This document shows positions 1 through 64,000 of a stretch of 64,000 nucleotides of DNA, piece by piece (the first letter of the stretch is position 1; every line of letters starts with the position of its first letter). Source of the stretch: an uncultured Pelagibacteraceae bacterium (GTDB taxonomy: Bacteria > Pseudomonadota > Alphaproteobacteria > Pelagibacterales > AG-422-B15); assembly GCA_902619105.1 (NCBI GenBank), contig CACNCV010000002.1, forward strand, positions 172,436 through 236,435, written 5' to 3'. The notes under the pieces were generated by a model. The model ran no database searches. It was given only the letters and a program-made list of their open reading frames with translations, and was not told where the DNA came from. The translations under genes and the position numbers were made by a program.

Positions 1-1429
1 AAGGATCTGAATTATTGAGAGCTTCTAATCCACCTTGTGGCATTGAGAAAGGATTATGACTAAAATCAATTTTTCCAGTTTCTTTGTCCTTTTCATACAT
101 GGGAAAATCGACTATCCAACAAAACTTAAATACTCCCTTTTCAATTAGATCCAGATCTATTGCAATTTTATCTCTGGCTGCAGCAGCAATATCATAAACT
201 TCTTTTCCTTTAGCGCATGCAAAGAAAATTGAATCTCCGGCCTTAAGACCTGCTTTGTTTAATATCATTTCTTGAATTTCAGAGGGGATAAATTTTGCAA
301 TAGGCCCCTTTCCTTCTACGCCAGAAGAGTTTTTATCAAAAACAATATAACCTAAACCAGCAGCATTCATTTCTTTTCTTGCCCAATTATTAAGATTATC
401 AAAAAAACTTCTAGGTTTTTGACTCGAGTCAGGTGCTGGTATTCCAATAACCTCACCCCCCTCTTCAATGATTTTTTTAAATGCACTAAATTCAACTTTG
501 TCATCATTAAATTCCTTAGTTAAATTAGAAATATTTATTGGATTTCTAAGGTCAGGTTTGTCTGTTCCATACCTGCTCATAGCATCGGCATATGTAATTC
601 TTGGAAAAGGTATTTCTGTAACGTTAAAATCAGAAAAAGTTGTAAATACAGAATATAAAATGGGTTCAATGGCGTTAAATACATCGTCTTGCTCAACAAA
701 TGCCATTTCCATATCTAATTGATAAAATTCGCCAGGACTTCTATCTGCTCTTGCGTCTTCATCTCTAAAACAAGGGGCTATTTGAAAATATTTATCGAAT
801 CCTCCTGCCATAATTAATTGCTTAAATTGCTGTGGGGCTTGAGGAAGTGCGTAAAATTTTCCTGGATGAATCCTGCTTGGTACCAAGTAATCTCTAGCCC
901 CTTCTGGACTAGAAGCTGTAAGTATTGGTGTTTGCATTTCTAAAAAACCGGCGTCAGACATGAGCTTTCTAATGTGGGAAATAATCGAGGATCTTAGAAC
1001 AATATTTTTATGCAATTCCTCTCTTCGAATATCAAGAAATCTATACTTCAATCTAATTTCTTCTGGATAGTCGTTTTCTCCAAAAACTGGCATAGGCAAC
1101 TCCTTTGCCTCAGATAATACTTCTACATTATCAACTGCAATTTCAATGGTCCCTGTATTTAGAGATTTATTAATAGTATCAGGCTCTCTTTTTATAACGG
1201 TACCATCAATTTTAATAACGGTCTCAACTCTTAAGCTGTCTACTAAGTTTAGCAATTTAGTATTTGTTTTCTCAATTACACATTGAGTAACGCCATAATG
1301 ATCCCTTAAGTCAACAAATAGTACATTACCGTGATCTCTTTTTCTATTTATCCACCCAGCTAATGATACTTTAGAACCATCATCTTCTAATCTAAGCTGG
1401 TTACAATTGTGCGTTCTATATTTATTCAT
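1..1429 (-). CDS. aspS: Aspartyl-tRNA synthetase (partial, runs off window start)
   Basis: Read manually on the minus strand from the ATG at 1429: MNKYRTHNCNQL..., then RDHYGVTQ, GARDYLVPSR, FYALPQAPQQFKQL and CFRDEDARADRSPGEFYQLD. Not in the ORF track because it has no stop in the window. Confidence 0.97.
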   Translation of the reverse strand, partial: MNKYRTHNCNQLRLEDDGSKVSLAGWINRKRDHGNVLFVDLRDHYGVTQCVIEKTNTKLLNLVDSLRVETVIKIDGTVIKREPDTINKSLNTGTIEIAVDNVEVLSEAKELPMPVFGENDYPEEIRLKYRFLDIRREELHKNIVLRSSIISHIRKLMSDAGFLEMQTPILTASSPEGARDYLVPSRIHPGKFYALPQAPQQFKQLIMAGGFDKYFQIAPCFRDEDARADRSPGEFYQLDMEMAFVEQDDVFNAIEPILYSVFTTFSDFNVTEIPFPRITYADAMSRYGTDKPDLRNPINISNLTKEFNDDKVEFSAFKKIIEEGGEVIGIPAPDSSQKPRSFFDNLNNWARKEMNAAGLGYIVFDKNSSGVEGKGPIAKFIPSEIQEMILNKAGLKAGDSIFFACAKGKEVYDIAAAARDKIAIDLDLIEKGVFKFCWIVDFPMYEKDKETGKIDFSHNPFSMPQGGLEALNNSDP

Positions 1430-1462
1430 ACTTTTAATTAAGGATCATATATAGTTTGATTT

Positions 1463-2296
1463 ATGAAAATAGTCCAAGATAATAAATCCCTCGAGAAGCT
1501 ATGTAAATTATTGAATAAGTATAAAATTATCTTCCTAGATACCGAATTCAAAAGAGATAATACATATTGGCCAATTTTATGCACTATTCAAATTAAAACT
1601 CAAAGAAAAGAATTCTTAATTGATATGTTATCAGGGGAAAAAATGAACTTTGAAAATTTTAGAAGAATACTCACATCAAAAAAGATATTGAAAGTTATCC
1701 ACTCTGCTCGACAAGATATCGAAGTATTAAATTATGCTTTTGAAATTAGTGTTGTGAATGTTTTTGATACTCAAATTGCTTATAATTCAATTTATGGGGG
1801 ACAAACAATTGGATATACTAGTTTAGTAGAAAAACTATTCAAAATAAAACTTTCAAAAAAACATCAAGTTTCTGATTGGACTAAGAGACCTTTATCATCC
1901 GAGCAAATTAATTATGCAATTAACGATGTGTATTATTTGCCTAAAATTTACGTGAACTTATTGCAAGAAATCAAAAAAAGAAATTTCGTAAAAAGAATAA
2001 AAAAAATAATCGAAGACCAATTAGATACCAAAGATGTCTACAACACTAAAAAATCCTATAAAAGAATAAAAATCAAAAATTTTTCAAAAAATGAAAAAAA
2101 ACTAATTAAAAGATTTTCAGAATGGAGAGAAAATTATGCCCAAAAAGATGACCTTCCTCGTAATTGGATTGTTTCCGATAAAAATCTTATAAGAGCAAGT
2201 AAAAATAGGCTGGGAGAATTAAAAAAAGGTAAAAATAAAAATGATCAACGTTTAGAAGTTTTTGAGAGTTATGTTAAGTCATTATGTCTCGAATGA
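1463..2296 (+). CDS. rnd: Ribonuclease D (DEDDy exonuclease plus one HRDC-like domain; short form)
   Basis: Motifs LDTEF, HSARQDIE, DTQIA, SDWTKRPLS and YAINDV. Confidence 0.92.
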   Translation: MKIVQDNKSLEKLCKLLNKYKIIFLDTEFKRDNTYWPILCTIQIKTQRKEFLIDMLSGEKMNFENFRRILTSKKILKVIHSARQDIEVLNYAFEISVVNVFDTQIAYNSIYGGQTIGYTSLVEKLFKIKLSKKHQVSDWTKRPLSSEQINYAINDVYYLPKIYVNLLQEIKKRNFVKRIKKIIEDQLDTKDVYNTKKSYKRIKIKNFSKNEKKLIKRFSEWRENYAQKDDLPRNWIVSDKNLIRASKNRLGELKKGKNKNDQRLEVFESYVKSLCLE

Positions 2297-2921
2297 GATG
2301 TGTTGTTATTTTTGATTTTCTTTGCAAGGATAGAATATTAATTTTTTCAAGAATATTATATAATTTTTGATAATCACGATCTACCCTCTTTAATAAATAT
2401 TCAATTACATTTTTGTCAACTTGAACTTGGGCATTACTAAAATATTTCATGATTATGGCTTTTAAGAGATCATCTTCTGGATTTTCGATTTTAGATGAAG
2501 TAAAGGATTTAAACCTTGAATTTAAGTCTTTTAGTTTGATTTCAAAATTTGAATTTATATCAACCGTTACTAAAATTGTTTTCTTTTCTAAAATTAAACT
2601 ATTATAAAAATGAAAAAAACCCTCTTCATCTTTTAAATTATGAAAATCATCAATTGCTATATTGGTATTAAATGAAATGTTATTCCAGCTTTGCACATCA
2701 AGGCAATTAATTAAATTAGCATTGTTATAGCCTGACCATATATTTAAAAGATGTGTTTTACCTGATTTTTTTTGCCCAAATATTACAGCTGATCTATTAA
2801 ACCAGTCCTGTGGAGATTTTAGTAAAGTTGAAACATTAAAATTACTTTTACTAATATAAAAATCCTCAGGTTCATAAGTTTCTATATTTTTTAAATTAAA
2901 GATTAATTGTCCTTTTTCCAT
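2274..2921 (-). CDS. hdaA: DnaA regulatory inactivator HdaA / DnaA-family AAA+ protein
   Basis: Walker A GQKKSGKTHLL, IDDF, DLNSRF and PEDDLL; usual position near purM. Confidence 0.8.
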   Translation of the reverse strand: MEKGQLIFNLKNIETYEPEDFYISKSNFNVSTLLKSPQDWFNRSAVIFGQKKSGKTHLLNIWSGYNNANLINCLDVQSWNNISFNTNIAIDDFHNLKDEEGFFHFYNSLILEKKTILVTVDINSNFEIKLKDLNSRFKSFTSSKIENPEDDLLKAIIMKYFSNAQVQVDKNVIEYLLKRVDRDYQKLYNILEKINILSLQRKSKITTHLIRDIMT

Positions 2922-3467
2922 TTAGTTTATGTTTTTAAACCAGTAACTTATATAATTTATTAAAGATAATAGAGTACATATCAATACAACAGTAATTAAT
3001 ACTTCGTTTAACATTAATGTAGTGAAATATTTCTCATATCCGTTGATATTGCTAAGCATGGTCATAATAACAAGACAAAACTGAAAGAATGTATTTAATT
3101 TACTGATTTTAGTTGGATTAACCTCAATTTTTTTACCAGCCAAAAAAGTGACTACAAATGATCCCAAAATGATTATATCTCTTGAAATTATTATTATGAT
3201 TATGAATACAGGTAACAGTTTGAGATTTCCAATGAGTATAAAAATCGAAATTACGAATGCTTTATCAGCAATTGCATCTAAATATGAACCTAGTTCACTT
3301 TGAACTTTAAAATATCTTGCGATAAATCCATCTAAAAAATCACTTACAGCAATTAAAAGAGTAAATAAAGCCGCGTAACTATATAATTCCTCCAAAAGAA
3401 ACCACGCAACAAATGGAATAGTAACTAAACGGTAAATTGATATAAAATTTGGTAAATTTTTAATCAT
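2922..3467 (-). CDS. CDP-alcohol phosphatidyltransferase family protein
   Basis: Signature SDFLDGFIAR...LGSYLDAIADK; N-terminal LPNFISIYRL; hydrophobic. Confidence 0.9.
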   Translation of the reverse strand: MIKNLPNFISIYRLVTIPFVAWFLLEELYSYAALFTLLIAVSDFLDGFIARYFKVQSELGSYLDAIADKAFVISIFILIGNLKLLPVFIIIIIISRDIIILGSFVVTFLAGKKIEVNPTKISKLNTFFQFCLVIMTMLSNINGYEKYFTTLMLNEVLITVVLICTLLSLINYISYWFKNIN

Positions 3468-4539
3468 CTAAAGAAATTCTATAATATGGTCCAAGATTTA
3501 CTGCATTAATTTTATTTTGAGAGAGCAGAAGAACAAACTTATCTCCATTTCCTAAAAAATCCACGTACCCCTCAACCTTATCCGTAGTAAATAAAGATGG
3601 CTTATATTGTTCCAAAAGCCTTACTGATTGCAGTCGATTTTGTAACTCAACCCAATCAGAAATGTTTTCGATATCGTATACAAACTTAAATCTGTAAACC
3701 TCATCAGATTGTTTTGTTAGATCAATCCACGTAAGTAAAAGTTCATTTTTTATATCCTCAATTAATGGTGAAAAAATATCATCCCTAAATAAAGAATAAT
3801 CAGTCAAATAACTCTTTCTAATTATCTTTTCTTTTTGATTCAAATTAAACTTTATTATTAAATCAAATCTAAGCTCATTTAATTTTTCATAAATAGGGCT
3901 ACACCATATTAGTATTACGTCATTTTCATCATTTAAATTATTTCCTTCTATGTCTTTATTTTCCAAAAAATTAGATAAATCGGTATTGCCAATTTCAGTC
4001 TGTGAAAAGGTCTTTACATCTAGGTTTATTTTATTACCTATATTTTTAATTTTTTTCCATTCGGTGTTCCACAAATTAAATAGAATAAAAAATTGATTAG
4101 AATTAGAAAATGCTACATTAACTGTGATATTTTGAGAACTTACCTCAGAAAATGTTAAGGAATTCGATTTGTAAAATTCTTTGATACGGAACGGACTAAA
4201 ATATATATTAAACTCGCCAAGGTAAGTTTCTCTTGAAATTTTTTCATCAACAAACTCAATACTTTCTACGAAATAAGAAATATCAATATCTTTTAATTTG
4301 CTTAATTTTTTATAATCCTCTGGCGTAAGAAGTTTTACTGATACTCTTTTAAAGGCAATTTCTTCAGCTTTAGATATAGCAGTATTTCTAATGTCAGTCT
4401 CATTTGAAAAAGATAAATTTACCGTTATGCCAGATGATGAAAAAAAATCTACATTTTCATTAGCAAGACAGGAATTAATAAAAGCAAATAAAAAAACAAT
4501 CACGAAGCTTATTTGCTTAGTATTGGTATTAAAAATCAT
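3460..4539 (-). CDS. Exported protein, DUF2066-like
   Basis: Signal peptide, 'RNTAISKAEEIAFKRV' segment, and the conserved position divergent from purM. Confidence 0.6.
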   Translation of the reverse strand: MIFNTNTKQISFVIVFLFAFINSCLANENVDFFSSSGITVNLSFSNETDIRNTAISKAEEIAFKRVSVKLLTPEDYKKLSKLKDIDISYFVESIEFVDEKISRETYLGEFNIYFSPFRIKEFYKSNSLTFSEVSSQNITVNVAFSNSNQFFILFNLWNTEWKKIKNIGNKINLDVKTFSQTEIGNTDLSNFLENKDIEGNNLNDENDVILIWCSPIYEKLNELRFDLIIKFNLNQKEKIIRKSYLTDYSLFRDDIFSPLIEDIKNELLLTWIDLTKQSDEVYRFKFVYDIENISDWVELQNRLQSVRLLEQYKPSLFTTDKVEGYVDFLGNGDKFVLLLSQNKINAVNLGPYYRISLDD

Positions 4540-4554
4540 ATATAAGAAATCTAA

Positions 4555-5598
4555 ATGAAGAAGCTATCATACTCAAGTTCAGGCGTAAGCATAAATAAAG
4601 GAAATAAATTTGTATCTGAAATTAAAAAAATAATTCGTAAAGATAAAAATCTTAAAAAATCCAATATTGGTGGTTTTTCTGGTCAATTTGTTCTTGATTC
4701 AAAAATTAAAAAACCGATTCTTGTTGGTGCAACCGATGGAGTTGGGACAAAAATTGAGATTGCCCGTATGATGAGAGACCATAAGACAATTGGCATTGAC
4801 TTAGTTGCCATGTGCGTGAATGACTTAATAGTTGATCAGGCTAAACCTCTTTTTTTCTTAGACTATATTTCAACTGGTAAATTAGACATATCTAAAGGTA
4901 AAGAAATTATAGGGGGTATTATTAAGGGATGTAAAATGTCTAATTGTTCACTGCTAGGTGGAGAAACAGCCGAACATCCAGAAGTTGATTCAAATGATAA
5001 GTATGATCTTGCTGGATTTTGTGTAGGAGTTAAGAGTGGAGTTGCCAAAGCAAGTCCAAAATTAAAAGAAAATGATATTATTGTAGGAATTTCATCATCA
5101 GGTCTTCACTCTAATGGATATTCTCTTGTTAGAAAGATAATCAAAGATAACAAAATAAAATTAAATAAGAAGATAGAAAAAAATAAAACCATTGGTGAAC
5201 TACTACTCAAGCCTACAGAGATATACGTAGGTCCAATACTTGAAATGTACACAAAAAAAATAATAAAAACATGCGCTCATATTACAGGTGGAGGAATAAC
5301 AGAAAATTTACCAAGATCACTAAATAAAAATGTTTCTGCAAAAATAAATTTAGAAACCTTTAATTTGCCAATAATATTTAAATGGATACAAAGTTTTGGG
5401 GTATCACAAAATGAAATGTTAAAAACATTTAATTGCGGATATGGTATGATAGTAATCTTAGATAGAACAAAGTTTAATCAATTTGAAAAATCAATTAAGA
5501 AACACAAACTTAAATACAGTATAATTGGCAATTTAGTGAATTCAAAAAAAATAAATAAAAAAGTTAGTTATATTGGTAAATTAAATTTTAATGATTAA
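4555..5598 (+). CDS. purM: Phosphoribosylformylglycinamidine cyclo-ligase
   Basis: TDGVGTK, DLVAMCVNDL, GGETAE, SSGLHSNGYSLVR, HITGGG, FNCGYGM. Confidence 0.98.
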   Translation: MKKLSYSSSGVSINKGNKFVSEIKKIIRKDKNLKKSNIGGFSGQFVLDSKIKKPILVGATDGVGTKIEIARMMRDHKTIGIDLVAMCVNDLIVDQAKPLFFLDYISTGKLDISKGKEIIGGIIKGCKMSNCSLLGGETAEHPEVDSNDKYDLAGFCVGVKSGVAKASPKLKENDIIVGISSSGLHSNGYSLVRKIIKDNKIKLNKKIEKNKTIGELLLKPTEIYVGPILEMYTKKIIKTCAHITGGGITENLPRSLNKNVSAKINLETFNLPIIFKWIQSFGVSQNEMLKTFNCGYGMIVILDRTKFNQFEKSIKKHKLKYSIIGNLVNSKKINKKVSYIGKLNFND

Positions 5599-6163
5599 GC
5601 ATCCCATAGGTATCTTTATATCTGGACGTGGTTCAAATTTAAAATCGATTTTAGATGCATGTAAAGAAAAAGAATATCCAGCAGAAATAAAAGTTGTTTT
5701 TTCAAATAATAAGAATGCTCCCGGCTTAAGTTTTGCAAAAGATAATAATTTAGAAGCAATCACATTAGACTACCATAATTTTAAAAATACTGAAGAATAT
5801 GAAGAAAAGATTATCAGTCTATTAAAACCTTATGACCTTGAACTAATTTGTTTAGCAGGATATATGAAAATATTATCAAAAAAATTAATTGATCATTATC
5901 CTAATAAAATTATAAACATACATCCTTCATTACTACCTAAATATAAAGGGCTCAATACTCACCAACGTGTTCTAGAAAATAATGAAACTAAGACAGGTTG
6001 TACAGTGCACTATGTAAATCAAGAAATGGATGGAGGGAAGATTATTCTTCAGAGAGAAGTAGAGATTAGTGCAGAGGATACAGAAACCTCAGTTTCTAAG
6101 AAGGTCTTAAAAGAAGAACATATTATTTATCCCAAAGCCATCAAGTTGGTGCTTACGAAATAA
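5591..6163 (+). CDS. purN: Phosphoribosylglycinamide formyltransferase
   Basis: [42 protein letters not shown]. Confidence 0.98.
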
Positions 6164-6575
6164 TGTCTGCCTCATCAAAAAAATGATTTATCTCGATTTC
6201 AGCATTTTCAGGGCTATCTGATCCATGTACAGAATTTTTTTCTAGAGACAAAGCGTATTTTTTTCTAATCGTTCCCTCAGCAGCTTCCTCTGGATTAGTT
6301 GCTCCCATTACTTCTCTATTCCTTTGAACTGCATTTTCTCCTTCAAGAACCTGAACCACTATTGGACCTGAGCACATAAAATCACACAGGCTATGAAAAA
6401 AAGGCTTGTCAGAATGTACTCCATAAAAAGAGGCTGCTTTATTTTGGTCTAATTGAATCCTTTTAGAAGCAACAATTTTTAGGCCGGCAGACTCGAGCAT
6501 AGCTGTTATTTCACCAATCTTATTACGCTCAACAGCATCAGGCTTAATTATTGAAAAAGTTCTCTCAATTGCCAT
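6153..6575 (-). CDS. ndk: Nucleoside diphosphate kinase
   Basis: [29 protein letters not shown]. Confidence 0.99.
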
Positions 6576-8095
6576 TATTTGCCCTCATAATATTTTGAGA
6601 CAAATCTATTTAGAAGCTTCACACCAAAAGCTGTTGCTCCCTTTGGTGAAGTAGGCAAAGGTTGCTTAGTCCAAGTAGTTCCAGCGATATCGAGATGTGC
6701 CCAAGGAACTTTATTTACAAATCTTTGCAAGAATTGTGCTGCTGTAATAGAGCCTGGACCTCTTCCATTTGTAATATTTTGCATATCTGCAATAGGTGAA
6801 TTTAACATTTTGTCATACCTATCGTTTAGGGGAAGTCTCCATAATTTTTCTCCTTCAACATCCCCAGCTTCCGCTAGCTGCTTGCTTAGTTTATCGTTGT
6901 TTGAAAAAAGTCCTGCATATTCATCTCCTAATGCAACGATTATAGCTCCAGTTAATGTTGCAAGGTCAACCATAAGCTCTGGTTTATATTGTTCTTGAGT
7001 GTACCATAGTGCATCAGCAAGGACCAATCTTCCTTCTGCGTCTGTATTTAAAACTTCGATCGTTTGGCCAGAATAAGATTTAACTACATCACTCGGCCTT
7101 TGGGCTTTACTGCCAATATGATTCTCAACTAAACCAACAACACCGATCACATTAGCCTTTGCTTTTCTTAGCGCAAGGGCTTTCATTAACCCAATTACAA
7201 CTCCGGAACCTCCCATGTCATATTTCATTTCTTCCATGCCATTTGAAGGTTTTAATGATACGCCTCCAGTGTCAAATGAAACACCTTTGCCAATAAATGC
7301 TATTGGCTTTTTTTTCTTATTACGAGCACCATTCCACTTCATAATAACCAATTGTGACTCATGTATGCTGCCTTGGCCGACACCTAATAAAGATCCCATT
7401 CCAAGTTTTTTCATTTCTTTTTCGCCTAACACTTTTACATCAACTCCATATTCATTGAGAGATTTTGCATATTCAGCAATTTTTGGCGGTGTCATTACAT
7501 TTGGAGGTTCAGTAACTAAGTTTCTTGTGAGTGTGACACCCTCATGTATAGCTTTTACACCTTCATAATTTTTCATAAGTCTAGTGTGCAGCGATGAACA
7601 GACTTTTATTCTTTTCTTTTTAATTTTATTTTTGATTTTTTTGTCATCTTTTTTCGAAAAGTACTTAGTAAAGCTGTATGATGCTAATGACATTCCAAGA
7701 ATCATTTCACTTATAGCATTTAATGAGCCTACTTTTAATGAAGAAATTCCGTCAGGATAAATAATTACATTGCTTTCCTTATAGAATTTAATGAGAGAAT
7801 TTAAGTAACCTCCTAAGATCTGAAAATCTCTTATTTGATAATCCTTAAAATTTTTTAATTTAAATACAAATAATTTTGCAAGCTTTAAATTTGCCGGCTG
7901 ATGAATTATTGAGTAATCAAAATTTTTAGAGTTTCTTTCCTGAAATGATGTATCTGATTTGATGATATTTGATATATACTTCTTTGATTGTTGATCAAGC
8001 TTTTTTCCATATCCTATAAGCCGACACTTATTGTCACAAAATATCAGCCCTGTAGCATCTTTTTCTTGTCTTAAATTATTAAATTGAATATCCAT
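6575..8095 (-). CDS. pepA: Leucyl aminopeptidase (M17)
   Basis: [33 protein letters not shown]. Confidence 0.98.
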
Positions 8096-8135
8096 ACATA
8101 TATACCTTTAGCAAAATATTGATATAATTGAGAAA

Positions 8136-9254
8136 ATGTCAAGATTTACAACATATGCGATTAAAGAAATCTCTTCAAGTTTTTTGTTACTATTAGTCCT
8201 TTTAAGTGGCATTTTATGGTTGGGTCAAGGATTAAGGCATATTGAATTATTAACATCTGATAATGTTTCATTCATATCTTATCTTTCTTACATTGTTCTC
8301 TTACTGCCAAAAATATTACTAATAACAATACCAATTTGTATTTTTTTATCGGTTCTGTTTAATTTGAACAGATTGCGTAATGATAGTGAGCTAATAATTT
8401 TATGGGCTTCGGGCAAATCTCATCATGAAGTCCTAATTAAGCCATTAATGTATATTTCTATAATTATTTATTTATTCTCAATGATACTGAGTATTTATAT
8501 TACACCAATATCACTTAATGAAATAAGACATAAAATAATTGATATTAGATCCTCTGGAATACATTCATCAATATTGAAAGAAAAAAAATTTATATCTCCA
8601 GTCGATACTTTGACAATTTTCTTACAAGAAAGAAATGGAAATGAAATAAATGGATTATTGATTCATGATCTTACAAATTCAGATAAGCCACAAACATATA
8701 TTGCACAAAATGGAGAATTTATAGATTTTGAGAATAAAAAAATTTTAAGACTTTTCAATGGAAATATTCAAATTTATGATAGTGATGAAAATAGAATATC
8801 TGAGATCGGATTTGAAACTTACGATTTGTATCTGACGCCATATAATAAAGAAGAGAATAAACACATCTACTCAGATGAATTATACACATTTCAGATAATA
8901 AAAAACTTAAATAATAAAAAACTAAATAATTTTAATAAATACGAAAGAGAGCAATTTGCAGAGCTTCATAAAAGGATATCGAGCCCTCTTTATATATTTG
9001 TTTTTTCCTTTATACCGCTAATTATTTTAAAATTTTCAAAAAAACCAGGAGATGATTTTCTTTACCCTATTGCAATTGTATCTGCCATTGCTTTTATTTT
9101 CCAAATTACTCAGATTACTTTCTCAAATATGCTAGTGGAACAGAGTAAGTTAGTTTATGTTACTTATACATTACCGATATTATTCCTCACCTTAATATTA
9201 TTTTTTATTTTTTTTGATAGAACAAGACTGAAAGAAAATGTAAATGTTAAATAA
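8136..9254 (+). CDS. lptF: LPS export ABC permease LptF
   Basis: YjgP/YjgQ topology (3 TM, periplasmic domain, 3 TM), DSELIILWASG, ELHKRIS; divergent from pepA. Confidence 0.9.
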   Translation: MSRFTTYAIKEISSSFLLLLVLLSGILWLGQGLRHIELLTSDNVSFISYLSYIVLLLPKILLITIPICIFLSVLFNLNRLRNDSELIILWASGKSHHEVLIKPLMYISIIIYLFSMILSIYITPISLNEIRHKIIDIRSSGIHSSILKEKKFISPVDTLTIFLQERNGNEINGLLIHDLTNSDKPQTYIAQNGEFIDFENKKILRLFNGNIQIYDSDENRISEIGFETYDLYLTPYNKEENKHIYSDELYTFQIIKNLNNKKLNNFNKYEREQFAELHKRISSPLYIFVFSFIPLIILKFSKKPGDDFLYPIAIVSAIAFIFQITQITFSNMLVEQSKLVYVTYTLPILFLTLILFFIFFDRTRLKENVNVK

Positions 9255-10353
9255 AATAAATATATACGTACTAAAAAGATTTTTTTACTCTTTCCTTATA
9301 ACTCTTATTGTATTAGCGGCTTTACTATTTATAGGAGACTTTGTAGAACAATTTAGGAAAGCTGCGGGTAAGAATATATCAATTAACATTATATTTCAAC
9401 TTACTGCCCTAAATTTTTCCAATTTAATTTATTTTACTCTGCCATTAATTGCTTTCAGTGGATCAATTATGGCTTTTATCATTTTAATTAAAGGTTCAGA
9501 AAAGATAATTATTAATTCAATTGGCATATCGAACTTCAAAATTGCTCTGCCAGCTATTTTTTTATACATGCTTCTTGGTATTTTTTTTATAGCTGTTGCC
9601 AATCCATTAATTGCAATTTTTGACAAAAGATACAGTGAATTAGAATACAAGTTTATTGATCGTGTTGATAAGTTTGCGTCAATTACCAAAAATGGTCTTT
9701 GGTTAATGCAAGAAAACTCTAGTACTGATTTACATAGCGTTTTATTCGCTCAAAACATTAAGGATCAGGGAAAATATTTAATAGATTTTATGATACTTGA
9801 ATATGATCAAAACGGATCCTATCAAGGAAGGCTTGACGGCACTTCAGCTAAACTGAGTGATGGTTATTGGCACATGAAAAATACTCAAATTTCTCCAAAA
9901 TTTGGAGACTCCACTTTCAAAAAAGAATATTTTTATAAAACTAATATAAAACCTGAGGATATAACAGATAGTCTCTCCTCACCAACAAGTATATCTATAT
10001 GGAGGTTAGTAAAATTTATAAATTTCCTAGAAGGCCTTGGTTACTCAGCTATTGATTTTAAACTTCACCTGTATGATTTAATCTTTTTACCGTTTTTATT
10101 GGCTTCACTTGTTCTTTTGGCATCATCTTTAACAAAAAACCTTAAACAAAATGATAAATTAACTAAAACAATAATGTATTCACTAATTGTAATTTTTGTT
10201 GTTTACTTTTTCTCAAACCTATTTGATGCTTTGGGTTCTACCTCTCAAATACATCCTATTGCATCGAAGGGACTTTTACCTATTTTGATAACCTGCCTGT
10301 CAATTCTGATCTATCAAATGGAAAATCTAAAACAAATTAATAAATATGAATAA
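9244..10353 (+). CDS. lptG: LPS export ABC permease LptG
   Basis: Paralog of the preceding gene; SEKIIINSIGIS, SISIWRL...GYSA. Confidence 0.88.
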   Translation: MLNKINIYVLKRFFYSFLITLIVLAALLFIGDFVEQFRKAAGKNISINIIFQLTALNFSNLIYFTLPLIAFSGSIMAFIILIKGSEKIIINSIGISNFKIALPAIFLYMLLGIFFIAVANPLIAIFDKRYSELEYKFIDRVDKFASITKNGLWLMQENSSTDLHSVLFAQNIKDQGKYLIDFMILEYDQNGSYQGRLDGTSAKLSDGYWHMKNTQISPKFGDSTFKKEYFYKTNIKPEDITDSLSSPTSISIWRLVKFINFLEGLGYSAIDFKLHLYDLIFLPFLLASLVLLASSLTKNLKQNDKLTKTIMYSLIVIFVVYFFSNLFDALGSTSQIHPIASKGLLPILITCLSILIYQMENLKQINKYE

Positions 10354-12439
10354 ACTATTAAGCTATAAGTACTTTTACATAATTGTTTTTTTATACATAG
10401 TTTTAATACTGGTGTCTTCAAACAAAATATCAGCTGATCAAAAAGTAAGAATTCTAGCTGATGAGGTAAAGGTAGAGGAAAATAGTGGAAACATAGAAGC
10501 TCGTGGTAATGCCATCGCCATAAGTGAAAAAGGAACGAAAATTAAATCTGATTTAATCAAATATAGTGATAATGATGGAAAATTCATTGCAGAAGGAAAC
10601 ATAATTCTAAATGATTTAAATGGTAACAGTTACTTTTTTAATAACTTAGTTTCTGATAATGAAATAAATGAATTTGAAGGTACCAATATAAAAGTAAGAA
10701 TGAATGACAGATCAAGAATAGTCGGCTCAAACTTTCAAAAAAAAGGTGAAATTAGTAAATTAGAAAACGCTGAATATACCCCATGTCTAGAAAACGAATA
10801 TTTAATTGAAAACTGTCCTGGTTGGAAATTAAAATCAAAAAGAATATTTCAAAATAATCAAAGTAAAACTATTCACTATGATCATGCAAGAATTCATCTT
10901 TTTAATATTCCTGTTTTTTACCTGCCTTACTTTTCTCATCCTGATCCATCTGTTAAAAAAAGATCAGGATTTTTAATGCCAACAGCTGAAACAGACCAAA
11001 ATCTTGGTGATACTTTTTCTTTACCAATTTTTTATAATATTAAAAGCAATCAGGACTTGACATTCACACCTACGTTTCAATCAAAAAGTAATAATTTTTA
11101 TTCAATAAATTATCGACTACTAAATGAAATTGGAGAATTTAATATTGATTCCAGCTTAGACGATAATAATGATAAGAGCGGTACAAGTAATCACTTCTTT
11201 TTGGAAACAAAATTAAATAACCCTTATGGATCCCTCAATGGTTTTGTTCAAACAAGCAATAATGATACCTACATGAGAAAAAACAAGATTAACAAATTAA
11301 CAGTGCTTAAATCAGGCTTAAGCTTTGATCGAACACATGATAATACATTCTTATCCTTAGATGCAATAGGATATAAGCATTTAGCTATCCAAGGAAGTGA
11401 GCAATGGGAATATTTATACCCAAGGATCATATTTAATATAAATGACATTGAAAATAATATTTACAATGGCAATGTATCTCTCAATAACCAATTTGATTTC
11501 AATAAGAGTCTCAATGATAGCTATACCTCACTTGCATCATCTCAAATTAATTGGAGCAATAACGTAGTAAACAACGACAATGGAATTGTTTTTGAAAATC
11601 AAGCAAATTTTAGAGTAGTCTCAATCTCAATAGATAACAAAGGCACAAGTGACACAGACAACATAAGACTATTTCCACAAGTAGACAGCATTATTAGCTA
11701 TCCACTCATCAAATCTTCGGAGAATATCAATCAAACTATAACTCCAAAAATAATGCCAATTTTAGCTCCATTTAATAATTATACGGACTCTAAAAGTATT
11801 TCTAGCAGCAATTTATTTTCATCAAACAGAGCAACTTCAATAAAAGAATGGGAGAGTGGGCCACGAATTAATTATGGACTTGATTGGTTTATAGACAATA
11901 AAAATAACTCGAATGTAAAAATAACACTTGGACAAAGTTATAGATTTAATAAGAATAGCTCTGATACAGTAGAAGAATTATCTGACTATTTCATCTCTTC
12001 AAACGTATCAGTTAATAATAGCTATTTAAATAATTCAATTGTGATTGACAGAAAAGATATAGACATCAAATCAATCAGTATGAATACTTATACAGAATTA
12101 TATAATCTAAAAGTTAAATTAGATTACGATTATACTTCTGGTAAATATTCAAATACAAATGAGCAAATTGCTATTGGCGGTAAATACAATTTAGATGACA
12201 ACTTTTTTGTAAAATTTACTGGAACGAAAGATATTGATAAAAATAAAAATATTGGTTATCAATACGGCCTACTCTATGAAGATAACTGTCTAGGTATTGA
12301 TTTTAATTACTATAGAGATTTAACAATTGATAGAGATATAAAAGAAAGTGATGGATATAGCTTCACGATTGTTCTGAAACCATTTGGTTCTACAAGAAGT
12401 TATGGAAAAAATAAAGTGTTTGGACCATCTATAAATTAA
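10346..12439 (+). CDS. lptD: LPS assembly outer-membrane protein LptD (OstA)
   Basis: AEYTPC...CPGWKL, PVFYLPYFSHPDPSVKKRSGFLMP, YEDNCLG. Confidence 0.93.
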   Translation: MNKLLSYKYFYIIVFLYIVLILVSSNKISADQKVRILADEVKVEENSGNIEARGNAIAISEKGTKIKSDLIKYSDNDGKFIAEGNIILNDLNGNSYFFNNLVSDNEINEFEGTNIKVRMNDRSRIVGSNFQKKGEISKLENAEYTPCLENEYLIENCPGWKLKSKRIFQNNQSKTIHYDHARIHLFNIPVFYLPYFSHPDPSVKKRSGFLMPTAETDQNLGDTFSLPIFYNIKSNQDLTFTPTFQSKSNNFYSINYRLLNEIGEFNIDSSLDDNNDKSGTSNHFFLETKLNNPYGSLNGFVQTSNNDTYMRKNKINKLTVLKSGLSFDRTHDNTFLSLDAIGYKHLAIQGSEQWEYLYPRIIFNINDIENNIYNGNVSLNNQFDFNKSLNDSYTSLASSQINWSNNVVNNDNGIVFENQANFRVVSISIDNKGTSDTDNIRLFPQVDSIISYPLIKSSENINQTITPKIMPILAPFNNYTDSKSISSSNLFSSNRATSIKEWESGPRINYGLDWFIDNKNNSNVKITLGQSYRFNKNSSDTVEELSDYFISSNVSVNNSYLNNSIVIDRKDIDIKSISMNTYTELYNLKVKLDYDYTSGKYSNTNEQIAIGGKYNLDDNFFVKFTGTKDIDKNKNIGYQYGLLYEDNCLGIDFNYYRDLTIDRDIKESDGYSFTIVLKPFGSTRSYGKNKVFGPSIN

Positions 12440-12440
12440 T

Positions 12441-13052
12441 ATGTTTTTTTTTAAGTCTATAAGTTTTAGTTTTTTTATATTTATATTTACTACATGCATA
12501 ATTCATTCTGATACAAAAATTGAACATAAAATAGCTGTAATTGTTAATGAAGAAATGATTACATCCTTCGATATTATTCAAAGAATGAAATTAAGTGCGA
12601 TACTTAATAGAATAAATATAAATAATCAAAATAATCAGATTATGATCAATAATGCCGTAGATGAATTAATTCATGAAAAATTAAAAAAAGAAAAGATTAA
12701 TGAATATGAAATGAGTATAAGTGAAAATGAATATATTGAATTTGAAAATAATTTTTTTATGAACAATAACCTTGAAAAGAATGCACTGATAGACATTTTG
12801 GAATTAAATAATGTTAAATATTCAGTATTAAAAGATTTTTTAGAAAATGAGATATTATGGAATAAGTTAATAAATAACCTTTACTTCCGCCTTACATCTG
12901 TCAGTGATATGGAAATTGATGAGATTATTTCAAAAAACCCAGACATTACTTTAGAACAAGCAAAAAATTTAGTTATCAAACGTCAATTAGATTTAAAAAG
13001 CAGCAAAATGTTACGTGATATGCTTAATGAAGCAACAGTTGAATATAAATAA
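12441..13052 (+). CDS. surA: SurA-like periplasmic chaperone, core module only
   Basis: IAVIVNEEMITSFDIIQR N-domain and C-terminal 'LRDMLNEATVEYK' helix; follows lptD. Confidence 0.8.
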   Translation: MFFFKSISFSFFIFIFTTCIIHSDTKIEHKIAVIVNEEMITSFDIIQRMKLSAILNRININNQNNQIMINNAVDELIHEKLKKEKINEYEMSISENEYIEFENNFFMNNNLEKNALIDILELNNVKYSVLKDFLENEILWNKLINNLYFRLTSVSDMEIDEIISKNPDITLEQAKNLVIKRQLDLKSSKMLRDMLNEATVEYK

Positions 13053-13818
13053 GTCTAGACCTAAAAAATCTTTAGGGCAGAACTTCATAATCGATGATGA
13101 ATTCAGCAGAAAATTAAGTAAATCCATTAATTCCGATAAAGACACTAATATAATTGAAATAGGTCCAGGTAAGGGGGCATTAACAGGTTATTTATTAGAA
13201 AAAGAATTTAAATCAATTGTATTAATTGAAAAAGATAGGGAACTTTATCAAAATTTATATAAATCTTTTAAAAATGACAAAAGAATTGAGGTAAAAAATA
13301 TCGATGCACTTCATGTGAAATATGAGAAGCTAAAATTAGAGGGTAAAGTTATAATTGTTGGAAACTTACCATTCAATGTTTCAACTCAATTACTCTTTAA
13401 GTGGCTGGATACAAAACAATGGCCTCCTTTCTATAATAGAATGGTTCTTATGTTCCAAAAAGAAGTGGCAGATAGGATCAAGTCAGGGAAGAATAGTAAG
13501 AGTTATGGTAAAATATCTGTTGCATGCCAAGCAAGGTGTGAAATTAATGAACTGATGACGGCACCTCCGGAAATTTTTTACCCTGTTCCAAAAGTCTATG
13601 GGACAGTACTTGATTTTCAGCCATCGCTAAAATATAAAAATATAGATTTCGTAAAACTAAAGAAAATACTTTCACTAGGTTTTAGTAAGCGCAGAAAAAA
13701 AATAAAAACATCTTTAAAAGATTATAAAAAAGAATTGATGGATCTAAAGATTGACGAAAATCTTAGGGCTGAAGACTTAAGCGTTAAAGATTTTTGCAAA
13801 TTATCAATGTGTTCTTAG
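13027..13818 (+). CDS. rsmA: 16S rRNA m6,2A dimethyltransferase (KsgA)
   Basis: KKSLGQNF, IEIGPGKG, GNLPFNVST, MFQKEVADR. The ATG at 13027 is preferred over the track start at 13015. Confidence 0.95.
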   Translation: MKQQLNINKSRPKKSLGQNFIIDDEFSRKLSKSINSDKDTNIIEIGPGKGALTGYLLEKEFKSIVLIEKDRELYQNLYKSFKNDKRIEVKNIDALHVKYEKLKLEGKVIIVGNLPFNVSTQLLFKWLDTKQWPPFYNRMVLMFQKEVADRIKSGKNSKSYGKISVACQARCEINELMTAPPEIFYPVPKVYGTVLDFQPSLKYKNIDFVKLKKILSLGFSKRRKKIKTSLKDYKKELMDLKIDENLRAEDLSVKDFCKLSMCS

Positions 13819-14397
13819 TTTTTTTCTGTTTTTTATAATTAAAAGCTGTATTTCTCTAATACACTCATCAATGTTATCGTTTAAAATAACATGATCATAT
13901 TCTTCTTTATGGCTAATTTCTGTTTCGTAAAACAACATTCTTTTTTTAATAGATTCCTCATTATCTCCTGAAAGTACTGATCTAGCTTGAAGTCTTTCGT
14001 AAATATCTTTTTTAGATGGCGGCATAATAAAAAAAGATAAAATATTTTTATATTCTGAATTTTTCAATTGTTTTGCACCCTGCCAATCAATATCAAATAA
14101 TACATCAAATCCTTCATTTATTAATTTCTTAACATCTTTATGTAATGAGCCATATAGATTACCAAAAACTCTTGCGTATTCTGCATACTCTTTATTAGCA
14201 ATTTTTTTTTTAAAGTGATCTTCACTAACAAAATTATAGTCCTTGCCATCAATTTCATTATCTCTTGGAGTTCTTGTGGTGTCTGAAATTGATATTTTTA
14301 TACAGTCATCATTCTGTAATATTTTTTTACATATTGTTGTTTTTCCAGCACCAGACGGAGAGGAAATTATGATAATCATTTGTGATTTGTTAAGCAT
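13804..14397 (-). CDS. gmk: Guanylate kinase
   Basis: SSPSGAGKTT, SDTTRTPR, YGS, DIDWQGA. Confidence 0.97.
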   Translation of the reverse strand: MLNKSQMIIIISSPSGAGKTTICKKILQNDDCIKISISDTTRTPRDNEIDGKDYNFVSEDHFKKKIANKEYAEYARVFGNLYGSLHKDVKKLINEGFDVLFDIDWQGAKQLKNSEYKNILSFFIMPPSKKDIYERLQARSVLSGDNEESIKKRMLFYETEISHKEEYDHVILNDNIDECIREIQLLIIKNRKKLRTH

Positions 14398-15649
14398 TAT
14401 ATTTGGTAAAAACTAGTGAAACATTTGTACCGCCGAATCCAAAGGAATTAGATAGAATATTTTTTACTTTAAAATCTAATGGCTCGTCTCTTATAAAATG
14501 AATTTTTTTTGAAGGTAGCTCATTGTTCAAATTTAAATTGTAAGGCAATTTACCATTTAATAAACTCAATATACTATATGAAGCCTCTACTGCGCCCGCA
14601 GCACCAAGAAGATGGCCAGTTTGAGACTTTGTTGATGAAACACAAATGTCATCTTTATTGTCAGAAAATAGCCTATCAATCGCGATTGCCTCAATCTGAT
14701 CGCCCGTCGGGGTAGACGTTCCATGAGCATTAATGTAATCAATTTCGCTTGGTAGAATAGAGGCATCCTTTAAACAATTATTCATAGCCCTAAATGCTCC
14801 GTCTCCAGATGGTTCCGGTAGTGTGTAATGATATGCATCAGAAGACATACCATAACCAGTGATTTCACATAGAATTTTTGCATTTCTAGCAATTGCATGC
14901 TCAAGACTTTCTAATATTAATATTGAAGCGCCCTCCCCCATAACAAATCCATCTCTTTCTTCATCAAACGGTCTTGATGCTTCTTCGGGACTTTCGTTAT
15001 TTTTTATACTCAGCGCTTTACAGGCTGTAAATCCCTCAATACCTATAGGAGAAATCGTAGCTTCAGAGCCACCAGTCATCATTAGATCTGCCTGTCCATG
15101 TTGAATTAATCTGTACGACTCTCCAATAGCATGAGCTGAGGATGCACAAGCTGAAACTGTTGAATAGCTGGGTCCTTTAAGGTTGTAATTAATTGACAGA
15201 TATCCAGCAGCCATATTAATAATTCTCCCAGTGATAAAAAAAGGACTGACTCTTTTGTCGTGCCTAAAATCTATTGAAGTATTCTCAATTCCTGGCAATC
15301 CACCCATACCAGAGCCAATTATGCATCCTGATCTATAAGATATTGGATCTTCTATATTTTTGATATCACTATGATCAAAGGCCTCTTTACCTGCTGCTAA
15401 TGCAAACTTAATAAACTCATCAATTTTTTTTATCTCTTTTTTTTCTATCCATTCGTAAGCGTTAAATGCTCCCTGGATATTTTCACCTTGTGGTACTTCA
15501 CAGGCTACCTTACATTTAAAATTTGTAGGATCAAATTTTGATATTTTACGTGCACCAGATTTACCAGAAATAAGATTATTCCAATTTGTCTCACTGCCAC
15601 AGCCTAATGGGGTTACTAAACCTATGCCAGTAACGACTACTCTTGTCAT
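14390..15649 (-). CDS. fabF: 3-oxoacyl-ACP synthase II
   Basis: SACASSAH, INAHGTST, TGHLLGAAG, NSFGFGGTN. Confidence 0.98.
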   Translation of the reverse strand: MTRVVVTGIGLVTPLGCGSETNWNNLISGKSGARKISKFDPTNFKCKVACEVPQGENIQGAFNAYEWIEKKEIKKIDEFIKFALAAGKEAFDHSDIKNIEDPISYRSGCIIGSGMGGLPGIENTSIDFRHDKRVSPFFITGRIINMAAGYLSINYNLKGPSYSTVSACASSAHAIGESYRLIQHGQADLMMTGGSEATISPIGIEGFTACKALSIKNNESPEEASRPFDEERDGFVMGEGASILILESLEHAIARNAKILCEITGYGMSSDAYHYTLPEPSGDGAFRAMNNCLKDASILPSEIDYINAHGTSTPTGDQIEAIAIDRLFSDNKDDICVSSTKSQTGHLLGAAGAVEASYSILSLLNGKLPYNLNLNNELPSKKIHFIRDEPLDFKVKNILSNSFGFGGTNVSLVFTKYNA

Positions 15650-15664
15650 AATTTATTGACTGAT

Positions 15665-15895
15665 TTAAGACTCTAAATGTGAAATAGCATCACCAACAGT
15701 TAGAATTGTCTCAGCTTTCTCATCTGGTATCTCTACATCAAAAGCTTCTTCAAATGCCATAACTAACTCAACAGTATCTAAGCTATCTGCACCAAGATCA
15801 TCAATAAACTTAGCATCGTTAGTGATTTTCTCCATATCATCTATACCTAGATGTTCTGCAATAATCTTTTTAACTTTTTCGGCAACTTCACTCAT
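15665..15895 (-). CDS. acpP: Acyl carrier protein
   Basis: [18 protein letters not shown]; AGGAG Shine-Dalgarno upstream. Confidence 0.99.
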
Positions 15896-15938
15896 ATTTA
15901 CTCCTAATTATTTAATTTCACTAATATTACAACATGCA

Positions 15939-16658
15939 TCACATTGTCAAGCCGCCATTAACATGAAGCACCTGCCCTGTAATATATGATGATTCTTCAG
16001 ACGATAGAAAAAAAACTACTTCTGCAATTTCATTGGCTTCACCAATTCTGCCCATAGGAACCTTTTGGATCATATCGTCAAGTCTAGATTTATTTACAGA
16101 TTTAAGTATTTCTGTATTTACAAACCCAGGAGCAACAGAATTAACTGTTATTCCTCTTGATGCTACTTCATTTGCTAAAGTTCTTGTCAATCCCTCAATT
16201 GCAGATTTAGAAGCTACGTAGTTAGATTGACCAGGATTTCCTATTTTTGCTGCATCAGATGAAATATTGATAATTCTTCCCCATCTTGACTTTATCATGC
16301 TTTTTATAATTAATTTAGTAAGAATAAAATTAGAATTTAAATTTAAATTTATAACTTCTTCCCATTCAGCTTCTTTCATTCGCATAAATAAGTTATCACG
16401 AGTTATTCCTGCATTATTAATCAAGATGTCAATTCGTCCTAACTTCTCCTCAGCTTGATCCACTAAGTTTTGTATTTGATTCTTTTCGGAAAGATTGCAT
16501 TGCACAAAAGTAAGTCTATCTGGATAATATTTAGATAATGCATTTAATTTTTCACTATTCGTTCCAGAGGCACAAATATTATATCCTGCATCATAGAATT
16601 TTTTAACCAAAGCATTTCCAATTCCTCCTGTAGCGCCTGTAATCAAAACATTTTTCAT
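15939..16658 (-). CDS. fabG: 3-oxoacyl-ACP reductase
   Basis: TGATGGIG, NNAGITRD, YVASK, VAPGF. Confidence 0.97.
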   Translation of the reverse strand: MKNVLITGATGGIGNALVKKFYDAGYNICASGTNSEKLNALSKYYPDRLTFVQCNLSEKNQIQNLVDQAEEKLGRIDILINNAGITRDNLFMRMKEAEWEEVINLNLNSNFILTKLIIKSMIKSRWGRIINISSDAAKIGNPGQSNYVASKSAIEGLTRTLANEVASRGITVNSVAPGFVNTEILKSVNKSRLDDMIQKVPMGRIGEANEIAEVVFFLSSEESSYITGQVLHVNGGLTM

Positions 16659-17593
16659 GACTGTATTTTTCTTAAAATTTCAAGATCCTCAACTTTCGAT
16701 ATAGAATATGCTTCTAAATTTTTTGATACTCTTCTTATCAGATTCGTAAGAACTGTACCCGGCCCAATTTCTATAAATCTTCTAAATCCATCTTTTTGCA
16801 TATTTTCAATTATTTCGCGCCATCTAACTTTACTTATTACTTGCATTCTCAATAAATCTGCTATGTCACTAGAATCACATATATTTGAAGTAACATTGGA
16901 ATACAATGGTACATTGAAATTTTTAAATTTGATTTTTTTTAACTCTGATTCAATTACATTTGAAGCATGCTTCATAAGTTCACAATGAAATGGTGCACTT
17001 ACTTGAAGTTTTATAGCTCTTTTTATATTTAAATTTTTTGTATTGTCTAAAATGAATTCTATAGCATTTTTTTCACCACTAAGAACTACCTGCCCTTGTG
17101 CATTATCGTTCGCAAGATAAATTTTTCCTTTTTCAGATGCAGTATCTATAATCATATTAACTGAATCATTCTTGCAACCAATCAACGCAATCATACCACC
17201 AGTGCCAAGAGGCATACTTTCTTGCATAGCTTTAGACCTTACTTTTAGAAGTCTAACAGATTCCTCAAAAATAATGCTACCATTTGCAACAAGAGCACTA
17301 TACTCACCCAATGAATGTCCAGCTACCGCTTGAAAAGAATTAATAGGTAATAAATTTTCATATTTTATAGCTTCCAGGATTGCAATGCTTGTTGCCATTA
17401 TAGCTGGTTGAGAATTTTCTGTTTGAGAAAGCTCAGAAATACTACCTGAAAAAATAATATCTTTTAGCCCCCTATCAAGAAAATTGTCTAATTCGTTATA
17501 TACCTTTCTTGAAGCTTGATATTTTTCATAGAAATCATAACCCATTCCTACACTTTGAGAGCCTTGACCGGGGAAAATTATTGCTGTTTTCAT
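16655..17593 (-). CDS. fabD: Malonyl-CoA:ACP transacylase
   Basis: FPGQGSQ, GHSLGEY, APFHC. The ATG at 17593 (MKTAIIF) is preferred over the track start at 17623. Confidence 0.97.
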   Translation of the reverse strand: MKTAIIFPGQGSQSVGMGYDFYEKYQASRKVYNELDNFLDRGLKDIIFSGSISELSQTENSQPAIMATSIAILEAIKYENLLPINSFQAVAGHSLGEYSALVANGSIIFEESVRLLKVRSKAMQESMPLGTGGMIALIGCKNDSVNMIIDTASEKGKIYLANDNAQGQVVLSGEKNAIEFILDNTKNLNIKRAIKLQVSAPFHCELMKHASNVIESELKKIKFKNFNVPLYSNVTSNICDSSDIADLLRMQVISKVRWREIIENMQKDGFRRFIEIGPGTVLTNLIRRVSKNLEAYSISKVEDLEILRKIQS

Positions 17594-17667
17594 TAAAAAA
17601 AAGAATACTTGCTTAATGCACAATTATAGAATATTTATCTCACTTTTAATAATAAATACATTTCTAT

Positions 17668-17994
17668 ATGGCACTTTTTGAGCATGTTATCATGTTAAAA
17701 CAAGACTTAAGCAGTAGTGAAGTCGATAACGTCTTAAAAACTCATCAAGAGACTTTAGGTGACCTTGAAGCAAACATAGTTTATAAAGAAAGTTGGGGCC
17801 TAAGGAACCTTGCTTATCCTATAAAAAATAACAAAAAAGCTTTTTATGAATTTATGAATATCGAAATGCCGCAACAAAATATTGAAGCCCTTAACTCCAA
17901 ACTCAATTTAAATGAAAATGTAATAAGGTATCTTTCTATTAAGGTAAAGTCGTTTGGGGAAACACCCACCGCAATGAAAAGTGAAAAGGATTAG
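17668..17994 (+). CDS. rpsF: 30S ribosomal protein S6
   Basis: [21 protein letters not shown]. Confidence 0.97.
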
Positions 17995-17999
17995 TACTC

Positions 18000-18191
18000 T
18001 TGGATAAATTAAGCAAAAATAAAGTAGATTTTGATTATAAAGATATTGCACCATTAAGGAAATTTATATCTGAGAAAGGCAAGATAACACCTCGAAGAAT
18101 TAGTTATATTTCTATTAAAAAACAAAAAGATCTATCAAATGCAATCAAAAGAGCAAGGTACTTATCTCTACTCCCCTATACAGGTAAATAA
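18000..18191 (+). CDS. rpsR: 30S ribosomal protein S18, N-terminally trimmed
   Basis: [25 protein letters not shown]; TTG start with AAGGA 9 nt upstream; in-frame TGA at 17982 prevents extension. Confidence 0.93.
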
Positions 18192-18194
18192 AAA

Positions 18195-18641
18195 ATGGAA
18201 ATCATAATTCTAGAGTCACTCAACAAATTAGGTAAGGCTGGTGACGTAGTTAATGTGAAAGATGGTTTTGCAAGAAATTTTTTGATACCACAAAAAAAAG
18301 CTATTGTAGCCAATAAAAAAAATAAATCAGATTTAGAGAAAAAAATGTCTGAAATAGAAAAAAATAACCAAATTAAAGTTAAAGAAGCTCAAGATGTTAA
18401 AAGTAAAATCGAAGGTAAAACAATCAAAATAGAGATGGAGTCAAATGAAGAAGGCAATTTATATGGTGCCGTAACGCAAAAATCAATTGTCGAAAGTATC
18501 CTGGGCTCGATGTCCATAAAACTTTCAACTGACTCTGTAATATTGACACCAATTAAAGCTTTGGGCATGCATGAAATCAAGATTCATTTATATGATGAAG
18601 TTTATGCAAATATTAATCTCGAAATAATTAATAAATCTTAA
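18195..18641 (+). CDS. rplI: 50S ribosomal protein L9
   Basis: LGKAGDVVNVKDGFARNFLIP, GNLYGAV. Confidence 0.97.
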   Translation: MEIIILESLNKLGKAGDVVNVKDGFARNFLIPQKKAIVANKKNKSDLEKKMSEIEKNNQIKVKEAQDVKSKIEGKTIKIEMESNEEGNLYGAVTQKSIVESILGSMSIKLSTDSVILTPIKALGMHEIKIHLYDEVYANINLEIINKS

Positions 18642-18786
18642 TACAAACTATAATTTTTTCAGCTAGTTATTTAGTAATTATAACCCTATTTGTAACAGCA
18701 TTATCTATCAACATTTTGAATTGCCTGTTAGTATCTTTTTAAAAAAATATACTGACAATATATTTAGATTACTGTTTATTAGCGGG

Positions 18787-20244
18787 ATGTCATCTACCTT
18801 TCAATTTTCTAATAACTCTATAACTGTAAAAGAACTACCTCATAACATAGAAGCTGAGCAGGGTCTACTTGGAGCGATTTTACTTAATAACGAAATTTAT
18901 TACGACATAATTGAAATTATTAATATTGAGCATTTTTATGAGCCCGTACACCGCACAATCTTTGATGTTATAAATAAACTCATTTCAAAAGGTCAAATAG
19001 CTACACCAATTACTCTAAAAAGTTATTTTGAAGTAGAAAGAAACTTAGAGGAAATTGGTGGCTCAAACTATTTGGCGAGACTTGCAAATTCTACTGTGTC
19101 ATTAGATTATGCAAAGAATTATGCATACATAATATATGATTTAGCTGTAAGACGCGGACTTTATGAATTAGGAGGTAAAGTTCAACATGATGCAATAGAA
19201 AGTGATATGGATGTAAAACCATCTGACTTGATTGAAGAAGCAGAAAAAAATCTATACCAAATTTCTGAAAAAGGTACATCATCTCATAACGTTCAGACAT
19301 TCAAAAGCTCTGTTGAAGAAGCGATTGAGCTTGCCACAAAAGCTTTCGAAAAAGATAGCAGTGTAGTTGGTATATCGTCTGAATTTAGAGATCTTGATGC
19401 AAAACTTGGTGGTCTTCATCCGTCAGATTTAATCATTATAGCAGGAAGACCATCAATGGGGAAAACTTCATTAGCAACAAATATCGCATACAACATTGCT
19501 GCGAATGCATACAAAGCTAAGGACCATACTTCATCAGTTCTATTTTTTTCTTTAGAAATGTCTTCTGAACAATTAGCTACAAGAATTTTATCTGAGCAGT
19601 CCCGCATAAGTTCAAATGATATAAGAAGAGGAAATTTGTCTGAAAATGACTTGGATAATCTTGTTTCAGTTTCAAAAGATATTTTGGAAATACCACTTTT
19701 TATAGATGATACTCCAGCAGTAAATATTGGCACTCTTTCGTCAAGAGCAAGGAGATTAAAACGAAAGCATGGCCTAGGAGTTATAGTGATTGACTATCTT
19801 CAGCTATTAAGACCAAGCAAATTATCTAGAAATGAGTCAAGAGTTTTAGAAATATCTGAAATCACACAAGGATTAAAAGCTTTAGCAAAAGAATTAAATA
19901 TTCCAATTATTGCCTTATCTCAATTATCGCGACAAGTAGAGCAACGAGAAGATAAAAAACCTCAATTATCTGATTTGAGAGAGTCAGGCTCGATCGAGCA
20001 AGACTCAGATGTTGTAATGTTTATTTACAGAGAAGAATATTACCTAGAAAAAAATGCCCCATCTCCAGGAACCGCTGAATTTATAGAATGGCAACAAAAG
20101 ATGGATGAAATACATGGTCAGGCAGACTTGCTTATATTAAAACAAAGACATGGACCTACTGGTAATATAAAGTTAAGTTTTGATGCAAAATACACAAGAT
20201 TTGGAAACTTTATAAGTAAAGATCATATAGAAAGCTATGAGTAA
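18787..20244 (+). CDS. dnaB: Replicative DNA helicase
   Basis: PHNIEAEQGLLG, AGRPSMGKT, FFSLEMS, IDYLQL, LSQLSR, DLRESGSIEQD, KQRHGP. The ATG at 18787 is preferred over the TTG at 18721. Confidence 0.98.
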   Translation: MSSTFQFSNNSITVKELPHNIEAEQGLLGAILLNNEIYYDIIEIINIEHFYEPVHRTIFDVINKLISKGQIATPITLKSYFEVERNLEEIGGSNYLARLANSTVSLDYAKNYAYIIYDLAVRRGLYELGGKVQHDAIESDMDVKPSDLIEEAEKNLYQISEKGTSSHNVQTFKSSVEEAIELATKAFEKDSSVVGISSEFRDLDAKLGGLHPSDLIIIAGRPSMGKTSLATNIAYNIAANAYKAKDHTSSVLFFSLEMSSEQLATRILSEQSRISSNDIRRGNLSENDLDNLVSVSKDILEIPLFIDDTPAVNIGTLSSRARRLKRKHGLGVIVIDYLQLLRPSKLSRNESRVLEISEITQGLKALAKELNIPIIALSQLSRQVEQREDKKPQLSDLRESGSIEQDSDVVMFIYREEYYLEKNAPSPGTAEFIEWQQKMDEIHGQADLLILKQRHGPTGNIKLSFDAKYTRFGNFISKDHIESYE

Positions 20245-20255
20245 ATATTTCAAAT

Positions 20256-21356
20256 ATGAACAACGCCGATAATAATACGATACTCAGTATTAACTTAAAA
20301 TCTATAAAGAAAAATTATAAAATAATTAGAAATAAGGTAGAAAAAAAATGCGAAGTTGCAGCTACTGTCAAAGCAAATGCTTACGGGCTGGGTGTGGAAA
20401 AGATTGTGCCAAGCTTGATAAAAAGTGGCTGTAAATTTTTTTTTGTTGCAACTACCGATGAAGCAATTCAATTACGTAAGATTAATAAGAAAATATGTAT
20501 TTTTATTTTAAATGGGCTTATTGCTGAGGAGATTGATTTAATTAGAAAGTTTGATTTAACTCCTGTAATTAATAATTTAATACAGCTAAAGAGGATTGAA
20601 AAATTTCAAGATAAAAAGAAATTAAAACTCAATATTGCATTACATTTTGATACAGGCATGTCTAGACTAGGCTTTGACCAAAATGAAACACAAAGACTTA
20701 TTAAAAGTAAAGCGAGCTTAATAAAAAAATCAAATGTTATATTAGTAATGAGTCACCTTTCTTGTGCTGACAATAAAAAGTCAAAACTAAATAAAACTCA
20801 ATTAGAACTATTTAATTCAATAAGCATGCATTTTCCTAATTCTATGCATAGCCTTGCAAATTCAGCGGGTATTTTACTAGGTAAAAAATATCATTTTGAT
20901 ATGGTAAGACCAGGAATATCATTGTATGGCGGTCATTCAAAAAAAAATGAAGGAAAAATCTATCATGACGTAATCTCTCTTCATGCAAAATTAATACAAG
21001 TAAGAGAGATATATGAAGGGGATACAATTGGATACGGAGCTACTTATAAAGCAAAATCTAAAATGAAAATAGGCACATTAGGCTTTGGTTATGCAGATGG
21101 TTTTAATAGATTATTTTCAAATAATTATTATGTTTGCTTTAAAAATAAAAAAATTAATGTACTAGGAAGAGTTTCAATGGATTTAATTACAGTAAATTTA
21201 ACCAATTTAAAAACAAATAAAAATATTATGAATGAAGAGTTTGAAATAATAGGGAGTAAACATTCAATAAATAAAATTGCTAAAACAATCAATACAATTC
21301 CATACGAAATACTAACTAATCTAGGCAAAAGATACCAAAGAAGATATATATTTTAA
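20256..21356 (+). CDS. alr: Alanine racemase
   Basis: VKANAYGLG, FDTGMSRLG, VRPGISLYG, IGYG, GYADG, GRVSMD, TIPYE. Confidence 0.96.
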   Translation: MNNADNNTILSINLKSIKKNYKIIRNKVEKKCEVAATVKANAYGLGVEKIVPSLIKSGCKFFFVATTDEAIQLRKINKKICIFILNGLIAEEIDLIRKFDLTPVINNLIQLKRIEKFQDKKKLKLNIALHFDTGMSRLGFDQNETQRLIKSKASLIKKSNVILVMSHLSCADNKKSKLNKTQLELFNSISMHFPNSMHSLANSAGILLGKKYHFDMVRPGISLYGGHSKKNEGKIYHDVISLHAKLIQVREIYEGDTIGYGATYKAKSKMKIGTLGFGYADGFNRLFSNNYYVCFKNKKINVLGRVSMDLITVNLTNLKTNKNIMNEEFEIIGSKHSINKIAKTINTIPYEILTNLGKRYQRRYIF

Positions 21357-21358
21357 GA

Positions 21359-23794
21359 ATGGAAAATATTTATTTATCTTTAATCAATAAATATACAAAC
21401 GTTACTTTATTATTTCTCTTAATTATTATTTGCTTTTTTGCATACAGTTCAAAAAACTTTCAGTTAGATGCATCTTCTGACACTTTAATTCTAGAGCAGG
21501 ATGAAGATTTAAAAAAATATAGAAAAGTCATTGATGATTATGGGTCGAGTGATTTTCTGATTGTAACCTTTTCCGACAAAAATAAGATTCTAACAGATAA
21601 AAACTTAGAACAAATAAAGTTATTTGTAGATGAGGTAATAAAATTTAAATGGGTAGAGAGTGTTCAATCTATTTTTGATGTACCATTATTGGAAGTAAAA
21701 AATCAAAGTTTAACCGATCTCATCGATGAAATACTCACCATAGAGTCCTCTGTTGTGAATCTCGATGATGCTGAGAAGGAATTACTAAATAGTCCGATAT
21801 TTAAAAATTTAATAATTAGTGAGGACGCGACTAGTACAGGAGTACTTGTAAATTTTAAGAAGAACAGTACATATGAATTTCTTATTAAAGAAAGAGATAG
21901 GCTTAAAAGCATAAATAAGCCTTCTAAAGATGATCTAGACACACTCAGTGAAGTATTAAAAGAATACGAAATAATTAAAAAGAATTTTGATCAAGAACGT
22001 CACAACAATATTAATGAGATAAGAAAAACAATTAATGATTTTTCTGCTAATGACTTGAAAATACATTTGGGAGGCGTATCAATGATTGCAGATGATACGA
22101 TTACATTTGTAAAAAATGATATATTTATATTTGGAATTGGAGCCTTAATTTTTATTTTAATAGTACTTTTCATAGTATTTAAAAATCCTCTTTGGATGTT
22201 CGCGTGTATTTCAAATTGCATAGCTTCTCTAATTATTATGATAGGCACAGTCTCTTTAATGCAATGGAAAGTAACAGTTATTTCTTCAAATTTTATTATG
22301 CTTATTTTGATTTTATCTTTATCAATGACAGTTCATATTGTTGTTAGATATAAACAATTTTTAATACAAGGTATTGAAAAATCCAGAGAAGAAGCTCTTA
22401 TACTGACAATTAGAAATATGTACAAACCATGTTTATTTGCCGCATTAACAACTGTTTTTGCATTCGCAACTCTTTACTCTAGCGGCATTAAACCAGTCAT
22501 GGATTTTGGCATGATGATGTGTGTTGGACTAGTAATCACATATATAACTAGTTTCACATTTTTACCTATTTTAATTTTCTTTTTAAAACTTAGCTTGCCT
22601 AGTCATTTATCCTCTAAACATGCTGATAATTTTTTTACCTCTATAGTGCTTAAATACCCTAATATTCTATTGATATGTTTTATTATGATTTTTTGCTTAG
22701 GTTTGTACGGTACAACCAAACTAAAAGTAGAAAATAGTTTTATTGATTATTTTAAAAAAGACACAGAGATATATAAAGGTATGAAATTAATTGACGATAA
22801 ATTAGGAGGGACTACTCCATTAGATATAATTATTGATTTCAATACTGAGACTAATAACTTAGAAATGGAAAGTGTTGAAGAGGAGTTTTTAGATTTTGGT
22901 ATTGAATATGACCCTGAGGATTATTGGTTTACGAGAGAAAAAATTGATACTATTAAAAAAATTCATGATCATTTAGAAAAATATCCTTTTGCTGGCAAAG
23001 TATTATCCCTTGCATCAGTTGTTAGAACAGCTGAAAAACTTAATCTAAATAATGAGTTCGATACGCTTGAATTATCAGTCTTGTATAAAAAACTGCCAAA
23101 TGAACTAAAAAATCAAATAATAAAGCCATATGTCTTGATTAGTGAAGATCAGGCAAGAATTACAATGAGGATTATTGATACTCATCCTGAATTAGTGAGA
23201 GAGAATTTTGTTAGTGATTTAAATGATTTTTTTAATGAAAATTTTTCTGATAAGAAAATAAATGTATCAATAACGGGAATTCTTATACTTTATAACAACA
23301 TGCTTCAAAGTCTTTTTGACTCACAAATTAAGACGTTATCTATAGTTCTAATGGGTATATTCTTCATGTTATTTTTTTTGTTTAGGTCGTTTAAAATAGC
23401 TTTCGCGGCAATAATGCCAAATGTAATTGCTTGCTTTGTGATACTTGGATCAATGGGATTATTGTCTATCCCCCTTGATCTAATGACAATTACAATAGCT
23501 GCCATTACCATTGGGATTGCTGTTGATAATTGCATACATTACATATATAGGTACCGAGAATACTTAACTATTACAGGAAAGCACGATGAAACTGTAATTA
23601 AATGCAATGAAACAGTAGGTCAGGCTATAAAAAATACCTCTTACACAATTATCGCTGGATTTTCTATATTAATAATATCAAATTTCTACCCAACTATATA
23701 TTTTGGATTATTTACTGCTTTAGCGATGATAGTTGCACTTTGTGGAAGTCTAACTCTTTTGCCAGTTATACTTAAGAAACTTATAACAGTTTAA
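21359..23794 (+). CDS. MMPL/RND-family transporter (predicted lipid exporter)
   Basis: Two repeats of a periplasmic domain plus about 5-6 TMs; C-half GIAVDNCIHY; LGGTTPLDI. Confidence 0.85.
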   Translation: MENIYLSLINKYTNVTLLFLLIIICFFAYSSKNFQLDASSDTLILEQDEDLKKYRKVIDDYGSSDFLIVTFSDKNKILTDKNLEQIKLFVDEVIKFKWVESVQSIFDVPLLEVKNQSLTDLIDEILTIESSVVNLDDAEKELLNSPIFKNLIISEDATSTGVLVNFKKNSTYEFLIKERDRLKSINKPSKDDLDTLSEVLKEYEIIKKNFDQERHNNINEIRKTINDFSANDLKIHLGGVSMIADDTITFVKNDIFIFGIGALIFILIVLFIVFKNPLWMFACISNCIASLIIMIGTVSLMQWKVTVISSNFIMLILILSLSMTVHIVVRYKQFLIQGIEKSREEALILTIRNMYKPCLFAALTTVFAFATLYSSGIKPVMDFGMMMCVGLVITYITSFTFLPILIFFLKLSLPSHLSSKHADNFFTSIVLKYPNILLICFIMIFCLGLYGTTKLKVENSFIDYFKKDTEIYKGMKLIDDKLGGTTPLDIIIDFNTETNNLEMESVEEEFLDFGIEYDPEDYWFTREKIDTIKKIHDHLEKYPFAGKVLSLASVVRTAEKLNLNNEFDTLELSVLYKKLPNELKNQIIKPYVLISEDQARITMRIIDTHPELVRENFVSDLNDFFNENFSDKKINVSITGILILYNNMLQSLFDSQIKTLSIVLMGIFFMLFFLFRSFKIAFAAIMPNVIACFVILGSMGLLSIPLDLMTITIAAITIGIAVDNCIHYIYRYREYLTITGKHDETVIKCNETVGQAIKNTSYTIIAGFSILIISNFYPTIYFGLFTALAMIVALCGSLTLLPVILKKLITV

Positions 23795-23797
23795 TAA

Positions 23798-24319
23798 ATG
23801 AATATTAATTTTAGTCAATTCTATAATCCATTTGATATTTTATTTCTAATAATAATCTTAATCTCCTTTTTTTTTGGGATAAAAAATGGACTTATTAAAA
23901 GTTTATTAAATTTTATTAAGTGGATAATAATTTTTTATTTTTTAAGAAATTGCTTTGATATATTAAGGCCGATCTTTGATCCCTTCATAAGCAATCAAAC
24001 TCTTTCTGACATAATGATATTCTTTACGACACTAATTGTGTCTTATATTTTAATTTCTTTTATTAATCGCATTATCATTGGGTTATTGCAGCCAAAAAAG
24101 TCAATTAGCATCGATATGGTGTTTGGAGGTATGCTTGGTATATTGAGAGGTTACATAGTTTTTGTTCTTATAGTTTTTTTTATAAACAGTAATTTATTAT
24201 CAGGTTCTACGCCAGAATTTATGAAAATAGGAATTTTTCAAGAAATTGTAAATTATGGCATTGATCTACTCGAACATGCGCCAAGAAACATTAATCAGAT
24301 TAAAAACTTAGATATTTAA
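23798..24319 (+). CDS. cvpA: CvpA (colicin V production) family membrane protein
   Basis: DILFLIIILISFFFGIKNGLIKS, DMVFGGMLGILRG. Confidence 0.88.
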   Translation: MNINFSQFYNPFDILFLIIILISFFFGIKNGLIKSLLNFIKWIIIFYFLRNCFDILRPIFDPFISNQTLSDIMIFFTTLIVSYILISFINRIIIGLLQPKKSISIDMVFGGMLGILRGYIVFVLIVFFINSNLLSGSTPEFMKIGIFQEIVNYGIDLLEHAPRNINQIKNLDI

Positions 24320-24320
24320 A

Positions 24321-25013
24321 ATGAGAAAATTAAATTGCTTTGTTACCGGTGCATCTAACGGAATAGGAAGTGAAATTGCTATTCAGTTATCATATTTTTC
24401 AAAACACATATATATAAGTGCACGTAATATAAAGAAACTTGAGATGGTTCACGATCAAATAATAAAGCAAAACTGTAAATGTACGATCGTTCCATTAGAT
24501 CTATGCGATGAAAATGGCATTGAAAACTTAGCAAAACAGATACTTATTAAAGATAATTCCTTGGATGTGCTAGTCTTATCCGCAGGTATGATTTATCCAC
24601 TTTCACCAATTGATTCAATTGAATTTAATAAATTTAATGAAGTATTAACACTCAATTACTTAGCAAACTTTAGAATGATTAAAAATTTTCACCCGTTGTT
24701 AAAAAATTCCACGGACTCATATATTGCTACAATTTCATCACTAAAAGACACAACAAAAGAATTCTATTGGGGAGTTTATCAGCCTGTGATGACTGCACTA
24801 AATGAATTGTTATTGATGTATGCAAACGAAAATAAAAATACAAGCATAAAAACGAACATTTTTTGTCCAAAGGCAGTAAATACTAACCTTAGAGAGATAA
24901 TCATGCCCGGTGAAGATAAAAGTAAAATTAGTAATCCAAAAGATGTTGCCGAAAAAATAGTGAAATTAATCTTTAAAACAAAGGAAACAGGTCGGATTAT
25001 AGAAATTAATTAA
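24321..25013 (+). CDS. YciK-like short-chain dehydrogenase/reductase with a degenerate catalytic motif
   Basis: VTGASNGIG, YWGVY, PKAVNTNLR...PGED; usual position after cvpA-(purF). Confidence 0.8.
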   Translation: MRKLNCFVTGASNGIGSEIAIQLSYFSKHIYISARNIKKLEMVHDQIIKQNCKCTIVPLDLCDENGIENLAKQILIKDNSLDVLVLSAGMIYPLSPIDSIEFNKFNEVLTLNYLANFRMIKNFHPLLKNSTDSYIATISSLKDTTKEFYWGVYQPVMTALNELLLMYANENKNTSIKTNIFCPKAVNTNLREIIMPGEDKSKISNPKDVAEKIVKLIFKTKETGRIIEIN

Positions 25014-25827
25014 CATATGGATTTTTTGAATTCTTGAATTCATAAATGATTGGTATACCATCAATTTTAAAATATTCCCTAAATGCATTATCAAAGTATT
25101 TTTGAAATAAGTTTGGCGTTTTCTTCTGAGTATTGACAAAAACTTTAAATTTTGGAATTTTATTATCAGTTTGAACAATATATTTAGGTTTAATTTCAAC
25201 TTTATTAATTTTTGGATAATTGGCTTTTTTATTTAAATAGTTTATAAATTTATTTAGTTTCTGTTTTTGTATTCTTATTGATTCTAATTTTTTTTTAGTA
25301 ATAATTTTCTCCAATACATTATTAACACTAATATTCTTTTTTGCAGAAATAAATTCAATATTTATTAACTTATGTTTACTATAATTATTTTTGAGAAATT
25401 TATTTATATTTGATTTAAATTTTTTTTTATCTTCAACAATATCAATTTTATTGAATATAAAAAAAAGTAATTTATATTTATTAATTACTAAATCAGCTAA
25501 TCTAAAATCTTGCTTTGTGATATTCTCTAATGAATCAATTAAGAGAATTACTGCGTCAACGCTATTAATTAATCTTATTACCTCCAAGTTACGAACCATT
25601 TCTTTTTTTTCTTTTACTTTACTCCTTCTTCTTAAGCCTGGAGTATCTACAATTATAAAATCATATTTCTTATGCTTAAACTCCTTTTTATATAGAGATT
25701 TTGTTAATCCATATTCATCGCCTACAGGCGATAAATATTCCCCTAGAAGCGTATTAAATAATGTTGATTTTCCAGAATTAGGTTTACCAATAATACCTAA
25801 ATTTAACTTATCTAACCTCATAGACAT
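25006..25827 (-). CDS. der: Der/EngA-like GTPase with a single G domain plus KH-like domain
   Basis: G1 GKPNSGKS, G3 DTPG, G4 NKID, G5 ISAK; C-terminal IKPKYIVQ...PKFKVF...FREYFKIDGIPI; immediately after bamB. Confidence 0.8.
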   Translation of the reverse strand: MSMRLDKLNLGIIGKPNSGKSTLFNTLLGEYLSPVGDEYGLTKSLYKKEFKHKKYDFIIVDTPGLRRRSKVKEKKEMVRNLEVIRLINSVDAVILLIDSLENITKQDFRLADLVINKYKLLFFIFNKIDIVEDKKKFKSNINKFLKNNYSKHKLINIEFISAKKNISVNNVLEKIITKKKLESIRIQKQKLNKFINYLNKKANYPKINKVEIKPKYIVQTDNKIPKFKVFVNTQKKTPNLFQKYFDNAFREYFKIDGIPIIYEFKNSKNPYVN

Positions 25828-27106
25828 TTGAATTTTTATCTGTCAAATAAATAGCATTTGACAATATTAATGGTGGTACCAAAATACCCCTGATAGCAAT
25901 AGACTCATTTGAGAGGATTTCTCCTGTAATTGGAGATACAATCTTAATCTCTCCAAAATATGAAATGTTATAAATAAGATTATTTATCAAATAAGGGCCA
26001 AGCCACAAGTTAAGGTTTTTAATATTTTTTCCTGACCTAAATTTTGAGAGATCAGTTATCCAATATACCTCACCGCTGATTCTATCTAAACAAATCAATT
26101 TTCCATCCTCATCGATTACGTATATTTGATTTCCTGACACTAAAGGTGTTCTATAGCCTGATAGATCAATTCCCCAATTGCGTTGACCGTTTAATGCATT
26201 TACTGAAACCAGCTTTCCATTTGAACTTAAAGAATATATCGTTTCTCTATCAATGACCGGGCTTGCTGAAATATCTTTAATATCAAAATTACTTACCATT
26301 GAAATTTTTGACACATTTTCTGACCATACCGGTTGACCAGTATCGTGAATAAAGGCGACTAACTCTCCGTTACTAAAAGGAGCTATAATTGTATTCTCAA
26401 AAGCAACGGGCGAGGATGTAAATAAATTCTTTTTTGTTTCAGATATAGTTTGAAATGACCAATTTATGTTGCCATCATTTAAATTAATCGAAAAAATTCT
26501 ATTATCCGCTGATATAAAATAAATATATCCCCTATATATCAAAGGTGGAGACAGTATTGGATATTCAATCCGATTAGACCAAATTTCTTCACCATCAATT
26601 GTATTAAATAACTTAATTTGTCCATATGCATCAACAAACACTAATTGATTATCAAAATATGCTATACCTCCTCTGATTACCTCATATTTTTTAATACCTT
26701 CAGGTTTTAGATTGGCCTCTAAAAATATATTTTTGGTATCAACATTAATGCACTTTAAAAGTCCTGTGTTTAAAACGTGACAAATATTATTCTCAAAAAA
26801 AATAGGTTGGATAATATTTACTGGACCTTTTTTTCCAGAAATGATCTTTGATTTTTTTTTAAATAGTGAACTCGTAGCTAAATTATTTAGGTTATTTGAT
26901 GGATTTAAAAAATGTTGAGACCAAAAAAAATTTTCTCTTGCTGGATCAATTGCTATATTTGAGGTATCAAGGTTTAATGTTTCAGATATTTCAGCATCAT
27001 AACTTAAAATTGGAAAGCTTCTATTATTATCCTGAATTTCATCATTCTTCGAGCAAGAGATTAGAATTATACTTGTTATAAATAAAATAGTAAATTTGTT
27101 AATCAT
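25808..27106 (-). CDS. bamB: BamB-like PQQ beta-propeller lipoprotein
   Basis: Lipobox ILISC, repeated G...W propeller motifs, position between a YfgM-like gene and der. Confidence 0.85.
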   Translation of the reverse strand: MINKFTILFITSIILISCSKNDEIQDNNRSFPILSYDAEISETLNLDTSNIAIDPARENFFWSQHFLNPSNNLNNLATSSLFKKKSKIISGKKGPVNIIQPIFFENNICHVLNTGLLKCINVDTKNIFLEANLKPEGIKKYEVIRGGIAYFDNQLVFVDAYGQIKLFNTIDGEEIWSNRIEYPILSPPLIYRGYIYFISADNRIFSINLNDGNINWSFQTISETKKNLFTSSPVAFENTIIAPFSNGELVAFIHDTGQPVWSENVSKISMVSNFDIKDISASPVIDRETIYSLSSNGKLVSVNALNGQRNWGIDLSGYRTPLVSGNQIYVIDEDGKLICLDRISGEVYWITDLSKFRSGKNIKNLNLWLGPYLINNLIYNISYFGEIKIVSPITGEILSNESIAIRGILVPPLILSNAIYLTDKNSNVYEVR

Positions 27107-27110
27107 TCTA

Positions 27111-27740
27111 TTATGATAATTCTATAAACTTAATCGCTCTATTTCGAATTTCTATTGGTAAATCTAAATTACTTATTAAGTCTTCAAAATCTTTTTTAGC
27201 TTCTGCATAATCTCCAAGTATAAGTTTTCTTACGGCTATAATTTCCAAAAATGAATATTTAAATGGGCTGCTTTCGATTCTCTCATTAGTCAAATTTAAA
27301 TTAGAAGCTAAATCGTCAGGGTCTTCCATTTTAGCCATAAATAAAAGGTAAGTCGCTAAATCTCTAATGACTACATCATATTCAATATTTTCCGCTATTT
27401 TCTCTAATGTAGAGTATCCCTCTTCTATATTTCCATTTTGTACTTGTAAATTTGAAGTTCTTAATGCTGCTAAACCAGATAGGTACTCATTATTAGAAGA
27501 AATAATTTCTTCATATAGTGGAATTTGTTTAATAAAATTATTGTCATTTGTTGCATTGATAAATGTTTCTACAAGAATTTCATTTTTTGTCTTACTAATT
27601 GAGACATTTAATTGGTAACCAATTACCGTAAATACAATAACTATTATTACTGAAACTGCATATAAACCATACTTATTCCAAAGTTTAGAGAGCTTTTCCC
27701 TTCTTAGATCTTCATCAATTTGCCTTATAATATCACTCAT
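27111..27740 (-). CDS. YfgM-like / DUF2659 TPR membrane-anchored protein
   Basis: MSDIIRQIDEDLRREKLSKLWNKYG plus a single TM and helical repeats. Confidence 0.82.
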   Translation of the reverse strand: MSDIIRQIDEDLRREKLSKLWNKYGLYAVSVIIVIVFTVIGYQLNVSISKTKNEILVETFINATNDNNFIKQIPLYEEIISSNNEYLSGLAALRTSNLQVQNGNIEEGYSTLEKIAENIEYDVVIRDLATYLLFMAKMEDPDDLASNLNLTNERIESSPFKYSFLEIIAVRKLILGDYAEAKKDFEDLISNLDLPIEIRNRAIKFIELS

Positions 27741-27742
27741 TC

Positions 27743-28567
27743 TTATTTTCCGTTGTTACGTACAATTTGAGGTCGCATATGATAAATATGGTCTGATGAA
27801 GGAAAAGTTCTATCTTTAACTTCTTCAGCATACTTACTTACAGCTTTCTTAATAGTGTTATCTAAATCGACATATTTTTTTACAAATTTTGGAGCAACGT
27901 TTGTTAATCCCAACATATCTTCTGTTACTAATATCTGACCATCACAATTTGGAGATGCTCCTATTCCAATAGTAGGAATGTTTAAAATTGAAGTTATTTC
28001 TGCGGCTAATGGCTCAGCCATGCCCTCTAAAACCACTGAAAATGCTCCCGCTTTTTCAACAGCAACTGCATCATCAATATATTTTTGCCATTCAGATTTT
28101 ACTTTTCCTCTTACTTTATAACCTCCATCTATCAATACACTCTGCGGTTGAAGACCTATATGGCCCATAACGGGAATTGAGCTTTTTGTAAGATGTTCAA
28201 TTGTTTTGGACATTTTTTGACCGCCTTCTAACTTAACACCGTTGCAATTGGTTTCTTTCATAACACGAGCTGCATTCATAAATGCTTTTTCAACAGATTC
28301 TTCGTAGGTTCCAAACGGCATATCAACAATTACACAAGATTTATTTGAAGCCCCAACAACAGACTTCGCATGCTTAATCATTTGTTCAAGCGTAACTTGA
28401 AGTGTATTCTCATAATCATAAAGAACCATCCCGAGCGAGTCTCCAACCAACATTAAATCAACCTGTTCGTCAATAGCTCTAGCAATTGGTGCCGTATAAG
28501 CAGTTAGACATACAATTGGACTCTTTCTTTTGAGTGATTTTATATCATTAGCTGATTTTCTTAACAT
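27743..28567 (-). CDS. panB: 3-methyl-2-oxobutanoate hydroxymethyltransferase
   Basis: LTAYT, LVGDSLGMV, DMPFGTYE, GVKLEGG, GHIGLQPQ, IGIGAS..CDGQILV. Confidence 0.98.
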   Translation of the reverse strand: MLRKSANDIKSLKRKSPIVCLTAYTAPIARAIDEQVDLMLVGDSLGMVLYDYENTLQVTLEQMIKHAKSVVGASNKSCVIVDMPFGTYEESVEKAFMNAARVMKETNCNGVKLEGGQKMSKTIEHLTKSSIPVMGHIGLQPQSVLIDGGYKVRGKVKSEWQKYIDDAVAVEKAGAFSVVLEGMAEPLAAEITSILNIPTIGIGASPNCDGQILVTEDMLGLTNVAPKFVKKYVDLDNTIKKAVSKYAEEVKDRTFPSSDHIYHMRPQIVRNNGK

Positions 28568-28624
28568 GGGATCGGTTTATACTTGATAAATTGGAAAAAT
28601 TCTAGGGAAAGCTTAGTTTTGGAA

Positions 28625-29149
28625 TTATTCTTTTAATTCACTGTCTATTAATACAGCTATTAGAAGAGCCGGTTCAGAGCCATTATTTACCCATGCGTGA
28701 TTTGTGCCTCTTTGTACAACAACATCAAATGGATTTATTTTTACCTCTTCTTCATCCAAAATTAAAGTTACATCTCCTTTTAGCAGTATAATATAATCAA
28801 TTGTATTGGTTTTATGCATTGCTGGATGTTTTGTTACATCAACCCGGTGATGAGCTGCACCTATGCGACTGAAGGCTTCCTCGGCCATTTTATTTAGCGC
28901 CTCGAGTGGGACACCTTTTGGAGTAGGCATTATTTGAAAATATCGAAATTTAGAACCTCCTTTAGGAGGTGATAAAATTATATCGCTATCAGCTCTGTCT
29001 TTACTACTTGTTGTATCAATAGTATTTCCATCTTCGTTCCATATCTCGAATAGACCTCCGATTTCTTCTCCGATAGAGCGTGCTGGTGGACCGTCAATTT
29101 TAATTATAGATTTGCCATTTTCATTATGTCCTGTAACAATTCTCCTCAC
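28625..29149 (-). CDS. Cupin-2 domain protein
   Basis: RRIVTGH...GKS; MHKTNTIDY...VVVQRGTNHAW. Confidence 0.85.
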   Translation of the reverse strand: MRRIVTGHNENGKSIIKIDGPPARSIGEEIGGLFEIWNEDGNTIDTTSSKDRADSDIILSPPKGGSKFRYFQIMPTPKGVPLEALNKMAEEAFSRIGAAHHRVDVTKHPAMHKTNTIDYIILLKGDVTLILDEEEVKINPFDVVVQRGTNHAWVNNGSEPALLIAVLIDSELKE

Positions 29150-29167
29150 TTAATAATCTCCTTTATT

Positions 29168-29686
29168 TTAATCTCTTCTAACGTTTGGAATTATTTCCTC
29201 TTGATAACCTTCTTTAAAGGTTGCTCGATCGCCATAAATTTCAGTTTCAAACCATTCTACAAATTCTTTTGATTTAATCCCCCTCCAATATTTCCAAGTT
29301 GACTGTGCGATAGGAGCTTTCATGGTACCCAATTTCAACATATGCATTCTCATTTTTAAATGAGTTTCATCAACAAAACCTTTTTCAACTTTTTCATATG
29401 TATCAAAAATATCCACTAGTAATGCATTTACATATACTGCTACTCTCCATTTATCTGCGTTATCTAGTTCGCCTGCAGCCCAATCTTTCGATAGAAAGTT
29501 ACTAAATTCTTTATCTTTCGATGTATTAAAATACCTTTCATACATTCTGTGAGTTAAAGAGTGTCCAAACTGCGCTTTTGTGATTTCATTTTGCTGATGT
29601 ATTTGTATTCCTAAATAAATAACAGAAACAACAACACCAAATGCTGCAACCATTTGTACTATTATTATTATTGTTTCTGTGCTCAT
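29168..29686 (-). CDS. Hypothetical protein with one N-terminal TM helix
   Basis: 172-aa ORF filling the gap; hydrophobic residues about 5-28 followed by a soluble helical domain. Confidence 0.7.
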   Translation of the reverse strand: MSTETIIIIVQMVAAFGVVVSVIYLGIQIHQQNEITKAQFGHSLTHRMYERYFNTSKDKEFSNFLSKDWAAGELDNADKWRVAVYVNALLVDIFDTYEKVEKGFVDETHLKMRMHMLKLGTMKAPIAQSTWKYWRGIKSKEFVEWFETEIYGDRATFKEGYQEEIIPNVRRD

Positions 29687-29763
29687 AAATACAGACTATA
29701 CATTATTATACTTTTGTGGCAAAAAACATTGCTTAGATAGATTTATAAAAATTGATTTAATAG

Positions 29764-31194
29764 TTAACTTTTAGTAGTAGCGAACGCTTCCAAAGCTTTT
29801 TGTCTAGAGGAACCAATCTCGACAATTGGCATTGGATAATCTTTACCAAGTTTAACATTTGCCGAGTCTAGGACATCTTTAGGTGCCTCCCAAGGATTAA
29901 ATAAATACTTATTTGGCATATCCTTAAGTTCAGGAATATATTTTTTTGTATATTTGCCATCTGGATCAAATTTCTGACCCTGCATAACTGGATTGAATAT
30001 TCTAAAATATGGTGCTGCATCAGCTCCTGAACCGGCAATCCATTGCCATCCTGCACTATTATTAGCAAGATCGGCATCAACTAAACAATCCCAGAACCAT
30101 CTTTCACCATGGTGCCAGTGTAATAATAAATTTTTGACTAAGAATGACCCCACAACCATCCTCAAACGATTGTGCATATAGCCAGTCTGCCACAGTTCCC
30201 TCATACCAGCGTCTACTATTGGATATCCTGTTAGCCCCTTTTGCCATTTCTTTAATACATCTTTATTTTTATCCCAAGGAAATTTATCAAACTTCTTTTG
30301 AAGATTTTCTTTTGGTAAGGTTGGGAAGTGGTACAGAAGATTGAAAGAAAATTCTCTCCAACCAAGTTCACTTAAAAAATGATCCAAATCTCTTTTGATT
30401 TCTTTTTTTCCTTCTTGGGTTTTTGATCGATACCAAACTTGGTTAGGTGAAACCTCTCCAAAATGTAAATGAGGTGATAGTTGTGAAACATTGTTTCCAG
30501 ACGGAAAATTTCTACCATCTTTATAGTTAGCAAGGCCTTCTTTTATAAAGACATCAATTTTATTATTTGCACCCTTCTCTCCCGGCGTCCAGAGTTTTTC
30601 CATCTGGTCATACCAATTGTTTTCTGGCATTAGTTCTAGATCATCTATACTAATACTAATTGTCTTATCCAACAATAGATTGTCTAACTTGGGTTTTTGT
30701 ATTGGGGTTCTTGGCATTTCAGAATTCAAACAACCTTTTCTGTAGTAAGGAGTAAATACTTTATAAGGAGTGCCATCATTTTTTACTACATTCCATGGTT
30801 CCCAAAGAAGAGATCCATTAAATGTGTTTACACTTATTTTCTTATCTTCAAAAAAACTTTTGATTTTTTTATCTCTTTTTATTCGCCACGGTTCATAGCA
30901 TCTATTCCAGAATATCTCTTTTACATTATAAGTTTCAGTAAGTTTAATAAGGATGTTCTTTGGATCTCCTTTATACAGACTCAAATTATTATCTAATGAT
31001 TTTTTTAGAGCAATTAATGATTGGTGAAGCCACCATTTACTAGCAGAACCATTTATATGTTCTTTCGAGTTTTCATCATCAAATATGAAAATCGGCAACG
31101 TGGCACCATTTTTAATCGAATTATATAATCCAGGATTGTCTGATAGTCGTAAATCTTGTCTGAACCAGAAAATATTAATATCTTTTTTGGGCAT
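29764..31194 (-). CDS. phr: Deoxyribodipyrimidine (CPD) photolyase, probably class III
   Basis: WFRQDLRLSDNP, SPHLHFGE, ELGWREF, TGYPIVDAGMREL, MHNRLRM, DADLANN, YFRIFNP. Confidence 0.93.
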   Translation of the reverse strand: MPKKDINIFWFRQDLRLSDNPGLYNSIKNGATLPIFIFDDENSKEHINGSASKWWLHQSLIALKKSLDNNLSLYKGDPKNILIKLTETYNVKEIFWNRCYEPWRIKRDKKIKSFFEDKKISVNTFNGSLLWEPWNVVKNDGTPYKVFTPYYRKGCLNSEMPRTPIQKPKLDNLLLDKTISISIDDLELMPENNWYDQMEKLWTPGEKGANNKIDVFIKEGLANYKDGRNFPSGNNVSQLSPHLHFGEVSPNQVWYRSKTQEGKKEIKRDLDHFLSELGWREFSFNLLYHFPTLPKENLQKKFDKFPWDKNKDVLKKWQKGLTGYPIVDAGMRELWQTGYMHNRLRMVVGSFLVKNLLLHWHHGERWFWDCLVDADLANNSAGWQWIAGSGADAAPYFRIFNPVMQGQKFDPDGKYTKKYIPELKDMPNKYLFNPWEAPKDVLDSANVKLGKDYPMPIVEIGSSRQKALEAFATTKS

Positions 31195-31241
31195 AAACTA
31201 AAATATAGTCTAAATAATTAGACTTTCCATACCAACCGGGT

Positions 31242-31763
31242 TTATTGAATCTTATATTCAAAATTTTGAGTTGTTGGATTGTGCCCCAATAATTTAGCTC
31301 CATTTCTTATATGATAGTGCGTTGCCATAGGGGTTAATGGAGAAAGTGTAACTATTCTTTTATATCCCATTTCCTTGCCAAATTTTAAAGCCTCTTCCAT
31401 AATTTTTCGTCCCGCACCTTTTTTACGAGACCATACAGTGTAAGCAATAATTGTATCCGCATTTTGCTCGTAAACTGCTAAACGGCTCATCAAATCTAAT
31501 TCTCTTACTGAATGAGGAACGTCCTTAGTAAACGCCAAGCACATAATGCCTTCAATTTGATTATTGTATTCCAGGCCATAAATTTTTCTATCATGAGAGG
31601 TTCTCCATTTTACATCAAGTTCAGGTCTTACAGGATCTTCAGTTACATCAATATTATCTAATTCAATAAATTTAGATGTCTTAATCCAACTGAAATCAGT
31701 TAAATTAAAGTTAAATATTGATTTAAAAAAATTTAATATTTTTACAAATAAGTTGTTCATCAA
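31242..31763 (-). CDS. Hypothetical protein with a GNAT-like acetyl-CoA-binding motif
   Basis: AYTVWSRKKGAGRKIM contains R-x-x-G-x-G after a beta strand; later 'ATHYHIRNGA' resembles GNAT motif B. Confidence 0.55.
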   Translation of the reverse strand: MMNNLFVKILNFFKSIFNFNLTDFSWIKTSKFIELDNIDVTEDPVRPELDVKWRTSHDRKIYGLEYNNQIEGIMCLAFTKDVPHSVRELDLMSRLAVYEQNADTIIAYTVWSRKKGAGRKIMEEALKFGKEMGYKRIVTLSPLTPMATHYHIRNGAKLLGHNPTTQNFEYKIQ

Positions 31764-31873
31764 TTAGCTATTTATTTTCGGTCTACTCTTTAGGTTAATT
31801 TACACCTATCATTTTAGTGTCAGCCTTAAAAGGTAAATTATTATCTAGATCCGTATAATATCTTAGGCACGTG

Positions 31874-32716
31874 CTAAACGTGTTGAATAAATAGTGTTGG
31901 TACACTATGAGTATGACATTTGATGGTCATAACTAAAGTATTCTCTTTTACACCTTTTTTGATTTCAGATATATCTATGCCAGATGCTACCAATTCGTCT
32001 CTTTTTTTAACTATATCCTCTACTTCCCAAGCAAGCCCCCCTAATTTATCTTCGGGAGTTTCGTTTTTGTCTTTTTCTTCAATTACTTCAATAATGGTTT
32101 TGTTTAATTTAAAAAAAAGTATTCTTCTTTTCCAAGTTTCAATAAACTTATCTAAAGCAAGCCTTATTTTAAAAATCTTATTATATATTTCTATAAAACT
32201 ATCTGCATCATTAGTTTTAATTACAACATGATCCAGTTTTTTTACTGCATTATCTGAAAACTTCATTGCTTCAGGCAAATGCCCTTCTTTATGTTGAATA
32301 ATAAATGAAAATAAACCGCGAGTTAATTCAACAGGTAAAAATTGATTAACCCATGATCTCTTAGAATTATTATTGGTATTTATTCCTTCACCATTTGATT
32401 GACTTGGAAGAGAGTAACCAAGAGCAATTAGTTTATTTCTTACGGCTTGCAAATCATCAGTTCCTAACACTATTCCCATCAAGCCCTCACCATCATTTTT
32501 AATTTTATTTTTAACAAGCTGTGCGCCCACTCCATCTCCAGTTGCAGCCAAAAGTTCTAAATATGTATTTTGTAAATTGAATAATGAATTTGAGGTTCCC
32601 CACTCTTTATGATGACCTCTCCATGATGGGTTTATACCTAATATTTTTTGGTAATTTTGCTCTGCTTCCTCAAGATTGTTCACAGCTATAATTAAGTGAT
32701 CTAAAGACTTAATCAT
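31874..32716 (-). CDS. VOC/glyoxalase-like protein with two domains
   Basis: LDHLIIAV...H..WGTSN.L...TYLELL; second domain LDHVVI...IIEVI. Confidence 0.8.
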   Translation of the reverse strand: MIKSLDHLIIAVNNLEEAEQNYQKILGINPSWRGHHKEWGTSNSLFNLQNTYLELLAATGDGVGAQLVKNKIKNDGEGLMGIVLGTDDLQAVRNKLIALGYSLPSQSNGEGINTNNNSKRSWVNQFLPVELTRGLFSFIIQHKEGHLPEAMKFSDNAVKKLDHVVIKTNDADSFIEIYNKIFKIRLALDKFIETWKRRILFFKLNKTIIEVIEEKDKNETPEDKLGGLAWEVEDIVKKRDELVASGIDISEIKKGVKENTLVMTIKCHTHSVPTLFIQHV

Positions 32717-32752
32717 GTTTTTACTCTCAGTATTACCTTCAATTCTATTTAA

Positions 32753-33907
32753 TTAAGTTCTTTTTGTAATTATAGTATTTAATATAAAATTATCACCCGC
32801 TCCTTTTTTAAAGTAATCAAAAAAAATTTTTGGGTCGATAATTGGCGACTCTGGAGTATGAACTCCATTTTTATTAATTTTACCATCAATAAACATTTGG
32901 ACACCAACTGTTAAAGGCAGTGAGGTTGCTTCACCCATAGAAAAACTATCAATATCACCATCAATTGTAACTCCAATTGATGTAAATTTATTTCCTTTTA
33001 AACCTTCTGCATAACCATAAATGCTAGGAAGATTTTCTTTTTTATAATCTACCATATCCGGACCATTTAGACTTTCAAGCCAAGTCAAAATTCTTGCGGC
33101 AAAATTTTTGGTAATAATTTTCATATTTATTAAAAATCTAATAGTTTTTAAGATTGCTATAAAACTACTCTCAATACCATGCATTAAATTATAAGACTCT
33201 TTAATATCCTGGTAATTGTTAGGAAATGTTATGGCCTCAGGGTGTCCAAAAATATATGTGCTTCTTTTCCCAATATCAGGATAATCAACCTTGATTTCTT
33301 CAAGAGGTTTTACCATTTCAAAATTTCCATTTTTAAAAATTTTTACCTCTCCAATCATTTGCTCTATACCATGCACCATTGCAGCACTAACTCCCGATTG
33401 AGATGACTCACTTTCTGGTTTTGCGGCAGACATATCCCAGCCTGTATAAACTTTTCTAACTTCATCAAGTTCAGATATTGCTATATGAGCCAATATATTT
33501 GTTAGTCCTGGACTTGCTCCAAGACCTATAATAGCTGTGATATTTGCCTTTTTTGCATCTTCATTCATTTGAAGCATCTTTTCGGTTGGCTCCCAATCAT
33601 CGCAGATATCAAAGTAGTGTGTATTAGTTTGAATTGCAGCTTTGAGTATGGGTTCTGCAAATAAAAAGAATGGTCCGGTCGTATTGACTGCAATATCAAC
33701 TTTTAACATTTCCGATTTCAGGTTTTCAAAGTCTCTGATATCTAATTTTAAACCTTCAACTCTATTGTCAAAATGTGAAGCAAATTTTTTTGCCGATAAA
33801 GAATTAACGTCTGCTACATAAATCTTTTCAATCTGTTTTATGTTGTGCAAGTATTGAACTGCATATCTTCCCATGCCACCACTTCCACCTAATGCTAGGA
33901 CCTTCAT
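32753..33907 (-). CDS. Saccharopine-dehydrogenase-like NAD(P) oxidoreductase
   Basis: LGGSGGMG, NTTGPF, HYFDICDD, GLGASPGLTNIL, GHPE. Confidence 0.85.
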   Translation of the reverse strand: MKVLALGGSGGMGRYAVQYLHNIKQIEKIYVADVNSLSAKKFASHFDNRVEGLKLDIRDFENLKSEMLKVDIAVNTTGPFFLFAEPILKAAIQTNTHYFDICDDWEPTEKMLQMNEDAKKANITAIIGLGASPGLTNILAHIAISELDEVRKVYTGWDMSAAKPESESSQSGVSAAMVHGIEQMIGEVKIFKNGNFEMVKPLEEIKVDYPDIGKRSTYIFGHPEAITFPNNYQDIKESYNLMHGIESSFIAILKTIRFLINMKIITKNFAARILTWLESLNGPDMVDYKKENLPSIYGYAEGLKGNKFTSIGVTIDGDIDSFSMGEATSLPLTVGVQMFIDGKINKNGVHTPESPIIDPKIFFDYFKKGAGDNFILNTIITKRT

Positions 33908-33910
33908 AAA

Positions 33911-35449
33911 TTACTCCCACTCAATAGTTCCTGGTGGTTTTGAAGTTGTATCGTATACAACTCTATTTATACCCTTAACCTCATTTATTATTCTTGTTGA
34001 TACTTTACTCAAAAATTCACCTTTGAAAGGATAAAAATCTGCCGTCATTCCATCAACAGACGTAACAGCTCTTAATCCACAAACTTGCTCGTATGATCTA
34101 TGATCGCCCATAACACCAACAGTTTTAACGGGCATTAGAACTGCAAATGCCTGCCATATTTTGTCATATAGGCCCGCTTCTTTAATTTCTTCTATATATA
34201 TACTATCAGCCTCTTGTAAAATTTTTACTCTATCTGCAGTTACCTCACCAAGTATTCTTATTCCCAATCCGGGGCCTGGAAACGGATGTCTGTTAATGAA
34301 TTTTTTTGGAAGTCTCATCTCCAGTCCTAATTTTCTAACTTCATCCTTAAAAAGTTCTCTTAAAGGCTCAACAAGTTTAAGTTTCATTCTTTTTGGTAAC
34401 CCACCAACATTATGATGAGATTTAATGACTGATGTCGGACCACCATGAAAGCTCTGACTTTCAATTACATCAGGATAAATAGTTCCTTGAGCTAAATATT
34501 TAGCACGTTTTATTTTGTTTGCCTCTTGATTAAATATTTTAATAAAAAGATTACCTATTATTTTTCTCTTTTTTTCTGGATCTGTGGCTCCTTTTAGGGC
34601 TTTTATAAATGTCTTTCTTGAGTCTTTTACTATTAATCGAGATTTAAAATGCTTTTTAAACATTTTTATTACCTCTTTTGTTTCGTTTAGTCTCATTAAA
34701 CCTGTATCAACATAAATGCATATTAATTGCTTATTTATGGCTTTTGAAATTATAGCTGCAGTTACAGTACTATCCACTCCACCCGATAATCCACAAATTA
34801 CCTGATCCTTATGAACTGAATGCTTAATCTCAGTAATCTGATTTCTTAAATGGTTTTTCATGCTCCAGTTTCTTTTTACCTTGCAAATTTTAAATATAAA
34901 ATTTTCGATTATCTTATGACCATTGGGTGTATGGACAACTTCAGGATGAAATTGTAAACCATAATAAGATTTTTTTTCATTCTCAACTGCTGCAAACTTA
35001 GTATTTGAACTTGATGCAATGCTTTTAAAATCTCTTGGTAGACTAATAACCTTGTCACCATGGCTCATCCAGACATAATTCGAGCTCATTCCTATCCTAA
35101 ATCCTGAGAATAAAAGACTTTTTTTTGAGGGCTTTATAAGAGTTTTACCAAATTCTCTTTTTTTTGAAATTTTAACCTTTCCACCAAGTTGATAACATAA
35201 TAATTGCATACCATAGCAAATTCCCAATATTGGAATATTTAGATTAAATATTCTTTTATCAATTCTTGGAGTATTTGACTTATGAACACTTGCTGGACCC
35301 CCAGAGAAAACTATTCCTGAACATCCTCTATTAAGTATTTGCTTATAAAGTGATTTGCTTGAGACAATTTCACAATAAACACCAGCTTCTCTTACTCTTC
35401 TTGCTATTAACTGTGTTACTTGAGATCCAAAATCAACAATAAATATCAT
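33911..35449 (-). CDS. guaA: GMP synthase (glutamine-hydrolysing)
   Basis: DFGSQ, LGICYGMQ, QFHPEV, SGGVDS, QGTIYPDVIES, KSHHNVGG, KPPGTIEWE. Confidence 0.99.
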   Translation of the reverse strand: MIFIVDFGSQVTQLIARRVREAGVYCEIVSSKSLYKQILNRGCSGIVFSGGPASVHKSNTPRIDKRIFNLNIPILGICYGMQLLCYQLGGKVKISKKREFGKTLIKPSKKSLLFSGFRIGMSSNYVWMSHGDKVISLPRDFKSIASSSNTKFAAVENEKKSYYGLQFHPEVVHTPNGHKIIENFIFKICKVKRNWSMKNHLRNQITEIKHSVHKDQVICGLSGGVDSTVTAAIISKAINKQLICIYVDTGLMRLNETKEVIKMFKKHFKSRLIVKDSRKTFIKALKGATDPEKKRKIIGNLFIKIFNQEANKIKRAKYLAQGTIYPDVIESQSFHGGPTSVIKSHHNVGGLPKRMKLKLVEPLRELFKDEVRKLGLEMRLPKKFINRHPFPGPGLGIRILGEVTADRVKILQEADSIYIEEIKEAGLYDKIWQAFAVLMPVKTVGVMGDHRSYEQVCGLRAVTSVDGMTADFYPFKGEFLSKVSTRIINEVKGINRVVYDTTSKPPGTIEWE

Positions 35450-35452
35450 TAT

Positions 35453-35851
35453 TTATTCCGCCAAATCTTTTAATTTGACAATTTCTTCGCATGAAGTTTC
35501 ACATAATATTTCAAGATTAGATATTTGCTCAGCGTATTGCTCAATTAGACCTAATTCATAAGATACTTTTCCTATTAAAAAATTAAGCTCAAGATTGTGT
35601 GGGATAAGCGTAAAAACAATTTCATAATATTTAAGAGCATTATTCTTATCTTCTAAGCCTTCATATGATTTGCCTAATAAAATATATGACACAGATGATT
35701 TGGGATTAAAAACAATATCTTTTTCCAAATACCTTATCGCTTTTTCAAAATTTTCTTCATTAAAACCATTTAACGCAGATGCATAAAAACTATTTGAGGC
35801 AGATATAATTGTTGGAAAAAGAAAAATGACTGTTACAAATAGTATTTTCAT
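35453..35851 (-). CDS. Exported TPR-repeat protein
   Basis: The ATG at 35851 gives signal peptide MKILFVTVIFLFPTIISA; TPR-like helices follow. The track start at 35914 overlaps guaB. Confidence 0.75.
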   Translation of the reverse strand: MKILFVTVIFLFPTIISASNSFYASALNGFNEENFEKAIRYLEKDIVFNPKSSVSYILLGKSYEGLEDKNNALKYYEIVFTLIPHNLELNFLIGKVSYELGLIEQYAEQISNLEILCETSCEEIVKLKDLAE

Positions 35852-35858
35852 TAAACGT

Positions 35859-37325
35859 TTATATATTTGTCGGATAATTTGGTGACTCTCTTGTGATATC
35901 GACATCATGTACATGGCTTTCCTTAAGACCTGCTCCTGTAATTTCTACAAACTTAACATTCTTTTTAAATTCTACTATATCTTTTGAACCAGTGTATCCC
36001 ATAGAAGCCTTTAAGCCTCCAACAAGCTGGTATATGATTGGCGATATAGGTCCTTTGTAAGGAACTCTTCCCTCGATTCCCTCAGGAACATGTTTATTGC
36101 TCTCAGTTATTTCTTCTTGAAAATACCTATCTGCAGATCCCCTGGCCATAGCCCCAAGCGATCCCATTCCTCTGTATGATTTATAGCTTCTTCCCTTAAA
36201 TAAATATACCTCACCAGGAGATTCGTCAGTTCCAGCAAAGAGTGAACCAATCATAACCCCGCTTGCTCCTGCACCTAAGGCTTTTGCTATATCACCAGAA
36301 TATTTAATTCCACCATCCGCAATTATCGGCACTCCTTTTTTTGCTGCAGTTTCAGCACAGTCTAAAATTGCTGAAAATTGAGGTACACCAATTCCAGCTA
36401 CCACTCTAGTAGTACATATTGATCCCGGACCTATTCCAACTTTCACACAATCAGCTCCTTGATCAATAAGTTCTTCGGTGGCTTCTTTTGTAGCAACATT
36501 TCCAACAATCACATCTGTTGAGAATTTTGATTTTATTTCTTTTAAGGTACTGATAACTTTTTCTGAATGACCGTGTGCAGTGTCAATGACAAGAACATCT
36601 ACGCCAGCATCAACTATTTGTTCTGCTCTATTAATTGCTTCTTCACCAACTCCGATTGCTGCTCCAACTATCAGCCTACCTTTTTGATCTTTCGAAGCAT
36701 TTGGATGAAGCTGACTTTTTTCTATGTCTTTAACAGTAATTAAACCAATACATTTGCCCTTATCATCAACAACTAATAATTTTTCAATTCTATGCTTGTG
36801 TAGTAATTTTTGGGCATCATCTGTTGAAATTCCATCTTTGACTGTGACCAAATTTTCACTAGTCATTAATTCACTTATTTTTTGAGACATATTTGTTGCG
36901 AATCGTACGTCCCTATTTGTTAGAATGCCTAATAATTTGTCATCTACGTCAACAACAGGTATGCCTGAAATCTCATTGACTTTCATTAATTCTAGAGCGT
37001 CAGCTAACGTTGCAGATGGTAATATAGTTAGCGGATCAATTACCATTCCGGTTTCAAATTTTTTCACTTTTGAAACATTCTGTGACTGTTCATCTATAGA
37101 CATATTTTTATGTAATATCCCCATTCCACCAGACTGGGCAATTGCAATAGCTAACTTATATTCAGTTACCGTATCCATTGCGGATGATATAAGAGGAACA
37201 CCCAATGAAATATTAGAAGTAATTTTTGTAAAAGTACTTACATCTGAAGGAAGCACAGAAGATCGCGCAGGCTTAATAAGAACGTCATCAAATGAGAGAG
37301 ACTTTTTAATACTGGAGTGCTCCAT
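35859..37325 (-). CDS. guaB: IMP dehydrogenase with CBS pair
   Basis: [40 protein letters not shown]. Confidence 0.99.
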
Positions 37326-37356
37326 CTCAGAGGAATAAATTATTTATTAATTTATG

Positions 37357-38010
37357 TCAATCAATAGGTGATTTTTTTTCAAGACAAATCAAGTATATTT
37401 CACTCGAATCTTTGCGGCTTGACTTAGGCTTGAACGAAGTCACTTTTTTAAAATGTTTTTTACAAGTTTGTATAACTTCTGAAATATCACCTGATCTAAA
37501 ATATTTTGAAACCATATTCCCCCCTGGATTCAATTCTTTTAGGGCAAAATCAACAACATTTTCTAATAATTCAAGTGAAAGCAAAAAATCTGAAGATTTA
37601 TTGCCAGATAAATTTGGCGATAAATCAGACACTATAAGATCAAATTTGTCATATTTGGCTAATATTTCTGAGCATTCTTCAGACAAGAAATCGACTTTAT
37701 ATACATCAACATTCTTTATGGGATTCATATCTAAAAGATCTAATGCCACTATCTTTTTAAGATTTTTTCCACTAAATTTTAATACTTCGCTCCAACTTCC
37801 AGGAGCAGATCCAATGTCTAAAGCTTTTTCTGAGCCATCAAGAAGTTTATATTTTTCAATAATTTCAATTAACTTATAAGCCGCTCGAGATCTAAAATTA
37901 TCTTTAGAGGACTTAATTACATACTCATCCTCTAAATGTCTTTTAAGCCATTTTTTACTCTTATCTGAAAAGGACTTATTCTTGACTTTCATAAAATTGT
38001 TATTTTTCAA
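37357..38010 (-). CDS. rlmE: 23S rRNA U2552 2'-O-methyltransferase (start may be the ATG at 37992)
   Basis: RSRAAYKL, DIGSAPGSWS; K-D-K-E tetrad present (YKL, SDLSP, SKYF, SSEIY). Confidence 0.93.
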   Translation of the reverse strand: MKNNNFMKVKNKSFSDKSKKWLKRHLEDEYVIKSSKDNFRSRAAYKLIEIIEKYKLLDGSEKALDIGSAPGSWSEVLKFSGKNLKKIVALDLLDMNPIKNVDVYKVDFLSEECSEILAKYDKFDLIVSDLSPNLSGNKSSDFLLSLELLENVVDFALKELNPGGNMVSKYFRSGDISEVIQTCKKHFKKVTSFKPKSSRKDSSEIYLICLEKKSPID

Positions 38011-38057
38011 TCATTTATAGCTGAAAAAAGCACATTTGATAACTTAAAGATTCAAAC

Positions 38058-38104
38058 TATATCATAATGATATAGGTATTGATTATATATATCATTCTGA
38101 TATA
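38058..38104. promoter_or_regulatory. Two 7-3-7 palindromes TATATCA-N3-TGATATA (candidate PadR operators)
   Basis: 38058-38074 TATATCAtaaTGATATA and 38088-38104 TATATCAttcTGATATA, starts 30 bp apart. The first overlaps a possible -10 (TATCAT, 38060) located 18 bp after TTGATA (38036). Confidence 0.7.
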
Positions 38105-38125
38105 CATACGTTTTTTTAAAGGGTA

Positions 38126-39415
38126 TTGATGAAATACATAATACATATTGCACTGGTATTTTTATTGTTAAATGTTTCTGTTCAGGCTTTGAGTCTTAAG
38201 GAAGCAGTCAATGACTCACTATCTAATAATTTATCACTTAAGATTGAAGCTATAAATGTTGATATGGCTAAAGAGAATTATCTTCAATCAACAACAGACT
38301 ACTTTCCAACTATAACTTTAAGTGGCAGTTTATCTGAAAATGATTACTCCGACATTAAAACTCAGTCTGGAAGTGCTGCAAATAGTTACGAATCATCACC
38401 AAGTAGTAAATCTATTGTTTTTTCACAAAATGTATTTAGTGGTTTTAGTCGATTTTATAGTTCACTCTCCTCTAAGGAACAATTACGTATTCAGAATCTT
38501 ACTCAATCTAAAGTCACACAGGACATAATTTTAGAAACAATAGACGCTTACTACAATGTATTGCTTGCGCAAAAGATAGTTCAATCAAATAAGGATAACT
38601 TTAATTCGGTGAGTGAGAGGTTTAATGCGACTAGTAAGGAGTTTGAGGTTGGATTGGCTTCTAAGACTGATGTTGCACAATCAGATGCTTTTCTTAATAA
38701 TTCAAAAATAAATCTTCTCGATGCAAAAATAAATTTAAAAAATACAATGAATTTCTTTTATAATTTAATTGGAACTAAACCAAACAATTTAACATTTTCT
38801 GAAATTAATTCAGAAATTCCTGATACATTTGAAAAGTATAAAGAATTAGTTATAAAAAATAATTATACAATAAGGATAGTGAACTCCACACTTGATGTTT
38901 ACAACGCAAATATTGGGGTGGCTAGATCAGCCCTGTACCCACAAATTAATCTTACGGCCTCAAAAACAGAACTTGACGAATATTCGACAACTATAGATGA
39001 ACTTACAAATGAAGAATTACAGGCAACAGTCACATGGCCAATTTTTAAATCTGGAAAATCTCTGTCTAATATAAGAAAAGCAAAAAAACAAAAAAACAGT
39101 CAAATAATTCTAATACAACAAACTACAAACGAAACACTTTCACTGGCAGAGAACATTTGGGAAAACTATCTTATTACTGACGAAACAGTAGAAGCAGCTA
39201 AATTGAACTTTTTAGCTAATAAAACTGCATATGATGGCACTGTAATAGAAGAAGAGGTAGGAGAACGAAGCGTTCTAGATGTACTAACGGCAAGACAAAG
39301 TCTTCTTAATTCAGAAATTAAATACTTCCAAGAGCAAAAAGACCGCGAAATCACCAAAGCCCAAGTAATGTATATGTCAGGTATTCTAAATTTGTCATCA
39401 CTAGGAATAAATTAA
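38126..39415 (+). CDS. tolC: TolC-family outer-membrane efflux protein
   Basis: Signal peptide, two OEP repeats, FEVGLASKTDVAQS, EVGERSVLDVLTA. Confidence 0.9.
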   Translation: MMKYIIHIALVFLLLNVSVQALSLKEAVNDSLSNNLSLKIEAINVDMAKENYLQSTTDYFPTITLSGSLSENDYSDIKTQSGSAANSYESSPSSKSIVFSQNVFSGFSRFYSSLSSKEQLRIQNLTQSKVTQDIILETIDAYYNVLLAQKIVQSNKDNFNSVSERFNATSKEFEVGLASKTDVAQSDAFLNNSKINLLDAKINLKNTMNFFYNLIGTKPNNLTFSEINSEIPDTFEKYKELVIKNNYTIRIVNSTLDVYNANIGVARSALYPQINLTASKTELDEYSTTIDELTNEELQATVTWPIFKSGKSLSNIRKAKKQKNSQIILIQQTTNETLSLAENIWENYLITDETVEAAKLNFLANKTAYDGTVIEEEVGERSVLDVLTARQSLLNSEIKYFQEQKDREITKAQVMYMSGILNLSSLGIN

Positions 39416-39416
39416 T

Positions 39417-39965
39417 ATGCAAAAAGAAACGCTATGCTTAGGACTTCTATCGCTTGGACCAAGATCTGGTTATGAAATTAAACAAATGTTTGAAGGTCCA
39501 TTATCAGATTTTTATAGTTTAAGCTTTGGAACGATCTACCCAACTTTAAACAGCTTACAAGCTGATAAATATGTATCCTGCAAACAACATTCCCAAAGTA
39601 AAAAACCTGATAAAAAAGTTTACACAATAACTAAAAAAGGAATGGAATTAATGAAAGATAATTTACTTGGTGATGCATCTTCCTACATTCGATCAGGAAA
39701 TTTTGGAGACCAAATCAAGTCAGAGTTTTTTTTACTTTTATTATTTTCGAAATATTTACCAAAAGAAACCATGAATACAGTTTTAAATGAGCGAGTTTTG
39801 TATTTGAGACAAAAACTTGAACAATTTAATTACGATGGTCCAGTTCCAGGAAATTTAGATGCAATAAGAAACGAGAAGTCAGTATCTTTTATTAGAGGTC
39901 TGGCTTCAGCATTAATTGAAACAGGTTTGAGTTATATGGAAAAAAATAGAGGAAAGTTAAGTTAA
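39417..39965 (+). CDS. PadR-family transcriptional regulator (long, AphA-like subfamily)
   Basis: SGYEIKQ, SFGTIYPTL, PDKKVYTITKKG. Confidence 0.92.
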   Translation: MQKETLCLGLLSLGPRSGYEIKQMFEGPLSDFYSLSFGTIYPTLNSLQADKYVSCKQHSQSKKPDKKVYTITKKGMELMKDNLLGDASSYIRSGNFGDQIKSEFFLLLLFSKYLPKETMNTVLNERVLYLRQKLEQFNYDGPVPGNLDAIRNEKSVSFIRGLASALIETGLSYMEKNRGKLS

Positions 39966-39966
39966 A

Positions 39967-41031
39967 ATGTTAAAAAAAATACCAATAAATTATATTTCCG
40001 CTTTTGTTATTTTTATCGTCGTCATTCTTTGGATCTTCTCTGGTCTAATTGGAGGTGATGAAGCCGAAAGCAATGTTTCTGAAGTAGTTGCAAGTGAGGA
40101 AATAATATCTGTAAGAGCGCAAGAGTTTTCTTCACAGAAAAAAACATATTTTTTAACTATTCGAGGAAGAAGTGAAGCTGATAAAATTGTAATGCTAAAG
40201 CCTAAGACTACCTCAACAATAGTAAAAGCTATTGATAAGGGATCTTTCGTTAAAAAAGATGATGTCATCTGTAAACTTGATGATGAAAATAGAACAGCTG
40301 CATTAAATGAGGCTGAAGCTTCTAAAAATAAAGCTCAGCTTCAGTATGACGCAATCAAAACTCTTGCTGATGAAGGGTATAGATCAGAAAACGCTGTTGC
40401 AACTGCAGATGCTGCTCTAAAGGCTTCGATTGCGAGAGTGGAAATGGCTATGAATGAACTTGATAATATTCTAATTAAAGCTCCATTCGATGGATTTATT
40501 GAAGATGTGTATCTAGAAGTAGGTGACCTAATTACACCAGCTAGCCCATGTGCAAAAATAATGAGGCTTGACCCAATGATAATTACTGGTGAAGTAACAG
40601 AAAAAAATGTTGATCAAATAAAACTTGGTCAGAAAGTTAACATCAAACTAATTGATGAAACTTCCCTTACTGGCTCAGTAAGTTATATCAGTAAAAGTGC
40701 TAATCCGAGTACGCGAACATATAAAATTGAAGCCACTGTTGATAATAAAAACGGAAGTATTCGTGAGGGACTTTCAGCTGATATGTTGGTTCCATTAAGA
40801 GAGGTTTTGGCTCACCTCATACCGTCTTATCTAATATCGCTCAATGATGAGGGTGAATTAGGTGTAAAAATATTAAAAGATGGAGAGGTAAAATTCTCAA
40901 ATATTCAAATTGTAGAAGATACTATTGAGGGTCTTTGGGTAACGGGACTGCCTAAAAAAGCCACAGTAATTACCGTTGGTCAAGAATATGTTATCAACGG
41001 TCAAATAGTAAACGCTGAAATTGTTAATTAA
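39967..41031 (+). CDS. RND efflux periplasmic adaptor (membrane fusion protein)
   Basis: N-terminal TM, lipoyl/hairpin pattern, IKAPFDG, TRTYKIEA, GQEYV. Confidence 0.93.
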   Translation: MLKKIPINYISAFVIFIVVILWIFSGLIGGDEAESNVSEVVASEEIISVRAQEFSSQKKTYFLTIRGRSEADKIVMLKPKTTSTIVKAIDKGSFVKKDDVICKLDDENRTAALNEAEASKNKAQLQYDAIKTLADEGYRSENAVATADAALKASIARVEMAMNELDNILIKAPFDGFIEDVYLEVGDLITPASPCAKIMRLDPMIITGEVTEKNVDQIKLGQKVNIKLIDETSLTGSVSYISKSANPSTRTYKIEATVDNKNGSIREGLSADMLVPLREVLAHLIPSYLISLNDEGELGVKILKDGEVKFSNIQIVEDTIEGLWVTGLPKKATVITVGQEYVINGQIVNAEIVN

Positions 41032-41033
41032 AT

Positions 41034-44000
41034 TTGATGATAGATTTTTTAGTAGATAGAAAGCGAACTGCTATAGCCTTACTTATAGTGCTTATATTTG
41101 CTGGAATATTTGGTCGTATTAATATTCCAATAGAAAATGAACCAGAGATTGTAATACCAGTTGTTTATGTAGGAGTAGGATTAACTGGTATATCACCACA
41201 AGATTCAGAGAGGCTTCTTTTAAAACCAATCGAGGAAGAAGTGAGGGCTATCGAAGGCATTGATAAACTTCAAGGGTTTGCATTTGAAAACTATGCAGCC
41301 GCCGTTATTCAATTTGAAGCAGCTGAAACAATGAAAAAATCATTAGATAAAGTAAGAGATGCCATCAATGATGCTAAAGTAAAATTTCCCGATGATGCGA
41401 AAGAACCTGTTGTAAGCGAAGTATCGTTTGAAGACCAGCCAACTGTTATAGTATCAATTGACTCACCCACTGCGTCTGAAAGGTACCTGCTAAATTTGGC
41501 TCAAGAAATAAAAAAAGAAATTGAACTTATTCCCTCAATTTTTGAAGCTGAGCTATTAGGCGCAAGGGAAGAGCAATTGGAAGCTACGCTAAATAGATCG
41601 CAAATGGAAAACTATAACATTTCTTTTGCTGAAATTATTACCTCAGTATCAAATAACAACCAAGTTGTTACTGCAGGTGAAATACAGACTGGTCAAGGCC
41701 AATTTGCTGTAAATGTACCCGGATTATTCGAAACAGCTAGAGATGTATACGAGCTACCCATTCGCTCAACCAACAACAGTACTGTTAATTTAGCCGACAT
41801 CTCAACTATTAAAAGAAATTTTAAAGACAGAGAGAGTTACACTAAAGTAAATGGAGAGCCTGGAATTTCTCTATTAATAAAAAAAGGTAGAGGACGAAAT
41901 GTAATTGATACAATAAATGAAGTTGATGAGGTTGTTCAAGGCTTTAAATCTAAAGTGCCAAATGATGTAAACTTTACTTACGTCATGGACTCCAGAGAAA
42001 TAATGGAAGACAACGTAAATTCATTACAAGGTAATATTTTACTCGCTACAATATTTGTGATCATAGTAACAATGCTTGCGCTGGGGATTAGATCTTCATT
42101 AATTGTTGGCTCTGGTATACCCGTATCAATACTGATTGCTCTGTTTGTTTTGTATGTGCTTGGCTATGATTATAATTTTATGGTTATTTTTGGTATCTTG
42201 GTTGCTCTTGGGATGTTAATTGACGGCTCTCTCGTTGTTGTAGAGCTTGCAGATAGAAAGATGCTTGAAGGCTTTGATAAACAAAAGGCATATATCTATT
42301 CAGCGAAACGGATGTTTTGGCCAATTGTTGCATCAGCAGCAACAACCCTTGCGGTTTTTATACCTCTTTTTTTCTGGCCAGGCGTTAGTGGGCAATTTAT
42401 GCGAATGCTGCCTGTAACGATTTTTGTTGTTTTATTTATTGCGCTTATTTTCAGTTTAATGTTTGTGCCTGTAATTGGAAGTGTATTTGGCAAACCTTCT
42501 AATGCCTCTGCTAATTCATTTAAAAAACTTGGTTCTGATCAAAATTTTAATCTTAAAGATATCAGTGGCTATATAGGGGTCTATGTATCTATACTTGATA
42601 AACTATTGAAAAGACCAGTCCTGACACTTTTATCAGTTTTTATTATACTATTTACAATTATTTCAAGTTTCTTTTCCTTTGGAAAAGGAATGATATATTT
42701 CTCAACTGGTGATCCTTATTTTGGAGAAATAAAAATATATGCACGAGGAAACCTTTCTATCGATGAAGTAAATAAGCTTACAAGTGATGTTGAGCTTATT
42801 GTTAATGAACACTCTGGTATAAAAAATTACTTTCTTCAAACTGGTCAATTCAGTAATGTTGGTGGACCTGGAGGTGGTAATTCAGAAGATTTAATTGCGA
42901 CGGCGTATTTTGAATTTGTTGATCGAAATCAAAGAAAAAACGGACACGAAATTATTTCTGAATTAAGAGAGCAATTTTATCAGATTAAAGGAATTAAAAT
43001 TGAAGTTTCTGAACAAACGGGCGGTCCACCTGTTGGAAAAGATATTCAAATAAGAATAACAGGCCCATCCAGTTCAAGCATTCTTGATGTTACAAAAGAT
43101 GTTAGAAAATATATAGATGAAAATGTAAATGGTCTTGTTGGAATAGAAGATACACTGCCTGTGCCTCTGGTCGATTGGGAGCTTATTATTGATAAACCAA
43201 AAGCAGCTCAATTTGGCGCCGATATATTTACAATTGGAAAAGCTGTTAGCCTAGTAACTAATGGAATAATGATTGGAAAATACAGACCTGACGACGTCGA
43301 TGATGAACTTGAGATTTTTGTCAGATACGCAGATAAAGAACGATCAATTGATCAACTCGATAATATAATGATTGAAACAAGGTCAGGGCAAATTCCAATT
43401 AGTAATTTTGTTGAAAAAAAACCAAAAAAGAATGTCAGCTTCATTCGAAGGTATGACACACGTAATGCAATGTATATTAAAGCAAACGTTGAAGAAGGCC
43501 TAATTGCAGCCGATAAAGTAAATGAGATTCAAAAATGGACAGATGAACAAAATTACCCTTCATATATTGATATTGCCTTTGGTGGTGAAAATGAAGAGCA
43601 AACAGAGTCAATGAAGTTTGTGACACAAGCATTCATTATTTCAATTCTTATTATGGCTGCATTATTAGTTACACAATTCAACAGTTTTTACCAAAGTTTC
43701 ATAATCTTAACTGCTGTAATAATGAGTACAGCAGGCGTATTTTTTGGACTATTGGTATTCAATCAACCTTTCTCAGCTATAATGCATGGTGTGGGAGTTG
43801 TATCCTTAGCAGGAATAGTTGTTAATAATAACATAATCTTGATTGATGCATTTAATTTTGTAAAAGAAAAAGATAATGATAATTTATTTAACAGCATTTT
43901 AAAAGCCTGTGCACAGAGATTAAGGCCAATTTTCCTAACAACAATAACAACCATGCTTGGCTTAATCCCACTTGCAATGAATTATAGTATTGATCCTATA

Positions 44001-44183
44001 TTAAGAACGATTGAATATGACTCAAATGTAAGTGGCTTTTGGACACCACTTGCCCAATGCATTGTTTATGGTTTATCTTTCTCAGCGTTTCTAACATTAA
44101 TCGTAACGCCATGCCTTCTAATTCTTCCCTCGCACATAAGGTCTTATTTTAAGAAAGCGCAGCCTGAAATCGTTAATGCATAA
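41034..44183 (+). CDS. RND efflux permease subunit 1 (AcrB/D/F family)
   Basis: GMLIDGSLVVVE, GIVVNNNIILID, RLRPIFLTT. Confidence 0.95.
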   Translation: MMIDFLVDRKRTAIALLIVLIFAGIFGRINIPIENEPEIVIPVVYVGVGLTGISPQDSERLLLKPIEEEVRAIEGIDKLQGFAFENYAAAVIQFEAAETMKKSLDKVRDAINDAKVKFPDDAKEPVVSEVSFEDQPTVIVSIDSPTASERYLLNLAQEIKKEIELIPSIFEAELLGAREEQLEATLNRSQMENYNISFAEIITSVSNNNQVVTAGEIQTGQGQFAVNVPGLFETARDVYELPIRSTNNSTVNLADISTIKRNFKDRESYTKVNGEPGISLLIKKGRGRNVIDTINEVDEVVQGFKSKVPNDVNFTYVMDSREIMEDNVNSLQGNILLATIFVIIVTMLALGIRSSLIVGSGIPVSILIALFVLYVLGYDYNFMVIFGILVALGMLIDGSLVVVELADRKMLEGFDKQKAYIYSAKRMFWPIVASAATTLAVFIPLFFWPGVSGQFMRMLPVTIFVVLFIALIFSLMFVPVIGSVFGKPSNASANSFKKLGSDQNFNLKDISGYIGVYVSILDKLLKRPVLTLLSVFIILFTIISSFFSFGKGMIYFSTGDPYFGEIKIYARGNLSIDEVNKLTSDVELIVNEHSGIKNYFLQTGQFSNVGGPGGGNSEDLIATAYFEFVDRNQRKNGHEIISELREQFYQIKGIKIEVSEQTGGPPVGKDIQIRITGPSSSSILDVTKDVRKYIDENVNGLVGIEDTLPVPLVDWELIIDKPKAAQFGADIFTIGKAVSLVTNGIMIGKYRPDDVDDELEIFVRYADKERSIDQLDNIMIETRSGQIPISNFVEKKPKKNVSFIRRYDTRNAMYIKANVEEGLIAADKVNEIQKWTDEQNYPSYIDIAFGGENEEQTESMKFVTQAFIISILIMAALLVTQFNSFYQSFIILTAVIMSTAGVFFGLLVFNQPFSAIMHGVGVVSLAGIVVNNNIILIDAFNFVKEKDNDNLFNSILKACAQRLRPIFLTTITTMLGLIPLAMNYSIDPILRTIEYDSNVSGFWTPLAQCIVYGLSFSAFLTLIVTPCLLILPSHIRSYFKKAQPEIVNA

Positions 44184-44186
44184 CAC

Positions 44187-47100
44187 ATGTTAAGAAATAT
44201 ATTATCAACCATACTACTCAGAAAAAAGACAATCTCTACCCTTCTTTTGATGATTATTCTTTTGGGAACAATCTCATACGCAACCTTTCCCAAAGAAGAA
44301 ATGCCTGAAATAGATCTAAAAACTGTTGCAGTGATAATTAATTATGACGGCATGTCATCTAATGAAATAGAAAAATTAATAACAGAGCCTTTAGAGCGTA
44401 AGCTAATGACTTTAAAAGATATCAAAGAAATAATTTCAATTTCTAAAGATAACATAGCTTCGTTCATGGTTGCTTTTAATTTAGATACTGAAAACGAAAA
44501 CCTTGCAAAGCTGGTGAGGAATACTATTACAGATGCTAGTGATATGCTTCCACGTGAAATGGAGATTATAGAAGTAAAAGAATATGACTCATCTATGTTC
44601 TCGAGAATCTATATTGGTTTATCCGGTAATGTGCCTTATGAGGTCTTACAAAATGCAGCAAACTCATATAAGGATGCGTTGGAATTAATTGACAATGTAA
44701 CAGAGGTTGAAATTAAAGGCGAGCGCGAGGAAATAATAAAAATAACTCTCAATCCTTCATTGTTGCAAAAGTACGGCTTAAATATATCTGATGTTTATTA
44801 TGCTCTTAAAGCATATAATAATATAATTCCAGCAGGTGTATTATCTGATCAAAATGCTGATTTTTCAGTAAAAATTCCTGGTCTTTATGAAAATTACAGG
44901 GAAATTAGCAATCTTCCACTAAATGCTAAAAATAATTTTGCATTAACCTTATCCGATGTTGCAGACATCAAGAGAGCTTTTGATAAGAAAAAGAATACAG
45001 TCATAGTAAATGGAAATGCCGCTTTGAGTTTAGAGGTATCTAGGAAGTCAGGTACTAATATTTTAGACACATACATTGATGTAAAAAAAGTATTAGCTGA
45101 AAACGAAGGAAAGTTTCATCCTCTTATTAAGGCTGTTATTGTAGATGATGAATCTACTGAAATAGAGAAAAGAATTGAGTCATCTGAAAATACAGTAATC
45201 ACAGCAGTAATACTTGTAATGATCATTGTGATTGCTGCCTTAGGAATAAGAAGTGGCTTAATTGTAGGTTTGTCAATTCCGACCACTTATCTGTTTTCAA
45301 TATTGATACTGGACTCGATGGGAATGACATATAACTTAATGACTGTTTTTGGACTGATATTGGCAGTAGGGTTATTAGTTGATGGCCCCATCGTTATAAC
45401 TGAATACGCTAGAGCAGAACAAGAACGGGGTATTCGAAGAAGGGACTCATACATAAACTCTTCATATAATATGTTTTGGCCAATTATTGCTTCGGCGTTA
45501 ACGACGATTGCGGCATTTTTTCCTCTCCTATTTTGGCCAGATACATTGGGACAATGGTTAAGAGTAATCCCTCTAACAGTAATTGTTGTTTTATCCACCT
45601 CGCTAGTAGTCACATTGATATTCCTACCCGCAGTAGGATCCATGATTGAGCGTAAAACAGCTCAAATGAAAGAGGAAAATAAAAGAAGAGACAATAAATT
45701 AATTGAAATATATGAGAACACTCTAGCTCAAGCAGTTCAGAGACCAATATTGGTCTTATTTCTAACTTTACTTACATTTACAAGTGTAATTTTGCTTTAC
45801 AGCAAATTTAATAGCGGTGTCATTTTTTTCCCTAACGATAAAGCTACAACAGCCAGAGTGGAAGTAATGGCCAGGGGAAATCTTTCTCCTAATGAAACTG
45901 GAGATTATATTAAAGAAGTTAGCGAAGTGATAGATGCAAATCCATACGTTAAAAATTATGTAGCAAATACAATGAATAGGAATAGGATTTGGTTATTTGA
46001 TGACGCACCCACTGATATTATTGGAAGAATTTGGTTAGAATTGCTTCCTCCTGACCAAAGACCGGATAGTGATATTGTATTACCAAATATTCAAAAGGAA
46101 CTGAACAAACTAAATGGATATGAAGCGAGAATAAAAGGAAATACATATAGTTCTTCCATCGTAGGACCAAAGGATATAGAAATCGAGGTAACTGCGGAAG
46201 ATAAAAGACTAATTAATCAAGCTGCAATTATTGTAAGAGACAAACTTCAGAATATTCCTGGAATTGAAGATGCCGAAATAAAATACCCAGTTACAGGTAT
46301 TGAGTGGTTATATGAAATAGATAGAAGTAAAACAGGAAAATATAATGTATCTATCCAATCCATAGGCTCTATTATAAATTTAGCAACAACAGGAACTAAG
46401 ATAGGAACAATAAGACCAACAGATAGTGACAAAGAATTAGATATTAAGCTTTTTTTACCAGATGACTTGAGAACTCTTGATCAAGTTGAAAATATTTATA
46501 TCAATACTAGTAAAGGTCAGCTGCCAGTATCTGAATTTGTAAGTCAAAAGCCTAAAAATAAAATTTTTTCAATTGGCAAGAAAAATGCTGAAAGAGTTTT
46601 GATGGTTGATGCAAATACTACCTCAGATTTTAATACTGCCGAACATATTGAAACTATAAAAAACTGGCTCAAAATAGCTAATCTACCAATCGAAGTAAAT
46701 GTTAAACTTGTGGGAGAAGCAGAAGACTCTAGAGGGTCACTTATCTTTGTAATTTCAGCTTTTAGCATTGCATTATTACTAATGTTTATAATATTAATTT
46801 CGCTATTTAATAATTTTTATCACACATTTTTAATTTTATTTTCAATTGCGTTATCAACAACTGGCATATTTGTAGGACTTATTGTCTTACAAATGCCATT
46901 TAGTGGCGTTATGACGGGCCTTGGCATAGTTGCTTGCACAGGTATTGTTGTAAATAACAATATTATTCTAATCGATAGCTATAGAAAAATTAGAAAGAAT
47001 GAAGAAAATAAAATGAAGGCAATCATTCGGTCAGCTAAAAGTAGAATAAGGCCCATATTTCTTACGACAATTACCACAGTATTTGGATTACTTCCTTCAG

Positions 47101-47330
47101 CATTGCAAATTAGTGTAGATGTTTTTGAAAGAGAAATATCATACAAAAGTCCTGAAACTTATTTTGTGCAACCTTTAGCATGGGCTATTGTTTTTGGCCT
47201 TTCTTTTGCAACAATAGCTACATTATTTGTAACCCCTTCTCTACTTGCATTGCCTGAAAAATTAAAATCAATGATTTCAAGAAGAAATAGGATCAATACT
47301 TCATCAGTTGTAAGAGAAGAAGCTATTTAA
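44187..47330 (+). CDS. RND efflux permease subunit 2 (paralog)
   Basis: GLLVDGPIVITE, GIVVNNNIILID, RIRPIFLTT. Confidence 0.95.
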   Translation: MLRNILSTILLRKKTISTLLLMIILLGTISYATFPKEEMPEIDLKTVAVIINYDGMSSNEIEKLITEPLERKLMTLKDIKEIISISKDNIASFMVAFNLDTENENLAKLVRNTITDASDMLPREMEIIEVKEYDSSMFSRIYIGLSGNVPYEVLQNAANSYKDALELIDNVTEVEIKGEREEIIKITLNPSLLQKYGLNISDVYYALKAYNNIIPAGVLSDQNADFSVKIPGLYENYREISNLPLNAKNNFALTLSDVADIKRAFDKKKNTVIVNGNAALSLEVSRKSGTNILDTYIDVKKVLAENEGKFHPLIKAVIVDDESTEIEKRIESSENTVITAVILVMIIVIAALGIRSGLIVGLSIPTTYLFSILILDSMGMTYNLMTVFGLILAVGLLVDGPIVITEYARAEQERGIRRRDSYINSSYNMFWPIIASALTTIAAFFPLLFWPDTLGQWLRVIPLTVIVVLSTSLVVTLIFLPAVGSMIERKTAQMKEENKRRDNKLIEIYENTLAQAVQRPILVLFLTLLTFTSVILLYSKFNSGVIFFPNDKATTARVEVMARGNLSPNETGDYIKEVSEVIDANPYVKNYVANTMNRNRIWLFDDAPTDIIGRIWLELLPPDQRPDSDIVLPNIQKELNKLNGYEARIKGNTYSSSIVGPKDIEIEVTAEDKRLINQAAIIVRDKLQNIPGIEDAEIKYPVTGIEWLYEIDRSKTGKYNVSIQSIGSIINLATTGTKIGTIRPTDSDKELDIKLFLPDDLRTLDQVENIYINTSKGQLPVSEFVSQKPKNKIFSIGKKNAERVLMVDANTTSDFNTAEHIETIKNWLKIANLPIEVNVKLVGEAEDSRGSLIFVISAFSIALLLMFIILISLFNNFYHTFLILFSIALSTTGIFVGLIVLQMPFSGVMTGLGIVACTGIVVNNNIILIDSYRKIRKNEENKMKAIIRSAKSRIRPIFLTTITTVFGLLPSALQISVDVFEREISYKSPETYFVQPLAWAIVFGLSFATIATLFVTPSLLALPEKLKSMISRRNRINTSSVVREEAI

Positions 47331-47331
47331 T

Positions 47332-47880
47332 ATGAAGTCTATTGCAGTGTATTGCAGTTCATCTAATAAAGTCGATGACATTTATAAAGAAGAGGCCAAA
47401 AAAGTTGGAAATCTATTGGCTAAAAAAGGAATAAGGTTGGTTTATGGTGGAGGTAACATGGGGCTAATGGGAGTACTATCGAATAGTGCAATTAATTCCG
47501 GTGGCGACGTATATGGAGTGATTACAAATCATTTAATTGAAATTGAAAAAAGAAATGACAGCCTTAATAATATAAAAATTGTTGAAACTATGCATGAAAG
47601 GAAAATAGAAATGTATAACAACGCAGATGCATTTCTAATATTTCCTGGTGGCATTGGGACTTTGGAAGAGTTTTTTGAAATCTATTCATGGAAACAGCTT
47701 AGACTTCATAAAAAACCCATCTTTATTTATAACTTTAACGATTTTTGGAGAGATCTTTTTACTCTTTTAGAAAATATAATAAAGAAGGATTTTGCTGGAG
47801 AAAATATGAAAGAAGCATATAAGGTAATCAATAACTATAGTGACCTCACAAAAGAATTAGAAATTAATGTCGAAAATTAA
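47332..47880 (+). CDS. LOG-family (TIGR00730-like) nucleotide phosphoribohydrolase
   Basis: [24 protein letters not shown]. Confidence 0.92.
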
Positions 47881-49096
47881 AGTAAAAACCCCACTTGTCG
47901 AAATTGATGGCGACGAAATGACAAGAATTATATGGCAGTTTATAAAAGATAAACTAATCCTGCCGTACCTTGATATTGATTTAGAATATTATGACCTGGG
48001 TGTTGAAAATAGAGATAAAACAAACGACGAGGTTACAGTAGACTCCGCAAATGCTATAAAAAAATATGGTGTAGGAGTTAAATGTGCAACTATCACACCA
48101 GATGAAGATAGGGTAAAGGAATTTAAGTTAAAAGAAATGTGGCGTTCCCCAAACGGAACAATAAGAAATATCCTTGGCGGTACAGTTTTTAGAGAACCAA
48201 TAGTATGCGAGAATGTTCCAAGACTTGTACCCGGTTGGACTGATCCAATTGTAGTAGGGCGACACGCATTTGGCGATCAATATAGAGCGACGGATTTTAA
48301 AGTTCCTGGTAAAGGAAAATTAAGTATTAAGTGGACACCTGATGACCCCAATCAAGAACCGATTGAAAAAGAGGTTTATGAATTTCAATCAAGTGGTGTT
48401 GCGATGGCAATGTATAATACCGATGAGTCAATACGTGATTTTGCTAGGTCATGTATGAATTACGCTCTTATGAGAGAGTGGCCAGTCTATTTATCGACAA
48501 AAAATACTATTCTTAAAAAATATGATGGAAGATTTAAAGATTTATTTCAGGAAATTTATGATAAAGAATTTGCTGATCAATTCAAATCTTTGGAGCTTGA
48601 TTATGAACATAGATTAATCGACGACATGGTCGCATCTGCGTTAAAATGGAATGGTAAATTTGTTTGGGCATGTAAAAATTATGACGGCGATGTTCAATCG
48701 GATACTGTCGCTCAAGGTTTTGGTTCTCTTGGATTAATGACAAGTGTATTGATGACACCTGATGGAAAAACCATTGAGGCTGAAGCTGCTCACGGAACTG
48801 TAACGAGGCACTATAGGCTTCATCAAGAAGGAAAGCAAACGTCGACAAATCCTATTGCATCAATTTTTGCATGGTCAAGAGGTCTAAAGTACAGGGGGAA
48901 GCTTGATGATAATGATGAACTAATTCAGTTTGCTGATACTCTTGAGAAAGTCTGTGTAAAAACAGTTGAACGTGGATCAATGACAAAGGATTTGGCACTC
49001 CTTATGCCTCATGAGCAAGATTGGCACAGTACTGAAGACTTTCTTGAAATAATTGAACGAAATTTAAATAAAGCCCTTAATCCAACTTATCAGTAA
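47867..49096 (+). CDS. icd: NADP-dependent isocitrate dehydrogenase (dimeric, eukaryote-like type)
   Basis: [46 protein letters not shown]. Confidence 0.99.
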
Positions 49097-51653
49097 TAAA
49101 TTTCAGTATTTTATTTTTTTGGTCAGTTTCATCAATTAAATCACCACCGGACTGAGCAAAATCTTTTCTGCCACCTCCTCCTTTTCCGTTAGAAACTGAA
49201 GAAGCGTACAAAGCAATATCATCTGCACCAATGACCTTTGTGAGGTTGTCTGTTACACCAACTAGGTAGCTGATTTTATTGTCTTTTTTTGAACCTAGAA
49301 CAATAATACCACCATTTTTGAATTTTCTTTTGGCATTATCAATTACAGGTCTTAACGCAGAGCTTTTAGAATTTTCACAAAAGATAATGATGGTGTTTTT
49401 ATTATTTGAAATTTCATCATTAACTTCTTTGATTAAATTATTTACTTCCTCTTTTGATTTTGATTTATCTTTTTCGGAAATTAATTTCTTTTCTTCTATT
49501 TTCTTATTCTCTGCAGCTTTATTCATTTGATAAACTTTCAGGTCTTCACCGCGCAGAGCTTCTATCCTTCTAACTCCTGAAGCAACCGAAGATTCATTAA
49601 CTATTTTTAATTTCCCAATTTGACTTGTATTCTCAACATGTGTGCCGCCACATAATTCAATGCTGAAAGTTTTATTTCTCATCTTTCCTATTTTTAACAC
49701 TCTTACCTCATCAGAATATTTCTCTCCGAATAGAGCAAGTGCTCCAGCATTTACAGCATCATCTGGTGTCATAATTTGAGTTTCAACATCTGATCCTTCC
49801 TCAATAACTGTATTCGAAATCTGCTCTATTTTAGATATCTCACTTTCTGAAAGAGATTTATGGTGACTAAAATCAAATCTTAATTTATCAAACGAAACTA
49901 AAGAGCCTTTCTGGGTCACATGATCTCCCAAAACTTCTCTTAATGCTTGATGTAAAATATGTGTCGCAGAATGATAAGTCTTACATGAGCTTCTTCTGGC
50001 AGAATTAATTGACAAATGTGCACCTGTACCTTTCTTGATATCTCCTCTAATTACTTTTCCGTGATGCACATATAGGTTTCCTTTTTTTTGTGTGTCTGAA
50101 ACTTCAAATTTAAAATTATCAGCTTCTATTGTTCCTGTATCACCAATTTGACCGCCAGACTCAGCATAAAATACCGTTTGATTGAGTATTAGCGATCCGT
50201 TATCACCGTTATGTAAACTATCAACTAATACACCTTCTTTAATTATAGAAATAATACTTCCTTCTGTTTTTTCAGATGTGTAGCCTAAAAACTCTGTAGG
50301 GGATAAACTTTTATTTAACTCAAACCAAATTTTATCTGTAGCTGTGCCACCAGATCCAGTCCAATTGCTTCTTGCTTTTTCTTTTTGATCCTCCAAACAT
50401 TTCTTAAAATCATCAATATCCACCTCAATTTTCTTATTTCTCAAAATATCTTGCGTTAAATCAATTGGGAAGCCATATGTGTCATACAGCTTAAAAGCTG
50501 ACTGCCCATTTAGAATAGTTTTTCCATTCAAATTATCGATCATTGTATCAAGCTGCTTAATTCCTCTGGACAATAAATCTCTGAACCTTTGTTCTTCATA
50601 TTTCAATGTTTCATTTATTAGAGACTCTGCTCTTTCAAGCTCAGGATAGGACATTTTCATATTTGAAATCAGAGTTGGTGCCAGTTTGTACATCAGTAAA
50701 TCATTGTAATTTAGAATGTGTACGTGCCTCATTGCTCTTCTCATAATTCTCCTTAAGACATAACCTCTGCCTTCATTGGATGGAAGGACACCGTCAGCAA
50801 TTAAAAAACATGAAGATCTGAGATGATCAGCTATTACTCTATGGCTTGATATTAAATTTTCACTATCATTTTTAGTTAATTCTTTAGAATGATTAATAAT
50901 TTCTAATATACTATCAACTTGATAATTATCATTAGTTCCTTGCATAACTGCGGCTATTCTCTCAATGCCCATACCTGTATCTATTGAGGGCCGTGGTAAA
51001 TCAATACGATTTTCTGAATCGACTTGCTCATACTGCATAAAAACGAGATTCCATATTTCTACAAATCGATCGCCCGTTTCATCAGCTTCACTAGGAGGTT
51101 TGCCAATATAATTTTCACCATGATCATAAAATATTTCCGAGCAAGGTCCGCATGGCCCTGTTTCTCCCATTGACCAGAAATTATCTTTTGTAGAAATTCT
51201 TATTATTTTATCATCACTGAAACTGGTAATTTTCTTCCAAGCATTGTAAGCCTGCTCATCATCGTGATAAATAGTTACACAAAGCTTATCTTTATTTATT
51301 CCTAGTTCAGAAGTTATAAATCTCCATGCGTAATCTATCGCATCATCTTTAAAATAATCTCCAAATGAGAAATTACCCAACATTTCAAAAAAAGTGTGAT
51401 GCCTTAAAGTATAGCCTACATTTTCTAAATCATTGTGTTTTCCCCCTGCCCTAATGCATTTCTGAGCCGTTACGGCACGGTTGAAATCTGTTTTCTCTAA
51501 TCCTGTGAATACATTTTTAAATTGAACCATTCCTGAATTAGCGAACATTAGAGTAGGATCATTTTGAGGCACAAGGGGACTTGAATGAACATGTTTATGT
51601 CCATTTTTAACAAAGTAAGATATGAATGAGTCCCTTAAACTATTAATCTTCAT
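49077..51653 (-). CDS. alaS: Alanyl-tRNA synthetase
   Basis: [31 protein letters not shown], editing HSATH and ELCGGTH, C-terminal GKGGGG. Confidence 0.99.
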
Positions 51654-51684
51654 AGTTAAGGTATAACATCGAGATGACTAAAAC

Positions 51685-51713
51685 GCAAAAAGACGCTTCA
51701 AGCGCCTTTTTGC
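51685..51713 (-). terminator. Intrinsic terminator downstream of recA (bidirectional geometry)
   Basis: GCAAAAAGACGCT-TCA-AGCGCCTTTTTGC: 13-bp arms whose single mismatch becomes a G.U pair on the minus-strand RNA. Confidence 0.85.
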
Positions 51714-51736
51714 TATGATCAATTTATATGAATTTC

Positions 51737-52816
51737 TTATTCTTCTGGAGTATCTTCGACTTCTTCATTTTCTCCAATTTGCTCAGGTATTTCCTCAGAT
51801 TGTCCTCTAATTATTGATTCAATTTCATTAGCTACTGCAGGATTATCCTTTAAAAAGATCTTGGAGTTTTCTCGTCCTTGGCCAATCTTATTTCCTTTAT
51901 AAGAAAACCATGCACCTGACTTTTCAATGGTGCCTACTTTAACACCCAAATCAATGAGCTCACCCAATTTTGAGATTCCTTCACCGTACATAATGTCAAA
52001 CTCCACTACGCGGAACGGTGGGGCAACTTTATTTTTTACAACCTTTACTCTTGTTTGGTTTCCAATAATTTCGTCTTTATCTTTTATTGCTCCTATCCTT
52101 CTTATATCTAATCTGCACGATGAGTAAAACTTCAAAGCATTACCACCAGCTGTTGTTTCAGGACTACCAAACATCACACCAATTTTCATTCGAATTTGGT
52201 TAATGAATATTACCATACAATTAGATTTAGAAACGGAGCCTGTAAGTTTTCTTAATGCTTGACTCATTAATCTTGCTTGAAGACCCATGTGCGCATCTCC
52301 CATTTCACCCTCAATTTCTGCTTTAGGGGTTAATGCTGCAACTGAGTCGACAACTAGAACTGATATTGCTTTCGATCTAACAAGTGAGTCAGTTATTTCA
52401 AGAGCTTGCTCACCTGTATCTGGCTGCGAAATGATAAGTTCATCAATGTTTACGCCGAGTTTTTTTGCATAAGCAGGATCCAATGCATGCTCAGCATCAA
52501 TAAATGCACAATTCTCACCTTTTTTCTGCGCCTCGGCAATAACATGTAATGCAAGAGTTGTTTTACCCGATGACTCTGGTCCATAAATTTCTACTATTCT
52601 ACCTTTTGGCAGTCCGCCTATGCCTAAAGCTACATCTAAAGATAACGACCCAGTTGAAATAGCCTCAACATCCATAACGGTCCTTTGACCAAGTTTCATA
52701 ATTGAGCCTTTTCCGTAAGTTTGCTCAATTTGTGACATTGCTACGTCTAAAGCTTTTGCTTTTTCTGAGTTATCCATCTTTTTATCGTCTACCACTTTTA
52801 AATTTGCTTTTGTCAT
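51737..52816 (-). CDS. recA: Recombinase RecA
   Basis: [46 protein letters not shown]. Confidence 0.99.
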
Positions 52817-52855
52817 GTGCTTTCTCCAAACTTAGTTTTAATATATGTTTCATTT

Positions 52856-52870
52856 GTACACATTTTGTTC
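52856..52870 (-). promoter_or_regulatory. Alphaproteobacterial LexA (SOS) box, GAAC-N7-GTAC type
   Basis: Plus strand GTACacattttGTTC, about 40 nt upstream of the recA start. Confidence 0.75.
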
Positions 52871-52922
52871 TCATTTTACAATACCTTATAAACTATTGTT
52901 AAATAACGATAAAAAATAATTT

Positions 52923-52937
52923 GTTCAATTAATGTTC
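52923..52937 (-). promoter_or_regulatory. Alphaproteobacterial LexA (SOS) box, GAAC-N7-GAAC
   Basis: Plus strand GTTCaattaatGTTC, a perfect direct-repeat consensus upstream of recA. Confidence 0.75.
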
Positions 52938-53048
52938 TTAATTTTTATAGTTTTTATCAACAGGTGATTCTATATCTAATGATATAACTCAATTAGATTA
53001 ACTTAAATATATATCTAAAATTGGCTGATTTTCGCTGTTAATAACTAT

Positions 53049-53459
53049 TTAATCGTCAGAATGAAGCTTTTCGTCTCTCTCGTGCATTTCTTGAGCTTCA
53101 ATACTAAGAGTAGTTACTGGCCTAGCGTCCAATCTTTCGATATTTATGGGTTCTCCAGTAACTTCGCAATAGCCATAGCTTCCATTTTCTATCCTAGCAA
53201 GCGCAGCATCTATCTTGGCGATTAGTTTACGTTGCCTATCTCGAGACTTTAACTCAAGGGATTTCTCTGACTCTTGGGTAGCTCTATCAGACATGTCAGC
53301 TGGAGCAATTGAGTCTTGTAGATTTTCAACTGTTTCTCTACTTTCTCTGTAAATCTCATCCTTCCAATTTTTAAGCTTGTTTCTAAAATATTCTTTTTGC
53401 TTTGCATTCATGAATTTTTCAGATTTTGTTGGCTTGTAGGTTTTTGAAAGTTTGACCAT
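53049..53459 (-). CDS. dksA: RNA polymerase-binding factor DksA (single-Cys type)
   Basis: DMSDRA coiled-coil tip, RDRQRKLIAKID, GYCEVTGEPI..RL.ARP; AAGGAG SD. Confidence 0.97.
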   Translation of the reverse strand: MVKLSKTYKPTKSEKFMNAKQKEYFRNKLKNWKDEIYRESRETVENLQDSIAPADMSDRATQESEKSLELKSRDRQRKLIAKIDAALARIENGSYGYCEVTGEPINIERLDARPVTTLSIEAQEMHERDEKLHSDD

Positions 53460-53498
53460 ATTTACTCCTTGAGAATTAAGATTAAAAACAGTTGGGTG

Positions 53499-53527
53499 CT
53501 TTTAGTGGTTTTTATTATTTAAGTCAA
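53499..53527 (-). promoter_or_regulatory. Candidate sigma70 promoter of dksA
   Basis: Minus strand TTGACT-N17-TAAAAG; a -10 lacking the -7T is common in Alphaproteobacteria. Confidence 0.45.
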
Positions 53528-53600
53528 CGGATCATTACAATTTTTATGATTGATAAATAACTGAAATATAATATGTTTCTCTGAAATTAATCTTAATTAT

Positions 53601-54455
53601 ATGAAGTTTGAAGGAACCAGCTCCTATATTGCAACAGAGGATCTTAAAGTGGCAGTAAATGCCGCTATTACTCTTGAAAGACCAATAATAGTTAAAGGTG
53701 AGCCAGGCACTGGTAAAACAATGCTAGCTCATGAGGTAGCAAAATCTCTAGATGCTGAAATAATCACTTGGCATATTAAATCCACAACTAAAGCTCAACA
53801 GGGTCTCTACGAATATGATGCTGTTACAAGATTGCGAGATTCGCAGCTTGGAGATGAAAAAGTTAAGGATATCAAAAATTATATTAGTAAAGGTAAGTTA
53901 TGGAATGCTTTTGAGAGCGATAAAAGGCCGGTTCTACTAATTGATGAAATTGACAAGGCTGATATCGAATTTCCCAACGATCTGCTACTAGAACTAGATA
54001 AAATGGAATTTTTTGTTTACGAAACTGGTGAGACAATTAAAGCGCAAAATAGGCCAATAGTAATTATAACATCAAACAATGAAAAGGAATTACCAGACGC
54101 GTTTCTTAGAAGGTGCTTTTTTCATTATATTAAGTTTCCTGATCCAAATACGATGGAAGAGATCGTTGAAGTACATTATCCAGATATAAAAAAAGATCTA
54201 ATTCAAGAAGCATTTAAAATATTTTATGATATTAGAGAAGTTCCAGGAATTAAAAAAAAGCCATCTACCTCTGAACTAATTGATTGGCTAAAGTTGCTCA
54301 TGACGGATGATGTAGATGCTAAAATCCTAAGAGAAAAGGATCCGAAAAAGCTAATACCACCTCTTCATGGGGCTTTGCTAAAGAATGAACAAGATGTTCA
54401 TTTATTTGAGCGTTTAGCTTTCATATCTCGTAGAGAAAATGAGAATGTTGAGTAG
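53601..54455 (+). CDS. MoxR-family AAA+ ATPase (PA2707-like subfamily)
   Basis: GEPGTGKT, LLIDEIDKA, SNNEKELPDAFLRRC. Confidence 0.92.
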   Translation: MKFEGTSSYIATEDLKVAVNAAITLERPIIVKGEPGTGKTMLAHEVAKSLDAEIITWHIKSTTKAQQGLYEYDAVTRLRDSQLGDEKVKDIKNYISKGKLWNAFESDKRPVLLIDEIDKADIEFPNDLLLELDKMEFFVYETGETIKAQNRPIVIITSNNEKELPDAFLRRCFFHYIKFPDPNTMEEIVEVHYPDIKKDLIQEAFKIFYDIREVPGIKKKPSTSELIDWLKLLMTDDVDAKILREKDPKKLIPPLHGALLKNEQDVHLFERLAFISRRENENVE

Positions 54456-54483
54456 AGTAAGAATCTCTATAAAATAATATTAT

Positions 54484-55662
54484 ATGTTTATTAATTTCTT
54501 TTTTGACCTTAAACAAGCAAGCTTACCCGTATCATTAAAAGAATACTTGATGTTGATGGAAGCGATGAATAAGCGTGTTGTTGACTCATTCAATGTTAAC
54601 GACTTTTATTATCTAAGCCGCTCAGCATTAGTCAAAGATGAGAGATATTTAGATAAATTTGATCGAGTTTTTGGCCATTCATTTAAGGGGTTAGAGAACC
54701 CTGAAGGTGAAACAACAAAAGAAATACCAGAAGAATGGTTAAAATTGATGGGGCAAAAGTATTTAACTGATGAAGAAAAAAAGATGATTGAGTCCTTGGG
54801 TGGCTGGGACAAGTTAATGGAAACACTCAAACAGAGGTTGGAAGAGCAAAAAAAGAGGCACCAAGGTGGAAGCAAATGGATTGGAACAGGTGGAACATCT
54901 CCATTTGGAGCATACGGCTATAACCCTGAAGGAATAAGAATTGGTCAGAAAGAAGGAAAAAATAAAAAGGCAGTAAAAGTTTGGGATAAAAGAGAATTTA
55001 GCAACTTAGATGGCGACGTAGAACTTGGCACTAGAAATATAAAGATTGCTCTTAGAAGGTTGAGAAAGTTTGCGCGTGAAGGAGCTGAAACTGAGTTAGA
55101 TTTAGATAATACAATTAAATCTACTGCTCATAAAGGTTACATTGACGTTAAAATGATGCCTGAACGAAGAAATAAAATCAAAGTATTACTTTTTTTTGAT
55201 GTTGGTGGATCAATGGATGCGCATATTAAAATCTGTGAGGAGCTATTTTCTGCAGCAAGAACAGAATTTAAACACATGGAGTATTTCTACTACCACAATT
55301 GCTTGTATGATGCGGTTTGGAAAGATAATAATCGCAGATACAATGACAATATCAAAACATGGGACGTTCTGCACACATACCCATCTGATTATAAAGTAAT
55401 ATTTGTTGGAGACGCTGAAATGAGCCCGTATGAAATAACCTACCCTGGCGGAAGTGTAGAGTTCTGGAACGAAGAGTCTGGTGAAACTTGGCTAACTAGA
55501 ATGTTAAACGTATACGAAAATGCGATTTGGCTTAATCCGATACCTGAACGATATTGGGATAGAATTGCATCAACTTCCATTATAAAGCAGATCTTTTCTG
55601 ATCGGATGTTTCCTCTCACAATTGAGGGAATTGATCAGGCCATGCGTGAACTAAATAAATAA
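54484..55662 (+). CDS. VWA-domain partner protein (COG3825/CoxE-like)
   Basis: WIGTGGTSPFG, FFDVGGSM (MIDAS-like), FVGDAEMSPYEI, WLNP. Confidence 0.9.
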   Translation: MFINFFFDLKQASLPVSLKEYLMLMEAMNKRVVDSFNVNDFYYLSRSALVKDERYLDKFDRVFGHSFKGLENPEGETTKEIPEEWLKLMGQKYLTDEEKKMIESLGGWDKLMETLKQRLEEQKKRHQGGSKWIGTGGTSPFGAYGYNPEGIRIGQKEGKNKKAVKVWDKREFSNLDGDVELGTRNIKIALRRLRKFAREGAETELDLDNTIKSTAHKGYIDVKMMPERRNKIKVLLFFDVGGSMDAHIKICEELFSAARTEFKHMEYFYYHNCLYDAVWKDNNRRYNDNIKTWDVLHTYPSDYKVIFVGDAEMSPYEITYPGGSVEFWNEESGETWLTRMLNVYENAIWLNPIPERYWDRIASTSIIKQIFSDRMFPLTIEGIDQAMRELNK

Positions 55663-55665
55663 TCC

Positions 55666-56535
55666 ATGCTTAAAGAGCAGAACGTTATTTTAGGCATATC
55701 TTTGTTATGCCTTGGATTATTAATAGCTCCTTTATATGATGCGCTTGCTAAGTACTTAAGCGAGGACATTGGTATACTTGAAATAATTTGGGGACGTTTT
55801 TTCAGCCATTTTATTTTCTTAGTGCCACTTGTTTATTTTTTAAAAGGAAAAAAAGAATTTGTTAATCAATCAACGAAGCATCAATTAATCAGAGGTACTT
55901 TTATATTTCTTGCGACGGCATTCTTTTATGCATCAATTTCACAAATCCCTCTTGCTAATGCATTAAGCATAATGCTCATTGCTCCCATTGTGGTGGTATT
56001 CATGTCTTCATTTATTTTGGAAGAAAAATTAAATTCACTAAAGATCTTTTGTGCATTTTTTGGTTTTTTTGGAACTCTTTTAGTAATACAGCCAGGGTTT
56101 AGTGAGTTTAATTATTTTTCTTTATTTGCCTTATTTTCAGGATTCTTTTATGCAATGTATCTTGTTTACACGCGCCGCGTAAACTTTACTTCTGATCCAT
56201 GGGTAAGCCTGTGTTATACCGCTATTCCTGGGGCACTAATAATGACTATCTTTCTACCTTTTTATTGGGACAGTGATCCTAATTTTAGTCAGATTATTTT
56301 GATGGGCTCAATTGGTTTAGTTGTGATTCTGGTGCATTTTATATTTATAAAAGCTTATCAAAATGCTGAAGCAAGCATTTTAGCTCCATTTCACTATTTT
56401 GAAATTGTCAGTAATATGCTAATAAGCGTCTTATTTTTTAGAGATATTCCAAACATAATAGTGTGCTTTGGAATTCTTTGTATTGTAAGTAGCGGAGTAC
56501 TTATAACTTTTAGGCAAAAACTAAATTATGAATAA
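55666..56535 (+). CDS. DMT/EamA family transporter
   Basis: About 10 TMs in two EamA repeats; ASILAPFHY. Confidence 0.9.
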   Translation: MLKEQNVILGISLLCLGLLIAPLYDALAKYLSEDIGILEIIWGRFFSHFIFLVPLVYFLKGKKEFVNQSTKHQLIRGTFIFLATAFFYASISQIPLANALSIMLIAPIVVVFMSSFILEEKLNSLKIFCAFFGFFGTLLVIQPGFSEFNYFSLFALFSGFFYAMYLVYTRRVNFTSDPWVSLCYTAIPGALIMTIFLPFYWDSDPNFSQIILMGSIGLVVILVHFIFIKAYQNAEASILAPFHYFEIVSNMLISVLFFRDIPNIIVCFGILCIVSSGVLITFRQKLNYE

Positions 56536-57499
56536 TTTGAACGTTGATTATCGCTTTTCTGTAGCACCAATGATGGGAGTAACAACTCCAAGCGCAAGGT
56601 ACATGTACCGTCTTATCTCAAAAGAAGCTGTTTTATTTACTGAAATGATAGCCAGTCAAGCTTTACACAGAGGCGATTACAAAAAACTTCTTAGAAAAGA
56701 AAATATCGAAAGACCTGTCATCCTGCAAGTTGGTGGTTCTGATATAGGCTTATTAAAATATTCAACAAGTTTAGCAAATAAGTTTGATTATCAAGGTATC
56801 AATTTAAATGTTGGTTGCCCCTCTAAAAAAGTTTCTCAAGGGAAAATGGGGGCGTGTTTGATGAAAGAAGCAGAACTGGTTAGAGATTGCTTAAGTGGAA
56901 TGAGAGAAGAGACTTCAATGGATGTTTCATTAAAATGTAGAATTGGTGTTGATGAATTTGACTCTTATGATTTTTTTAGAAATTTCATTTCTACAGTTCT
57001 TGAGAGTGATGTGAAAGTTATTTTTATTCATGCCCGTAAAGCTTTTCTTAAAGGTCTTGATCCAAAAAAAAATCGTACATTGCCTGAACTTAAATATGAA
57101 TTTGTTTACAATATCAAAAAAGAATTTCCTGATATTAAATTTGTCATGAATGGAGGTTTGACAAATATTGATGACTGTATTGAACAATTGAAATATTTAG
57201 ATGGAGTGATGGTAGGTCGAGCAGTACAGGCAAACCCTTTTTTTATTAAAGACGTGGATCATATTTTTTATGGTCAAAGTAATATTCAAGTTAACAAGTC
57301 CGATGTCGTGAAAAAGTATTTTGATTATATTAAAATGAATATTGAAACTGTATCTACCTATGAATTGCTCAGTCCATTACTTTCACTTTGTTTTGGAGTT
57401 CCAGGATCTAAAAAATTTAAACAAGAAGTGAATGAACTTATAAGAGCGAGAGATATCAATAAGTTAGAAGATACTTATTTAAATTTGATTGCCGCTTAA
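56528..57499 (+). CDS. dusA: tRNA-dihydrouridine synthase A
   Basis: SVAPMM, INLNVGCPS, GACLM, KCRIGVD, HARKA, GVMVGRA. Confidence 0.95.
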   Translation: MNNLNVDYRFSVAPMMGVTTPSARYMYRLISKEAVLFTEMIASQALHRGDYKKLLRKENIERPVILQVGGSDIGLLKYSTSLANKFDYQGINLNVGCPSKKVSQGKMGACLMKEAELVRDCLSGMREETSMDVSLKCRIGVDEFDSYDFFRNFISTVLESDVKVIFIHARKAFLKGLDPKKNRTLPELKYEFVYNIKKEFPDIKFVMNGGLTNIDDCIEQLKYLDGVMVGRAVQANPFFIKDVDHIFYGQSNIQVNKSDVVKKYFDYIKMNIETVSTYELLSPLLSLCFGVPGSKKFKQEVNELIRARDINKLEDTYLNLIAA

Positions 57500-58071
57500 A
57501 TTATTTCAGCAATATCAGAAAAGTCATACCTCGGGGCTCTCTCATAAAAACCACCTTCAGCAGCGTATCCCAAATTACATAGAAAATTGCTTTTAATTGT
57601 TGTGCCATTAAAAAATTCTTTATCTACCAGATCATTTGGGAAGCCAGACATTGGCCCTACTGATAAACCAAGGGAATTTGCTGCTTTTATAAAGTAACCT
57701 CCCTGAATTGATGAGTTTCTAAAAGCTGTAACCTCAGACTTGGTTGTATCATTTTCAAAATATTGCTTAGCATCCTCACGTAAATAGTTTCTGGGAAGAT
57801 CACGCCAAAATTCTATATCCATTCCAATAATTGTACATACAGGTGCGTTGATAACTTTGCTAATATTATCATCACTCACTAATTTTGATAGCTTTTCCTT
57901 TGAGGTACTACTTTTAAGAAACTTTAATCTCATTGGACTAGAGTTAAACGAGGTTGGGCCCCATTTAACAAGATTATAAAGTTCATTCAGTGTATCGTTT
58001 GCAACTTCCTTTTCAGTAAATTTATAGCAAGTTTGTGGTTCAACAAAAATTTCTTTTAATCTGTCTGACAT
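57496..58071 (-). CDS. Nitroreductase-family protein, RutE/malonic semialdehyde reductase-like
   Basis: KWGPTSFNSSP, AFRNSSIQGGY, GPMSGF, KSNFLCNLGY, RAPR. Confidence 0.88.
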   Translation of the reverse strand: MSDRLKEIFVEPQTCYKFTEKEVANDTLNELYNLVKWGPTSFNSSPMRLKFLKSSTSKEKLSKLVSDDNISKVINAPVCTIIGMDIEFWRDLPRNYLREDAKQYFENDTTKSEVTAFRNSSIQGGYFIKAANSLGLSVGPMSGFPNDLVDKEFFNGTTIKSNFLCNLGYAAEGGFYERAPRYDFSDIAEII

Positions 58072-58072
58072 C

Positions 58073-58534
58073 TTAAATAATAGCTTTTATATGCTCTTCA
58101 ATCTCTTCAGGTTTTTTTTGTGTACCAAAACCTCTAACAAATTCACCTTCTTTATTGATTAAAAACTTTGTAAAATTCCACTGTATCTCTCTGCCTGCTT
58201 CTTCAGTAAGCTTAACAAAAAGAGGTGATGCATTTTCTCCATTAACATCAATCTTATCAAACAGGCGAAAGGATACATTATACTTTGTGCCACAAAAATC
58301 TTTTATTTCTTCATTCGTCCCTTTTTCTTGGGCGCCAAATTGATTACAGGGAAATGCTAAAATTTCTAACCCTTTGTCTTTATATTTGTCATAGAGATTT
58401 TGTAAGCCAGTATATTGCGGTGTAAAACCACAAGCACTTGCTACGTTTACAATTAATAGAGTTTTTCCCTTGAATTTTTCCATTTTGATAGAGTTCATAT
58501 CAATGTCTTTTACTTCAATGTCATAAATACTCAT
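58073..58534 (-). CDS. Glutathione peroxidase-like (Cys-type) peroxidase
   Basis: NVASACG, FPCNQFGAQE, WNFTKFL. Confidence 0.95.
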   Translation of the reverse strand: MSIYDIEVKDIDMNSIKMEKFKGKTLLIVNVASACGFTPQYTGLQNLYDKYKDKGLEILAFPCNQFGAQEKGTNEEIKDFCGTKYNVSFRLFDKIDVNGENASPLFVKLTEEAGREIQWNFTKFLINKEGEFVRGFGTQKKPEEIEEHIKAII

Positions 58535-58542
58535 ATTTTTCC

Positions 58543-59379
58543 TTATCTTACAAATGTTCCATTATTATAGTCATTAATCGCTTGAATGATCTCACTTTTG
58601 GTATTCATTACAAATGGTCCGCCACGAGCAATTCTTTCACCAATTGGTTCACCTGCGATTAATAAAAACTTAGCATTGGTTTCAGCGAATACTTTCAAAT
58701 TATTGCCATTTGTCAACAATACTAGTTTAGATCCCTCAATATTATCATGAGAAAGGTTACCGATTTTTATTCTGCCATCAACCAAGTAAACAAAACTGTT
58801 ATGCGATTTGGGTATTGAAAAACTAAACTGCTTATTTTGCTTAAGTTCAACATCAAAGAATATTGGCTCAACATTATGCTTTTTAATCGGCCCTTCAGCG
58901 TTCTCAAATTTTCCAGCAATTACTTTAATTTTTTTATCTTCATCGTGATGCATACTCATCTCTTTGGCATCAATATAATGATATTCAGGCTTACTCATTT
59001 TTAAGCTAGCAGGCATATTAATCCATAACTGAAAACCGTGAAGCTTGCCCTCCTTCATAGCGGGCATTTCGGAGTGAATAATTCCACTGCCAGTTTTCAT
59101 CCACTGCACATCACCTGCTGTCATTCTTCCTTCTCCGCCAGTACTATCTTTATGCTCAAATTCTCCAGCCAGCATATAAGTCACTGTCTCTATCCCTCTA
59201 TGAGGATGTGATGGAAAACCAGCTATATAGTCCTTGCTGTCTTCAGAACCAAATTCGTCCAACATTAAAAAAGGATCAAAATAATTTGGCTCCACACCTA
59301 TACTTCTTTTTAATTTTACTCCAGCACCGTCTGTTGCGGGAACAGGATTAATAATATTTTTGACTTCAATGTCAGACAT
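58543..59379 (-). CDS. Pirin-family protein
   Basis: DPFLMLDEF, HPHRGIETVTY, WMKTGSGIIHSE, QLWINMP, GPFVMN. Confidence 0.96.
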   Translation of the reverse strand: MSDIEVKNIINPVPATDGAGVKLKRSIGVEPNYFDPFLMLDEFGSEDSKDYIAGFPSHPHRGIETVTYMLAGEFEHKDSTGGEGRMTAGDVQWMKTGSGIIHSEMPAMKEGKLHGFQLWINMPASLKMSKPEYHYIDAKEMSMHHDEDKKIKVIAGKFENAEGPIKKHNVEPIFFDVELKQNKQFSFSIPKSHNSFVYLVDGRIKIGNLSHDNIEGSKLVLLTNGNNLKVFAETNAKFLLIAGEPIGERIARGGPFVMNTKSEIIQAINDYNNGTFVR

Positions 59380-59382
59380 ATT

Positions 59383-60333
59383 TTAATTAAAGGTTAAAAG
59401 TATTTTGCCTTTTGCGCGACCACTTTTGAGATGATTATAAGCATCAAGATATTGATCAAAAGAAAATATTTTTTCGATGATGGGCTTAATCTTTCCATCT
59501 TCAATCCACATTCTAAATAAATCTAAATTTGCAGTTGATGTTCTGCCAGATAATACAACTCTTGATTTTTTTCTTTGAAACAGTTGTTTTGCCACATCTA
59601 TATTATTGTAGATATTATTTTTTGTAGTCACATATATACCGTTAGCCGACAATATTTTTGATACATTGGGAAAAGATAGATTTCCATTTGCGTCAAAAAC
59701 GATATCATATTTTTTTGATGAAGATAAAATATCTTCTTTTGTATAATCAACTACGTCATCTATATTAAAATCATTTTTAATCCATTCGTAATTTCTATCA
59801 CTTGTTACCGCAGTTATTTCTGTTTCATATATTTTTGCCATTTGAATTGCAAAAGAACCCACTCCTCCGGATGCACCATTAATTAAGATCTTGTGTCCCT
59901 TTCGAATTGAGGCAATATTTCGCAATGCTAGTAACGATGTGTTTGCTACTTGAGGAATGGCACTCGCTTCGAGCAACTTGATATTTTTTGGTACAAGTGA
60001 AATTAACTTTTGAGAAATTTTAATTTTTTCTGCGGCACTTCCATTGAATAATATATCTGTCATACCAAATACTTTATCACCAACTTTAAAAGCTCCTACA
60101 TCTCTTCCAATTTCAGTAATTTCACCACTGAAATCACAGGCAGTGAATATAGGAAATTTATTCAGATTGGTTATGGGCTTAAATCCACCTTGCATTTTTT
60201 TGATATCAACTGGATTAAGCGATACGGCCTCGATCTTTACAATTACTTCTGATCTTTTAGGTCTTGGCTCAGCAACCTCTAAAATTTCAAGATTATCAAT
60301 ATCTCCGTATGAGTTGTATCCTATTGCTTTCAT
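59383..60333 (-). CDS. NADPH-dependent MDR/quinone-oxidoreductase-like protein (Zn-free)
   Basis: LNPVD, DFSG, ILINGASGGVGSFAIQ, GRAKGKI; no Zn-ligand Cys/His. Confidence 0.88.
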   Translation of the reverse strand: MKAIGYNSYGDIDNLEILEVAEPRPKRSEVIVKIEAVSLNPVDIKKMQGGFKPITNLNKFPIFTACDFSGEITEIGRDVGAFKVGDKVFGMTDILFNGSAAEKIKISQKLISLVPKNIKLLEASAIPQVANTSLLALRNIASIRKGHKILINGASGGVGSFAIQMAKIYETEITAVTSDRNYEWIKNDFNIDDVVDYTKEDILSSSKKYDIVFDANGNLSFPNVSKILSANGIYVTTKNNIYNNIDVAKQLFQRKKSRVVLSGRTSTANLDLFRMWIEDGKIKPIIEKIFSFDQYLDAYNHLKSGRAKGKILLTFN

Positions 60334-60397
60334 TTAAATATCTAATTAATGATTTTTTGATATATAATTAATAAAACCACAAATACAACAGATATTC

Positions 60398-61288
60398 ATG
60401 ATTTATAGTTTACTTAATGACATTAGTTGGGTAGTCAATATTCGAACACCCTATTTAACTCCTATATTTGAATTTTTTACATGGTTGGGATATCGAGATT
60501 TTTTATTCATGTTTATCCCGTTTATTTATTGGTGTTATGACCGAAAAGTTTTTGGCAAGCTTCTTGTAATAGTTTTCTTTTCCGCAATTATAAATTCATT
60601 TCTGAAAGATATTTTTCAAGATCCAAGACCAGATTTTGCTCTTAATATTGATCCATGGCTCCAAACTGATACTTCATTCGGGTTTCCAAGCGGTCACACT
60701 CAAATTGCGGTCGTGATTTGGCTTTATATAGCCTTAAATGTGAAAAATGTATTTGTGAAATCACTTTCAATAATTTTTCTCTTTGGAGTGCCTCTTAGCC
60801 GAGTTTACTTAGGAGTTCATGACATTGGGGATATTTTAGGAGGCTTGGTTGTTGGATTAGTTACTCTTTATATTGCAGACCTTATCTACAAAAACATTGA
60901 GAGAGGAAATATTACATTTAATACCTTTACAAAATATCTATCAATGGTTGTAATCTTTCTTTTATTTTACCTTACATGGCCGACCGCGCATGGAAATGAA
61001 GCGGCAATAGCAATCGGAGGTCTAATGATTGGTTTCTTTATCGGCAAAGATATTGACCACAAACAATTTAATTTTGTTCGTACTTCTAATGCAATTGCTC
61101 ACTACACATCATGCATTTTGGCATTAGTTTTATTTCTTTTATTTAATGAATATCTAAATTTAGCTTTTGAAAAAGTGAACTTATCTCTAGAGCTTGAAAC
61201 GGCTTTAAGTTCATTAATATTAGGCTTTTATATTTCTTTTTTGTCTCTTTACTTACTTTCAAAAATTAAACTTCAATTATCCAAATAA
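60398..61288 (+). CDS. PAP2-family membrane phosphatase
   Basis: C1 KDIFQDPRP, C2 FPSGH, C3 SRVYLGVH...DILGG. Confidence 0.92.
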   Translation: MIYSLLNDISWVVNIRTPYLTPIFEFFTWLGYRDFLFMFIPFIYWCYDRKVFGKLLVIVFFSAIINSFLKDIFQDPRPDFALNIDPWLQTDTSFGFPSGHTQIAVVIWLYIALNVKNVFVKSLSIIFLFGVPLSRVYLGVHDIGDILGGLVVGLVTLYIADLIYKNIERGNITFNTFTKYLSMVVIFLLFYLTWPTAHGNEAAIAIGGLMIGFFIGKDIDHKQFNFVRTSNAIAHYTSCILALVLFLLFNEYLNLAFEKVNLSLELETALSSLILGFYISFLSLYLLSKIKLQLSK

Positions 61289-62295
61289 GTTTCTCCATGC
61301 TTTAATGTGAAAAATCTATCTTGAGAAATATTGTATTTTGAGACGACTTCAATTAATTTTTGAGGCGGCTCTCTTACAGGCTCATCGGTTAAAATAAATG
61401 TTCCCCAAGACATACCAATGGCTTTAGAAGCTTCTAAATCTAAGAAAGACATAACTGCCTCTTCAGGATTCATGTGTGAAACTTCCATGATCCATCTTGG
61501 CTCGTAAGCACCGATTGGAATAGCAGCTAAATCAACTGACCCCAATCTTTTTCTGATTTCTTTAAAATCATCAGAATAGCCTGTATCACCTAAATGAATA
61601 AAGCTGTGATAATAGTTTTTAAAATGCCAAGCTCCCCATAAAGTTTCATTTCTATCAAATAAGCCCCTTGCCGACCAATGTTGCACAGGAGCAAAAGTAA
61701 TTTCTGTTTCACTTACTTTAATTGAGTCCCACCAATCTAGTTCTCTCACATTTTTTATCCCTTTATTTATGAACCATTCTTCGAGACCCAGTGGAACTAA
61801 AAAAAGAACATCTTCGTATTTTTCCGAGATTAATTTTACGCTTCTATAATCAAGGTGGTCATAATGACTATGAGAAATTGTTACGACATCAATGTTTGGT
61901 AAATCATCAATTTCCATACCGGGTGGCATATATCTCTTTGGTCCAGCAAAACTTAATGGTGAGGCTCGATTAGTAAAATGTGGATCTGTAAGCACATTTA
62001 TATCCTTGTTTTGATATAAAAAAGTCTCATGCCCAATCCATGTAGTAACAATGTTATCATTGTTATATATTTCTTTAAAATTTGGTTTCTCCATTTCAAA
62101 TTTAAATGTCGATAAATCCTTACTTCTTCTCTCCCAACTCCATTGCATTAGTTTTTTAAAGCTACTTTCATATGGTACTCCATTAGTGTTTGCATAAGTT
62201 CCATCCGATAAATGATGTACGGGGGTTTGTGACAGGTTTTCAGTGCTTGCAGGCGCTGAATAAAATAAAAATAAGAACAATAAAACCAATCTCAT
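61273..62295 (-). CDS. Exported MBL-fold hydrolase, NAPE-phospholipase D-like
   Basis: Signal peptide; TWIGH, LTDP, SHSHYDHLD, ELDWW, HWSAR, GDTGY, PIGAYEPRW. Confidence 0.88.
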   Translation of the reverse strand: MRLVLLFLFLFYSAPASTENLSQTPVHHLSDGTYANTNGVPYESSFKKLMQWSWERRSKDLSTFKFEMEKPNFKEIYNNDNIVTTWIGHETFLYQNKDINVLTDPHFTNRASPLSFAGPKRYMPPGMEIDDLPNIDVVTISHSHYDHLDYRSVKLISEKYEDVLFLVPLGLEEWFINKGIKNVRELDWWDSIKVSETEITFAPVQHWSARGLFDRNETLWGAWHFKNYYHSFIHLGDTGYSDDFKEIRKRLGSVDLAAIPIGAYEPRWIMEVSHMNPEEAVMSFLDLEASKAIGMSWGTFILTDEPVREPPQKLIEVVSKYNISQDRFFTLKHGETYLDN

Positions 62296-62297
62296 AA

Positions 62298-62645
62298 TTA
62301 TTTATCCCTTAAGCTCCATAATATAGCCAGGCATATACTTTTTGATATCGGAAGCATATAAAGCACAGTCATTATTGTAATTGGTATCCATGTAATTGCC
62401 TGCAACCATAACTGAGGTGAATAGTTTTGTTCTATATATAAAACTAAAGGAACAATGATGTGTCCAACAATAATAATTGTAAGCCAAGGACCAAAATCAT
62501 CCGTTCTATAAATTGAAAGCTTTTCATTACAATTATTGCAATTAGGCTTTAGTTTCAAATATTGCTTATAAATTTTTTCTTCTCCGCATTGCGGGCATTT
62601 TTTAAAAACTGATCGAGATAAAGCAAGTAATAATGATACTTTCAC
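62298..62645 (-). CDS. DUF983-family membrane protein with a Zn ribbon
   Basis: CPQC...CNNC, then DDFGPWLTIIIVGHI and two TMs. Confidence 0.85.
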   Translation of the reverse strand: MKVSLLLALSRSVFKKCPQCGEEKIYKQYLKLKPNCNNCNEKLSIYRTDDFGPWLTIIIVGHIIVPLVLYIEQNYSPQLWLQAITWIPITIMTVLYMLPISKSICLAILWSLRDK

Positions 62646-62650
62646 AATAT

Positions 62651-63235
62651 TTACTTTTCGCTTAAAATAAATTCATTGCTTGAATCCGCTAACCAATCCC
62701 ATAAATAATCAGCAAAACTCCATCTAACTGATATATCAAAAACTAGGTCATCTGATAATCTGTCAATGAGGACTGTTGCCTTACTTATATATGATTGAGC
62801 GCAAGAATTCCCTTTTGTGAGATATTGATCAAAATTAAGAGGGCAAGCTTTTGTTAAGACTTCAATACTTTTTGGGCCACTAAGCCTCATCGTCAAATAA
62901 TAATCAGATACATCGGTAATTGCGCAAAATAAATCTGAAAGTATTTCTCTTAATCCATTGATAACATTGTCTTTTTTTTCATCTTCACTTAATAACAAAT
63001 ATTCATTTGGTCCTAACCACAAAACTCTAGTCTCATTATTTCCAGTGACTTCACCAGCACTTTTTGGAAGGCTATATGTAAGGTATTTTTCTACTGCATC
63101 TCTTGCTTGCACATCATCTTCCTTTAATCTCACATTAATTTTTCCTATAAAATCAATTAGCTCCAATGAGATATTATCCGAAGCGATTTTTTCTTTTTGT
63201 GTAAGAGGGGAAAAAATTTGCGGTTGATTACTCAT
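62651..63235 (-). CDS. soxG: Heterotetrameric sarcosine oxidase gamma subunit
   Basis: LWLGPNEYL, AITDVSD, VRWSFADYLWDWL. Confidence 0.92.
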   Translation of the reverse strand: MSNQPQIFSPLTQKEKIASDNISLELIDFIGKINVRLKEDDVQARDAVEKYLTYSLPKSAGEVTGNNETRVLWLGPNEYLLLSEDEKKDNVINGLREILSDLFCAITDVSDYYLTMRLSGPKSIEVLTKACPLNFDQYLTKGNSCAQSYISKATVLIDRLSDDLVFDISVRWSFADYLWDWLADSSNEFILSEK

Positions 63236-64000
63236 TATTTCTCTTACCTTCTTTGTCGTAGAATATTGTATCTGTCACAGTAGCTTCAATAATCTTGCCA
63301 TTCATAAGTGGTACAACTACTTGTTCACCCATTTTACTAAAACCATCTTTTAACATCGCTAGAGCGATTGGATAACCTAAAGTAGGACTGTAATAACTAG
63401 ATGTAACATGTCCTAACATTTTCATCGGTGGCTGTTTTAATGCCTTTTCAACGATATGTGATCCTTCTGGAAGGATCGTTTTTTTGTCGTTAACTAAGAG
63501 TCCAACAAATTTTTTTCTATCATGTCTAACGGTATCAGGTCTCGTAAAGGATCTCTTTCCAAGAAAATCTTCTTTCTTTTTTGAAACGATCCAATCCATA
63601 TTCATATCACTTGGTGTGACACTTCCATCTGTATCTTGTCCAACGATTATAAATCCTTTTTCAGCTCGCAATACATGCATTGTCTCTGTACCATATGGAG
63701 TAATATTGTATTTTTTCCCATGTTCCATAAATTTTTCCCAAACATAACGTCCATAACGTGCAGGTACATTAACCTCATAGCTTAACTCTCCAGTAAAGCT
63801 GATTCTGAAGACTCTTGCCTTCACTCCACAAACTTCCCCTTCTCTAAATTTCATGAATGGAAAACTTTCTTTTGATAAATCAATATTTGTTAAATCTTTT
63901 AAAAATTCTCTTGAATTTGGTCCCGATATAGACAGCACAGCCCACTGTTCAGTAACTGAGGTGCAAAATACTCTCATATCAAGCCATTCTGTTTGTAGAA
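63228..64000 (-). CDS. soxA: Heterotetrameric sarcosine oxidase alpha subunit (C-terminal part; runs off window end)
   Basis: FRISFTGELSYE, YGTETMHVLRAEKG, GHVTSSYYSP; frame stays open to 64000 (LQTEWLD...). Confidence 0.96.
   Translation of the reverse strand, partial: LQTEWLDMRVFCTSVTEQWAVLSISGPNSREFLKDLTNIDLSKESFPFMKFREGEVCGVKARVFRISFTGELSYEVNVPARYGRYVWEKFMEHGKKYNITPYGTETMHVLRAEKGFIIVGQDTDGSVTPSDMNMDWIVSKKKEDFLGKRSFTRPDTVRHDRKKFVGLLVNDKKTILPEGSHIVEKALKQPPMKMLGHVTSSYYSPTLGYPIALAMLKDGFSKMGEQVVVPLMNGKIIEATVTDTIFYDKEGKRNNE

What the first reader, a model, noticed from the sequence alone, without database searches (positions are those of the whole stretch)
25006..25827. Der/EngA collapsed to one G domain that looks like a GD1/GD2 chimera
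Seen: a 273-aa GTPase with one G domain and Der's C-terminal KH-like domain sits at the conserved yfgM-bamB-der locus. It overlaps the bamB 3' end, so no upstream frame has room for a second G domain. Its front (GKSTLFN...VGDEYGLTK) resembles Der GD1 (GKSTLFN...VAD.PG.TRD), whereas from G3 on (DTPGLRRRSKVKEKKE) it resembles GD2 (DTAG.RR..KV.E..E). The G2 'TRD' is degraded to 'TKS'. Known: Der is a near-universal, essential 50S assembly factor of about 440-500 aa with two tandem G domains, both important in E. coli. Inference: recombination between the two homologous domains produced a minimal one-domain Der, or this is a decaying/repurposed copy.
Basis: partly seen in the sequence, partly recalled or inferred. 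Interest (0 to 1): 0.75.

Follow-up and report, generated by a model that had tools for sequence, protein, structure and literature searches.

The report
Der GTPase without its first domain
This ocean bacterium, and every der-carrying relative sampled in its SAR11-like order, keeps only the second GTPase domain plus the RNA-binding tail of Der, a ribosome-assembly factor defined elsewhere by two tandem GTPase domains. The short gene is under normal purifying selection, it is not a GD1/GD2 hybrid, and the largest genus of the order has lost der altogether.

Summary
Observation confirmed. Window 25006-25827(-) encodes a 273-aa protein with one G domain and Der's KH-like domain. It lies in the panB-yfgM-bamB-der gene order and overlaps the bamB stop by 20 nt.

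It is neither an assembly collapse nor a decaying copy.
- The same 269-290-aa form is the only Der in 34 of 301 genomes of the order, including closed genomes, and none is full length.
- More than 100 protein clusters of this form come from independent metagenomes.
- dN/dS is 0.05-0.16, the same as neighbouring bamB.
- G1, G2, G3 and G5, and K and D of the G4 NKxD, are at least 97% conserved in 117 clusters (NKxD whole in 112 of 117).

The chimera reading is not supported. Against profiles built from 142 diverse Ders, the segment from G3 onward is clearly GD2 (+20 to +53 bits). The G1-G2 front also falls on the GD2 side (+2.6 to +7.3; true GD1 never exceeds -2.2). In a tree, GD1 forms one branch that excludes these sequences.

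No separate GD1 gene was found, either in this genome or in five complete relatives.

Best explanation: an ancestral loss of GD1 plus the linker left the rigid GD2-KH core as a minimal Der.

Wider pattern: 194 of 201 other Alphaproteobacteria have two-domain Der. One genus of the order (151 genomes) has no der. YihA/EngB is missing order-wide. I found no published description.

The parts
25006..25827 (-). Short der: 273-aa GD2+KH protein lacking GD1 and the inter-domain linker
   Evidence: ORF. Pfam gives MMR_HSR1 plus KH_dom-like. TIGR03594 matches positions 175-432 only. All PDB Der hits align to their GD2+KH halves.
25288..25809 (-). G domain (residues ~7-180), GD2 type. G1 is GKPNSGKST (14-22), G2 is T42, G3 is DTPG (61-64), G4 is NKID (126-129), G5 is SAK (161-163).
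   Evidence: My GD2 profile scores 137 bits against 81 for GD1. Broad profiles give the C part +53 and the N part +4.6 towards GD2. G1, G2, G3 and G5, and K127 and D129 of G4, are at least 97% conserved in 117 short-form clusters; NKxD is whole in 112 of 117.
25033..25275 (-). Der-type KH-like domain (residues 185-265)
   Evidence: PF14714 scores 56.5 bits against a 27.3 cutoff. It is the only KH_dom-like hit in the whole genome. AlphaFold2 pLDDT is 85-94 over this part.
25808..27106 (-). bamB, complete (432 aa). Its last 20 nt overlap the der start.
   Evidence: PF13360 1e-41; TIGR03300 matches to model position 375 of 377.
27111..27740 (-). yfgM-like membrane TPR protein
   Evidence: Weak hits only, both below the curated cutoffs: PF10858 (26.4 bits against 27.7) and PF09976 TPR_21 (18.4 against 25.5). 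The same position is occupied in the LD12-type loci.
27743..28567 (-). panB, the head of the conserved panB-yfgM-bamB-der run
   Evidence: ORF. A Pantoate_transf gene sits at the same position in loci L166-L169.
24321..25013 (+). Short-chain dehydrogenase, convergent with der and overlapping its 3' end by 8 nt. It marks the end of the der unit.
   Evidence: PF00106 7.5e-26.

Best explanation
This is the vertically inherited der (engA) orthologue of a SAR11-type (Pelagibacterales-like) genome. An ancestor of the whole order lost the N-terminal GTPase domain GD1 together with the GD1-GD2 linker. What remains is GD2 plus the KH-like domain.

In full-length Der, GD2-KH is the rigid unit that docks at the peptidyl-transferase centre of the immature 50S subunit. 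The short protein is a functional, selected GTPase.

Inferred mechanism:
- It binds late pre-50S particles through the KH domain and GD2 in the GTP state.
- It leaves after slow, probably K+-stimulated, hydrolysis on GD2.
- It lacks the GD1 switch. In E. coli and B. subtilis, GD1 masks the KH surface, contacts the L1 stalk, H82 and H88, tunes subunit specificity, and supplies most of the GTPase activity.

Shown here: architecture, orthology, distribution, selection, motif integrity and predicted fold. Inferred, not shown: ribosome binding, GTPase activity and a role in 50S assembly.
For: Architecture:
- One G domain plus PF14714; TIGR03594 positions 175-432 only.
- All solved Ders align by their GD2+KH halves, for example B. 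subtilis residues 177-428.
- The AlphaFold2 model (pLDDT 83.5, pTM 0.81) superposes on ribosome-bound YphC 9bsl_W with TMq 0.85 and rmsd 2.4 A. It also superposes on EngA crystal structures and on trypanosome mt-EngA.

Orthology:
- The panB-yfgM-bamB-der synteny is shared with other genera.

Not an artefact:
- The same 269-290-aa form occurs in 34 of 301 genomes of the order, including closed ones, and 0 of 301 are full length.
- 117 protein clusters of 265-290 aa come from Tara, ENA, NCBI and JGI.
- One 277-aa orthologue is found identically in 205 assembly blocks.

No lone GD1:
- A six-frame search of the own genome, and TIGR03594 hits in five 99-100% complete relatives, return only the short Der plus ORFs of the sizes expected for MnmE, Era, IF2, HflX, Obg, LepA and YchF. 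Of these, only Era and the HflX-like ORF of this genome and MnmE of a genus-g3 genome were inspected directly; the rest are assigned by ORF length.

Selection:
- dN/dS is 0.045-0.16 at dS 0.13-0.41, against 0.07-0.19 for bamB.
- G1 (including the K+-site Asn), G2 Thr, G3 and G5, and K and D of G4, are at least 97% conserved.

Single origin:
- A tree with all 13 short Ders held as one clade has a higher likelihood than the freely searched tree (p-AU 0.985).

Outgroups:
- 194 of 201 other Alphaproteobacteria have a two-domain Der over the cutoff.

Literature:
- E. coli deltaGD1-EngA binds 30S, 50S and 70S without needing GD1 (PMC2673443).
- B. subtilis GD2-KH folds, binds GDP and GMPPNP at micromolar affinity, and is K+-stimulated, but hydrolyses GTP about 150-fold more slowly (PMC3466195).
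- In cryo-EM, KH sits at the PTC, GD2 lies under H68, GD1 lies at L1/H82/H88, and GD2-KH behaves as one rigid piece (PMC4245960).
Against: - There is no biochemical or expression evidence for this protein.
- Der is completely absent from genus g3. The pathway may therefore be dispensable in this order, which weakens the inference that the short form is needed for 50S assembly specifically.
- KH basic residues are partly changed relative to the alphaproteobacterial consensus.
- This genome is only 90% complete. Absence of GD1 elsewhere rests partly on complete relatives.
Confidence: 0.8

Rival explanations
1. GD1/GD2 chimera. Unequal recombination between the two homologous G domains fused the GD1 front (G1-G2) to the GD2 back (G3-G5).
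For: Compared with alphaproteobacterial consensus sequences, three front positions are GD1-like: F in STLFN, and V39 and D41 of the alignment. From column 50 onward, every diagnostic column where the short Ders match either consensus is GD2-like. With alphaproteobacterial profiles the front scores equally on GD1 and GD2 (-6 to +4 bits). True GD2 fronts score +30 +/- 9.
Against: - With profiles from 142 diverse bacterial Ders, all 13 fronts fall on the GD2 side (+2.6 to +7.3). No true GD1 front exceeds -2.2.
- The absolute scores equal cross-domain background, meaning only generic P-loop signal is left.
- Equally divergent but genuine GD2 fronts from two reduced genomes score +5.0 and +9.8.
- GD1-like and GD2-like residues alternate (F, then LLGE, then V.D, then I), which one crossover cannot produce.
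- GD1 is monophyletic to the exclusion of the short Ders (SH-aLRT 90).
- The protein has 9-10 residues before beta1, like the GD2 linker end and unlike the 2-4 residues before GD1.
Confidence: 0.06
2. Repurposed protein. The GD2-KH remnant no longer acts in 50S assembly and is kept for another RNA- or ribosome-linked role, for example binding 30S or 70S.
For: E. coli deltaGD1-EngA binds 30S, 50S and 70S, and the KH domain alone binds 30S (PMC2673443). Genus g3 lives without der. YihA/EngB is also absent order-wide, so the canonical late-50S GTPase pathway is already remodelled.
Against: The conserved locus, the conserved Der-type KH domain, and a GD2-KH geometry matching the ribosome-bound state are all as expected for the canonical role. 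No new domain or partner gene was seen.
Confidence: 0.12
3. Artefact or decay. The short gene is an assembly collapse between the two similar G domains, or a pseudogene remnant drifting neutrally.
For: The two G domains are homologous, so collapse is conceivable in principle. The score is below the family cutoff.
Against: - Identical architecture appears in closed genomes and in dozens of independent assemblies.
- dN/dS is 0.05-0.16, equal to bamB.
- There are no stops in the window gene or in any of the 13 orthologues aligned.
- The GTPase motif residues are conserved.
Confidence: 0.02

Closest known systems
Der / EngA / YphC ribosome-biogenesis GTPase (NCBIfam TIGR03594; structures 1MKY, 2HJG, 3J8G, 9BSL)
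   Same: Orthologous locus (yfgM-bamB-der). GD2-type G domain with the K+-site Asn in the P-loop and a hydrophobic residue after DxxG. Der-specific KH-like domain. Predicted GD2-KH geometry as in ribosome-bound YphC.
   Different: It lacks GD1 and the linker, which is the feature that defines and names the family ('double Era-like'). It scores 203 bits against the 306.7 cutoff. The G2 region is GLTKS instead of GTTRD.
Engineered deltaGD1-EngA (E. coli 213-503) and B. subtilis GD2-KH constructs (PMC2673443, PMC3466195)
   Same: Same domain content. The constructs fold, bind guanine nucleotides and bind ribosomal subunits.
   Different: Those are laboratory truncations. They were not shown to support growth, they bind 30S, 50S and 70S promiscuously, and they have very low GTPase activity. 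The natural protein has evolved under selection without GD1 across an entire order.
Era (NF000908 / TIGR00436)
   Same: One TRAFAC G domain followed by a C-terminal KH-type RNA-binding domain, about 280-300 aa.
   Different: Era's KH domain is a different family and binds the 3' end of 16S rRNA. Here Era models match only the G domain (86 bits against a 237 cutoff). This genome has its own era in the rnc-era-recO cluster.

Membership tests
Der/EngA (TIGR03594) | Two tandem GTPase domains (GD1 and GD2) | tested here: not met
   One MMR_HSR1 domain. Model positions 1-174 are unmatched. The open frame extends only 5 codons upstream, into bamB.
Der/EngA (TIGR03594) | C-terminal Der-specific KH-like domain (PF14714) | tested here: met
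   56.5 bits against a 27.3 cutoff, full length 1-81 of 81.
Der/EngA (TIGR03594) | Score over the curated equivalog cutoff | tested here: not met
   202.8 bits against 306.7. The same holds for all 301 genomes of the order.
Der/EngA (TIGR03594) | G domain of GD2 type with intact G1-G5 motifs | tested here: met
   GD2 scores 137 bits against 81 for GD1. Broad profiles favour GD2 in both segments. The tree places it on the GD2 side. G1, G2, G3 and G5, and K and D of G4, are at least 97% conserved; NKxD is whole in 112 of 117 clusters.
Der/EngA (TIGR03594) | Conserved proteobacterial gene order yfgM-bamB-der | tested here: met
Der/EngA (TIGR03594) | GD2-KH packs as one rigid unit, as in solved Der structures | tested here: met
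   AlphaFold2 pTM is 0.81. Foldseek gives 9bsl_W TMq 0.85 with rmsd 2.4 A over 262 columns. This is a prediction, not an experiment.
Der/EngA (TIGR03594) | GTP-dependent binding to the 50S subunit and a role in its maturation | not testable with these tools
   Needs biochemistry or genetics.
Era | Era-type KH domain and a score over the cutoff | tested here: not met
   NF000908 scores 86 bits against 237 and covers the G domain only. A separate era gene is present.
YihA/EngB/YsxC (TIGR03598) | Score over the cutoff for a roughly 200-aa single-domain GTPase | tested here: not met
   55.6 bits against 124.45.

The most novel reading that the evidence does not exclude
In the most abundant order of marine bacteria, late 50S assembly runs on a drastically reduced GTPase set: no YihA/EngB anywhere, a Der reduced to its GD2-KH core in most genera, and no Der at all (possibly no Era either) in the largest genus. 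If the short protein still matures 50S subunits, then GD1 is a dispensable regulatory add-on and GD2-KH is the minimal functional Der. The der-less genus would show that a factor treated as universally essential in bacteria can be lost by a free-living cell.
Probability: 0.55. Interest if true: 0.8.

Novelty: new variant of a known kind. Interest (0 to 1): 0.7.

Why it matters
Der is treated as a near-universal, essential bacterial 50S assembly factor and as an antibiotic target. Its tandem G domains are its defining and least understood feature.

A natural, selected, order-wide GD1-less Der is an evolutionary deletion experiment. It suggests that GD2-KH carries the core function and that GD1 is regulatory. 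Sister genera with no der or yihA offer a system for asking what makes these GTPases dispensable. Possible factors are slow growth, a single rRNA operon, or changes in the rRNA and ribosomal proteins.

There is also a practical consequence. TIGR03594 fails its cutoff in every genome of this order, and TIGR03598 (YihA/EngB) in every genome tested. If they are used as single-copy markers, they will systematically read as missing, which affects completeness estimates and marker-based phylogenies.

Tried and rejected
- Alphaproteobacterial GD1/GD2 profiles alone left the first 50 residues undecided. I rejected them as a basis for a chimera claim once broad profiles and a tree were available.
- The genome-contig scan with the short-Der alignment returned mostly GD2 halves of unrelated full-length Ders and no named relatives. 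Taxon names therefore stay blinded. The SAR11/Pelagibacterales label rests on several points: genome sizes of 1.1-1.5 Mb, about 30% GC, and Tara Oceans sources. One closed relative is 1,160,202 bp, which fits the 1.16-Mbp LD12 isolate LSUCC0530 (PMC6018831). An outgroup is 1,410,127 bp, which I recall as the size of HIMB59. An earlier scan note also names SAR11.
- The free tree search did not recover the short Ders as one clade. The constrained tree was better, so I did not read this as evidence for two independent truncations.
- Literature searches for SAR11 or Pelagibacter together with EngA, Der, Era or Obg found no description of this feature. The library holds open-access papers only.

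Full report
**What is there**

Window 25006-25827(-) is a 273-aa ORF. Pfam finds one MMR_HSR1 G domain (residues 10-127) and one Der-specific KH-like domain PF14714 (residues 185-265, 56.5 bits against a 27.3 cutoff). The NCBIfam Der equivalog TIGR03594 aligns only its positions 175-432 of 432. The score is 202.8 bits, below the 306.7 cutoff.

Upstream on the same strand are a complete bamB (25808-27106), a yfgM-like gene (27111-27740) and panB (27743-28567). The der ATG lies 20 nt inside bamB, and the frame is open for only five more codons upstream.

**It is real and it is clade-wide**

The window lies in a 1.24-Mb genome of 10 contigs, about 90% complete and about 30% GC.

- Among 41 relatives, every der hit has the same form: model positions about 173-431 in open frames that are 272-290 aa in all but one case (397 aa in G009).
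- Among 301 genomes of the order with completeness of at least 85%, none reaches the Der cutoff. Thirty-four carry the short form, in six genera of both families. The other 267 have nothing at E <= 1e-35.
- By contrast, 194 of 201 genomes sampled across the class (166 families) have a full two-domain Der.
- The short form also appears in more than 100 protein clusters of 271-285 aa from Tara, ENA, NCBI and JGI.
- One 277-aa orthologue is found letter for letter in 205 assembly blocks with the same panB-yfgM-bamB-der order.
- In a library of 1.84 billion representatives, four of the 150 best hits are close relatives of the query: one full-length 277-aa short form and three fragments of 121-186 aa. 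The other 146 are two-domain Ders of 423-613 aa, and all but one of them align best through their GD2+KH part.

Assembly collapse is therefore excluded without read mapping.

**No GD1 elsewhere**

- TIGR03594 on the own genome finds, besides this gene, Era (rnc-era-recO cluster), an HflX-like ORF, and ORFs of the sizes expected for MnmE, IF2, Obg, LepA and YchF.
- A six-frame search of the whole genome with my own GD1, GD2 and KH profiles gives the same list and a single KH hit.
- Five 99-100% complete relatives show the same set and no small GD1-like ORF.

**GD2, not a chimera**

With profiles built from 35 alphaproteobacterial Ders:
- The whole G domain scores 137 bits on GD2 and 81 on GD1.
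- Split before beta3, the C part favours GD2 by 30-52 bits.
- The 50-residue G1-G2 front is undecided (-6 to +4). Cross-validated true fronts score -28 +/- 6.5 for GD1 and +30 +/- 9 for GD2.
They are interleaved with GD2-like ones (LLGE, I), which one crossover cannot produce.

With profiles built from 142 diverse bacterial Ders:
- True GD1 fronts score -15.1 +/- 4.4 (maximum -2.2).
- True GD2 fronts score +17.2 +/- 6.1.
- All 13 short-Der fronts score +2.6 to +7.3. Genuine but divergent GD2 fronts from two reduced genomes score +5.0 and +9.8.

A tree of 42 GD1, 42 GD2 and 13 short-Der G domains puts GD1 on one side of a branch (SH-aLRT 90), with all short Ders on the other side.

The GD1-like look of the front arises because Alphaproteobacteria have a lineage-specific GD2 front (LTGPEAG) that this clade does not share. 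I put the chimera reading at about 6%.

**It is functional**

- Within the genus, at unsaturated divergence (dS 0.13-0.41), dN/dS is 0.045-0.16. The neighbouring bamB gives 0.07-0.19 for the same genome pairs.
- In 117 short-form clusters the following residues are at least 97% conserved: G14-T22 (G1, including the K+-coordinating Asn), T42 (G2), D61-G64 (G3), K127 and D129 (G4) and S161 (G5), plus many KH residues. The NKxD motif is whole in 112 of 117.
- AlphaFold2 gives pLDDT 83.5 and pTM 0.81. Only the switch regions are of low confidence.
- The best structural matches are B. subtilis YphC on the 45S particle (9bsl_W, TMq 0.85, rmsd 2.4 A), EngA crystal structures, E. coli EngA on the 50S subunit (3J8G), and trypanosome mt-EngA.

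**One origin**

The tree in which all 13 short Ders (three genera, two families) form one clade has a likelihood 54 units higher than the quick free search found (p-AU 0.985). Together with the shared synteny and N-terminal boundary, this fits a single truncation in the ancestor of the order.

**How it probably works**

Published work on the full-length protein establishes the following.
- GD2 and KH move as one rigid piece. KH sits in the peptidyl-transferase centre (H80, H89, H92, H93), GD2 lies under the displaced H68, and the mobile GD1 touches L1, H82 and H88 and controls specificity (PMC4245960).
- E. coli deltaGD1-EngA binds 30S, 50S and 70S, and does so in vitro where the full-length protein does not (PMC2673443).
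- B. subtilis GD2-KH is stable, binds GDP and GMPPNP at micromolar affinity, and is K+-stimulated, but hydrolyses GTP about 150-fold more slowly than GD1 (PMC3466195).

I therefore infer that the natural short Der is a permanently unmasked, slow GTPase that still docks at the PTC of late pre-50S particles. It would have lost the GD1 layer of nucleotide-state regulation. This step is inference and is not shown here.

**Wider pattern**

- In 151 genomes of genus g3 (at least 90% complete), a profile of the short Ders finds only weak G-domain matches of 38-63 bits, mostly in 416-499-aa open frames. The one inspected is MnmE, confirmed by mnmE-mnmG synteny. None covers the KH domain. PF14714 finds nothing.
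- In the two genus-g3 loci inspected, bamB is followed by a 142-143-aa ORF and a roughly 350-aa P-loop ORF that I read, from its sequence only, as ZapE/AFG1-like; neither ORF was scanned against a family library.
- YihA/EngB (TIGR03598) is over the cutoff in 0 of 41 genomes of the order, against 113 of 121 in the class.
- The outgroup genome of 1,410,127 bp keeps a 425-aa Der whose GD1 lacks the NKxD and G5 region.

The picture is a stepwise reduction of the late-50S GTPase set in streamlined marine Alphaproteobacteria.

**Comparison with what is known, and novelty**

The protein works like Der and descends from Der. It fails the family's defining feature (tandem G domains) and the curated cutoff, so it is best called a GD1-less Der variant.

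Six literature searches found no description of it, but the library is limited to open-access text. I reproduced its main claims independently here, but a repeat within the scan is not independent evidence.

**Taxon caveat**

Names are blinded.

Noticed in passing
Genus g3 of the same order; e.g. L037 1480-4259 and L034 1225-3997: Der is entirely absent from 151 of 151 sampled genomes (at least 90% complete) of the largest genus of the order. In the two loci inspected, bamB is followed by a 142-143-aa ORF of unknown function and a roughly 350-aa P-loop ORF that looks ZapE/AFG1-like by eye (not scanned).
   Followed up: yes
Whole order (G000-G040), compared with the class: The 50S-assembly GTPase YihA/EngB/YsxC (TIGR03598) is over its cutoff in 0 of 41 genomes of the order, but in 113 of 121 other Alphaproteobacteria, including a 0.5-Mb endosymbiont-sized genome.
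   Followed up: yes
Genus g3 genomes G027-G040: Era also seems to be missing there. Searches that pick up the 275-282-aa Era in the other genera return no such hit in the ten nearly complete g3 genomes. An earlier scan note says the same.
   Followed up: partly
L079 1501-2736 (-), genome G343 (1,410,127 bp, closed): This outgroup keeps a 425-aa two-domain Der, but its GD1 is degenerate. G1 is GKVNEGKS, the NKxD (G4) and G5 region is deleted, and the C part of GD1 scores about 0-6 bits. This may be a parallel or intermediate stage of GD1 decay.
   Followed up: partly
L019 (genome G009), der locus: The open frame around the short der is 397 aa in this one genome instead of about 278-286 aa. That suggests either a missing upstream stop or a bamB-der frame fusion. 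I did not examine it.
   Followed up: no
G008, G047 and G049 (same genus as the window, 88-91% complete): No short der was detected in these three genomes of the window's own genus. The cause could be assembly gaps or further independent losses.
   Followed up: no
Window 41736-42638 (genome C2:41371-42273; locus L006 1072-1974): The HflX-like GTPase ORF is only 300 aa from its first start codon (379-aa open frame), shorter than typical HflX. It may be another trimmed ribosome-associated GTPase.
   Followed up: no
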